Below are positions 1 to 64,000 of a stretch of DNA of 64,000 bases, in pieces. Made by a program: the position numbers and the translations under genes. The DNA lies in NCBI GenBank assembly GCA_038496445.1, contig JALMLS010000064.1:62001-126000 (forward strand), written 5' to 3'. The notes beneath the pieces were generated by a model. It had not been told where the DNA came from. It searched no databases and worked only from the letters and a program-made list of their open reading frames with translations. The DNA comes from Trichosphaerium sp. ATCC 40318 (taxonomy: Eukaryota; Protista; Tubulinea). The number at the start of each line of letters is the position of its first letter. Within the stretch, counting starts at the first letter, position 1.

Positions 1-105
1 CACCAGCGCTGGCATTCGCTGTTGCAGTTTGCATAGTTGGGAAAGTGTTGAATACCTAAACGAAGTCAAGTGTACAAGTCAACACAAGTACATTGCTACT
101 ACAAA

Positions 106-354
106 ATGCAACGACGGTCTGAGCGTGTCATAGAATTAATCGCACATACTATGAGCGATATAGCAGCTTTACGCGCGATTTGTTGCACTTGTAAGATGTT
201 ACATAAAAGGATTGGACCAATCGCCACCAGGAAGCATGAATTAAGCTCCAGCCCACAGCGTAGACCTTCTACTGCATTTTTCGTCAGTGTTTTTGTTGTA
301 TTGCTGTCGTTTTATCTAGCAACGGCTGCTCTTTGGCGATCTTGTGGGAAATGA
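106..354 (+). CDS. small hypothetical protein, possible F-box-like N-terminus and C-terminal transmembrane helix
   Basis: ORF MQRRSERVIELIAH...CKMLH followed by the hydrophobic stretch AFFVSVFVVLLSFYLATAALW. No strong homology recognised. Confidence 0.3.
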   Translation: MQRRSERVIELIAHTMSDIAALRAICCTCKMLHKRIGPIATRKHELSSSPQRRPSTAFFVSVFVVLLSFYLATAALWRSCGK

Positions 355-641
355 TATCAAACGCTTTGAAAAAGTCACGTGGTCATTGTGTCAACAAGAG
401 TAACTAAAAGAATGCAAGCGGAACGGCGCAACACCAAGCCAAATGCAACTACAAAATAGTGTGTACTGCAAACTCTATCTGGAAGCTACAATGAATCGAT
501 AGCTACGGCGCAACATAAAAAAGAGAAAGGTGAAGTGAAAGCTTGAATAAAATAGTTTATTTGATCTATACAATACTTGGTAATCTCATTCACATGCAAT
601 CGGGCAGCCCCATTTGATTGTACTTCTGAGTGCGTTTCACA

Positions 642-2260
642 CTACTCCTGTGTAGTTACAACGAGCTTGAGCAAGTCGGGACGTGCTGTTTTTGTGGTGA
701 GTATACTATGCGTCTTAGTGGTTGATCCAAAACACGTACAGTAGTGACCGGATATGTCCAAATTGTGTCTTTCTTCAATGACTGTTGCTCTATCCAAGGT
801 GTGGTAAAGAATACCTTCCTCACCGATCTAAATACCAAAGTCAACACGTGGGCATGTTAGATATGAAGACTTGCAAGAGGACCAGCAACAACGCCACCTT
901 TAGGATCAACAATCACCTAACTAAAGTAAGCAGCTGACCTTAACTTTTGCCAGTAACCGAGCCGCCATCTTGCATAAACTTAGAAGCATCCTAAATATTG
1001 ACGATTGTTAACTTGGTATGTGCAAGGATAATACCTGTTTTCCCTTTTCTTGTATGGCTGCTTTCAGAGGAAAATCCGCGTCGTCTAGGAATAATTAGCC
1101 ATCCCAGCTTAACATTTCTTTGTTTACCTAAGTGATCAAAAGCAGTCCATGACATTAGCCCGCATGCCTACAAATTAAGGATGGTAATGTGGACGTTTAG
1201 GCCTACTCTAATGCCATACCGAAATAACCCAAGTCCTACCTTCCAGTGCTATAAATCTGGTTATATCTTGAGTCAGTTTTTTACTCCCAGGCCTACTTTT
1301 ATAAAAACGTGACTGCATAACCATCAACGTACCACACTGCAACATGTATCATCTCACCTTGTTGGCGTAATGCAGTACGTGCAAGTGGTAACCTTATACA
1401 CCTTTAGAACCCAAACACGCATCGATACTTTTCATACCAATTCTCCCAACAATTCAATCCTCCAATAGGTCCAGCAGGAGATGGATAAACTACTAATCCT
1501 TTACCATCTCCATCAGCCTTTAGAGTACACGATAAGTTACGTTAACCCAATTTGACGTACCCATGTGAGACGTTCTTCAAACGTCGGTTTTATCTTTCTA
1601 TGACGGCCTAGTATCTGTCCATTGCTACCAATGACCAGCAAGGTGCAGTAAATCGACGTAGACGAAGTTTCTTTTTCAGCAATGCCTCCCATGAGCATTA
1701 CACCAAGCTCCCTTTTACAACAATAAAATGAAGAACAAGATGTACTCCAACGCACTTTGCAACAGCTCTCAACAATTAGGTAAGCGTTTAAAAGTCAGCC
1801 TAGCAACTACTGTGTACCTCATTTCATTGACAATGTCACCGTCCAAAGTCACTGCCTCTTCCCAATATTTTCTATACGCGGCTGAACATATTTCTGTGTT
1901 AGATTGTAAAGCAAAGAGAACAAAATGTACTCTTCTGGTCTTTGTTATTAAACTTTGCGCCATCTGTGAGGCTTATCCACTGTGGATACCCTAAAAGTGA
2001 CATGATGTCTTAGTGACATTTCCATCAATCATTTCTATATACCTGGAATCAGCGTTTCACCCCAAGTGATGAGCGTAGCCCCGCTTTTACAGTTTTTTTT
2101 GTTAGTTGTCATTACATTTGTACAAATCCGTCTCAACTAACCTCTCGCTCGCTTCTTGTATGAATTTCTTCAATTTATTCCATGTTTTACGAGCATCAAG
2201 CATTATTGGTTCGATTTGAATTACACCAACCTTAATTGTTGCGTCTTGTACAGCTGCCAT
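642..2260 (-). CDS. nitrilase (carbon-nitrogen hydrolase), multi-exon
   Basis: Spliced translation gives WGETLIPGYP (catalytic E), HRKIKPTFEER (K), GGLNCWENW (C) and C-terminal LDISGHYSRPD. Confidence 0.92.
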
Positions 2261-2464
2261 GATACTCACTAGAATTACGTTTATGAGGAAGGCACAAGTG
2301 TACTTAAGGCAGAGAACGGTACAAACAATGTGCCAATCAACACAATCCTTAACAAACGTGCTATGACGCGACTTTGAAATACAATGAACAAAACAATTGG
2401 TTTGTACTAGACGATACAATGTATTTATACAAGACAGGAAAAAAACTGTGGCACGTGACCCAAC

Positions 2465-5400
2465 TTATGCATATCTAGAGAGCACGGCGAGCACAATATT
2501 CCATCCGAACACTGCAAAAGAAAGTAAGCAAAACATAGTTTTGAATAGAGAGGCAAGCGTACGTAGTAAAGCAGCCGTGAAAATCGTCTCGGTGACGCGT
2601 CCTACTAGTCCAGGGTTTACAAAATCCTTGATTATCGCCTTTTGCGACTTTGTGATAACTAAGGGATACTACCATCAGCAAATACAGTTTAAAACAACAC
2701 AACGCACCATGCAAATCCTGGTTTGTATTGCGGAGCATCACTTCTTCAGTCTTATGAGCTTGTAGCTGTTCTAATAACAGTATAAGCATTTTTTTATAGA
2801 TAAAGAATGTACCCTGCAGAGTGACTGTGTGTGCCTCTAGTTCTTGCACAGTATCCTTCAATATTGTAACATCTGGAGTATCGTGACTAATCACTTCGCT
2901 CTTAAGAAGCGCTAATTCTGCCTTTTGGTCGGATACAGTTTCATTAAACATCTCCAACTCCTGCAACATCCACAATTAATCCAAATCCGCCAATGTAAAA
3001 ACAAGAATACGTACAGTAGTTTTCTCAGCTACATCTTTCTCTAGCTCCTCTACTTCATCTGATTTTTCTGCTAATGCAGATTTCACCTCTTCCAATTGCT
3101 TTTGGTGTGCCTTAAGAGTGTTCTCATGGAGCTGGCTCTTTTCTGAAAGTTCTTGCTCCTTCAACTTGGAGCGAGCTAGTTCTGGTTCTAATTTACTTAC
3201 TGCTTCTCTAAGAGTTTTCAACTCTGCTGCTTGTTCTGTAGTTTTTTCTTTCAAAGCGGCATTGTCCTAAACAATAATTAACTTGGGCCACTCTTTTGTC
3301 CAAAAAAGTACCTCGTTCAATGCTTCAGTGTTATGCTTGCTTTCCAGAATATCAGCTTGCTGAGAAGACACTAATTGGTCTTGATCCTTCAACTGTCGTC
3401 TGAGTTGCGCGATGACATTGGTAGTATCATCATTGCCATCTGTGAGCAAAGAGAGTTGTGCCTCATATGATGCAACATCACGTTTTAAGACTGAAATAGT
3501 CAACTTTTGTTCTTCAAACTCTACGAGTTGCTTGTTGTAATCGGTTTGCAGCTTGTCAAGATCCTTTTCAGTTTCTTCTAAGGCCTTGGAACGTTCGTCT
3601 ATAGTATTGACGTGCTCATTGAGCTGAGCTGAAAGGCGTTCGATATCATTGGCTTGAGTGGTTGCTTTCATTTCCTTGTTCAAAAGAGCAATATCTTTGA
3701 CGCTAATGTCATTTTGTAATCGTGATACTTCAGCACGAAATTCATTAAATTTCTCTTCATCAGCATCAGCTTGATTAGATAACTTGAGAATCTGCTCTTC
3801 CTTTTCTGTAAGTTTATCCTTCATTGACAAAGTAATGTCATCCTTCAAGTTCAATATTTGGGATTCCAAAGACGATATTCTTCGCGTTGATTCACCCTTT
3901 GTATTTGTTAGTTCCTGCTCTTTAAGCTCTAATTCTTTTTCCTTGACAGCCAGATCTCTCTCCAACTCTAACAGCAACAATTTAGGAAACATCAAAAAAA
4001 GGTTGGACGCGAGCAAAAACAACTTACGGTGTACTTGTTCTTCAAGTGAACAGTTCTTTGCTACTTGCTCTGCTACTACCTTTTCCCTGTTGGCAGCTTC
4101 TTGATGCCACTTTTCAGAATTCTCTTGTAAGAAGTCTTGGTTCATACTGTTTCTTTTTGCCTTTCTCTGCACTTGCAGTACCTTGTCCTCCAATTCCAAT
4201 ATTTCTCCATTTTTAACTACACGTGTAAGCCACGTGAAAGTTGTGAGTCATATAGATACACGTACTTTGTACTAAGCGCTTGCCCTGTTCAACAACTTCA
4301 TCTAACTCTTCAACACGGGTATTGGCATCAGTGAGTTGTGCTTTTAATTCTCTCGTGTTGTCTGTTGATAGTGCCAATTGGCGTTTCAATTCCTCAATTT
4401 CTTCTTGCGCTTCGTTCAGCATGGTAACATCCTTCTTAATCTTTTCATCCTTTTCAGCTAGTTCTTCATCTTTAACAGCTAATTCTTCTTCACGTTGCTC
4501 GTCCTTAGTGGAGCTGATTGTCATCACCTGCGATTCTAATCTTTCTATGTCTGCTCCCCAAGCCTTGAGCTGTGCACTGCTGGTCTCCCGTTCTAGAACA
4601 AGCTCGTCGTTTAGCCTTTGTACTGCTTTAGACTCATTATCTTGGTCCCTATCTATTACAAAATAAGTCGTCAAGATAACACGAGTATGAAAAAAAAACT
4701 CCCACAGAAAACCGCCTTGAACTATTATTTGCTCGTTATTGAAAATCATCATACCTGCTATTACTTTTTCTTTCGCCTCCACTTCAGCTGCTAAAGCGTC
4801 AACTTGTCGTGTAAGATCCGTAACATGCTGTTGCATCTGACTCTCTACAAACCAAAAAATGAGTGTTGATGATATTCACAATAAACAAATTTATCACCTT
4901 CCAAATATTGCACAAGGTTAGAGAGGCGATCGATGGTATTGTCAATCGTTTCTGGATTACTCCCAGCATTTAGACGCTTGTGTCTCTTTAGCTTGGCAAT
5001 CTGCTCCTTTAATGCTAGCGCTTGCTTCTTTATATTAGAGAGTTGGGTACTATGGCTATTGTCGGAATGCGCTGGTTATCAATTATTTAGCCAAAAACGG
5101 TAATAAATCTGCAGTACCTTCCAAATTCTCTACTATCTCGCAAAGCTCCTTTATAGTCTCGTCGCTCACTGTGCTTATTATTGGTTGTGGCTCAACGAGA
5201 GTTACAGTTTTTTCTTCTGGAGCTGTGCTGATGCTCGAGGCAGCATCATTCATGCCATTCGCCCATGTCTTTCGTCGGTTGTGAGAAAAAACGCGAGTTG
5301 GTTTCTTTCCTGGCGACTTTTCTTTGCCACCGCTGTTCTCCTCTAATACGAAAAATGTAAATACAGCAGGTCGCGTAAAAAGATTGGCAAATTCCCAGCT

Positions 5401-5788
5401 TTCAATATTCGTGTAAAAAAAGGCACAACGGGTTTCTACAGCAATGCAACAACACACCACGGCCACCAACGGCGCGCTGGGCCAAAAGTGAAACCGCCGT
5501 GCAGGTACCCAAAACGGTCGTGTTGTCGTATTAGCTACGGCGGTTATAACGCGTACCAGAGTCACTGAGCGGGTCTGTAACCACATTCAACTTTTTGCTC
5601 TTCCTTCTAGAAAGCAACGAACGGCCACTCTTTGAGCGCTTTGGTTTCGACGGTGACGGAGTTGATGGCGCAGAAAGAGATTCGCTAAACTCCCCTTCGT
5701 CTCCTGAAGCCTCATCTAACGCTGAATCCTTCTTTTTGACTTTAGTATTGAAAGTCTTAATAGATAGCTTCCTCTTGAGGGCCTTCAT
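2465..5788 (-). CDS. long coiled-coil protein with C-terminal tail anchor (golgin-like), multi-exon
   Basis: Series of E/K/Q/L-rich heptad exons. The last exons give TIFTAALLLFGWNIVLAVLSRYA-stop, a single C-terminal hydrophobic helix. Confidence 0.7.
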
Positions 5789-5961
5789 TGTGAAAAACGG
5801 GAAATTTGCGTATTTCTGTTATTCGGCAACAACTTAGCCGAGATAAGTACGTGAATAAAGGGTAACGATTTTGAACTGTATTTATTATTCTACAAATGCG
5901 TTTTACGCACGGACGCCCTACTTTTTGGGCAATAAATTACGGGTTTTTGTTTGGTGTTGTT

Positions 5962-6891
5962 TTAGCGTGTAAGTAGCTCTGCAAAATTCTTATCTACAGT
6001 GTTTACAGTATCGTCAAGCCTGCGTGAGTACATACAACAGCAACACATCATGCCCATTGCAATCATTCCAACAACAAAGCCACCTACAACAGCAACCACA
6101 ATCCATTCCAAGAGTGGTACACTCTCTGCGAATGATGACTGGCACGAAGGATATGGTATCTGATTTGTATAAATTAGCAAAATACACGTGGAATAATTAA
6201 ACAAAAAAAAGCACTAAGTGTGCTAAACGTACCGGCCAATAAGTGCACGTGGAAGTCGAATCCGTCCTAGGTATACCCGGTCTGGTGCCTGTGTAGCATT
6301 CCAATTCCTGTTCCTAAAAAAAAAGTGACGTTAGATATCACCACAGTGGTTTATGCGCCATCGCAATGAAACGCACCACGTCATAAAACAGTCGATAAAA
6401 AACTGCTGTACGATTGTTGTGATGATGCAATGTGAAACCATCAGTGGTGTTTACAGCGAAAAACAAAATTTGTAGCCCTACAACAACAAAAAAAAGTGAG
6501 TTGCAAATATTTTAACACAATTTCTCGAGAAGGAAATCCTCCGTGTCAAAATTACCCGGTGTAGCTCCACCATTGCGACATCCGTGAGGAGAGTGATAAT
6601 AAGGAGAGTCAAGGAACCCGGAGAGCTACAAATTTCATTTAGCGTTCAACATCGACAAACGCAAGTAATGCGGCCACGAACATGTATCCACTCGAAGCTA
6701 CATCCTTTCCACAAGTGCGAAACTCGCAAATACACCTGAGAATCTCCAGAGACGTTATGTATTGCAGTAATTGTTCCAGACGCCACTAAATCACTGGATT
6801 CGAATTGCTCAGGTATTTGTTTAGCTTGTAGACAAGTCTGCGAACTAATTGCGACGTATAGTAACGTTAAGATAAATACACGCGTTGTCAT
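5962..6891 (-). CDS. single-pass membrane protein with TIMP/NTR-like ectodomain
   Basis: Signal peptide, then CLQAKQIPEQFESSDLVASGTI...YLRVSHLWKGC (TIMP-like pattern), a TM helix and a Cys cluster after it. Confidence 0.6.
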
Positions 6892-7177
6892 AAGCTCTAA
6901 AAACCCCATGCTGTCATGTGTAAAATTGTTGGGGTAATTTCGAAGCCCCAAGTGTTGAATGAGGTGGCTTAATCAGGCAATTACAGGCATGCAATTTCTA
7001 TATTAATATGTCCAAAACTTGAGTTGGGAGTAAACAAACGCTCGAGTAATTGAGTGTTTAAATTGCCGTAAAAACGGTATTTATTCAAGACAAAAGCAAA
7101 ACGTGGTCTCCTTTTTTCGCAAGCTGTCTTTTATTGCACTTATAGTGTTGGTTCATTCATAAGCGCGCTTTAAGCGT

Positions 7178-8781
7178 TCACTTGGAGAGCTTGACGAGTT
7201 TGTCGGCGGATACACCAGCGCACAACTCTTCGGTGAGATCAAAAGCGGAAACTTTTTTGCCTTCAACGTCAAAGTCTGGGTTATCAGCGAGTTTGCCGAC
7301 ACCATCTACGGAGACACCCTTGCTGACAAGGAGAGCACCAAAAGCGGTGTCTTTGTACTCCAAAGGTCCAAAAAATCTTGGGAGCTCAACCATACCTTCT
7401 AGAGGTCCAGCGGACATGTGCACCTAAGCAAATATATTTAGATGGTTTACATTTTGGCTAACGTACACCGTTGCAACCGGAGGATACTTCTTTGAGACCG
7501 ATTTTGTCCTTGTTTACCAAAAACAAATTACGAATGGAACCTAAGCAAACAACTGTTACGCAAACCAAAAAAAGGTAATATGCTGTATACCTTCGACAGC
7601 CTTGTTAGGGTTGGTGACACCAGCGAGTTTTTCTCTCAAATCTCCCCAAGCCATCTAATAATGTGTTAATGTGATGTTGAAAGAACGTGGAATTAATGGT
7701 GCTGGGTTTTTTGACAGCTGTTAACTGTTAAAGATAAACAGAGTATTCTGACAGCCTGCAGATACTGCTAAAGTTATACATTTGACAAAAACGCTAAAAC
7801 GCTCACCACTGAACGTTTGGTGTCCTTGGTACAGTGGAGATGTAAACCGGAAAAAAATGCATTTTGCATTGTGTTTTTTTTTTAATGCCAAAATTCAGTG
7901 CTGTGCGACAATCGCTGTCAGTATTGACCAATGCGCCAAGTGACAGCGAGAATTTTGGCATGTCCACAAAATTGTTTTCTTCAAAATAACGTACTTTTGA
8001 ACGGCATTCCAAAGCTACGATAGCATTACCAGGGGTAGTGTATGGTACCTGTGTAAAACTTTAGAGACCATAAAATTATTTCCTGTACAACGTACGAGTT
8101 GGTAAGCGTGGAAAGGGTTAAGAACAATGTATGGCTTTCCAGAAACCTACAGACGCGTTACAATACGCCATAAACACAAATGTTGTACCTTGATGGACAT
8201 GGCGTATGTACCGCCAGCCAAACGGGTGGTTCCAAGGTTGTCATTGACAACGCTCAATGAGAAAGGAGTGAAATCCTGATAGTCTAAGTTAGTGAAAGTG
8301 GTTTTTGTGCAAGTTGCATACAGGGTACAATTTCAAGAATTGGTGACCTCCCATAACTTCGGCGCCAGGTTGATCCTTGAGCATTTTGTCCAAGTTTTCC
8401 TTTGCTGACTATTCCAATAGCGTTAAAAATACGCAAAAACAAGTTGTACTGTACCTGTGTGATCACAGATGGGCCTTCTTTGCTGATTTGAGCAATAACA
8501 CCGTAGTGCTTTACCATGGCGTCGGTTTTGTCGAGGTAGCTACCGCCAATGACACGGATCGCACCAAATTCAACACCAGACTCTTTGAGTTTGTTCAAAC
8601 CAAGCTCCAAGGCGACCTTGAAATTAATACCGGCTTTGGTATCTGTTACTTCTGGTTTGAAGAAGAAGGTAAATTGGTTTACTGATGGATCAGCAGGGGC
8701 TTTGTATGGTACAACCCACTCGTCTTCGACAGACTTTGAGGTAACATTGGAGAAGGCCTTGAGAATTGCTTCGACGCTCAT
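7178..8781 (-). CDS. nucleoside-diphosphate-kinase-like protein, multi-exon
   Basis: FFFKPE, HYGVI, AGVTNPNKAVEGSIR and HMSAGPLEG motifs of the NDK fold. Biased codon usage suggests high expression. Confidence 0.7.
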
Positions 8782-8957
8782 GATAAAATTGCTTAACGCT
8801 CTTAAATATTAAGTTGCAACTAAATGGACGTGCTTGACACGCAACGCAGTTGATTTTTTTCACTCCCTAAGTACGCTACACCGTGTCAACAATTAGCGAA
8901 AAGTTTTTATGCTTAAGTTTATTGGTACAATGCAATAGCTGCTATTTAGAGGTGTAT

Positions 8958-9773
8958 TCAATTGTTTGGTTCTTTGTTCTTGTTCATTTCCACATGCACA
9001 ATTTTTAACTCTTTAACGTCCTTGTTCCTTTTTTCTCGCCCAAATAAACCTACGGCAGTCTCGGATAATCCATCAGCCTCATCAGCAGATACATAGCTGA
9101 ACAAATCGAATCTGTGATAGAGCACCAAGTAGCCGTGATTATGTGTAAAGAAACGGGACGCTGAGAAGTCTGCCTGCGGTGTGCCTGGTACCACTGGGCC
9201 ATGCTTTTGAAGTATTTCTTTTGCTGGAATTGCACTTTGAGTAAAAACAAAAAAAAAAAAAAGCAAATAATTTGTTTTATTATCTTACCTTTTGTTTCAA
9301 TGTCCTCCTCAGGATCTACTACTACAACTGTGTTGTTGCTAAATAGGACCCAACAAGGCGCTTCGAAAAATGTTTCTCTGAGTATAGCTATAGTTTCGTC
9401 CAATCCTTCCTAATGCAACCGTTATATAAGGAAACGAACATTCTTGGACTAAGAAAAGTCACGTGGGGTGGTATTTAAAAATATCATTTTTCAAAAGAAT
9501 GTTCAATTTGCAATAATTGGTGGCTACGCGTACGTGGTGCTCCTCACGCTGCTCTTCAGAAGAAAGCCACATCAAACCAGAAAAACTAAGCAAGCCGATT
9601 ATTCCTGTGGAAGCCAGTGCAGTGGTGGTGTTGTTAGGTCTATAGCTCACACTTGTGAAGTTAGACCTAAACTGGACTCTGTTCTTTACATTGCGTTGGT
9701 ACGTCCGCTTTCTCTGGTACTTATTATCACGTGTGTGGTTGTATGAAAAACGCCTAGCAAGTACGGTTCGCAT
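8958..9773 (-). CDS. hypothetical protein with mitochondrial-type presequence, TM helix and a bacterial-like C-terminal domain
   Basis: MRTVLARRFSY N-terminus, then WVLFSNNTVV...HGPVVPGTPQADFS...GLFGREKRNKD...IVHVE. Confidence 0.6.
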
Positions 9774-9872
9774 TGTATCGCAGTATTTATTTGACACAAC
9801 GAGACGACTTAAACAGATAAAAAAAAGAAGCCAGTAAAGAATAACAAGCATTGAGCTTTATTAAAATGGCAG

Positions 9873-11028
9873 TTACAGTCCACCACTGGGTTGTTCGCTT
9901 GCTGGCGATTCGTATTCTCTCGTGGTACCGTATTCTCCTTCCTTTCCAGTAGCAGTGTTAACAAGGAACATGACGCCATCTTTGACATAGCCAGGGAAAT
10001 TTACCCAAAAGTAATAGTTTGGGAGCAAGTGGTGTTTGTCGCTCCATGGTCGCTGCCTGCGGGTACGAGAATTATAATTTACATAAAACTTGTTTTTACG
10101 GAGAAACGTACTCTTTGAATCTGTTCCACATAACACCAGCCACAATATAAATGACAATGCCTACGATCAATAAAATAAGGAGGATCGTGCCGACGCTAAC
10201 GCCGCCTCCGCCAAGGCCTCCACTTCCACCACCGCCACTTGAACCACCTGGGCAAGCGTTTTTGGATCGTACAGTTATCTACTCTCATAAGTTCAAGAAA
10301 AAAAAAACCCGGCGTCCGTACTATAGGGTTGTAAATGGCAGAGTTATCAACTTCTGTGTTCTCAAACCCTTTTGAATAATTGTCAGTAAAAAACCAATGT
10401 CACGACACTTTATACCAGAGAATGATGGATCGCAAATAAGTATCAAGTTACTGATAGAACCACCATCAGCATCTGTTAAGAAGTTAACAGAATATTTGTA
10501 AAAAAGGTGCACAACTACAACAGACTTACAGCCAAACTCTATCTCAACACCCGAATCTCCACCTGTGTTGCTGTAGGATCTAAATGTGGTTTTGTCCGAG
10601 GTATACATGCCTTCGCAATAAGTATACGCCGATTCGTCCCATCGACCCTCCCACGCAGAACATACACCACATTGGCTGTCTCCTTTTACAAAGGTATGAG
10701 TGTCACGTGATTTAATGGTGATTTTCGCACGTACCGACATTACCACAATTTTGTCCGGTATTGCCACAAACAAACCAACGGTAATGGTAAGATGTTGTAT
10801 GGCCACCTTGTTTTTCTTGCTGACCCAAGGCCTGTAGGTGACATAAATAAACAAATTGATTAAAAAGCTTTTTGCGTACAGTAAGGCCAGAGAGATCATA
10901 TGTAGTGCCACCGACTATTCATTATTAACAAATCACGTTATCTTTATTATCGTACCGTCTAAGTTGCCACAATCAGGTGGAAACGCCAAAGCGATAGTAA
11001 CACAGAGAGTAAGGAAAGTTGCTAACAT
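9873..11028 (-). CDS. cation-dependent mannose-6-phosphate receptor / ATG27-family membrane protein
   Basis: Signal peptide, Cys-rich luminal domain, Gly-rich linker and TM helix, then the tail motif LPNYYFWVNFPGYVKDGVMF typical of the family. Confidence 0.75.
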
Positions 11029-11407
11029 TGTTCTCGCTATACAAATAAGTAAGAAATTTCTTACCTCTCTACAAGGTAATTACAAGCGCGGCGTACCCAT
11101 GAAGCGAAGCTTAGGTGAGTTGAGCAATAAATAAGTGCGATGTGGCTTATAGTTCAAAATTTTGTTTGACATTCTTCTTTAAAGACAAACTTTCTCGAGT
11201 TGTAACAATCACGTGCAAATTTAACTACATATCTCACTTCGTACCAGTTGCAGCACGTAAAATAACGCTGTTGCAAAGTACAATAGTCGATATCAACAAC
11301 ACCAGCCAGTTGCTTTATGAGCAACGGCAAACTCGGATTGGAAATGGCGTTTTGTAAACCGCGCTTAATGCCGTTTCGTTGTGCATTTACACAAGTGCAT
11401 GCAAATA

Positions 11408-12946
11408 ATGTACTTGAAGCCGCAGCGCCCCAAGTCGCTACTGACAAGGCGCACAATTACGATATTTGCTATTGTAACATGCTCCGTACTACTAGTAATC
11501 GCTTTGGTATACAACGGGGGCAAGAGTGCCAAAGAAAATCCTGTTATTAGCAACCAAGTGCGGTATTTGATGCAAAAACAATACCTCAAATACAGAGATG
11601 TGTCTACGTATCAAATTGGCCTTATAGCGGACCGCGACTCCGCTAGCAGAGTTTCTGACAGTAAAGGAAACAATAAATGGACGAGTGTTTTAAAAACAGG
11701 CAAACTAACTCGGGAAGTTGATGGCACGTACTCAGTCGAATGGGGAACAGACGTACGCGTCCTTTTTAGACTTTGTTTTCTATCATTTTTTTTTTCAATT
11801 CATAACACGTCGACAGTTTAAGCTCAAAGGCAAACTCAACGAAGGTGGGCGTGGCTTGGAGTTGTCTGAACTGATCAACTGGGATGGCATGTTACTCGCA
11901 CCCGATGACAGATCAGGCATTGTTTATGAGATTCTCGACCGAAACGCAGCGGCAGAAAAAGCAAATGTCGTACCTCGCTTCATTTTGCCAACAGGAAATG
12001 GAAACATGCAAAAAGGTTGTAAAGTGGAATGGGCGCTTGTATTCAACAACCAGTTATGGTTAGGCAGCATTGGAAAGGAGTGGACAGACCCAAAAGGAAA
12101 AGTCATCTCGGACGCGCCACTCTGGGTCAAGATTATAGGTACAACGCTCTAGTATTGTTCGTTGCGTATTGACAGTTAGATCATAGACAGACACGAAGCC
12201 AAAACAGAGCATAGAGACTTCTCGCATGTTTACCAACTCATGAGGAAGAAGGTTGGTGTAGAGTACCCTGGGTATGTTCAGATTTATTGTTTGTATTTAT
12301 ATCCTAGTAATTACTTTGAATTGATCCCTTTTGCAACAGGTACATGATATTTGAAGCTGGAACATTTTGGCATGCCAAACAAAAATTTGTTTTCGCTCCT
12401 AGAAAAGTATCAACGGTACTTACCTTATGTGCTCACAAGTTCGCCACTCATGCAACGCAATAGGAACCTTACGATGCTGACAAGGACGAGAGGCGAGGTA
12501 GTAATTTATTCTTGATTGTAGATCCATATGACTACACCAACATTGAGACAAAGACTATTGGTGTATCCACAAAAACTTGATTTTTTTTTAAGCCACAGCT
12601 CAACTTTTTACCCTTGACAATCTAAAGCAAAAGATCCCAGAGCGGGGTATTTCTTCGATCAAATTCATTCCTTTCCGTGACGAGGAAGTTGTGGTATTGA
12701 AAACGATGGAATTGTCGAACCCTGAAACGATAGAGACGTGTATCCTTCATGCTGTTTTACACCTTTTTTTTTTTTTTGAACTTGATGCCTTGACACGTAA
12801 CAGATATGGCCGTTTACAATATTGTCACTGGCAAAGTATTGATGGAGGAAACGCTGGTTGGCAAAGAAAAGTGCGTAGTTGAGACCTGTCAGCATTTTTT
12901 GAAGCTAATTCGGACTCTTAGGTTTGAAGGAGTGGAATTTTTGTAA
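11408..12946 (+). CDS. CANT1: calcium-activated nucleotidase / apyrase, type II membrane protein
   Basis: IADRD, GRGLELSEL, DDRSGIVY, KVEW, GSIGKEWT, RGISSIKF and terminal KFEGVEFL-stop after splicing. Confidence 0.93.
12563..12627 (+). other. U12-type (minor spliceosome) intron, GT-AG
   Basis: Donor GTATCCAC and branch CCCTTGAC ending 9 nt before the intron end. Removal restores the CANT1 frame. Confidence 0.7.
12740..12803 (+). other. U12-type intron, GT-AG
   Basis: Donor GTATCCTT and branch TGCCTTGAC close to the AG. Removal restores ETYMAVY. Confidence 0.88.
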
Positions 12947-13093
12947 TCACTACTTGCGCACACCATGTAATTAAATAAAAGTAGCGACCTGCTCTAAGAA
13001 AACCGTCGAAAATTTTGGGGTTTTACGACTTAATTTGCAATCCCTCCTTAAGTTCATTTCTTTTTTTTTGTATCCCTTTGCACCACCTCAAAA

Positions 13094-14120
13094 ATGACTG
13101 ACGATACTCGCGATTTGCCAATGTCCCTCGGGTACGCATTGAAATGCGGTGTTTAAACCGCCTTCTGCATTAAATCGCCAGTTTCTAACATTACCACCAA
13201 TTAGACTCAAAGTCCCAGAAGAGCTCCTCCGCAATGCTGTTGACACTATCTTCAAGTCTAAGGAGAGAAAGTTTCTAGAATCTGTTGATATTCAGATTCG
13301 TTTGAAGAACTACGACGCTAGCCGCGCCAGGCGTTTCAACGGAAGTTACGTACTTCCTCACACCGCCAGACCAAACCTTCGCGTTTGCATCATCACTGAC
13401 GCCAAAGATTTGGAAACCGCAAAGGCCAACGACCTTCCATGTATCACTATGGATGAGTTGAAAAAGTTCAACAAACAAAAGAAGCCTATCAAAAAGTGGG
13501 GTACGTGCTTCCACCGAGGTTAGGCGGGAGGTTGAACAACAGCCGACCCTGAGAAACCGCCCCTCGCCTAAACACACAAGTGTTCAGTGCATAGGTCGTG
13601 CGTTTTTATCAAAAAAAACCACGTTGGTCGTGTTGTCTCTCCCGCCTCTCTCGCTTTAATTTGCGAATTTGTGGTGGCTAACATGCATTCTTTCTTTATA
13701 GCCAAAAAGTACGATGCTTTCCTCGCCTCTGCTTCTTTGATCCGTATGATTCCTCGTGTTCTCGGACCACTATTGAACAAGATGGGCAAATTCCCAACAC
13801 CTTTGGGTAAAGACGACGACATGGTCAAAAAGGTCGCTGATCTTAAGGCTACCGTCAAATTTCAATTGAAAAAGGAAATGGGTTTGGGTGCCGCCGTAGG
13901 TAACCGCGAAATGACCACAGACCAAATTGTACGTTGTGGTTTTTTTTTTTTTTTTTTCGTGTTTTTGAAGCCTTTAGCACCGTCGCTAACCCTTTGTCTT
14001 TAGATTCAAAACACAGTCCTAACTGTAAACTTTTTGCTTGGTTTGTTGGCCAAGGGATGGCAAAACATTAGATCTGTTAACCTCAAATCTACCATGAGCG
14101 CCCCACAACGTATTTACTAA
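13094..14120 (+). CDS. RPL10A: 60S ribosomal protein L10a (uL1); exons 13094-13131, 13205-13500, 13702-13928, 14004-14120
   Basis: 678-nt spliced frame with [42 protein letters not shown] and KGWQNIRS. Confidence 0.97.
13515..13566 (+). promoter_or_regulatory. intronic uL1-binding rRNA-mimic element (candidate autoregulatory splicing element)
   Basis: TAGGCGGGAGGTT-loop-AGCCGACCCTGAGAAACCGCCC parallels the LSU rRNA L1-stalk H77/H78 sequence. Stems CGAGG/CCTCG, GGCGG/CCGCC and GGTT/AGCC. Confidence 0.8.
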
Positions 14121-14288
14121 TTGTGTGAATCTAATAAACGTTTTCGCCCTTGTACTTTACTACCAATTGCTGCCCCTTTGTCGTTAAAGTAGCTACTTGG
14201 CTTTTTGCAAGAAAAATTGAGTTTTGATCCTTGTAACGAGATCCTTGTAACGAAAAGGTTCTTTATTTGTTGTTGTATAAGTAAGCTA

Positions 14289-17034
14289 TTATCCGTTTAT
14301 TACGCATGCGGTAGGACCGCCAAAGACTTCACAATTGTTTGGTATGGCAGAATTTGATACGCAGGTGTCGGCACCGTTTCCACCATTTATTGCTTGGTTT
14401 CCATCAACCGTGGCGATGCAGTCACTGCCACCTCCTCCGTTTATGCTGGATTGTGCAGTGAAGCGTTCGGCTTGGATGTGATCTCCACCGCCGCCTCCGT
14501 TTAGTCTTATGAAAGTACTATCCCTAGTGACCATGCAGTCATTGCCACCGCCACCTTGAGAAAAAAAACGTATCAGTAATAATGAACAGAGGTAAAGTCG
14601 TAATTGATTGTTTGTACAGGGAGGAGTAACGACCAGTACAAAATTTCAAAAAAACAGTCGAACTGCAAACAAGAGACTTACCACTTATAACACCAGCAAA
14701 GGCATTGTCAACGAGTATATTGTCATTGCCAGAGCCACCATTAATGGTGGTAGGGAGTTCTGTGATACCTGTGCCCACAACGCGGATGCAATCTGGGTCA
14801 GCACCAGTAAGGATTGAGACACCAGTAGACTGCTCAGTGAGTACGATATCTCTACCACCACGCGTTTGGATCTCTCTGTATCTTACATTGGGACCAAGAT
14901 TGATGTAATCTTGACCGTTACCTGCGAAAAAGAAATAATGCATCAGTGGGGGTTAACGCTCGAGTAAAAATCCTTTAAATTTTTTTTTTTTTTTGTAAGA
15001 GGACGTACTGCCATAGTAATCTCCAATTACGGCTTCAGCACCTACGAGAATACAGTTTCTGCCATTGGTGAGTCGCATTAGACCTTCGACCGTTGCGCCA
15101 AAACCAATGGAGAGACACGTGTCACTCACTGTATTTATGATACCTCCTTGTATTACTACACCTGGTTCAATGGCAGTACAACGAGAGCTACTGAGGACAA
15201 GGTTTGCTAAACAGAGCGGATTAGCGGTCATACTAGTTAGAGAGATACACGTCGAAATTAAATTATATTTCAGATATAATTTGAAATTGTGTCTGCGATT
15301 ATTCAGTTGGGACTACGTACATGATCTAGCGCCAAAGCTAAGACAACCTCCTGCTTCCAACTCGCTAATACAAGCTTGACATGGATTAGAACGCACGGAG
15401 CAAGGGTTACTAATTTCTGATAAACCACTGCAAATATTGTCAGCAGGCTCAGTCGGTGTATTTGGGACTGGTGGCGGCGCCGTGGTTGGTGGATCTGTTG
15501 GAGCCTCACTGGTTGGCGATGGCGTGCTTGGTGGATCTGTTGGCGCAACTACGAATACAGTAAATCACACAAGTATGAATACAAACTTGGCAGTACCCGT
15601 TGGTGGTGGTTCTACTATCTCAATCGTAGCGCTTGCTTGTGGTGGCAAGCACGCTTGTGTATTTCCTCTCCTAAGGGCAGAATGTCAAGGTAGATACTCA
15701 GAGGCGAATGAGTTTCAACAAAAATAAAAAACAAGTAAGTTAGCTTACAAAGGCATGTCAAAATCGTGAGAAGCTACAGTTGACATATCCGCTAATGTGG
15801 CCACTGCTTGTGGATCGGTTATCATGCCCGGTGCTTAGGTACACAGTAAGTGGAGGGTTAGGACAAAAGGGTTGCAATAACCAAGTTGTATCAGATTTTA
15901 AATTATAACATACCTATTAGTTCTACCTGGGCCGTACAAGTCTCCGTGCCGTCCGCAGGAATAGTACCGTCGGCACTGAAGGTGTTCGTGGCCATGTCCA
16001 CAGTAAACTAATAGAGTGAGCTATGAACGAGGTGAAGTGGTTTTTCGCACCGAAGTACAGCTTGCCATACTGATTGCGACAAGGTCAGGCATAGTAGGGA
16101 AATCAAAATCCAACGAGGTAAGCGTAACATCACTTGGTGTAAGGTTTTCGCATTCAACAGTAAGAGTGTACATATTACCTAGCAATACAGCCGTTAACTA
16201 GCAAATACAACAATTGTCACGAAAAAAAAAATAAATCCCAAAAAAAAACACGTGCCAACAAAAAAAGGATCGTCCCCAACGAGTGTGTGTCGGCATACTA
16301 CTGGAGTTGTACAACACGTGTGGGATAACTCGATGCTTTCAGCCGTGGCAGTTGGTGAAAACCTTAGTTCTGTTTGTATTTGGACGACAGGCATGGTATT
16401 AGCGATTGGTAGACAAATGTCCTGTGGACCACCTGCTGTTACGCCAAACTCCACTATATCAGCCGCCATAGACAAGTCAGTTCGTGTTGATACTCTTGCA
16501 ACAAGTTCGACACCAGTTGCGCTTGCCACGCTTACGAGCCAGCAACCTACAACGTCGTTAGTTTTTTTTTTCAAAAAAGAAAATTGTTGGCGTCGTACTG
16601 CAACCAAGCGCTGCCAGGTCCACCGCTGGGGCAATAGGTAAAGGATCGGCGCCTCCAAGGTAGAATGCTGTACAAGAGGCCTCTACATTGTTCTCGACGA
16701 GAGTCGCTGTAGCGGTGAAGGAGCCGCCATTAATATCACACATCAGAGTGTTTGAGGCTGGCATGGCACTTGTTAAGAACAGCATACCGTTTAGTGATCG
16801 CTCAACCATGATAGCTTAACCAAAGTTAACCCACAAAGCGTTAAGAGTTCTTGTAAGAGTATGCGCACAAGTCATCATAGTAGCGTCGGTTTCAATGGTG
16901 AAGGGTTGTAACACTGAAGATACAGAGCCGTCCTGTTCATCGGGCATTATCATGTCCATCTGGTCATATACGTCTAGTATGAATTGAGAAGAACACAGGC
17001 CCACTAAAAGGCACACGAGAAATGTTGCGCGCAT
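14289..17034 (-). CDS. secreted protein with beta-rich domains, Pro/Thr linker and RTX-like GGxGxD repeats
   Basis: Signal peptide MRATFLVCLLVGLCSS, a Pro/Thr-rich linker and repeats NGGSGNDNI, NGGGGGDHI, NGGGGSDCI, NGGNGADTC. Confidence 0.75.
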
Positions 17035-17256
17035 GATTTGCTCGTTGTTTTTTGAAGTAATCTTGTATTGTGATAAAGATCACAACGCAATCTCTAATTT
17101 ATCATTGTATCTCGTAACTCCGCGAGGAGCATAAGTTGCTCCTCACAATATGACCATCCTAAGGGAAAAAACGGGAAAACAACAAAGTGTTAAGTCGTTA
17201 CCCAAACTGCAGTTATACTGCATTTAATGCTACAAGGCTGTTGCGATAGCTGGTGA

Positions 17257-19350
17257 ATGTTGCGCGTTGGTGTGAGTTTTAGTACATACACAGCCGGACA
17301 CAACCCAAGCGCCTCGCACTGGCTGCTAACACAAACGCCAAACGTCCATAAACGTGCAGTGAAATGGCAAAAGCGAAATTGTGCACTCAGAGCTGAAAAG
17401 AAAGACTGGGGTTGTTGGACTTTCCGTGCACGCTTTGTAGACCAGGTAGAACTTGATTCGCGTATACAGGTTAAAATAGTGTAGCTTGGTAAAGAATTAC
17501 GCGTATTACAGTTGAAAGACTGGTATTGGATAACTACTGAGCGTGTTTATGCGTCAGGCCATGGCGCTGTACTATCGTGAGTTAATTAAGAGCCTTGGCC
17601 TTCAAATTGTCAGTACAGATTTTAGGCACTATGGGTATTCTGTTTATAATATGGTTGTGGCGCATTACCCATCGTTTGAATGGATGCCGTGGAATTTCAG
17701 TACGTTTTCTGCGTTTACCAATCAAGCAAACTGGCTGGTTAGGGCAAGTGCCTACAGGGTATTGGTTAGAGGCGCAGAATCAATACGATTACTTGGCGCT
17801 GCATGTACATTGCAACAAGTAAAATAGAGGATAGAAGTAACTTGGTTTTTTTTTAAAGGCCAGTAAGAGGCTTGGTGTCAAGTGTTTGGAGGATTGGTAC
17901 AGAGTCACCACGAACGATTTTACTTCGCACGTAAGAGGGTTCAGCATGGTCGCACAGTACGTCGTTATAGAGTGTACCAAAAGGCGATTAAAATCACATT
18001 TTGCGTTAGGTATTACAAATTCTCTGTTATTGACATGCTCAATCACTTATTCCCAGCCTTTGATTGCCAACCTTGGAAATTTAGTACACTCGTTCTATTA
18101 TAGGCACAATGTTAACGAATGGGTTGTGTAGGCAACGTCAATAGGAACTATTGGCAAGTCACTTGGAATGTGATAAACTACATATTATACGTACGACATG
18201 GAACTCTTTTTTTTTTTTTTTGTATCATTGCATAGATCATGAGCTCTCACGAATCATCTATGTCTTAACTAGTCTTCCAGGCCGAACGCGAATTAAACAT
18301 ACGCCATGTAACTGATTGGTATAGCATCGGGCCTAAAAAACTTCACAGTTTACATGGCGGTGGTCTGCTCAACACGTGCGATAGCAACAATTCACAAAAA
18401 AATGTGTTAACCACACTGTGTTTTGACTTTTGGTTTAGGCAATTTGGTGGCTCTCTCGTCCGTCTCCTCGAGTTCGTTTACCCAACAAAACAGTGGATTC
18501 CATGGAGGTTTGGTAAGTTTGCAATTATGCGGTTAAACGGCTTGCTGACAGCACGATATCCTTGCTTTCTCGACTAAATGTATTTAACCTGTCAGTGTTT
18601 GCTAATGCATCGGTAGAGTCAATTCGGAGCGTTTGGAGTGTAGACGAGAATAGACTCTCTTTTTTACGTCACGTGCGTTTTATTACTAAGAGTTTAGTGA
18701 CACCAATAACAAACCAGTTAACAAACGATTCAGTTGGAGTCAAAACTTGATATTTCTCAGATTGACGATTGGTACCACGTGCGGACTCAAACTGTGGTAG
18801 CATTGGGTGGCAAGCATCTTCTCACCGGTTACTTCTCTTCATCTCTTCAGCTGTTTCTAAAATGGGCGTATCCTGACAATGATTGGGTAGCTTGGCGATT
18901 TGGTACGTTCTTTTAAGTCTATACTATTCTCGTTTTGTATGTTAATACCTCTAACTATCACGTATAGATTCTTGTCGCAATAACTACTGGAATGATGCAG
19001 CAAATGTACGCCAGTTTATGAGCTATGCCAGCAAATCGTTGCGGATAGAGGAGCCCCAGGATTGGTATCGCGTTTCCAAACATAAACTGGCTTCTCTTGG
19101 TGCTTCAGGGTTGACCAAAAAATGGGTTGAGAGTGCGTGCTTTGTAATCAGTGGCAATGTAAATTCTCTGGTAACAGTTTGTAGCATTGCAAAAAACGTA
19201 TCCAGATTACACGTGGGATTTGAATAAGCTGCAAGATAGAACGACTAGGACTGTACAAAGGTAGGCAAACACCCACTGCTACATTTTTCTCACATTTTTT
19301 ACTTTAAGGGATTTGCAATACTGCATACACAAAATGCTGCCTTCTACCAA
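17257..19350 (+). CDS. tandem helical-repeat protein (DWY..GG..LL..YP..W..W.F repeats), multi-exon; ends approximate
   Basis: At least five units, e.g. EDWYRVTT...YSQPL, DDWYHVRTQTVVALGGKHLL...AYPDNDWVAWRF and QDWYRVS...TYPDYTWD. Confidence 0.7.
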
Positions 19351-19484
19351 TTGATGATGCAACTGGTGTGTGTTCAAGTGTAAAACAGAAATGAATAAAT
19401 ACTGTAACATAATTTTAAGTGATTTCATTTTTAATTTTTTTATCTCTATGTACATTCTATTTTATGTTTCTGTTTTTGTTGAGA

Positions 19485-21640
19485 TTACACGCCAGTAATT
19501 GACAATGTCGATCTATTGCCGACATTCGTACCAACATGCGCGAATACAGGGTGTGCTTTGACAAGGCACATGGCTGTGCGAAGATCTGGGTTAAAGCACA
19601 AGCAAGTCTCGATCAAGTTTTTAAGTTGTCCTTCCTGCGCACTGCCATTTGTCGGTAATGTTAAAAATGCCATTGGTGGACGCTGCTCATTTCTCATACG
19701 CTTGAACAGTTCTGCTATGTCCTCCGCCGTCAAACAAGATGCAAAAGGCTCAGCCTTGCAATCGTTCCACAGCTCCCATAAAAATAAACCGTAGGCCCTA
19801 TCATCACCATAAGAACAAAAAAAAAAACCAAAAAAAGTTGACAATTACCATGTGTCAACGTTAGGTTTGTAGTTTGGCATCTCGAGCAAAACGAGTTCTG
19901 GCGGAAGTCTACGCAAATCACCGGTATATCCAGTGGTAGTGGTATCTGACCAGTTCTTCTTGGCGCATCCAAAATCGCACAACTTTGCGCGGAGTCTAGA
20001 TTCCTCTTTATTGTGGTACACCTACAAGTAACGTCAAAAATCAAAACAAACTCTGAAGAGATTGGGGCAAAAAAAAAAAAAGAGAAGAGAACGTTGTTAA
20101 CTCACCAACACATTTCGAGCTGCAATATCCGAGTGAATGTATCCTGCCTCATTAACTGCAAGGAGAGCGCCACATACATCCTTGGCAAGTAGTATTTTTT
20201 CGTTAAAGCTGAGGTGCCTCTTGTCCTTTGTTAGATGATCTTTCAGGTTACCCACAGGTAAGAACTCTGTAAGAATCAACTGCTTGGCATAATTGAAGCC
20301 AACCAACTCCACAATCTGCGCAGCTTGCCCATTAGCAGTCCTAACAAGTGATTGTAAACATAAGCTCTCAAAAAACACAAGTATAACCGTACGCTATGCG
20401 TTGTGACGCCATGTGTGCCTCGACCTCGTTTGTAAACTCATCTTGGTTCGTTAACTGCTTCGTTGCTACCTTACGCTTCGGCTGTGACGCAAAGTGTGCT
20501 AAAAACACGACGCAGTGCTCGCCTTTGTAAATTGGATCCTCGATGATGAACTGTGTCATGGTGTCCGGTTGTTGAAGAGCAAGGTCTTGCATGTCTTGAG
20601 TCACTAGCTGTGCCTTGAACTGCTCTTCCATGCCTAGAGCACGCTTTATGCCGTTTATATCAGTTTCGCGGTTGGAGTTCATGTGTGGCGGAAAGCGTTC
20701 GGCGAGTTGAAGCGATACAGCTGGCGCATGTCTCTTCTTTTTTCTCGTGTCAGCTTTTTTGAATTTTCTTATTTGCCTGTTCTTGTATAACGCCACAATT
20801 GCCATTGATATGAATCCAATGACAGCGATCTAACGTTATAGGGTAAGTATTCTACAATGGTAGTAAGATTGAGGCGTACCACGCCCACCACCGCCATCAC
20901 CGCTATTACTGCGTCTTTTGCTCTACTGTACGTCTTGACTGGTCCTGTTGGTCTAGGGAAGGAACACGTTAGTTTTGTTTTCTCGGGGTAATTGAGAGAG
21001 TGTCATCACCACACATTGTGGCAGCTCAGCTACAAAATAACCCAAATGATTAAAAAACTTTCGTACTGTGGTGTTCCTGGTGGCGTGGTAGTATTACTTG
21101 GAGGTGCGCTAGGTGCGACAGTTGGTGTTTCAGTGACAGGTAGTCTGATAGGATAAGCATCTTCTGCTGCACCACGTGGTAGGGTTGTGGCGTTTTTCTG
21201 TGGATCTTCACCACCTGGTGTTTCAGAAATGTAAACGGGTTCTTCTGCTTGGGGTTTTTCTCGTCCATAACGCGAAATCGTTAGCGACGCCAATGGTGGT
21301 TTCTTAGAGGGAGGTAGTGTTTGGCTGTCCTCTGGTTTTATATCAAATGAGGGGCTTTCAGATTGGCAGACCTATTAATCCATTATTAATTTCGCTGGTG
21401 AGGTTCTCCTGCGTTGCGCACCACTATCAGAAGGTTTAAAAGCACCATAAAGAGTGTGAATACAATGCGCATAATTGTATGCGTGGTGCTCACACCTGGA
21501 TGCTGGGCTACGTTTTGTTTGTTTTGGGGTTATTTTACAAATTAGAGTGTACAATCCAAAGTAATTGCCTGAATTAAAGCGTATGTTGCCGTGTACACGA
21601 ACGTGTATACCGCAAAGCGGTGCAGCTACTTGTTGATACA
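19485..21640 (-). CDS. transmembrane receptor-like protein kinase (TK/TKL-like); 5' end uncertain
   Basis: Pro/Thr-rich stalk and TM helix, then VATK, HSDIAARNVL, CDFG, LPPE and DTWAYGLFLWEL. Confidence 0.85.
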
Positions 21641-21769
21641 CTACTTAAAAAACCCGACAAAACCAAACTTAACCCCAAAATTGTTGTCGCATTTATTTTG
21701 TTATAAACTCGTCAATCGTCAACTCCAGGACACACGAGTAAATTGATATTGTGGTGAGGGTTCGCGCTA

Positions 21770-24610
21770 TTAATTGGGTGCGACAATGTCAATGAGTGAT
21801 TGGACCACAGAAGGATCAGCCAGTGTTGATACGTCGCCTTTGTTCCGTCGTTAGATGATATGATAGTGAAATAAAAAAAAGTGTACCAAGCGAATCAGTT
21901 TCATTGCAGGCAATTTTGCGGAGAATTCTTCTCATAATTTTACCGGATCTTGTCTTTGGTAAACCAGGTACAATCACGACCTTGTCTGGTTGGGCGATAG
22001 GACTGATCAGGGAGCGGACCTATAAATAAGTGAGTACTCATGTTATTTATCATGTTTCATGAAACACGTGCATTTAATCTTAGTTGCTTTTCCAGATTCT
22101 CAGTTTGCATCACACCTTCCTTCAAACAACAATAGGCAAACACAGATTGGCCCTTTTGTTTTGGTAAAATGTGAGTTTGTGCGTGATAATAGCCGTTGTT
22201 TAAAATAAATGTACCTTGACTTCATGGGGAACGCCTACAACCGCCGCTTCTGAGCAGGTTTCATGTGCTACTAGAGCACTTTCAATCTCAGCAGTGCCAA
22301 GCCTGTGTCCGGACACATTAAGGACGTCTAAAACGGTTAACCAAACCATGGCAACTATTTGTTACTTGTATGCTTACCATCTACTCTGCCGATGATCCAA
22401 ATATAGCCGTCCTTATCTCTGTGGCATCCATCACCAGAGAAAAAGTAACCTGGGTAAGGATTGAGGTATGTGTTGCAGTAGCGTTCGTGGTTTCCCCAAA
22501 CGGTACGCGTTACAGATGGCCATGGTTCTGCAATTGCCAACACGCCTTTTACATCGTTTCCTTGGAGCTCTTTGCCAGTTTGTGGATCCAGCACGACAGC
22601 TTTGACGCCAAAGAATGGGAAGGTTGCACTACCTGGTTTTTGAGGCGTAGCTCCTATGTGTTGTTAGCGTCTAAATATTGGATGGCCATGTAAAGGAGGA
22701 GCGCACCAGGTAGAGGCGTGATCATGATACCACCGGTTTCAGTTTGCCACCACGTGTCAACTATTGAGCAATTGCCTTTTCCGACTACTTTGTGGTACCA
22801 CTCCCAAGCAGATGGGTTAATTGGCTAGAATAGTACGCATTAACATTTAAACTAGCACATGAACAAACAACACAAAAAAAAATACCTCTCCGACTGTTCC
22901 TAAGACACGTAGGGTAGACAAATCATATTTTTCAACGATGGAGGAATCATATTTCATAAGCGCACGGATGGCAGTTGGTGCGGTGTAGAAAATGTTGATT
23001 TTGTGTCGTTGAACCATGTCCCTAAACAAAGCGCGATGAGATCAACTGCACGTCAAATAGTAGAAGCTGTTTGGGAACGCACCAGTATCTTCCAGGATCA
23101 GGATACAGAGGTGTGCTCTCGAACATGAGTGTGGTAGCACGGTTGGCCAGTGGACCGTAGACAATGTATGAGTGTCCTGTAATCCAACCAATATCCGCAA
23201 CGCAAGCGTACACGTCGCCAGGATGGTAGTCAAACACATATTGATGAGTTGTAGATGCGTACAACAGGTAGCCCGCTTGGGTGTGTACGACACCCCTTTA
23301 CAACTGCATTTAGCTTTCACATACCTTTCTAGTGTATCAACGTACTTTGGTTTGCCTGTAGAACCAGAAGTGTACAAGAGGAAGAGGATATCTTCAGAAT
23401 TCATCTCCTATGCAAAAAAAGTGTGAAAACGAAAAAGAGAGAATAACTAGAACCCACCTCAACTGGACAGTAAGGGCGTTCATCCTTCATGGCTTCGCTG
23501 AGCCAAATGTCCCTTCCCTCTACCCAATTGATGTTGTTGCCAGTGCGTTTTGACACAAAAACAGTCTATGAGTGAACTAAGAACTGGAGCAATGGTAAAG
23601 GTGTCAAACGACTAACCTTTATTGTGGGGCAACTTGCGAGTGCTACATCCACTGTCTTTTTGAGAGGGACTGCTTTATCACCTCGTACGCCTTCGTCGGT
23701 GGTAAATAGGACGGAGCAAGATGCATCATTTATCCTGGTTGCGAATAAGCGATCTGAATGAGCTCATCGAATTCAATCGAAAAAAAAAAAAGACAAATGT
23801 AAGTACCTGTCAGCCAATGCTGTCGCACTAAATCCTGCAAATACTACGCTATGAATTGCGCCAATTCTCGCGCTTTGTGGTGGTAAGTGATTGTACTAGT
23901 CTTTACAAGGCATACCAAGCAAGCATGGCGTAGGCAGCCTCCAAGACCATAGGCATGTAAATGCACACTGTGTCGCCCTTTCCAAGACCGACACGCTTCA
24001 TGGCGTTGGCCACCCGTGAAACGTTCACTGTTGCATACAGTTAGTAAACACACGTGAATTTCAAAAAAATCAAACGTTTGCAAACGTGCTTTGAAGTTCC
24101 TTGTACGTCACTTTTGTAACTTCTGATGGTTTATTGCCCTCCCAAATGATGGCGACCTTACAATTTAAGAAAACTAGCAAGAAAGCCCGGTGACGTACCT
24201 GATCGCCAAATCCTTCCTCTACGTGCCTATCTACGCAATTGTAGCAGACGTTGAGGCGTCCATTGAGGAACCAAGCTACATTACCATCCTTGAAGGTACT
24301 ACGCGCGTCAGTATCTGGTGGGCATAACGTTGACGTGACGTACCCGCTTTTTACTTTATTGTACTCCCTAAACCATGAAATCTTTTTTTTTGCCATCTAC
24401 AGGTGTCAAAACGCGTTGGTAAGCGTTTTCTTGCACCTTATCCCAAAAATTTTCGTTATCATCTTGGCTCTCTTTGTACATGCGCTGGTACTCGCTCCAA
24501 CCATCTACCAGCGATTTGCCCTTAAACCGCTCCGCTACCGGGTAAGTTTTAACCGTGGAGGTGTCTTGCGTTGCCATTTTTCTCCTTTTAGCAGGTCTTT
24601 CAGAGGTCAT
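21770..24610 (-). CDS. ACS: acetyl-CoA synthetase, multi-exon
   Basis: [50 protein letters not shown] and [11 protein letters not shown]. Confidence 0.97.
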
Positions 24611-24832
24611 GCTGTACAAAATTAACGAAGAAGATATTGTATTGTAAAAAGTACGTAATTTCCTCTACTCATGTGTAGACCTGTACAAAGTTGAGCCAAC
24701 AGATACTCATCTCCATTGACACTCGGTAATGTTACGTGGCCAATCAAATGAGCATGATCAAACTTTTTAACTTGTGATTCACTAGTGTAACGCAAAAATA
24801 TGCGTTTAAAATTGTTTTATTGTACAGTTCCT

Positions 24833-27094
24833 TTAATCCTTTTTTGTGAGTCGAACGTAAGGTATCTCAGCTCCACGGCTTCCCTATTAGTCTAGTGAGC
24901 AAGTAACGTCTTTAAGTCTCGATGATTGGTAACGTATTAACTAGTTCCACGACTGCACGTACCTGTACAAGTAATTGAAGCGGCAAGGTTTGACTACCTC
25001 GAAGCATTGTATTTACAGAAGGCAGTAGATTGCGTGATATAGGTGTCACAAGGTAAAAATGGCGAGATTGCATGTCAATAGCCTTGATAATGCCTAACCC
25101 AATACAATGGCAGTTCGGCGTTTCTTTTAGAAGGAGAGGGAGACATGCAGTACCCTCTGGTTTTTTCTGGTACTTTGTATTGTCAATAGCTAGTCCAACT
25201 ATCTGCCCATTAAGAGCGACCTAGACCCAACAGGTAAGGCTTTGTGTTTTGGGACATGTCTATTTTGTTATCACTACTCGTACCATTGTTTGAGATGGAG
25301 GAACATCTACATCCATGAAGCACACCTTAAATTGCTGCCAAGGTACCTTGTATGTGATGCCTACACCAACAAGGCCACTACTAAATATTTTGAAATGAGC
25401 CATTATGCGATAGTTCCTCAGTGCCTGTGCGCTTTCTGAAGTCGAGGTGGTTAGCAACAATATCACTTGTGCTCGTCAATCTTTGGTTCTTACCCTGGAC
25501 AAGTGTGTTTGAACTCCTGGGAATGAGCTTGTTCAGACTTATTTGCTCTCCTTCGAACGCTGTCTTTTTAGGTGGAAACAGCGACTCAAACTTGACGTTT
25601 ATGCCAGCGACTACATCCGGATCCAGTATAGTAAGCAACTCGCGATGTAAGATCAATCCAAAGTCTGCAGCAAAGTGAGATGACCGGTTTTGTGCTGGTG
25701 CTGAACAAACAAATGTGTGTATGCAACGTACTCTCTAGCCAGCCGAACGAATTGATTATCAAAGGTGCGTCCCGGATATTAGAGTCGGTTGCTTCGTCAT
25801 AAAACGTTTTGAGTGCTTTTGCCTAAGCACTAAGGTTGGAACACCACAGACAAACAAAATCCAAAAAAAATGGTAGGACGCACCATATTCAAATACAACT
25901 CAGGTTTTTGTCCAGGATCTATATTACCGAGATAGTAAGAATGTAGAGGCTTCTTCATGTGTGTATAAGACGGTCCGAAGATAGGTTGGTCTATCACTGT
26001 TATTGATACGAATCCAGGAGGTGTGAATTCAGGTTGGCCAGGATCTAGGTCTAGCCATACCACTTTTTTAGATACTTTCCTGCACAGATGTAGCTAGTTA
26101 ATACATTTGGCGCCACTGCAACCAGAAGTTTTTTTCAACGCACTTTTTTTTGTTTGTAGTCAGGTATTTGTTGGCGAGATAGCGCGCCATTGTTGACTTG
26201 CCCACGCTCTTGCCACCCAATATGAGAACTTTTTGTTTGCGATCCAGGGCATTGCTGACTGCTTTCCAGTCATCCGACACATAAGTTGTGCGTATGGGCA
26301 AACTATTAATGTCTACATACAAAGTAAGGATCCCTTATGACCAAGGTTACAGTGCACGCACCAAATTGTTCTGGGATGACTACCATCCAATCCAAACCTA
26401 CTGGATTTTGTCTTTTGAGACAGGACCAAGCGTCAGGTAACTGAAATCCTGGAAAGAGAGATTGATCCACACTTGCAAATGGACCCTTCTCTACAATCAC
26501 AATCTACGATCCCATTAACAAATCTCCACTTACACACAACGTACGGCGTGGTGAGTACCGGCACGAGATATGTGCGATGCTATTGCTTCACTCATGTCAC
26601 GTCGCACTCCTCCAAGTATCGAAGAATTCGATTTGAGCATGTCTAAAGTGGTTTGAACCTACATTGCAAGCTTGTGAGCAGTCCGCTGTTTCCTCGTGTC
26701 AAGTCCCGAACGTACTTGCGTTGTTGCGTTAATATACGACACTGGAAAGTCTTTGGGGCAAGTGACATGGTGCTTAGTGGGCGCAGGGGTGAGTGTGATG
26801 CCATTCAACGATATTTCCCCAGAAACAAGTCTTACGGACAATGAACCAAAAAAACACAAGCTCTGGACATATTTTGAGCGTAAGGTACGTGTTGTTGATC
26901 GCTTACCTCATTTTGCGGTAAAAAAAAAACTATGCTGTCTTTGGCTTTAAACCACCTGTTCTTACTCTTTGTAAACGAAAATGTGGTGTTTTTCTGAAAA
27001 GAGAATGTTATTTTGTACAATGACCAATTTAACCGCTGTAGCGTACGAATAGTTGCCTTGCTTGCATGATGTACAATTCCACACGTTTAAACAT
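24833..27094 (-). CDS. NOL9: polynucleotide 5'-hydroxyl kinase NOL9/Grc3 (Clp1 family)
   Basis: P-loop GGKSVGKSTMARYLAN, LDLDPGQPEFTPPG, and C-terminal CIGLGIIKAID...ITP. Confidence 0.88.
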
Positions 27095-27154
27095 AAAGAC
27101 CAATCGCGAACAGCAATTTGACTAAGTTTACCCACAATTACACCCCTTTTTGAC

Positions 27155-28979
27155 ATGGCTGCCGTTACAGTGATTGGTGGGGGTATAACTGGACTGAGCG
27201 CAGTACACTTTATGAAGAAGCGCGGTACAAAGCCCATTCTTTATGAGGTGCGTCTTTTGTCTTTTTTTATGGTTGTCTCAACAGTAACGTGCAAAAAGGC
27301 ATCAAGTAAAACAGGGGGATGGATCCAAAGTAAAGTTGTTGCGAACGGAACAATTGTTGAGGTACATCTCGTAATAGCACGCCAATAACACGTTTTAGCA
27401 AGGCCCTAGGTCAATACGAGGTGCTTGGCCTGATTCTAGACACACGTATGAGCTGATTGACGATCTTGACATCCAACAACAAGTCTTGCGTGCCTCTAAA
27501 GCAGCAGAAGGAAGGTGAAGAGCGTACCCGTGACGTGTTATGCTGAGCGCTCATTAGACACATCTACCAACAAGGAAGCATGAGACAAGTAACTGCCAAG
27601 CACTTATTCACAGATTGGCGCTTCCTTTATGGTGCGCTTTCAGAGCCGTTCGCTAAACGCCAGCGCATCAAACAGCCAGAATCAGTACAGCAGTTTGTAG
27701 AAAGGCGTTTTGGAAAGTGCGTCATCGTAGTACCAGGTCATCATTGTCGGATTGCCTTGTTCTTGAAACAATCCACCTGACCCGCTATAAGGTACGTACA
27801 CGACACACTCATTGCACCTCTTTGCCATGGTATTCACGCCCGCCACTCTTCAGAACTGGACGTCGAGGTAACGTGGTCACATCACTTTCTTACATTTCCC
27901 AGCCACCATCTCTCATTGCGCGGTCCTAGGCATGCTTCAAGTTCCTCCCAGAGTTTGAAGAGCAATATGGTAGCATTGTTATGGGAATTTTAGCTTCAGC
28001 GGTAGTACCGTCAAAGCACGGCAAACCTGCTGATGGTCCACGCGGGCCGTTTTCATTTCTAGATTCAGGCGTTGGGCATCTACCTGATACATTAGAAAGT
28101 CATCATGCGGACTGTATTTCCAAGTCGACACCAGTAACACGTATTGACCTAAAGGATGGCAAACCTACAATAGTACTACCAGGCGATAAACAACACAGTT
28201 GTGCGCTACGAGTTTTTTAGGATTTTTTTTTTCATCACCAGCCAACCAGCCACTCACTTTGTACTTGATCAAGGCGATAAAGTTGTATGTGCAGTGCCAC
28301 CGGTGCAATTGATAAAAATGCTTGGTCACAACATGAGCGAGGTACCCAATGTCAGCAATATTTCGTTTTATTATCATCCTATCCGTGGAGAGTTCCGCTT
28401 GGCTCGCACAAACAAAATGCTTAACTGCTCTAATATTTATTGCCTACACAGCGTATGAAGACGTTGCTATCTTCTATTGGCGGCACAAGTGTAGGGGTTG
28501 TGCACTTGTTGTTTAAAAAGAAGGATGCAGGACCTGCGCTTAAGCTTGGATTTGGCTATTTGATCGCAAAGCACGACAAACAACAAGTTTTAGGCGTCAC
28601 TGTAGACTCCAACACATTTCCGCAATATGCGCCGGACGACACTGTGAGTATGACAGCTATGGTTGGACATGATGCCGTGGCTGCACTACGTTCATTAGAT
28701 GATAACAACGCCCGAGACAGCGCACTTGTGGACATTGCCTTGGATACCTTACGCAAACAGCTGAATATGACGGCGACCCCATTTTATAGCTGTGTCACGC
28801 TGTGTCGAGATGGGATAGTGCATTATGCACCGGGACATGCACACAAGATCAAGCAGATAAGACAACTCGCAGCACAAGAGCATCCTTGGTTGTACTTGGC
28901 GGGCGCCGCTTTTGACGGCACGAGCGTAAACCAGTGCGTGTCTTCCGGTCACTCGGCGGCTGCTTGGTCTTGTGCATGA
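27155..28979 (+). CDS. PPOX: protoporphyrinogen oxidase
   Basis: VIGGGITGL FAD-binding motif, GGWIQS, EQGPRSIR, ESVQQFVERRFG, GFGYL and GTSVNQCV. Confidence 0.93.
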
Positions 28980-29089
28980 ACATAAAAACAAATTAAACAA
29001 AAAAGACAACAATTTTTTTAAATGCAGATTGTCCAACAGTATACTGTGGCTGATTAAAAAAAAATTGATAAACCTGTACTTCAACCACA

Positions 29090-29623
29090 TCAAACTACAT
29101 TTATTTTCGTTGTAGATTTACAGTTTGGTGTAACATCAGGACCGTTCTTTGTTACAACAAAAGTGGTGTCGTCGTAAATGTCTTTTTCTACTCCAAGGCC
29201 ACCACACTTGCCTGATACACAGCAAGACTGTTGGGAAAAAACTTCGTATTTGTATTTAAGACTGCCTTTTGGTTTCCAAACTCGTGCGCGTCCTCTTATA
29301 TTTAACGCCAAATCTGGTCTGTTGGGTATTTGATACACCAAAGAAGTCGTAAAGTTGCATTCGTTGGCTTCTGTACCTACCGTAACGTTCCCAATAGTCC
29401 AATACGCCCAACCAATATAGCGAGTGGTAGCTGGGTATAGTGAAACCATAGGAGTGCCACAGTTTGAAGGGTCGAGGATAATATCGCGTGTAGACTCAAG
29501 ATCGAACTCTTGACCCATTAGCTCTTGTGCATCTAGCGCAAAGGGAATTGGGGCGCCAGTAATCCTCTGACTTGATACGCTAGTAGCTAACACAATTAAG
29601 GAAAGTAAAGTAAAGGTGCGCAT
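29090..29623 (-). CDS. intronless secreted Cys-containing hypothetical protein
   Basis: 177-aa ORF with a clear signal peptide MRTFTLLSLIVLATSVSS. Confidence 0.75.
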   Translation of the reverse strand: MRTFTLLSLIVLATSVSSQRITGAPIPFALDAQELMGQEFDLESTRDIILDPSNCGTPMVSLYPATTRYIGWAYWTIGNVTVGTEANECNFTTSLVYQIPNRPDLALNIRGRARVWKPKGSLKYKYEVFSQQSCCVSGKCGGLGVEKDIYDDTTFVVTKNGPDVTPNCKSTTKINVV

Positions 29624-29810
29624 GTTGCAAGTTGCTCCTTTTTTTAAAGTTGCAGAACTTCTGTTGACTTGTTACGGAACTTCTGTAACTTGTTTTGGTC
29701 GTTTTTACCATTTACAGTAAGTTTCCTGAATAAAAATAGTGAACATTTCAGTTGCACTGAGCCTTGTTCCGCGAGTTTCTTAATTATTGGTACGAGAACA
29801 GTTCCCATTG

Positions 29811-30084
29811 TGTCGATATTAACGAAGGAATTGACCCGGATATCGACAAAAAAGATTATCGATAATCACGTTATTCAGTTCGTTGTTACTCATAACCTGA
29901 ATAATGTCCATGCCTCATATTTGAAAAATGGATGCTATCAGGTGATACAATGTATTTGTTGCTTATTACAATGTACTGAATGCTCATAGTGATGAGCAAA
30001 TACAAACAAAAAAGTGAGATTTGATAATCTTTTTTGTAGATAATCCGCGTCAATTCTGAACGTAAATAAGTCACGATATTGACA
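29811..30084. mobile_element. small MITE-like / foldback element
   Basis: GAATTGACCCGGATATCGACAAAAAAGATTATCGAT (29828-29863) is an imperfect inverted repeat of about 30019-30056. Outer TGTCGATAT/ATATTGACA also pair. Confidence 0.55.
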
Positions 30085-30286
30085 TAGCGTACACACGTTT
30101 ATCAGCCATTAAAAAATCACCCCATAGCATGTTAAAATGGTTAGCCTAAGCGAACGTGTGAACTCTACAATTCTGGTTCTATAGGCTGTTGACTATCACT
30201 GATGTAGCTTTACACACCATGTGATTAGTGTAGGATAGGTTAAATTTGATTTTGTGTGATACAATAATTAAGAAACTCGGGTTTGT

Positions 30287-33200
30287 TTATTTTTTCACAT
30301 TTTTCTTTTTTGGGACCTTTCTCCTTACAGTTTGCAAAACAGTTTTTTTCTGTTTTTCTGGCTCCTGTCCTTGCGCTTGCTTCCAAAACCGGTTGAACAT
30401 TTCATAAGTTTTGGCTCGTTGCCGTCGTGCCTGGGCCTCTTCCTTGGCCTCCAGTTTTTCTGCCGTTGACCGACTTTGTCGACGTATTGCTTCCGCAAAG
30501 TCTGCTTCAATCTGCTCCTCATCAGCTTTTCGTTGATACTCCTCACCTCTGAGATAGGCTTCAGCGTCCCTCCGACGCTTTGTGTTAACAGCATCGTATG
30601 CCTTCTGCAATGCTTGTTGTTGCTCAATTGATGATGCCAAGTCTCCTTCAGTTCGTTCCTTGAGATAGTGCATGTAGTCACGTGCTTTAGTATTTAACTG
30701 AACCTTATCCACCAGCCGTTCAAGAGCTTGTCGTTTGTAGTTCATATTGTACAGCTGAGCCTCTTTGCGTGCTGTGTTGAAGGCGTATGTCTGAGCAGGC
30801 GTCATGTACACTTGTAATAGCTGCAAGCACGAGAAGAGCGCTGAAGCAGCCTCTCTCTTTTGTGTGAAATTGTCCATGTGGAAGACAAGCACATTGAGCG
30901 CCCTAGTGTAAGCTGATTCATACAGACCTGGCGGTTCAAAGTCTTCCGGTTGGTGTACAGGCATGTAAGTCTTACAAACGTTCTCCAACTGCTGGATAAC
31001 CAATGATGACGGTGCAAAAGTAGCGGCAATGTCTCCCTCCCTGGCGAAATGGCGCGTAAACACGGGTTCGAGTTGTGGTGTAAGGGCTAGCAACCGCGAA
31101 CGTAGGTCCTCTACTAAAATGGTGTCATCGCCCTTAGCAATCCGTTGCAACTGTTGTGCGATATCGTCAATTTCGCGGTAGACGTCGTTACTGTGAATCG
31201 GCAACTCGGTCTCTTCGAACATGGTTTCACCAGTTTGCCAGTGGGATCGCTTGTAGTAGTCGATAAAGTACGTGAGGTACGGCATGTATGAATGCGCCAC
31301 ACCTCCAAAAATCTGGCTGTTGCGCAAGAGCTCCCTGTTGTAGTGTAATACAGCGTTGATGTCCTGGGTTAGATTACAGGCTTCAGTGCCAACAGATTGG
31401 CCCCAAGAAGGTACTGCTTCTAGTTTTTCTCCTCCTAGAACCCAACAAGTAAGCATGAGGATCCGAGAAAATGGTCATGTGTCCAAACGCAAAAAAAACC
31501 AACAATGAAATGTAGATACGTACGCAACGTTCTGATAGCGTCATAGGCCATTCTCGTTGCGAAATCGTGAGTGCTATGTGATGATTAATGCTTTTATATT
31601 TCGGGCTCAACTAATAGGGGATTGATTGTACCGTGCTTGTAAAATGTCATTTGACAAATCGGGCAAGCTATTGACATCATCTGCCATGCCTAAATCCGTT
31701 TGTGAGACATGGTGTACATAAGGTTAGAAAACATAAAATAAAAAAATAGAAGGATAGGGGGGTTTACCAGAGTCGTTAATGACTAAGCGTTGTGTAATAG
31801 TATGTACATCTCCAGTGTAATCAGTGTATGACATGCTGAATAAAAGCTGTTAGATAAACAGCGCAAAGAAGTGTGTGCGGATTTGTTGAGCAATGCCGTG
31901 CCTGAATGAGCCGTTCTCCGGTGCTTTGATTTTAGGTTTGTATGGTACAGGCGCCGTTCGTCTCGCTCGGCGCGTGGAAGTTGTTGTGGCAGTTGGCGGA
32001 GCAACCTTTGGCGCCAGCTTAATCAGTACCTTTTTAGAGAATTCCTTTGCCAAATCCTAACAAAAAGAGTGAGCGCTAGTGGGATGCATAGTTTTTTTTA
32101 TCAATGAGTGAATGAATAAATGAACACGAGGACTCGCGCGTACATCTGTCTGGTATTTTTCGACCTGTTTAGGAACCGGATTTTTCTTGCGCTTTGGCTG
32201 CGCAGGTTCACGGAGAGCTTCGTCATATAGGTCTGCGAGCTCTACTTGATCTCCTACGAAATCTCGGTTGCGCGGGAAGTTCTCTATTGTGTTTTCATCG
32301 TTATTGTAAATCATGTCGCGTTGTCGATTCTCGAATCGGTTGAAAACCTCCACCGTCCTTTCTGCAACGTTTGGTTCGTAGGCATGGACAGGTTGAGGGT
32401 CTGGTATGAATTCAATGCTGGATGCCAGCGTAGGTACACGAAACACGTTGGCAGGATCGCCAGGTAATCTCGATGCGCCATAAATGTTGGAGACTACGTA
32501 ATCTTCGAAATGCAGTGTAACTTTAAGACCTGTAATCTCAGGCATCAAGATGTGAGACAGCAGCAATCCAGTGCCACCCTTATCCCATACTTCTTTTCTC
32601 TTGGTCTCGTCCTTTTCCCACGTCCAGAAGGTTATACCAGGAATACAGTCTAGGCGAAAAGTATGGGTAAAAAACAAAATTGAAAAAAAAAAAACAATTG
32701 TAATTTCAAACTGAAAAGATTTTGATGAAATAATCAACACAGTATTGCCTTACCCAAAAATTTGCCAATGGAATCGGCGTAGTTGTGAGGCGTAGGGAAA
32801 GCAGGGTCAGCTACAGTGGTCTTTATCCCTTTTTCAAGTAGAGTATTGATGGATGACTTGAATTCATCCACGTCCTCGTCATTTACTCTGTCCGATATGA
32901 TGAGGACTCTTCGTTCCTCGGATGCGCCAGCTTCTTTAGCAGGTAGCATATCGAACGAAGCAGATACCATCTTCAGGCCTTGTGCAAGACCTACCTTTGG
33001 CGAGGTTGATACAGTTCGCTACAGTACGTTAGTATCTTTCTCTAATAGACAGGGTGCGGTTGTGCTACGTCTTGAAGAAAAGGCGAAGACGTAAAAAAAA
33101 AAACCCAAACGCTAAAATCTATGGAACGTACGTAGCCCTCTAGTGCGTCTAATAGCTTTGCTGGTAATGGAGCCTCTATGTCCGATCTTGTACCATCCTT

Positions 33201-36200
33201 TGATTGTTCCAGTTCTGTTTGCATTCTCTCTACATAACTAGAGTTACTATTGTCGGTGTGGGGCCCGTAATTGTAAAAATAGTACCAAACAAATCCTCAT
33301 AATACACAGCCAAACTCTTGTCCATGTCTTCTTCTGCTTCTTTGGTATACAAGTGAGCGTCGGCGCCAGGATCTGCCCAGTATCTACGATTGATCATATC
33401 TTGTAGTTGGACCTCACGCATAAGCTCGTTCGATTGCTCTGTCGCAAATGTAGGTGTTAACTCTCCAGGTCTATCCAATTTTTCGCTAAACTTTTCCATT
33501 TCGCGCTTGCCCAGTTCGTGCGAACGATAGAATCTACACAACATGGTTATTACTGGCACCAGTTAAAAAAAAACATCTGAGTGAATGCTACAGGTCTGTA
33601 TGCATACCTGTTCTCAGGGTTATCCGAAATATGCTCTCTAGTTAACCGTGAGTGTTCAGTCTTTCCACGCAATGGCAATGTGTTCTTAGGGTCAACTACA
33701 CAAACTGGTAAACACAAAAAAAAAAGCTTTTGTTGTTTGTATGCTGTGTGACATAAGGTCCACGAGTTTACGTACTATCAGGTAACGTCTCAGCAAGAGC
33801 CAATCCTGCACCATACGTTAGTGCCAAGTAGATCAAAAAAAAAAAAAAGGTGAATTATTATGTATGTTATTGTACGTCGTTTTACGAGCAAAGCCTTCTT
33901 TTGGACCTCCTCAATTGCTTTCTTGGTAACACCGCCCATGCCAGTCGCTAGATCTTTGACAGCAAGTTCTAAATTGCCTGGATACATCCAATCTCCAAAG
34001 GCCTTAGATTCTATAGGTTGGCCCTCGTCCCAAGGAGGTTGAAATGGAATGTCATCGAAGAGCTCTCGATCGTCAAGTGGACAGTCCATAGCCATCCATG
34101 GATATACCATTTTACGAATAACAGCAGGCAGCTCCTCCGCCTCGTCTTCTGTCAAGTCTAGAAATTTTTCCGTTATGAGCATATCCAAGTTGTCTCTTAT
34201 GGCATCCACTGAAGGTTCGCCAATACTGGCAAGTTCTTTTTGTTGTGCTTCCAAGTCAAAAACATCTTTCTTCTTCTCCAAAAAATCAAACAGCCTGACA
34301 GGCATCTCTGGTTCAAACCGTTCTGATTCACTGACAAGAGGTGATGGTGGAGGTTTCATACGCCATGCACGTAACTCCTCTCGTTTTTCTCTGAAAGATT
34401 GTTCATGTTCTTGTAGAGACTGCAAAGTCGCTGAACAGTTTTGTATCATTACTGTTTTTTTTAGTTCTGTAAGCGTTGTGTCTTGCATTATGCGCTCTCG
34501 CTCCCTCTCTAACTTGTTAATCTGTGTTTCTAGACTAGCTTGGTGAGCTCGTTCCAAAGCCGTTTCTGGACCATCCTCAAACCTAAAAAAAAAACATTTT
34601 TAATTTATCCATCAAATCAAAACGCGTCAACTAAAGGCAAGAAAGCAAAATAAAACGTGTTAAACGAACGTACGGTTCCCAGCCCAACACCGTGTCAACT
34701 TTTTCGCCAACAACAGTGAATGACAGCTTGTCAAAGTTACGCGACTCCATCTGTTTCATGACGAATTGTATGCATTCATATAGTCTATCTATCCTGTTAA
34801 CGGAAGGTATTGCACCTAAAGGGGTTGGTGTGAGAAACAAAAGGCATACAACAAAAATTGAGAATAACCGGAGGTAAATTAATCAATCACTACCTCGTGC
34901 ACGTACCAGCAGAAGAGCCACTTTGAGCAATATCCAGCATTATGTGGAGCGTCAGTGGTCGCCTTGTAGGTGGGAGAGGATTATCAAAGCCGAAATCTCC
35001 CGCGTCAATTTTGTCTACGAGTGCTTGACACCTCATATAATACGCATCTGCAAGCTTAGTCTCGTTGGTGCCAAGTGGTTTGTACACATACTTTGGGTTG
35101 TACATACGGCCTGTGTACAATGGACTGAAGTACGCTAATTCTTGTATAGGTCTTTTTCCCTTGTCTTCAGCTTCGTCCCAGATGACCTGTCGTAAAGCAG
35201 GATCTTCCTCAATCATTGCATCGATCTTTGCTACCCATGGCTCCATTTTTAGTTCCAACTCCTCTCCCCAAGCCACAGATTGGTCGGAATGGTTGTCTTT
35301 AACGTGCTTGGCGGCTTCGGCCATGTATTGATCAAAGACCTTGCCGAAACCAACAAATCTGAATTGTTCCGGTAGACTAAGCTCGAATTTATCTGGATCT
35401 CCAAGCAGCTGCCCTGTTTTGTGTAAATACAACTCCTTCATCAATTCTAGTCTGTATAGGCGGAGTGACTTATAATCCAAGTATGGTGCAACAAGTCGAT
35501 GGTCATGATCACCTTTAAAATGTGGTCTTAGTTGTGTCAAGAACATTTGATTGAACCAACACCCGATGAAACATACCTTTCCAAATGCCCCAAAATGTTG
35601 GCATTTCGGGCTTTGTTGGCGTCGTTTGTATGAATCTCAGTGGAGAGGTCGGTGGCGTGATAAAGAGTCTTACAAAAGGCTCCAATTTGCCAGAAAATGG
35701 ATCTTGCGATTTAGCAAATGCAACATTGACGCTTGGTTCTCTGGCTTTGCCCTACGTTGAACAGTTACTTAGGGTGCCACACCAACTTTTTTATTTGAAA
35801 AATTGTGCCAACACTTACGCCTATTGTTGTGCCTCCTCTAAATGGTTCCATCCCTCTCCGTGAATACGACATTGATTCAAATGAAGGAATGCTATCGAGC
35901 ATACTTACATTGCTGGCTGCGGCTGTTGGTAGTGCACGTGCTCGCAGATCATATTCCTTCTTGGTGAGTACCCTGTTTTCGTGTGCCTATAGCATTAATC
36001 ATTAGTTAATGCGGATGCAGTTTTTTTTTTTTAATTAACCTGGTGTCCCAAGTCATCCGCTTTTGTAAGAAAACCAGTAGTGTCCCTTTGAGCGTGCAAA
36101 GCAGCTCCCACAGCAACTGTGTGCGATGGGTGACACCGAAGCGAGGCAATAGGCGTTTCGAATATAGATTCTAGTGTATTTGCTGCGCTTGGGTAGTTAA

Positions 36201-37609
36201 CAGAATTCCCTAGAAAAAACAAAATACATTCAGTTCTCTGTGGCAAGGACAAAATAGTTTTTGCAACTCAACCACTAATTTTGTTTTCTGTACCTCCTGT
36301 AAGAACTACGCGATTTATATCCTTTGTTGATAGTTCGTTGTCTTTTAAAAACTTATTGACTTGTCCAGTCAGCAACTGCCTTATGTGCGCATCAGACAGA
36401 ACGTGTCGTTCCTCACGCGAAAATTGTTCACCAGCTATCAAGTCAACCTGTTGCTTTTCACTAAGGTCTTCGCTTATCCTATGTAACATGCTGCTATCAA
36501 CTCTTCGCTTGTTTATCTAGACGGCCATGGTTTAGCAAATAATTTGGGGTTTGTGTGTCAAGACGCAGTTTTGGGGTATTGGTTTGTGTACCTTTAAACC
36601 GGGTTTTCCGTCTTTGGCGAGGCCAGGCTTAAGGGATGGCAAGAAATCAGCAAGGTGTTGCTCAACACGACCTAAAAAGTAGGGATCCCTCTGACTTGAC
36701 ATGACATCTATACGGCCTTTGTGACACTTTACAAGTGTCAAAGTCATGCTCACTCCAAAATCTAAAATTGGATTTTTGAGTGTGTGGCTACTAGCTTACA
36801 AAATCGAAAACCAATAGTTTGGTTTGAACATACCAGCAACAAGCACTATACCACGTTCTGGTACTAAATCTGTAGCGGCAAGAGCTGCTATTGGTTCTTC
36901 TACCATGTCGACGACTGATATACCCACCTTAGCAGCTTCTTTGCGCACTCGTTGCCGACTGTTATTGTCATAGTGGCAAGGAATCTTAACAGAACGTCAT
37001 TACATCATTTTGTAAACAAAACATGTAGACAGTGTATAAAACGAGACAGTACCGAAAGAACAGCCTTGATGGGTTTGTCACCATTTTGCTGCTTAATTAC
37101 ATCCGCAATCCGCTTCATGGTAGCGCCAAGTATTGCTTGAGAATCATTGCTTTCCATTGGCGAGGCGACAGTTTGGTCTGCCGGCACGACACCCCAAGAC
37201 CCAATGACACGCGAGTATGACAGCGCCGGCGCATCTTTTAATGCAAATTTAACGTGTGGCCTTCGCCTTGCCTATGCACGTGTTAATGCAAAGCGTGCTT
37301 TTATGTCTAACGCACTAATTGAACCGCGTTTGTGCCATGAGCCACCTCACTTGATTCCAATGGCATAGCAACCAAGCTAGGGAAGGAGTATTGCCCACTC
37401 ACAGGGTTTTTGAGCAATCGCACCTCCTTTTGCTTCAATTCTGCAACTTTACACTTTGTATTACCCACATCGATAGCGTAGATCGTATCCGTAGCGTAAT
37501 TGCGCTAATTGAGAGTGTCAGGTGCAATAGTTCGTGCATTAACACTGCGTACCGCTGGCGTAGCACAACGTGCGCGAGCTAAACGCGTAGCTTTACTTGT
37601 AGCTAACAT
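30287..37609 (-). CDS. very large putative mitochondrial protein: degenerate Hsp70-like ATPase domain, split vWA-like domain and coiled coil (one junction near 35.58-35.91 kb unresolved; may be two genes)
   Basis: Presequence MLATSKATRLARARCATPARNYA, then IYAIDVGNTKCKV, VEEPIAAL, VVLTGG and VAVGAALHA (Hsp70). Downstream LHIMLDIAQSGS and RRVLIISD are vWA-like. Confidence 0.6.
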
Positions 37610-37823
37610 TTTTCTATCAGTGTGTTCTCTGCGGTGAGTTCATAGACTTAAAAGAGCTACTCAGAGGCGCGTCTATACCGCTTTTTTTCTTTGCCTAATG
37701 TATCACGGGCTTAGCACTGAACACATCAAAAAAAATTAAGTCACGCATAGAAAAAGTTTAGACGCTTTTTCAAGTGCTTATTCCAGCACCTCTTCGTTTA
37801 AACAAACATAAAAAGCAAAAATA

Positions 37824-40029
<2,206 letters not shown>

Positions 40030-40181
40030 CTTTGTATGCATGCCTTGTACTCTTACTCAAAAACCTTTTTTTTACGTATCCTGTAAACGCTTTGTTTTTT
40101 TTCAACAACAATAAAAGAAAAGCAAACAAAAACTAGTATCAAATTACTTATCTGGCACGCGTTTACATAATCCTCGTCTGT

Positions 40182-42542
40182 TTATTGAACTGAGGGGGTA
40201 CTATACTACATTTAACAACATTTTTTTCTTTTTTACGATTGCGGCCAAATACTCAGCGGTTCTTTCCAACTTATTTTTGCTGTGGCTTTTTTAGCGCCAG
40301 TGTGTAAAGTTAAAGGTTCATCTGGAATTTCCAAATCGCTTTCAAAATTTTCAAAGTCGTCTGTACTTGACGATGCGTCATCGCGAGACAAAACTGAGGA
40401 AGAATCCTAAAATAGGAGTTAGCTGCTTGTTTTTTTCGCAAGTTCGTAAAATTAGTTCTTTTTTTTTTTTTGAATTACCGAACGCACCGAAGAATTGCCG
40501 TCAAATTTAACTAATGCCTCCTCGCTGAAATGTGGTGGGAACTCAATGTCATCCCATTCTTCGACCTCTGCGGCTTGTGGAGGTTCGATAGATTTTGGTT
40601 TGAGAGGTTGTGGTACTCTCAATATGCCATCAAAGTTATCGCCATCAAAAGCGTCATCCCAGTCGTCTAGTTCTTCATCTTGGCTTGTGTTCAATGACGA
40701 AGGTGTATCAACGTTCATAGCATCAGGTGTAATTAAAGTCATATTTTTGTGGCTAGATCCATTCTCTGCCTTGCGTGGAGTCAAGTTTTTAGCTGCATCT
40801 ACATTCAACTCTTCATCAAAATCCCACAAATCTTCAGTAGATACTTCTTTGTATTTATTCAAATCTACGCTCTTCTTTTCTTGAGCCCTATTTTACCACG
40901 TCGTTAGTAAAACAAATAAAAAACCAGGGATAGTTCAACTGAAAATAATAAAAAAAAGGGGAACTACCTAAATCGCTTTTGTTGCGCTTGCGGTCTTGGA
41001 TGAAACTTGGGCCGCATAGGCTCAAGCCCTGCCAGTTGTCGCACTTGTCGTATTGTGTGCATTATACCTGCCCTTCGCACAAATTGATAGTGGGCTTTGC
41101 TGTCCTCGTTCGCTTCTTTCACTAGCCAACCTTTGAGCTCAACGTTGTGGTTGTTGGCACTTTGCATGATCCTCTTTTTGTCTTGTTCTGAGAGAACAAA
41201 CTCAACTGTCAACTTGTGCTCTAAAAAGATGTTTTTGAGTGGTTGAATTTATTAAATAAATCAGCAAGAAAAAATCCGAGTGTGTGAGGACGTACTGCTG
41301 TCATCCTCGTCAACAAAAAAATCAGGAAATACATCACCTTCAGCCCAATTTCCTTCCCACCTAAACAAAAAAATCAATCAGTACTTTTCCTTTTTTTTTT
41401 AATTAAAGGATTCATTGTGCTCCCACTCCAACCAAGTAACGTACTTCATAGTATTCGTATTGAGAACCATGCCGCTTTCCATGCGACCATGCTGCACGTG
41501 AACATCAACATAGTCCCGTATTAAAGGAATATTGGATTTCCTTGGGCTTGGCGAGGTAAATCGGTCTAAATCTTTCGTATTGCCTTCCCATTTCATTGTT
41601 ACATGATTCCACTTCATATTGGTGGTGGAACCCATATGCAAATCTGTAGGATCGATATCATGGGGAGAGATAAAGTTAGGATCGCGTCTAAGTCGCTTAA
41701 GGCCTAAACAAATAATCAATGATTGGATAGTTTGATTGACTGGTTGGTGAAGGTGATCGTAACTATAAAAAGAGAAAAGAAGCAAAAAAACTAAACGCGT
41801 ATAATTAACGCTTATTATTAGGTTTTTTTTTTTTTTCTGCCATCGAGCAAACAACTGCCATTGTTATATGGTGGTATTGGATTTGAGCAAATGAGTGAAA
41901 AAAGTTGTTTTTTGGGTTTTTTTTTTTTTTCCTTTTTGTGGGTCAACAGACTATTAACACGTACCCGGATCGCGTTCGTTTCCATCCCAAGCACCACGCG
42001 CGGAGTCCCATCGCATATTGGAAGGCGCAACTAAAGAATTGTTAGAGCCTCAAGAATTTGTAACGCTTTAACGGTAGCAAAAAAGCAATTGTACCAATCT
42101 CTTCGCTCCCGTACTGCTCCCAGAGGTCCGGGGAAATTGTGACGTAATTTCTCTAGTCCTGTTTTAGTTTTTGCGTTTGGTAGTTCAAAACTCTTTCAAA
42201 TTCTTCTTTACTTACACCTAATTTTGCATCTGGCAATCCTGTGTTGCTGCCTTGGCCGTTTTCCTCTTGTTGATCGAGAAAGTACAGTTCTTTTTTGATT
42301 ATAATCTCTATGTCCTCCAGAATACCGCGCACTTTGGTAATTTTCGTTGTTTGTTTTACCTTTTGGAGTTTTTGTTATTTGTTGGCGTTGTTGTTGGGAG
42401 CCAACGGTACCTCAGTGTCACTACCTGCGCTTCGCGCAGTAGGCGGTCCAGTGTTTTGTTGCTCTTTCCCGTCTGAAAACCATCCACTAACTTTCATGCG
42501 GTTCGCTGATAGCATAGAAGGATCTTGCGAGCCTTCTTGCAT
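40182..42542 (-). CDS. Byr4/Bfa1-like protein (ends approximate)
   Basis: Two copies of the M-x-(W/L)N...WEGN motif (MKWNHVTMKWEGN and, across an intron, MVLNTNTMKWEGN) plus acidic DDWDD/EEWDD motifs. Confidence 0.6.
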
Positions 42543-42896
42543 TGTTAGTTGTTTTCTGTGCTCCTTATCGTTCAGTTCTCGACTACAATTGACTCAATTT
42601 GATAGAAATTACGCGCTGCAGTAATCACGTAATGCATAGAAATCACTCAAATGCACACCACACGTTCTAGTACCAGCGCAGCGCGTATTTCTAACTCCTG
42701 AAAATAAGGGTTTGGTTTTTTCCATTTTTGATAAAGCGGCAATTTCAAACGCGATAGCGTTGTTGTGTGTTCAAACACCATGTTACAATTTTTGCATCAG
42801 AATAGGTTGATTGATCATATGTGTTAAATCTGTAGTGTATTTCTTTTTCTGATTGAAAGTGTTTTAGTTTTCAAGATTGAAACTTGATGGTATTCT

Positions 42897-43619
42897 CAGG
42901 GATGAAACTGGAGTTGGCATTACCTACCAAATGCTGGCATTTGATTGAAATCAAGCATAATGAAGCATAAAGTAGGCAAACACAAGCATCAATTGCTTAT
43001 GAAATGCCATTTTTTGGCATGGCATTAATCAAGCATTTCAAGACATGCTATCTTTGGCATTAATCTTGCATATGTAGGCAATGCCAAAACCTCTTTTGTT
43101 CAAGAAAGAGATGTTTGATTGTTCATGTTTGTATACTTTAAAGGTAGATATATAAAAAAAGTACAATCTCAATACAACAATAACAAAAAAACAATGAATG
43201 AAAATGGGGGTCCACTATTAAACAGCATATAGCAATCTTAGTATTTCAACAATTCTAACGAAACCTACCTCATTTGAACCACAGCACCCAAATACACCTG
43301 TAAACATGGCAAAAGTAAAATACATGTAATACACAGGTGATCAAAATAAAATTATAACAATACTTAGAAACTTTTTTTTTGTATTTGTCAATGTAAATTG
43401 TTGTAACACAAATAAATACAAGTTTGATGCCTTATAAATGTCTATTTTATGCCAGCATTATACTTGAATAATGTTTGATTTATGTCCAGCATTTGGAGGG
43501 TTAAATGCCTTGTTTATGTCTGGAATAGTTGTGTATTGGATTCAGGCATCTAGCAGGCATTTGGTTAAAAAAATGCCAGTTTTTGGTCAAATGCCTGGTT
43601 AATGCCAGTTTTAGCCCTA
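42897..43619 (+). mobile_element. non-autonomous hAT-like element, copy 1 (about 723 bp)
   Basis: Ends CAGGGATGAAACTGG...CCAGTTTTAGCCCTA with many subterminal GGCAT/ATGCC motifs. Homologous over its length to 46786-47509 in inverse orientation. Confidence 0.8.
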
Positions 43620-43789
43620 ATATGGGATTTTGTCCCATACTTTTGACTTATATTCCACAACCAAATAGCTACATCAATGAGTTTTTTAATAATAGGTAAG
43701 AGAACTGTTTTCAAAGTGTCACTATTCATGAACATGAATAAGGCTCAAAAAAAAAAATTATTTTCTTTTCCTCTATAAAGTGGTGTTTT

Positions 43790-44200
43790 ATGCGTGTCCA
43801 AAACATGCGATATGTGTGGCAAATATGTGTGCCCAAAACATGACCAAAACGTGCAATTTGTGTGGCCAGCATGTGGAAGAGAAATGTGCCTTTTGTGTGA
43901 AAAATAAACATGCCCAAAACGTGTCCAAAATGTGTCTTTTGTGTAGAAAATAAATGTGCCCAAAACGTGTCATTCACCTGTCGTCTGATTCCACCACTGA
44001 CACCAAAAGCAACAATTGTGTTTACATCTAGCATTCAAGTATTGAAATCCCATTTGCATATTAGAAATAATACTGGACACACAACAAAGCAAGTACATTG
44101 GTTTGAAATATTTGCATTTTGTCCACTTAAAGTGTACAGCATGAATTGCACATTTTGGGCACATTTATTTTCCACACATATGGCATGTTTTAGGCATGTA
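43790..44200. repeat. degenerate repeat element with TGTGCCCAAAAC(G/A)TG units and an inverted terminal copy
   Basis: Units are tandem at about 43790-43970, with a reverse-complement copy at about 44143-44200. Confidence 0.6.
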
Positions 44201-44298
44201 TATTTTGGCTGAAACAAATAATTGCAAATAACAAAAACAAATGAAATTACTATTAAAGCAATGGCAGAGTTTTGGTTATGATACATTGTTTTATTAAT

Positions 44299-44445
44299 GT
44301 ACAGGTAGAGTACAGATCAACAATACAGAACCCATACAGGTTAAGTACGGGTCAAAAGTACAGGTCACATACAGGTTTTGTACAGGTCAAAAGTACAGGT
44401 TCTGTATGGGTTTAGTATCAGTCAAAATTCCGATTCCAGTACTGT
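44299..44445. mobile_element. right-end fragment of a GTACGGG-repeat non-autonomous element
   Basis: GTAC(G/A)GG...TCAAAA units ending CCGATTCCAGTACTGT. Near-identical to about 47553-47664. Confidence 0.65.
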
Positions 44446-44800
44446 TTCTTAGGTTCTAGAACTGCTTCCTTTCCACCTTGGCAGTTTGTCTATCCTTGAC
44501 ATCTCCACCATAGCTGACAATTTTAAAGCTTCTCTTTGGTTTAGGCACCTTAACACAATCACACTGTATTCTGATCTTTGGGAATCTAGTCTTTCTGAAA
44601 TAGGAAACTATTGCCAGGAAATATGCTAATGCAATAGGTAGTATGCTCATCAAACACATTTCACCTTTCTTATCCTCCTGGCCTTTTAACACTCTTAAGC
44701 TAACTACTAACAAAGAAAAAGGAGCTCCATCATGCATTGCATTTGAAAATGTTGCAACTCTCTTTTCAATCCATACTTTATCTGTCATACTCCCAATTTT
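44446..44800 (-). pseudogene. non-LTR retrotransposon fragment, RNase H-like
   Basis: RVLKGQEDKKGEMCL...ALAY...KIRIQCDC resembles LINE RNase H motifs. CpG-depleted and bounded by TE ends. Confidence 0.45.
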
Positions 44801-44803
44801 ACT

Positions 44804-45033
44804 ACAGTAGTAAAATCGGGAGTACGGATAATGTACGGGTAGAGTACGGGTCAAAAAGTACGGATTCCGTACGGGTTTTGTACGGGTTGAAAGTACGGGT
44901 TACGTACGGGTTTAATCCGGGTCAAAAGTACAGAACCCGTACGGGTTGAGTACAGGTCAAAAGTACAGGTTCCGTACGGGTTGAGTACGGGTCAAAAGTA
45001 CAGGTTCCATACAGGTTAGGTACGGGTCAAAAT
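44804..45033. mobile_element. left-end fragment of the GTACGGG-repeat element
   Basis: Starts ACAGTAGTAAAATCGGG, an imperfect inverse of the right end above, followed by tandem GTACGGGTCAAAAGTACAGGTTCCGTACGGGTT units. Confidence 0.65.
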
Positions 45034-45104
45034 ATGTGTCAGCAGTTATAATTGTGTACACAAAATAGTAAAAACGATGGATTGGTTTATTGTTTTCTTA
45101 ACTA

Positions 45105-45170
45105 TTACAAGTACATTTACATTACAACACATTACAATACATTACATTACATTACAACCCCATTACCACT
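45105..45170. repeat. (ACATT)n degenerate microsatellite
   Basis: tacatttacattacaacacattacaatacattacattacattac. Confidence 0.7.
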
Positions 45171-45522
45171 AAAAGACCATGTTTTTGACCTGTTTGAGGA
45201 GATATTTTAGACATCATGCCTTAATTGTACTAAAACCCAACTTAATATCCACAACTTAACAACTATTTCAGAAAAATGCTTGAAACCCATAATCGCCTTT
45301 AAAAAGTGGTTTAATAGAGCTATTAGGCCATAATATCCTTAAACTACTCCAAATACATATTTTCTGTCGTTTTTGCCTAAAAATGGTGAGTTGATCCCCA
45401 AACCACCATGAAACCATGCATTGTACCTAAATATACCTAATGCTACATTTTCTGAGCAGTTCATACAGTCAGACCAAAGTTATTCAATAAAACAACAAAA
45501 TTCAGCAAAAAGCTACATTTTG

Positions 45523-46602
45523 TTTGTTTGTTTGTTTGTTTGTTTATTGTTTATTGTCTGGCATTGACTTGCAGGGCGCAGAAAAGGCCGCTTAAAGTAG
45601 TCGTCAAACACCCGACACGGCCACTAGGACCATAGTTGTAAAAAAATTAAAAGTATTGGAGGAAAAGTTACAGAAAACCTCCCAGACACAGGAAAAGCCA
45701 CCTCCGGCGTAAAAACCTGTTTACCCTTACATAGTTTGTTCCATATCCATCCCTCCATTACATCCATATCCATATCTTCTGTGATTTTCCAAACACATTC
45801 CTGTCCATTCCGTATTATACTAGTTCTATGTAACACCTGTGTCCGGACCTTGTGTCCATGCCGGCTAGCTCTCCAACAACCTCTACCAACTTTCCTACCC
45901 CTTTTTTCTCTGATTTTCGCTTCCATAGTACATCTCGCCTTGTATTTACGGTACACTAGCGTCATGTACGCATTATTGATCATCTTAGTAGCCTGGGCTG
46001 CCTTATGTTTGTTCAGACCCAATACGTTAGCCACTCGTTCCATCATGCCCTTCATAACCCATTCTTGTGATGTACGATATGCAAAGTTGTCATTTATATC
46101 CTTTTGAGTACCCCACATCTCTGCTAGTTCCTCCGCTCTCGTGATGACAGGCATGCCTTGATGCATGTCGTCTGTGAAGAGCTCTCGATACATGGTGGTC
46201 TTTTTCCTCGCTCATACCGAGCATGGCTACCTCTCTCATCTCGTTAGATACTTTCCATGTTTTTACCATATCCGGTAATACAAATACATTTCCGTCCGTA
46301 ACCCTAATGATACATGACCTATTGGCATCTGACTCTTCCCACAATAGTCTAGTGTGTTTCCAGAATAGAACGTGATTAACAATATGGCAAATGTGTGTAA
46401 TAAAATGAAACCAAAAGTTAAAATCACTGTTTTCGCAAACCAAAAAGTGATAATAGTCTTCTATAACTTCACTACCTATTTTGTGGCAAACTCCGCAGTA
46501 TGGGTATGGGTACATAATGCGGTTACGTTTGGACCACACAGACTCTGCCTTGCCAGCTCTTCTTGTATTATGACATGCCTTGTTAAGGTGCAAAGAATGG
46601 TT
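45523..46602 (-). mobile_element. 5'-truncated non-LTR retrotransposon with (CAAA)n tail and 22-bp target-site duplication
   Basis: TSD TTCAGCAAAAAGCTACATTTTG at 45501-45522 and 46603-46624. CCHC knuckle CGVC...EDYYHFLVC, one frameshift, and tail AATAAACAATAAA(CAAA)n. Confidence 0.9.
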
Positions 46603-46785
46603 TTCAGCAAAAAGCTACATTTTGCACTTTATTAAGTTTTCTCCTCTACTTTTTAAGTAAATGCCCTAATAACCTTAAAACACCCTCATCTATTAATAAT
46701 ACATGTTTTTGTACCTTACGATTACAAGCTGCCATTTAATTGCAGTAATTTTTTTGGATTTTTTGATTGCCAAAATCCAAACAAA

Positions 46786-47509
46786 CAGGGTTAAAACTGG
46801 AGTTGGCATTTGAAAGCAAATGCCTACTAAATGCTTGTTTAAATGCCTGTTTTTATGGCCAAATGCCTGGTAGATGCTTGAATCCAGTTCACAACTATTC
46901 CAGCATAAACAAGGCATTTAACCCTCCAAATGCTGGACATAAATCAAGCATAATTCAGGTATAATGCAGGCATAAAATAGGCATTTATAAGGTATCAAAC
47001 TTGTATTTATTTGTGTTACAACAATGTATACAATTACAAAAAAAAAGTTCCAAAGTATTGTTATAATTTCGATCGCCTGTGTATTACATGTAATTTACTT
47101 TCGCTCTATTTGCAGGTGTATTTGGGTGCTGCGGTTCGAATGAGCTAGGTTTCGTTAGAATTAATAAAATGCTAAGAGCGCTATGTGCCGTTTAATATAG
47201 GACCACCATTTTCGTTCAGTGTTTTTTTTGCTGTTGTTGTTTGGAGATTGTACTTTTTCTATATACCTACCTTAAAGTATACAAACATGAACATCCCTTC
47301 ATTGAACTAAAAGGGTTTTGGCATTGCTTACATATGCCAAGGGTGGCATGTTTTGAAATGCTTGATTAATGCCATGCCAAAAAAATGCAGGCATTTCATA
47401 AGCAGTTGTTACTTGTGTTCCATGAAATGCCTATTTTATGCTTTATTATGCCTGATTTCAACCAAATGCCAGCATTTGCTAGGTAATGCCAACTCCAGTT
47501 TTAGCCCTG
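46786..47509 (-). mobile_element. non-autonomous hAT-like element, copy 2 (about 724 bp)
   Basis: TIRs CAGGGTTAAAACTGGAGTTGGCATT / AATGCCAACTCCAGTTTTAGCCCTG. Confidence 0.85.
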
Positions 47510-47519
47510 TTATTTAATT

Positions 47520-47664
47520 GTACTCTACCTGTATGGATCCCGTATGTAACCTGTACAGGTAGAGTACGGGTCAACAATACAGAACCCGTACGGGTTAAGT
47601 ACGGGTCAAAAGTACAGGTTTCATACAGGTTTAGTACAGGTCAAAATCCCAATTCCAGTACTGT
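47520..47664. mobile_element. right-end fragment of the GTACGGG-repeat element
   Basis: Same units as above, ending CCCAATTCCAGTACTGT. Confidence 0.65.
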
Positions 47665-48230
47665 ACCTCTAAGAGAACTAATTGATTTAAAAATTTTGGG
47701 TACATTCCACTTTTTATCTATCATTGATTGAAGTGTGGGAGGCCATTTAACATCTAAGGGTTTAGGTGTATTGTGTTTGACAATGTCAGACACTTTAACA
47801 TACTGTTGATTGGGAAGTACTTTGATATCTTTAGCCAGCTTGGACCACTGAATATAACAATTGTAACCAATGTTAGACAGATTAGATTCCCATAAATCAG
47901 AGTATAATGTGACAACTCTAGTGTGTCTCAACCATAATGATGCTTTAAAGTTATTGGCAATGGTGGAAATGTCTGGAACTGACAAGCCACCTAGATGGAA
48001 AGGTAAACTAGTTCTAGAGCCTAAAGAGGAATGATAAGTGTGAGAATTGTTGTATACTTTAGAAACATTGTTGATACTGTCATAGTAGCCATAAAAAAGA
48101 AACCAATTAACAATATTACACCATTGCCTGTCAATATGAGCTGGTATATCCAATGGCCTAGCAAAGTAAAGCACTTGGGACTGTGCATATGTTCTCAGTA
48201 TAGAATGCTTGTACAAGTCAAAATCTTGAT
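47665..48230 (-). pseudogene. non-LTR retrotransposon ORF2 fragment (region just after RT)
   Basis: ILRTYAQSQVLYF...FLF...LPFHLGGLSVPDI matches the LPxxxGGL motif of L1/Tx1-like ORF2. Confidence 0.7.
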
Positions 48231-48461
48231 TTCAGTATTGTAATAATGTAGTCATGACAAAACTAAATCACATCACCTCATTGTAACACAAATAAACACG
48301 ACTTATAAATGGTTTATCATAACTCACAAACCATATTAATACTGCAAGTGTATTTTGTAAGGCATAAAGAGGCATATTGACCACTTTATTTAACTTTTTG
48401 CATTTCACTGAATTTGAAAATTCAACACTGTCAAAATTAGTTTATTATTACCACTAGCGAC

Positions 48462-50053
48462 ATGTACGGCTCTCAAAACAACCCCAACAAAGATCACGAA
48501 GTTAGCTCACCTCCATCTGATGGCATTTCAAGCTTGTCGTGGTCCCCTAATAGCCAATTTCTTGTTGCAGGAAGCTGGGACGAAAAGGTAACGAATAGAT
48601 ACTAAATTGACGACGTAGAAACATATTATACAGGTCAGATGCTGGCAAATCAACCACGGCGGGAATAATTCTTTTCAATCGTCGCCCAAAAGCATGACGG
48701 CAGTAGGAGCGCCTATTTTATGTACAGAATTTGCTCCAGTACGCTTCAATCAGTCGTAAACAACCAAAACTCAATTTTTTGAACACAGGACGGTGCAAAA
48801 GTGTTCACAGGCGCTTGCGATGGCAAAGCGCAGCTATGGGATCTTCAAGCGAATAAATTACAAGCCATAGGAAAGGTGCGTCAACTGCTGCTTTCGCGCT
48901 CAATTGAGCAGGAAACAACGTTGCCACACAGTTGTGTAGTAAGATGTATTAACACAACCACAGCACGACCAACCAATACGACACATGGCATGGGTGGCCA
49001 ACCATAATTTGCTTGTCACCGGTGGTTGGGACAAAACGCTTAAATACTGGGATTGCAGGCAGCCTAATCCATCCGCTACGGTACGTTTGCGATCAACTGG
49101 CGTCTATCAACAGTACTAACATCATTTGCACAGGTACAAATGCCTGAACGCGTCTACGCAATGGATATAGTGGGCAGGCTAGGTGTTATAGGATGCGCTA
49201 ACCGACACATTTTGGCGTTTGACATGCAAAAACCGCAAACACCTCTCAGAGTACGTATAAATGTCCCTTTTGACCGTGCTTAGACATTTACACTTTGTAG
49301 AAAGTAGATAGTCCACTCAAGTGTCAGACACGATGCATTGCTTGCTTTCCTGACGCAACTGGCTTTGCTCTCGGTTCAATAGAAGGCCGTGTGGCAATAC
49401 ACTACGTCAACCAAAACCGAGCAAGGTACGCGTAATGTGCAGCCACTTTACGCATATTACTGCCACTCTTCACCTCACCTCTCCGAACAATGACTGACAA
49501 GTTAAAATAGCGACAACTTTGCATTCAAATGTCACAGAGAGGGGAAAAACGTTCACGCTGTTAACTGTATTGCTTTTAACTCTCAATACGGCACATTTGC
49601 AACTTGTGGGTCAGATGGAACCTTCCACTTTTGGGATAAGGTATACAAACTCAAGTGCCAACAAATTTCTCCCCCTAACACCATTGTAGAACAGCAAGCA
49701 ACGCCTCAAACAATTTAAAAAGTGTGCAAAGTCTATAACTGCTGCTGCATTCTCACCAAATTCCAGTGCTTTCGCATATGCTGTAAGCTACGATTGGAGC
49801 AAGGTACGTTCTTTGACATCACTAACCAGTGTGACATACTCAACCACATGACAATCACATACTAACTAAAAATGTAGGGTGTACAACGATACAACCCTTC
49901 TGACCCGAATTCTATTTACATTCATGGCACTCCACCTGGCGAAATCCAATCTAGAGCTAAACCAAGTGCGTTGATTGCATATTTTACATGTTTTCTGGTT
50001 TTTATTATTATTTTTTTTTGACACTTATTTGCGCTCTAGATCGCCGACACTAA
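48462..50053 (+). CDS. RAE1: mRNA export factor RAE1/Gle2 (WD40)
   Basis: [48 protein letters not shown] and [12 protein letters not shown]. Confidence 0.95.
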
Positions 50054-50110
50054 ACTGTGTGCTGCCGACCACGATTTTTGTACAAAATAAAATTACAGTT
50101 TTCTTCGTTT

Positions 50111-51520
50111 TTAGTTCACATTCCAATTTGGCTTGTATGTACCTGTACCGCCAGGTTGGCCCCACGCTTGCTGTGGATATTGCGGCATCTGCCCTTGCGC
50201 AGGTACTTGCCCTTGAGGTGACCACTGATACTGGTAAGGGTAAGGATACGTCATACCAGCTCCTCCCGCATGCGCCATTGGATGTGCTTGATACCCTTGT
50301 GCAACCGGATATTGGCTGTACTGTTGCTGTAAATGAGGAGGCATAGGTTGATGCTGGTGAGGAGGTACGGACATAGACTGTCGCTGTTGCTGCATAGGCG
50401 GAGCAGCTACTCTTTGTTTCTTTCTTGGTCTACTCCTGCCAGCAGCTCTTCCATTAGCCTTTCTAGTTGCACTCTTTGATTGTTTCTTTGCTTGCTTTGC
50501 CTTGCGCTCTTCCTCGTCGTCCGAGAAGTCTTGCAAGTGAAGTGGCAATTCCTCGTCCCATTGCCCACTGGCATCATAGCCTTTAGTGTATACGTGCTCT
50601 GGCACCACCAGTGATACTTTATCAGGCGGAAAGTACAATGTCAAGCCTATCTTAAAATGGTGCGCAACATCATCGTCTATACGCACTGAGTACACTGGAT
50701 CTTCTACTTGCCCAAAAATGTCTGTTATAGTACCCAGCACTACCCTCTCGGCGGTGCATATCACACTATTGGGTGATAGATGCGTTTCTCTACAAGATGG
50801 TGTGAGTATAAGCAGTGCGTGCACATCGGACAATCATTTTGTACCGTGGGTGTGATTTTAATATGGCTACACTATCTACAATGCTCTCCACTGTGCCAAC
50901 AATATCAAGCTTTTCTGTGGGCGCAATAGGTGGAATGTCTTTCACTTCTACAAGCGCACAAGGACACATTAGTATTTGATTGCGAAAGGGAAAAACAGTT
51001 TATATATTGTCTTAAAAAAAACTGTGGCTTACTTGTGTACGAACAGTCATCAACTTCATGCTTCGTCCTCAGCACTGGAAATACACTCGCCTTGTTCGCC
51101 TCCAACGTAGGTTTTGCAGTACTGTCATGCTCCGATTGAGGCTCTTGCTGCGTTGTGGTAACAGTTGGTTGTGGCACTTGCTTTGCTTGTTCTTCGGCGT
51201 CGTCGCTGTCAGACGAACTGTCGACAGACCAGCTATGAAGGCTTGATTCAGAGGCTGAGTATGCAACCAACCCTTCGGAAGCGGCCTTGTCGGATTCAGT
51301 GGCGCGCGTTTGCGCAACTGCCTTGCTTGTATCATTTTGCTTCTCGTTGCCACTTTTGGCGTCACTGCTGTCACTTTCACTCTCCTCCGAACTTTCAGAA
51401 GCGCTGTCAGAGGACGACGAGGATGAAGTGCCATCATCAGAACTTGACACTGAATGTGACGCTTTGCGTTTCTTTGGCCTTTTTACGCGTAAATACGGTA
51501 CAAATAACCAATTGTGACAT
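50111..51520 (-). CDS. NAF1: H/ACA RNP assembly factor NAF1 (start approximate)
   Basis: Ser/acidic N-terminus, RTKHE, DIFGQVEDPVYSVR, KGYDAS...DEE...DFSDDEEER and a Pro/Gln-rich tail. Confidence 0.9.
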
Positions 51521-51807
51521 TACCGCGATAAAGTGGTGAGAACACCGTCCATTTTTTCGTCTAACCTCTGAAATTGCTTACCTACGCAATTAATATTCGT
51601 TATTGCAGCAATTATGCGCACCCAGCGTTCCAAGCTGTTCAGCGAGGTTATTCAACGCCGAAACAACACTCAGCGTTAGGTCAGACATATGTTGCGCGAG
51701 CCTTGATCAATTCTTCGTTATGTAGCAAAAAAAAAAAAAAAATGTGCAAAAAGTCAACAGAACATCGCGTCTGTCAAACAATTTCACCTACGGTACCTGC
51801 AAAGTCG

Positions 51808-52262
51808 ATGACGGACACTGAGAGGTACGTAAGTCGGTTAATGGTTGTAACAGTAACAGTATTGACACAGTGTACTACAACAAGCACTCACAGCAAACTG
51901 TGGGCACTTGGTCGGCATGGACTGGCGGTTCGGTGGTATGTACAACGACCTATTTGAATTTTTAAAGCTGTAATTTAAATAATTAACACCAGATATGTTA
52001 ATCGCGACCGTTAACGCCTGAGTTTATAGTTACGACATCGAATAAGAATTTGGAGCGAGTCGGTTCAACATTTTTACAGCTCAAGCTGTCTATCGATAGA
52101 GGAGGTGGTAACATTCACAAAGTTCACCTTGGTGCGTGTCGTGGTAATTTCGTACAAAGTTTCCAAACTGACTGGTCGTTTTCAGAGTTGACACTCCCTC
52201 AATTTTATAAATTTATGGGCGAAATGGAAAAAGCCAAAGCCAACTTGGAACTCTTGTGGTAG
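51808..52262 (+). CDS. COMM-domain protein (COMMD7-like, COMM domain only)
   Basis: Spliced LVGMDWRFGVTTSNKNLERVGSTFLQLKL...ELTLPQFYKFMGEMEKAK. Confidence 0.8.
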
Positions 52263-52323
52263 AAAATAATAATACAAGAACATGTCTCATTTATTTACAT
52301 GCACGGTCGTTTGCCAACATTGT

Positions 52324-53778
<1,455 letters not shown>

Positions 53779-53988
53779 TCTGTGTGTTGCGAAATGCACT
53801 ACAATAAATGATGACAGCGTTTGGTAAACACAACGGAGCAATAAAAATACTGTTGACCGCTTAATTACTAATTTTGTCTTCGGTTTTTTTTTTGGCTAAT
53901 TATTCAATTTTCTACCCCGAACGCGTCCGTTTGTTAAGCGCGTTTAGTTACATTCCACTGGCGCCTATATATAAAAAACAGCAACAAA

Positions 53989-55725
53989 ATGGGACAGTTA
54001 TTCGCAAAGATTATGAACAACAATAATCCGTCCACGGACATCTTCTTGGACTTCGAAAGTACGGTTTAATTTTAATGTTTCGCACTGCAACGCACTTTGT
54101 GCGCATCGGCTTGTTGTAAAAGCCTTTGCTACCACAAAATGGGTATATTCTAGCTGGTTGGGGCTCTATTGACTTTGATTTACCTCCAGAGGCCGAGCCA
54201 GAGTCCGAGGAGGAAAGACAAATATACGAGGCCGTTGCGGCCGTTTTAGACAAAGGTCCCGACATACTGGATCAATTGTTCGACTACACAGGGTGTGAGG
54301 AACACATTAGAAAGGTAATCGCGCAGTGCACCGTTTTTGGGCTTGCAGACACCTCGCGGTTTTCCAAAAATCCCACCTTTATTTATTACCGCGTCGTGTA
54401 GTTGTTTTGGTGGACACTTTGCAACTTTTTGGTGATACTGTATTTTGTAACTTTGCTCATAGGCAATCACTACCCCGTCCAAAGAGACTGAAAAAGCGGC
54501 ATGGGATGCAATTTTACCAGCCGTTGATCAATTACAGAAGTTCTACGAGTTTTCGTTGGAGTTAGGTGCGTCAGCGATCAACTAGCGTTTTTTATTGCTT
54601 ATTGTAAAGGCAAACACACAAGGAACCAAAAACAAAAAAAAAGAAAAAGATAAATTAAAACCAAAAAGATAGTTAGGCAAATTACGCCTTTAATTCATTC
54701 AACCACTAATTTGCGCTTAGAGGAATGTTTCCCTAAATTGTTGGTCGCCTTGTTTAAAGGCGTTGCACACTCAATTGACACGCAACAAGCCTTAGCCAAA
54801 CAATTGGCTGATGTATTTGATTTCGTTTTGCGATTCGATGATTCAAAGGTGCGTTTTTTTGGATTAAATTGTCTTCTAGCACACCATCTATAACAGAAAT
54901 TCCAGGAGTTTTATAATTTTTTTTTCGTGAATTGCTAGCAACATTATTTTTCGAGAATCAAAAAAAAAAAAACAAAAAAACCCAGGAAAAAGACTACGCG
55001 TGTGAACGATCATGTCATTAACATAAAATCTAGATGGTGAACCCTGCGATACAAAATGACTTCTCGTACTACCGTAGAACATTGAACAGAATCAAGCTTA
55101 CCACTGGTAACGCCAACATTAAGATCAGAGATGAACTCGCTAACAGAATGTCCCTCTTCTTTGCGTACCCAACACCAATGATGCGCTGTCTATCAGAAAC
55201 CACTGTTAAATTCTTGTCACAGGTAACTCGGATAGGTTTAAAGTTTATTGCACGACTCACGTTAATTAGAATTCTGTACCTCGCGATCACGTTACTCGGG
55301 GATTGGGTCTAATGGCCAACGTTTGCCAAGAGATGGTTGAGAGGAAAAAGTTTGCAAGCGCACAAACAAACATGTTTTGCCTTCGCGCAATGACTGGTTG
55401 TGTAATATTGGTTGATCACGTTAACATTCAAGGCGCTTTTTTCAAAAAATCCACCATCAATGCACGTGTTTTTTTGAGTCTAATAATTTATACTTGCCTT
55501 TTAATCCTTACTGGTTTGTGATGATCCTTGTCTTACCTCCATCTAGGTTAAATCGTGCATAATGGTTTTGAAGAACTTTACGGATAGCCCAACTGATGGT
55601 TTGTTGAACGCATTGCGTTTCACCACGATCCACCTTAATGACCCTGGTATGTTTTAATGTCAACTCAAAGTTTTGCTTACTCGGATGTAGACACGCCAAA
55701 CTCCATTAAACAGCTATTGGCTTAA
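53989..55725 (+). CDS. CYRI: CYRI/FAM49 Rac1-interacting protein
   Basis: MGQLF myristoylation-type start, DIFLDFE, FDDSKMVNPAIQNDFSYYRR and ANRMSLFFAYPTPM. Confidence 0.95.
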
Positions 55726-55866
55726 TCAAATTTACTGGCCTGATATAATACGGCGACTACATGTAATAGGCCGCGAAAATGCCGCTACAAAACTGTTGTA
55801 CAGCAAGGTCGAACTTTGTTTTATTGTAAACACTATTTATAAAATGAATGCGGAAAGCACCTTTTC

Positions 55867-58817
55867 TCACAAAAAATCCTTGACAAAAGTACTTCGGCGA
55901 ACACCATTTGTACATCCGTCTCTGTAGTGGAAAGTTACGCTCTCGTTCTTTTGTGTTTGCTTTTGAGATTGTGCCAGGGGTTGTGCCTTGGGCTGAATGA
56001 TGCGCCCAAAGAAATCTCGTTCTTGTTGAACCTTTATTTTTGGCGTTAGTTTGCACTTTTGATGGCTTTCTCCAAAGTCCTTACCTTTTTGTTTTGTGAT
56101 TTCTTCACTGGAGAAAGCTTGCTGGAAGTCTTGACCTTGTTCATCTAATCTCAAAGTTAGCAGTTGGAGGCGCTGTACCACTTGCCTCTTCAAACAAAAG
56201 TCGTCGCCACTGCTGTGAGAGCTGTTTTAAAAATGTTGTCTTGTCACTGTCAGCTGCAGAAACAGTATAATCCGCAAGGTTATCAACAGGTCTAAATGGA
56301 GTCAGTGTCTAGGTAGTGTACTTATAAGGTTGGTGTACGGTTGCAGCAAGTAAGAGGCATCTTGGGTATCTGTGCCGGGGTTGAATTGGTACTTGAGTCC
56401 GTATTGCTTGTGCACTTCAATTTGCCTATTGCGAGACGGTCATTGAGAGGGGGTGGTGTAATAAATACCAAATTCATGCAACACTGTCGTACCATTCTAA
56501 TCGGGCTTTTTCTTTGGCTGACATCAAGTAGACAGGTCGTACATCGGCTTCATTGAAGCGTGTTATTGCAAGCAAAAATGGAATAACTTGTGTTCCTGTT
56601 TCTCTTTTACTCGTAGATAGAACAAGCTCTGGCGTTATGCCGCTAAACATACTGTCAACAATGGGGTGCAGTGAAGTGGATGTGTATAAGGCGACATGAA
56701 AAAGGGATTGCGCAGGTTATTGTATTGCAAGACAATTCACGTACGCTGCAAAATCATCAATGACACACAGCGTTTCCTTTGTGCGCATTATCGATCTGTC
56801 TTCTGGCCATGATAGCTTGAAGTTGTCTTTAAACACGATATTCTTGTTGGTAGGTGCGAACAGGCAATGGTGCTTCATCGCCGTCAGTGACATGGCACCG
56901 TACTGTAGGCCATGCGCTTGGTGTTTGTAACTTGTAGTCTGCATCAGATCCGCCCAGGAATGCCAGTCAGAGGCTTCACTCAGTTTGACGAGGTCGTAGT
57001 CACGTTGTGCGAATTGAGGGTAGTGGTGGAAGACGCCACGCAAGTACGACTGCAGTGCCTTACCGTCCAATCGAGAGACAGATCGCCACAGTGTATTGAA
57101 AGGACTGAACTGGGCCAATTGTGAGGCGGCATGTTCATGTACAGCAAGACCAACTGTCACGTGGTTAGCAAGCACCCCGCTGGCAAGTTAAACAATCACA
57201 TATATGTTGACGTACGTTTTGCACGTTCTTGGTTTGTGCGTGCTATCTGCGCTTTGAGATGTTTGGATTTGTCCTCGTTGATTGCAAATGTATCTTGCCA
57301 CAGAGCAAAGGGGCTGGAGTCATGTTGTTGGCCTTGTTGTGATCCAAAACCAGCAATCAATGATCCAGTCATCACCTTCGTTGTGCGTGACAGAAGCTGT
57401 AATGTGTTGATAGAAGCGCGAATGTCATTCCGAGTCATTTCCAGGAGGCTAGTCATTGCGGAGTCATCGCACTTTAGGCCTTCAGCTTTGGCTATTGACA
57501 CCAGTCTGTTTTTGAGGACGCGTTTGTCTGGCGGTGGGAGGCGACATATCGACACTGTGTGGAAAGGGCCCTTGTACTTTCGCAGTGGGATCATTGTTGG
57601 AGCGTATAGGTTGTTACAAGTGCAAATGATAGGACGGTATACGCGATGGTACTTGCCTCTCTACAGTGCAAACGAGTCTCAGCATTTTGTTGTAACAACA
57701 TTTAGAAACAACATTGGGGAAAGTGAAATATAACCCTAGTGGGAGGTGTACCTTGTTCTTTTGTTCGCGTAAGAAATAAGCAATGGCAGATATCGTCGCC
57801 TAAACACAATCAATTACTCAGGAGTTTTATTGCAGTTGCGGATTGAGACATGGTGCAACCCCGTACCCTGTTAACAACGCCATCGAGTTCGTCTAGTATC
57901 AAGCATCTAGGTTTGTTTTCGCCTTGTACATTGTGTACAGAGACGACGTCCACCAGTTTGGGTATCAAAGCGCTCTTATATCGATCGTCACTTGCATTAA
58001 AGATAATGGGATCGAACCCAGCGTGTTTTGCCACCGTCACTGCCAGCGTGGTTTTTCCTACACCTGGAGATCCGGCCAAGATGGTCATCCGACAATCGGG
58101 CCTCTTTTTCAGTTTGTCTGTGGTGTGTTGATGATTCTCGGCGTAGTCTGCCCATTCCTTGAGCCAGCTCAATAGCTTTCGGTTTTCTACCTACGCCAAC
58201 AAAACAACGTCAGTACGTGTCCGAAAAAGAATAGCACGAAGCCCCTTTTGTACCTCCTTTGATATCAGCTGAAAATATTTGTTGGGCGAGTATTTGTCTA
58301 CCCATAGCTCAGTTGCTAGTTGTTGATTGTCGTCTGTCATTGTGTGATCGTTCTCATCCGACGTGCTTTTTGCTTTCGCGTTAACCATCATTTCCATAAA
58401 GCGCATTGGTGTTTTAAGGCTGCAACCAGCGTAATCGTCCTCCATGGTAGTGGCGTCATTGTCGTCTTCTAACTCCAAGTACACTCTGTGCGTAAATGAG
58501 CTAAAACATAGCCATTTGCTTGTATGTGCGTGAGGAGGCGGTTTTGGGAGGGACAGTATGTCAACCTTCAAATGCCATGTTAAACAAAAACGTGCCGTTG
58601 GCCATCAGGTGTAGTTACTGGTATGCGGTCACGAATTATGGGAGTCTTCTTACTCAGTTTGGTTGGCACCTTGCGTTTTTTTGTTGTGCGTTCGTCGTTT
58701 GGCGATTCTCGTCTTCTCTTCGACCTGCGGTGCGTACTGGTTTGTTCTAGGCGTAATTTATTTTAATTGCGTTACAAAACTTGTCTTACCGTCTTCATTG
58801 ACCTCCATAGGTTCCAT
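55867..58817 (-). CDS. CTF18: chromosome transmission fidelity protein 18 (alternative RFC large subunit)
   Basis: LWVDKYSP, GSPGVGKTTLA, NASDDR, LILDELDG, RPIICTCNNLYAP and C-terminal YRDGCTNGVRR. Confidence 0.95.
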
Positions 58818-59005
58818 GGTAGCGCCGAGTGGTGTACTACGTTTGTAAATGTTGATTTATGGCGGGCTTTTTTAAGTGACAACAATTGAAAAAAACATTT
58901 AAAAAACGTGTTGTTTACACGGACATTGTGCAAAGTCGGTAACACCACGCGATTTGACTGCGTGTTAATTGATTAAGTTTTCAGTTTAGTTTTTTTTAAT
59001 AATTA

Positions 59006-62000
59006 TTACTGTTTGGCGAGTGCAGCAAACAGAATATCGCGTATACCGGATGTTACAGTCGCATTGTTAGTTTTGATGGTGACACGCATTTTTTTAGCTG
59101 AAGGGTTTGTTTCTATGCGAATCATTGCAAGCACCTTAAGCGATTGCGTGTAGTAAGTTCCGGCTGCCACAATGTTGTTTACGTTCGGATCAACATTCTA
59201 AAATAATGTAAGCAATCGATCGATATACTATGATTAACATGGTTGTGGGCTGTAATTTAAAGTACCTGCAAAACACCAACGCGTAATCCAAGCGCCAGCA
59301 ACTTGGAGATACTGCCAATATTTATCGGATTGGCGACATCTATGATCTGTTGAAGTTCCATAGGCGCTCCAACAATCTTGCCCCAGTATGCGCTAAATGT
59401 AGGTGCGTCTGGTTGGCGTTAGAAGAGTGTAACATAGTCTGTCTAGTCAAGTACCGAGTTGTAAAGGCTCCATGAATTTTGTAACGATCATTGGGAGGGT
59501 GAACACTGCTGCACGAGGCACCATAGCGACGCTACGGACAGTATTAATTGCCTTTATATTTTTCTCAATGAGAAAAAAGAAAGAAAGTACCTGTAGCTGA
59601 TTTTAACAACAGGAAAGACATCTACGGATGGTGAAAGTGACATGGTCAATAGCATCAATCGACCTAATCAACAATCAATCTTTAGCAAACACCATTAAGC
59701 GTGTACTCTGTTCTCGAGGGTTTATTGTAGAAGGAGCTGATGTGTTCAAGTGCACTTGGAGATCTGGCAACAAAGTTAGAAGCGTGACAGGGCCATCATA
59801 ACAACCAAAAAAAACCGTACGAGGAAATGGAGGGATATCCACTTTGAACTGCTCAAACGGATTATCTGTCTTATTACCAAAGAACATGGTGACTTTGCCA
59901 TTGCCGCACTTGAACTCTGATTTCAAACCGACTTGCAATGCATCATCTTCATAAAGGACTATATCGCACAGATACTCGTTAATACTACAAACTATACTTA
60001 GCCGTATACATACCTCCCTCGTCTAGTAGACATAATTTTTTAAAACCAATCGATTGTTGTTGAATTGGTGACAGTGTTAGAACTGTTTTTGTTGGCGCTG
60101 TTGCCTTAGGCGAGACTGGCGCTGCTGCTGGTTGTGGTGCTGTAAACGGATTTGTTTGTTTCTTGGTCACACTAATTGATGCTAAAATACTGTCAAATTG
60201 GACTGTTATTTATACTATATATTTTAAACGTACGCTGAGATGTCTTTTTTTGCCTTGTCTTTGAGGATTTCTTGAGTGCAGGTTCCTTCTTCTTGTGTTC
60301 AACTGGCGGACTTCGAGCTGCTATGGTGGATACCCTCCGCGCAGCTGGACTTGGAGACGATCGCGCAGAGGTCGGTGGGGTACCGCTAAAAGAGCTCGTT
60401 TCTACAGCCAGAGACGGCTTTTGTTTTGTTATAAATTCCTAAAATACAAAAATGAGATAATCGACAGCAATCCAAATATTTTACCGCTAGATTTGCGTCA
60501 AGTGACAACATGTTTATGTATTCACAAGCACGTTGCTGAAGTTCTTGGTTGGTACTGGTAGAGGAGTGTTCGAAGACAGGCGTCAACTTTGGCGCCATAT
60601 TTGGATACTTCAACAAGTACTTTGCCAAAGCAGACAAAATAATACCACGAGTTCTGTGATCGTCAAACAGATAATATTTCGAAACGAGCACATCAATTTG
60701 GTGTTCAACACTGCAATGTAGTGCGTGAGTGCCATTTAAGAATAGATAAAAAAAAAAGACAAACAGACCTTGGACCATTGTTGATTTTGTGTTGGTACTC
60801 CCCGAGTATCTGTGCCGCCAAGTTCACTATTTTGACGTTTGCCAAAGGTGATTCAATATACTATTGTATTTAGTATGACACTGACTACAGTATGTACTGA
60901 AAAAAGAATAAAAAGAAACGTGCCTGCAACATCGACTGTGCAGCATAGCCTTGCACATCTGGAGAATTATTTATGTGGAAAGCGACACGATGCCATATCT
61001 CATCAGACACGATGTCACCTCCGCGATGAATGAGTTCTGTCATTGAATCGACATACCACGTGCCGTCCGACATGTACTTTTCAGCGAGGATGGACACCTT
61101 TAGTACCAAATCTTCTCTGACCTGGTTAAGTGCTGGTGTAAGCATTGTGAAGTGTCTTCGAGGATTTGTGTAACTCACCGTTTCGTCGACAGATGCAGAG
61201 GCACTGAGTGATGATAGATACTTGAGCAATTGTGCTACTATTGATTTGGCAGTATTTTGGTCACACATTTGGTACAACATGTTCAGTGCTTGTCTGCGAA
61301 TACTACGATCTGGTTCTGACAATGCGTTTGTGATAGTAGCTTGATGCTGTATAATCAAGGCTTCTGCGTTTTGGTATGTGCGTGCGAGTAGTGCCATGCC
61401 TGATAGCCCCAAGTATCGAATATTTGGGAGCGTGTCCGAGATAAAATCGCCTAGAAGTGTTGCGCACTCCTTCATCAAATTGTCGTCGCTGTACAAGGCA
61501 TCAATACCACACAATTGTTTCTTGCAATTGTTTTGTTTTTAATGAACATACCTTTGTAAGTGTGTGATGATGACAGTAATAGCTTCGAATAAAACTGCAT
61601 AATAAATATTCTTGTGATTGAGGCTCTTCATCTTTACAGTGACAGCACTCGCTACAATCTTAGCAAGCACTTGTCTCAACAGTTCAACGGTCTCTCCATC
61701 CTTAGGGCATGGCAATATTTGCAACAATTGCAACAGTTTGACTTGCAGCCAAGGTTCAGGTAATCGGTAGTAGACGTAATCATTTGTAAATTTACGTTGA
61801 AGTACAATCTGTGTCACATTAACATTTCAGCAAAAAAATTAAGGAGGGTGAAAATTAGAGTACGTTGGCCATTCTATCTACAACATATCGGAACCAGAGC
61901 TTTTTGAAAGGTTTTGGGTCGATTGTAACGATTTCTTTGACAAGCGACGTCAAAGTTGAGAGCACTGCTAGATTTTTTTGCCTTCTAGTGGTTAGCAACA

Positions 62001-62828
62001 CATCAAACAAATAAATGACTAGCGCACTTTGTAAATGGTCTGACAAGTTTTTTTGCCCACTCACTGACTGGTACGCCCTCTGCTGCACATCGTGCAAAAC
62101 CAAGTAGGCACATTGTGGCCTTTTTCTGAATAAGGGGAGGCGTTAACCTACTCTTATGTTATAATATGCTCCTTAGGTTGAAACAAAGAAATATGCAGTA
62201 CTCGTTGAAAACTTTGTGTTCTACAGTTGACATCAACGTGTCTAGACAAATTATTAGAATGCAGAATATAATCTCCACATGTCAAATCGACGTACTAGCC
62301 ATTTCTTTTCCACCAATGTTGCATATCGCAGCAAGTGCAAGACACTGATGGTGCTGAGCATCAGATGTCAAATCCTTTTGAAATGTGTTTATAACAAGAG
62401 GCACCATTGGATGGTTTTCATGCAAAACAACACCAAATGTAGTGTACCCCTTTGAGCAATCGTTATTTTACACGCTGTCAGATTTAGACTCGAATGGCGT
62501 ACAATCAATTTGTCCAAGTATTTAGGAGATGCCAGTAGCTGTAGAACTTCGTTGTACCCGAAGTCAGGTTCGTAACCGAGTAAATACATGAATAATATTT
62601 TACAGACATATTTTCGCCTATCATATGATCTTATTGGTTTGCTACCCTTCTGCGCCAAGAATTGCTTTTTTATATGTCCCAATTCTCTCTTAATACGCCG
62701 TTCTATCCCAACGCATGTTAATGTGGGTGTGGTACTTGATTTCATGTACCTTCATCGTCTTTGGTTGCGCAAGCGCGTATGTCAGCAATAAAAACTGCCA
62801 ACCCGCGCATGTACTGTTTCCCGTTCAT
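59006..62828 (-). CDS. AP2A: AP-2 complex subunit alpha
   Basis: MRGLAVFIADIR, YDRRKYVCKILFMYLLGY, PEPWLQVKLL, NIRYLGL, ELQQRACEY and ear domain DPNVNNIVAAG. Confidence 0.96.
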
Positions 62829-62988
62829 TTTGGCACCAAATTGCAGTGTAACCTACGTATTTATCATGCGTTAAATAGAATTAAAATAAATGTGACAATT
62901 TGCGAGGTTTTCGTTCCTGCAAAAAAAGTCAATCCTGTCAATAGTCAAGGAGCGGTTATTATCAGTAGAGCCGAGTGATCGTAGCGTG

Positions 62989-64000
62989 ATGGCCGGTTGG
63001 ATCACTGACGACCAACTCCAAGCCTTTACGAAAGATGAACTCTTTTCACATGCCAAACTACATATTAAAAGCTTGGAGGAAGGTGTAGTTCAAGACAAGT
63101 TCGATGAAGGTACATCTAGGCAATAGATTTAAAAAACAAAAAAAACAAGCGCGTAACTCGCCCGTAGAACAACTATTTCATGACCTGGAACAGCAGCTTC
63201 ACGCATCCCGCCAAGAAAACATTGCTTTGGCGAAAGCGCAAGCGGAAAATGCCAAAAAACTGGCTGAGCAAGGCAAGTACCACTGTTTAACCCCTACAAG
63301 CGTTAACAGAATCGCAGAAACGATAATAAATGCCAGTAAATTAACACATGAGGAAACGGCTGAAAAATTAAAACTGGCACAACAAACAAACAAAGCACTT
63401 GAATTGAAAGTAGCTGAGGTAGATCAACGATTACGTTCTAATCTGGCGTTCGTGGCTAACAAAGATAATGATATTGATAAACTACAAGGTGACGCGCAGA
63501 AGAAGCTCGTGTGGCTTTGTCTAGATACGTTATTCTGACATTTTTATTTTAGATCAAATCAAGCGAAGCCAAGCCGCTCAAGAGGCGATGTTGCAAGATA
63601 AATTAACATTGCGCAAGCAAGTAGTCAGCCTTGAGGAGTCATTGTTGTCTGCCAACATAGCAAAAATGACAGCAATGCAACAAAAGAACAAGTTGGAGAC
63701 AGATTGCAACACCCTAACCCTTGAGTTGACAAAAAAGACTGAAGAACTCAGTGTCATGAGACAAAAATCGGTACACTTTGGTGTGCTTGCGCAAATATAG
63801 AAAACTTACATATTGTCAAGGATGGTGAGATGGCCAAGCTGCAGCTTGAACTCAAGAACGAGACAGAAGAAAAAAAGAGAATTGAAAGCTTGTCCGAGAT
63901 GTTGAAGGGCAACCTTCAGTCCCACCACGAGCGTGTTCAACGCCTCACACTCCAACTCAAGGAATTGGGCGAAGACCGTGACGTAAACGAACAACACATG
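62989..64000 (+). CDS. long coiled-coil protein, possibly Tpr/NUA-like (runs off the window)
   Basis: MAGWITDDQLQAF...HIKSLE...EQLFHDLEQQL is reminiscent of the plant NUA N-terminus, followed by heptad repeats. Confidence 0.5.

Follow-up and report, generated by a model that had tools for sequence, protein, structure and literature searches.

Can an intron sense the protein that its own gene encodes? This question is raised by the gene for ribosomal protein uL1 (RPL10A) of the marine amoeba Trichosphaerium sp. ATCC 40318, whose second intron contains a sequence closely resembling the rRNA site to which uL1 naturally binds, followed some distance downstream by a strand complementary to that sequence. 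We analyzed this gene within a contiguous 64-kb stretch of genomic DNA, hereafter the window, combining covariance models of rRNA, thermodynamic folding, assembled RNA evidence and comparison with other uL1 loci. Our analysis suggests that the mimic and the downstream strand that can erase it may together constitute a self-regulating splicing switch.

The uL1 gene and its over-long second intron

The gene spans window positions 13095-14120 on the plus strand, as do all the features located below. Its exon translations are 100% identical to a 225-aa protein of the same strain in EukProt/MMETSP0405 (P0003), which is a full-length Ribosomal_L1 protein (Pfam, 159 bits) and, when compared with solved uL1 chains, has a best match with an E value of 2e-67. 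In a search with the exon 3 region, matches were confined to proteins of the organism itself and of distant relatives, and the closest non-self proteins are at most 63% identical across most of exon 3. Spliced RNA contigs from three runs define three introns, at 13132-13204 (73 nt), 13501-13701 (201 nt) and 13929-14003 (75 nt). All three start with a GTACG(T/C) donor and carry a CTAAC branch motif 14-20 nt upstream of the acceptor.

Exon 2 (13205-13500) ends with KKPIKKW and the first base of an Ala codon, as seen in spliced contigs X2, X4 and X7, and the joint 13500/13702 that connects it to exon 3 (13702-13928) was recovered in three runs. Between them, intron 2 opens with the 5' splice site GTACGT (13501-13506), continues to GCTAAC and closes with TAG. 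Its branch-point motif, GGCTAAC, occupies 13676-13682, with the branch A at 13681, and CTAAC is similarly placed in the three confirmed introns. Intron 2 is about 2.7 times as long as introns 1 and 3, and the distance from its 5' splice site to its branch point is 180 nt, compared with 56 nt in intron 1 and 60 nt in intron 3. It is thus over-long relative to its neighbors, but the CTAAC core is identical in all three. An in-frame TAG at 13521-13523 ends the reading frame (ORF 13149-13523) in any transcript that retains intron 2 or is spliced from a donor farther downstream. A protein search with a 126-aa read-through ORF returned one distant fragment.

Intron 2 carries a near-complete copy of the rRNA L1 stalk

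The L1 stalk of the large-subunit rRNA, with its H76/H77/H78 core, is the natural binding site of uL1. A complete sequence counterpart of this stalk lies at 13515-13566, starting 14 nt past the 5' splice site. It begins with an H76-like helix of 5 bp (CGAGG 13515-19 / CCTCG 13562-66) and a TTA junction, from which an H77-like helix extends (GGCGG 13523-27 / CCGCC 13557-61). The 5' strand of the latter is followed by GA (13528-29) and, directly after it, by an H78-like hairpin at 13530-44 (GGUUG AACAA CAGCC). The 12-nt linker GACCCTGAGAAA (13545-56), with its UGARA-A pattern, then precedes the H77 3' strand.

The correspondence to rRNA is detailed. The intron reads GGCGG-GA-(GGUUG AACAA CAGCC)-GACCCUGAGAAA-CCGCC at 13523-13561, and E. 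coli 23S rRNA reads GGUGG-GA-(H78)-GACCUUGAAAUA-CCACC at 2120-2178. Helix length, the GA and the linker length of 12 nt are equal in the two, and 9 of the 12 linker bases are identical. H77 and GA match E. coli 2120-2126, with a compensatory U-A to C-G change in the helix and with the GGGAG core present, and the H76-like helix stacks directly on the 3' side, as in rRNA. The linker deviates at position 11, where the mimic has an A and rRNAs mostly have C or U.

For a systematic comparison, we scanned genomes with a pattern outside the stalk and fetched 120 rRNA loci, among which 89 distinct L1 stalks of bacterial, archaeal and eukaryote-type origin show exactly the layout of the mimic, with an equal linker length. 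From these we built two covariance models, both without the intron: R1, from 18 short-H78 stalks including eukaryote-type ones, and R2, from 40 bacterial and archaeal stalks. Both models matched positions 13520-13564 on the plus strand, R1 with 31.2 bits (E 1.4e-8) and R2 with 27.4 bits (E 4.4e-6), and this was the sole significant match of either model on both strands of the window (128 kb searched). The mimic matches all 15 invariant columns of the short-H78 rRNA alignment. Folded in isolation, its 52 nt adopt the H76/H77/H78 architecture as the minimum free energy (MFE) structure, at -19.4 kcal/mol (z -2.6).

The premise of the first-pass annotation, that intron 2 holds an L1-stalk mimic, is therefore upheld by two independent rRNA covariance models, by the invariant columns and by the stand-alone fold. 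The mimic is established at the level of sequence, and uL1 would be expected to bind it. It sits within the pre-mRNA of uL1 itself and is found in an assembled transcript (L028, discussed below). Mutagenesis of the yeast RPL1B 5' UTR has shown the GGGAG core to be needed for Rpl1 feedback (PMC7732827). Taken as a whole, we consider it likely that the mimic is a functional uL1 feedback site.

A downstream strand complementary to the mimic

The second element is a strand at 13626-13653, GGTCG TGTTGT CT CTCCCGCCT CT CTCG, which pairs with 13516-13548 and to which we refer as the anti-strand. The core of the pairing joins AGGCGGGAG (13522-13530) to CTCCCGCCT (13639-13647), a perfect 9-nt inverted repeat that was also recovered in a repeat search. 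Further pairs form between ACAACA (13536-41) and TGTTGT (13631-36), between CGACC (13544-48) and GGTCG (13626-30), and between CGAG and CTCG. Finally, the outer zipper arms CCACC (13511-15) and GGTGG (13673-77) extend the stem up to the branch motif GCTAAC (13677-82), which GGTGG adjoins. Every pairing segment named by the first-pass annotation lies exactly where it had been placed and is part of the RNAfold MFE structure, and the outer pairs, which had been said to reach the branch point, are present in both the MFE structure and the ensemble.

The resulting long hairpin is the MFE structure of intron 2 (13501-13701), at -64.6 kcal/mol. In 200 dinucleotide shuffles the mean was -49.2 kcal/mol (z -3.70) and none was as stable. 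Pair probabilities are 0.99-1.0 for 13523-30 with 13639-46 and 0.8-0.9 for the other arms, with 0.63 for the outer CCACC/GGTGG. Local hairpins accompany the long stem: one at 13566-13590 within its loop (probability 0.84-0.95), one at 13597-13623 that includes the donor-like GTGCGT at 13599-13604 (about 0.96), and a small one at 13651-13666 between the anti-strand and the outer arm (0.83-0.99). Introns 1 and 3 have no significant structure (z -1.05 and -0.24), and the same is true of the intron at the equal codon position in a distant relative, locus L001 (z +0.42).

The predicted duplex between the 5' arm and the downstream segment amounts to -40.0 kcal/mol, a value reached by 4 of 2000 dinucleotide shuffles and by 4 of 2368 genomic segments. 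Of these four segments, the strongest two (about -85) presumably represent the arm's own antisense, and the remaining two may span the intron 2 locus itself. The complementarity of the anti-strand is thus beyond chance, moderately so, with shuffle p-values (0.002-0.007) that are post hoc, which counts against building a regulatory model on them. The fold of the intron also carries no strand-specific signal of selection at the RNA level: the minus strand folds better than the plus strand (-74.0, z -4.96). Since it does so, and since the pairs are almost exclusively Watson-Crick, the stability statistic does not separate an RNA design from an inverted repeat in DNA.

Two mutually exclusive folds

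The L1 fold and the zipped hairpin share nucleotides 13516-13548. When the L1 fold was enforced on intron 2, the free energy rose from the -64.6 kcal/mol of the free MFE to -52.9 kcal/mol, a penalty of 11.7 kcal/mol that 7 of 1000 shuffles of 13570-13675 reached, none of them matching the overall stability. We then computed ensembles for nascent transcripts of increasing length. For 3' ends between 13566 and 13635, the probability of the L1 fold is 0.3-0.97, and it competes only with a nearby register; from 13645 onward it is 0.000, and that of the zipper is 1.000. The nascent ensembles and the energy penalty together indicate that the folds are mutually exclusive, as the first-pass annotation had proposed, and that the competitor wins decisively at equilibrium.

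The same annotation had described the intron as a two-state structure. The two exclusive folds are recovered in silico; a balanced equilibrium between them is not, since the mimic fold is essentially unpopulated once the intron is complete. Any switch would consequently have to be kinetic, that is, co-transcriptional, and in these models the early fold would be open to capture by a protein for only about 80 nt of transcription. In this restricted form, a two-state and probably kinetic design is supported by the predicted folds.

A further effect attributed to the long hairpin was to bring the normal donor close to the branch point. In the MFE structure and the ensemble it does so, with a path of 8 steps in silico compared with 174 nt along the linear sequence. 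The juxtaposition is not specific to that state, however: when the L1 fold was imposed, the outer CCAC/GUGG helix remained closed in the best predicted structure, and the 5' splice site remained paired with the branch region. As both the outer helix and a short path between 5' splice site and branch point are possible alongside the L1 fold, loss of juxtaposition on its formation is not clear-cut, and the modeled difference between the states would be one of stability rather than topology.

A proposed kinetic switch in splicing

These results lead us to propose that intron 2 may serve as a feedback sensor for free uL1 that operates through two competing RNA folds, a reading to which we assign a probability of roughly 0.45. 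The analysis establishes the gene, its introns, the statistical match of the mimic, both folds with their energies and a transcript that keeps intron 2; uL1 binding, the direction of its effect and any role of the anti-strand are inferred. The mimic (13515-13566), starting 14 nt after the 5' splice site, would fold first and reproduce the H76/H77/H78 elements of the L1 stalk. About 80 nt later, the anti-strand (13626-13653) and GGTGG (13673-77) would emerge and invade the 5' half of the mimic fold. The zipped long hairpin, predicted to be 11.7 kcal/mol more stable, would destroy the uL1 site and shorten the 180-nt distance between 5' splice site and branch point to a few nucleotides. With free uL1 scarce, the zipper would form and the over-long intron would be spliced. 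With uL1 in excess, the protein would capture the nascent mimic and block strand invasion, and perhaps also the nearby 5' splice site; intron 2 would then be retained, and the in-frame TAG at 13521 would render the transcript unproductive.

Whether the anti-strand belongs to the mechanism, as one half of a kinetic two-state switch, is in our estimate a matter of slightly less than even odds. We put forward a little more tentatively the complete proposal, namely an independently evolved, kinetic, protein-sensing splicing switch in Amoebozoa in which capture within a window of about 80 nt would lead to retention and a premature stop. Several observations weigh against the sensor. With realistic concentrations of free protein, binding could not overcome an energy gap of 11.7 kcal/mol at equilibrium, and the model therefore relies on co-transcriptional kinetics that are unproven. 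Because the outer helix and the pairing of 5' splice site and branch region persist with the L1 fold, the states may not differ in juxtaposition. Moreover, the 5' splice site is predicted to be paired with the branch site in both states, and the zipper could be inhibitory rather than enhancing.

The strongest competing explanation retains the mimic as a real uL1 feedback site and dispenses with the competition: bound uL1 would block the spliceosome directly, and the anti-strand would be a zipper that compacts the intron or an incidental inverted repeat. Yeast RPL30 provides a model for this, as L30 directly blocks spliceosome assembly. Such a block would suit the position of the mimic, 14 nt from the 5' splice site, and the statistics, which are far stronger for the mimic (E 1e-8) than for the anti-strand (p 0.002-0.007, post hoc). 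It is also favored by the persistence of the outer helix under an enforced L1 fold, by a minus strand that folds as well or better, and by the frequent occurrence of zipper stems among the long introns of yeast (PMC12311795). What speaks against it is the placement of the anti-strand, which falls exactly on the half of the mimic responsible for recognition (the 5' strand of H77, GGGAG, H78 and the linker's GACC), and not on some other stretch of the 5' region, and which, left alone, abolishes the mimic fold completely. As the anti-strand by itself eliminates the binding site, some interplay with uL1 binding is hard to avoid, and we regard a direct block with a bystander anti-strand as rather unlikely, though as the most serious competitor of the kinetic sensor.

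Transcripts show canonical splicing and intron retention

We next examined the RNA evidence, which consists of assembled contigs (Logan) and transcript assemblies and so speaks to the existence of isoforms, their ratios lying outside its reach. Two outcomes for intron 2 occur in the contigs, the canonical 13500/13702 joint and full retention. The latter is represented by L028, a transcript contig from JGI that keeps the whole of intron 2 at 100% identity, with introns 1 and 3 excised precisely. The reading frame of L028 ends within the mimic, at the TAG at 13521-23. The first-pass annotation had instead envisaged unproductive splicing at an alternative donor. This part of the proposal did not hold: no contig uses such a donor, and a transcript with full retention of intron 2 was found in its place. 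L028 fits inhibition of splicing better than a switch of donors, but one assembled isoform is weak evidence, for the kinetic sensor as well, and assemblies often contain pre-mRNA.

According to the donor-switch explanation, capture by uL1 would divert splicing from 13501 to an internal donor, adding the TAG to an extended exon and exposing the transcript to NMD. The best candidate, and the sole good internal donor-like site, is GTGCGT at 13599-13604. Its use would give an intron of 103 nt, closer than 201 nt to the 73-75 nt of the neighboring introns; both the mimic and the TAG fall in the interval between the donors; the relative L001 has a GTGCGC donor at the equal intron position; and a precedent exists in C. 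elegans rpl-1/L10a (PMC4937301). Nevertheless, no joint from this or any other internal donor is present in the contigs of four runs or in two transcript assemblies, an absence that is not proof, as contigs can miss rare isoforms. In addition, the isoform that was assembled carries the identical premature stop by way of retention, and GTGCGT is buried in its local hairpin with a probability of about 0.96 in every state. An alternative-donor outcome, and with it a uL1-driven donor switch, thus appears quite improbable.

The element is confined to Trichosphaerium among the loci sampled

The mimic is absent from 30 other uL1 loci, including two with an intron at the equal codon position (L001 and L151), a distribution that argues against the sensor model. 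A metagenome scan with exon 2 recovered 26 uL1 loci, all at most 55% identical and none with the mimic, which L150 and L151 likewise lack. No strain variants of the intron-spanning ORFs turned up in a cluster look-up, and a survey of GTAMGT-to-CTAAC distances across the window was too noisy to provide a distribution of intron lengths. Run X7 does contain mRNAs of the uL1 gene that differ mostly at third codon positions, some of the contigs being 90-99% alike, so a relative at a suitable distance exists.

We also asked whether the element belongs to a known class. Rfam searches of 12500-14700 and 13505-13585, with E values up to 10, produced chance matches only (CRISPR-DR15, mir-1188, GlsR8 and Rhino_CRE). 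A known RNA hosted by the intron was rejected on this basis, there being no snoRNA, riboswitch or LSU match in the Rfam scans. Membership in a riboswitch class was similarly discarded, with no Rfam family significant on the intron and a protein as the proposed ligand. As for an origin from a MITE or other repeat, the 5' arm has no comparable pairing partner in the window apart from its own locus.

A further explanation is that the element is a relic, a 45-nt rRNA-like piece with a partial inverted copy that arose, for example, as a captured rDNA fragment or hairpin insertion without regulatory function and that would be tolerated because the hairpin keeps the intron spliceable; we consider this account quite improbable, for although the element is lineage-restricted as far as sampled, its palindrome is symmetric at the DNA level (as noted above, a DNA inverted repeat is equally compatible with the structure statistic, the minus strand reaching -74.0) and intron 2 is about 125 nt longer than its neighbors, as expected from an insertion, a chance L1-stalk look-alike in the gene of the L1-stalk-binding protein is very unlikely (the sole match in 128 kb falls on a 201-nt target), the mimic is not a plain rDNA copy of any sampled stalk, having a remodeled H78 and H76 junction with the 15 invariant positions kept, and no further copy of the arms exists in the window.

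Relation to known autoregulatory systems

Feedback by uL1 through a mimic of rRNA H77/H78 has been described for the bacterial L11 operon, the archaeal L1 operon and the 5' UTR of yeast RPL1B (Roy et al. 2020, PMC7732827). The Trichosphaerium element shares with these sites the uL1 family, the GGGAG motif, two stacked helices, the asymmetric loop and a location in the protein's own transcript. Those sites are found in 5' leaders and control translation, whereas the Trichosphaerium site is intronic and would influence splicing. It is also the more complete mimic, with an H76-like helix, a linker of the rRNA length of 12 nt and the 15 invariant columns, and it is accompanied by a competitor strand, which is not described for the RPL1B, L11-operon and L1-operon sites.

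Metazoan L10a genes (C. elegans rpl-1 and vertebrate RPL10A) are regulated by alternative splicing coupled to NMD (AS-NMD) through the L10ARE, an element flanked by a pair of 5' splice sites (Takei et al. 2016, PMC4937301). Its authors describe it as bearing no relation to the L1 stalk, either in sequence or in predicted structure. Metazoan L10a and the Trichosphaerium gene both give rise to an unproductive isoform with a premature stop. They differ in that the L10ARE is not L1-stalk-like and the Trichosphaerium element is an L1-stalk copy, and in that the metazoan outcome is a switch of donors, whereas intron retention is the only unproductive outcome seen in the Trichosphaerium contigs.

A comparison can also be drawn with the kinetic riboswitches and attenuators of bacteria, in which a segment A pairs with either B or C and a ligand locks the early fold before the competitor has been made. 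The Trichosphaerium intron resembles them in its three segments, in a logic set by the order of transcription and in a ligand that would lock the early fold. Unlike them, the proposed switch has a protein as its ligand and splicing as its output, and it belongs to no riboswitch class.

The closest parallel is yeast RPL7B, in which a zipper-stem splicing enhancer is mutually exclusive with the structure bound by the ribosomal protein, an arrangement demonstrated experimentally and called novel in 2025 (PMC12311795). In both RPL7B and Trichosphaerium, the structure that excludes the zipper is the one bound by the ribosomal protein that the gene encodes (predicted binding in the present case), and an excess of the protein is proposed to favor this structure and repress splicing. 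Two features of the RPL7B type recur here in silico, in that a stem formed by 13511-13548 and 13626-13677 joins the 5' splice site to the branch point and the folds are exclusive, and even the branch-point motifs are similar (UGCUAAC in RPL7B, GGCUAAC in Trichosphaerium). RPL7B, however, encodes uL30 and belongs to fungi, whereas the present element concerns uL1 and Amoebozoa. The RPL7B binding structure is conserved across many yeasts and was tested by mutagenesis and binding, whereas the Trichosphaerium element is known from one genome and from predicted folds. Its binding structure, unlike that of RPL7B, is an obvious copy of rRNA.

This parallel qualifies the novelty that the first-pass annotation had seen in an antisense competitor strand. 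For uL1, no such strand is described in the literature that we searched; an equal logic has been published for RPL7B (PMC12311795), and the mechanism as such is therefore known. What the Trichosphaerium case adds, in Amoebozoa, is an intronic location for the uL1 rRNA mimic and its combination with a competitor of the RPL7B type. Resting on one genome and on thermodynamic prediction, it is a clean, testable and probably convergent example of this logic.

If the proposal is correct, this would be the first uL1 rRNA mimic to act from an intron, and the ancient recognition of RNA by uL1 would have been recruited again, now for the control of splicing in an amoebozoan intron. It would likewise represent a second, convergent case of the RPL7B type, in which a protein inhibits a structural splicing enhancer. 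At about 170 nt, the element is small and well defined, with clear disrupting and compensatory mutations, and would offer a convenient model for co-transcriptional, protein-driven RNA switching.

Intron position and L1-stalk-like elements

Intron 2 of the Trichosphaerium uL1 gene (13501-13701), which carries the H76/H77/H78-like L1-stalk mimic at 13515-13566, has matching introns in the uL1 genes of two distant relatives (47-55% identity). In both loci, L001 (377-511) and L151 (about 220-256), the intron follows KKW in phase 1, at exactly the same codon position as in Trichosphaerium. Neither of these two introns contained the L1-stalk mimic or significant structure. We infer from these sequences that the position of uL1 intron 2 is old and that the L1-stalk element is lineage-specific.

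Elsewhere in the window, a covariance model built from rRNA L1 stalks gave a partial match at 8604-8624 (13.2 bits, E 0.06), comprising only an H78-like hairpin and the GACCUUGAAAU linker and lacking H77; this match is probably due to chance. A genome scan with an rRNA pattern from outside the stalk found short-H78 LSU rRNA of the eukaryote type on many contigs that the genome collection lists under bacterial genomes or MAGs (among L030-L149, for example L043, L045, L053, L066, L071 and L079). The contigs look like eukaryotic contaminants of the assemblies that contain them.

Variant sequences and possible rearranged copies of the uL1 gene

Sequencing run X15, of unknown kind and with 5.4 million letters read, yielded a 933-nt uL1 contig with introns 1 and 2 unspliced, in which the 62 nt corresponding to 13447-13508 (ends CT..GC) are missing; the gap runs from the 3′ part of exon 2 across the 5′ splice site to the eighth nucleotide of intron 2. 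This contig could represent a deleted allele, a pseudogene copy, or an assembly artefact. The transcript encoding P0014, a 293-aa protein from the MMETSP0405 assembly, carries two in-frame tandem copies of 13687-13890, which comprises the 3′-terminal 15 nt of intron 2 and most of exon 3. No canonical splice signals were found at the join of the two copies, and the doubling may reflect template switching, an assembly artefact, or a circular or duplicated RNA.

Intron 3 includes an unbroken run of 19 T (13940-13958), and 13930-13968 was passed over as a repeat when the run contigs were compared with the window. Shortly 3′ of the uL1 stop codon, the 14-nt unit GATCCTTGTAACGA occurs twice in tandem (14219-14246), whereas the contig from run X2 has a single copy, so this repeat is a length polymorphism between sources. 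Run X7, which bears another organism label, contained two more mRNA variants spanning exons 2-3 (13264-13928), with most of the differences at third codon positions; among the variant contigs, some are 90-99% alike and two fall below 90%. These further variants show that there are related lineages or diverged copies of the uL1 gene, which could be a source for comparing intron 2.
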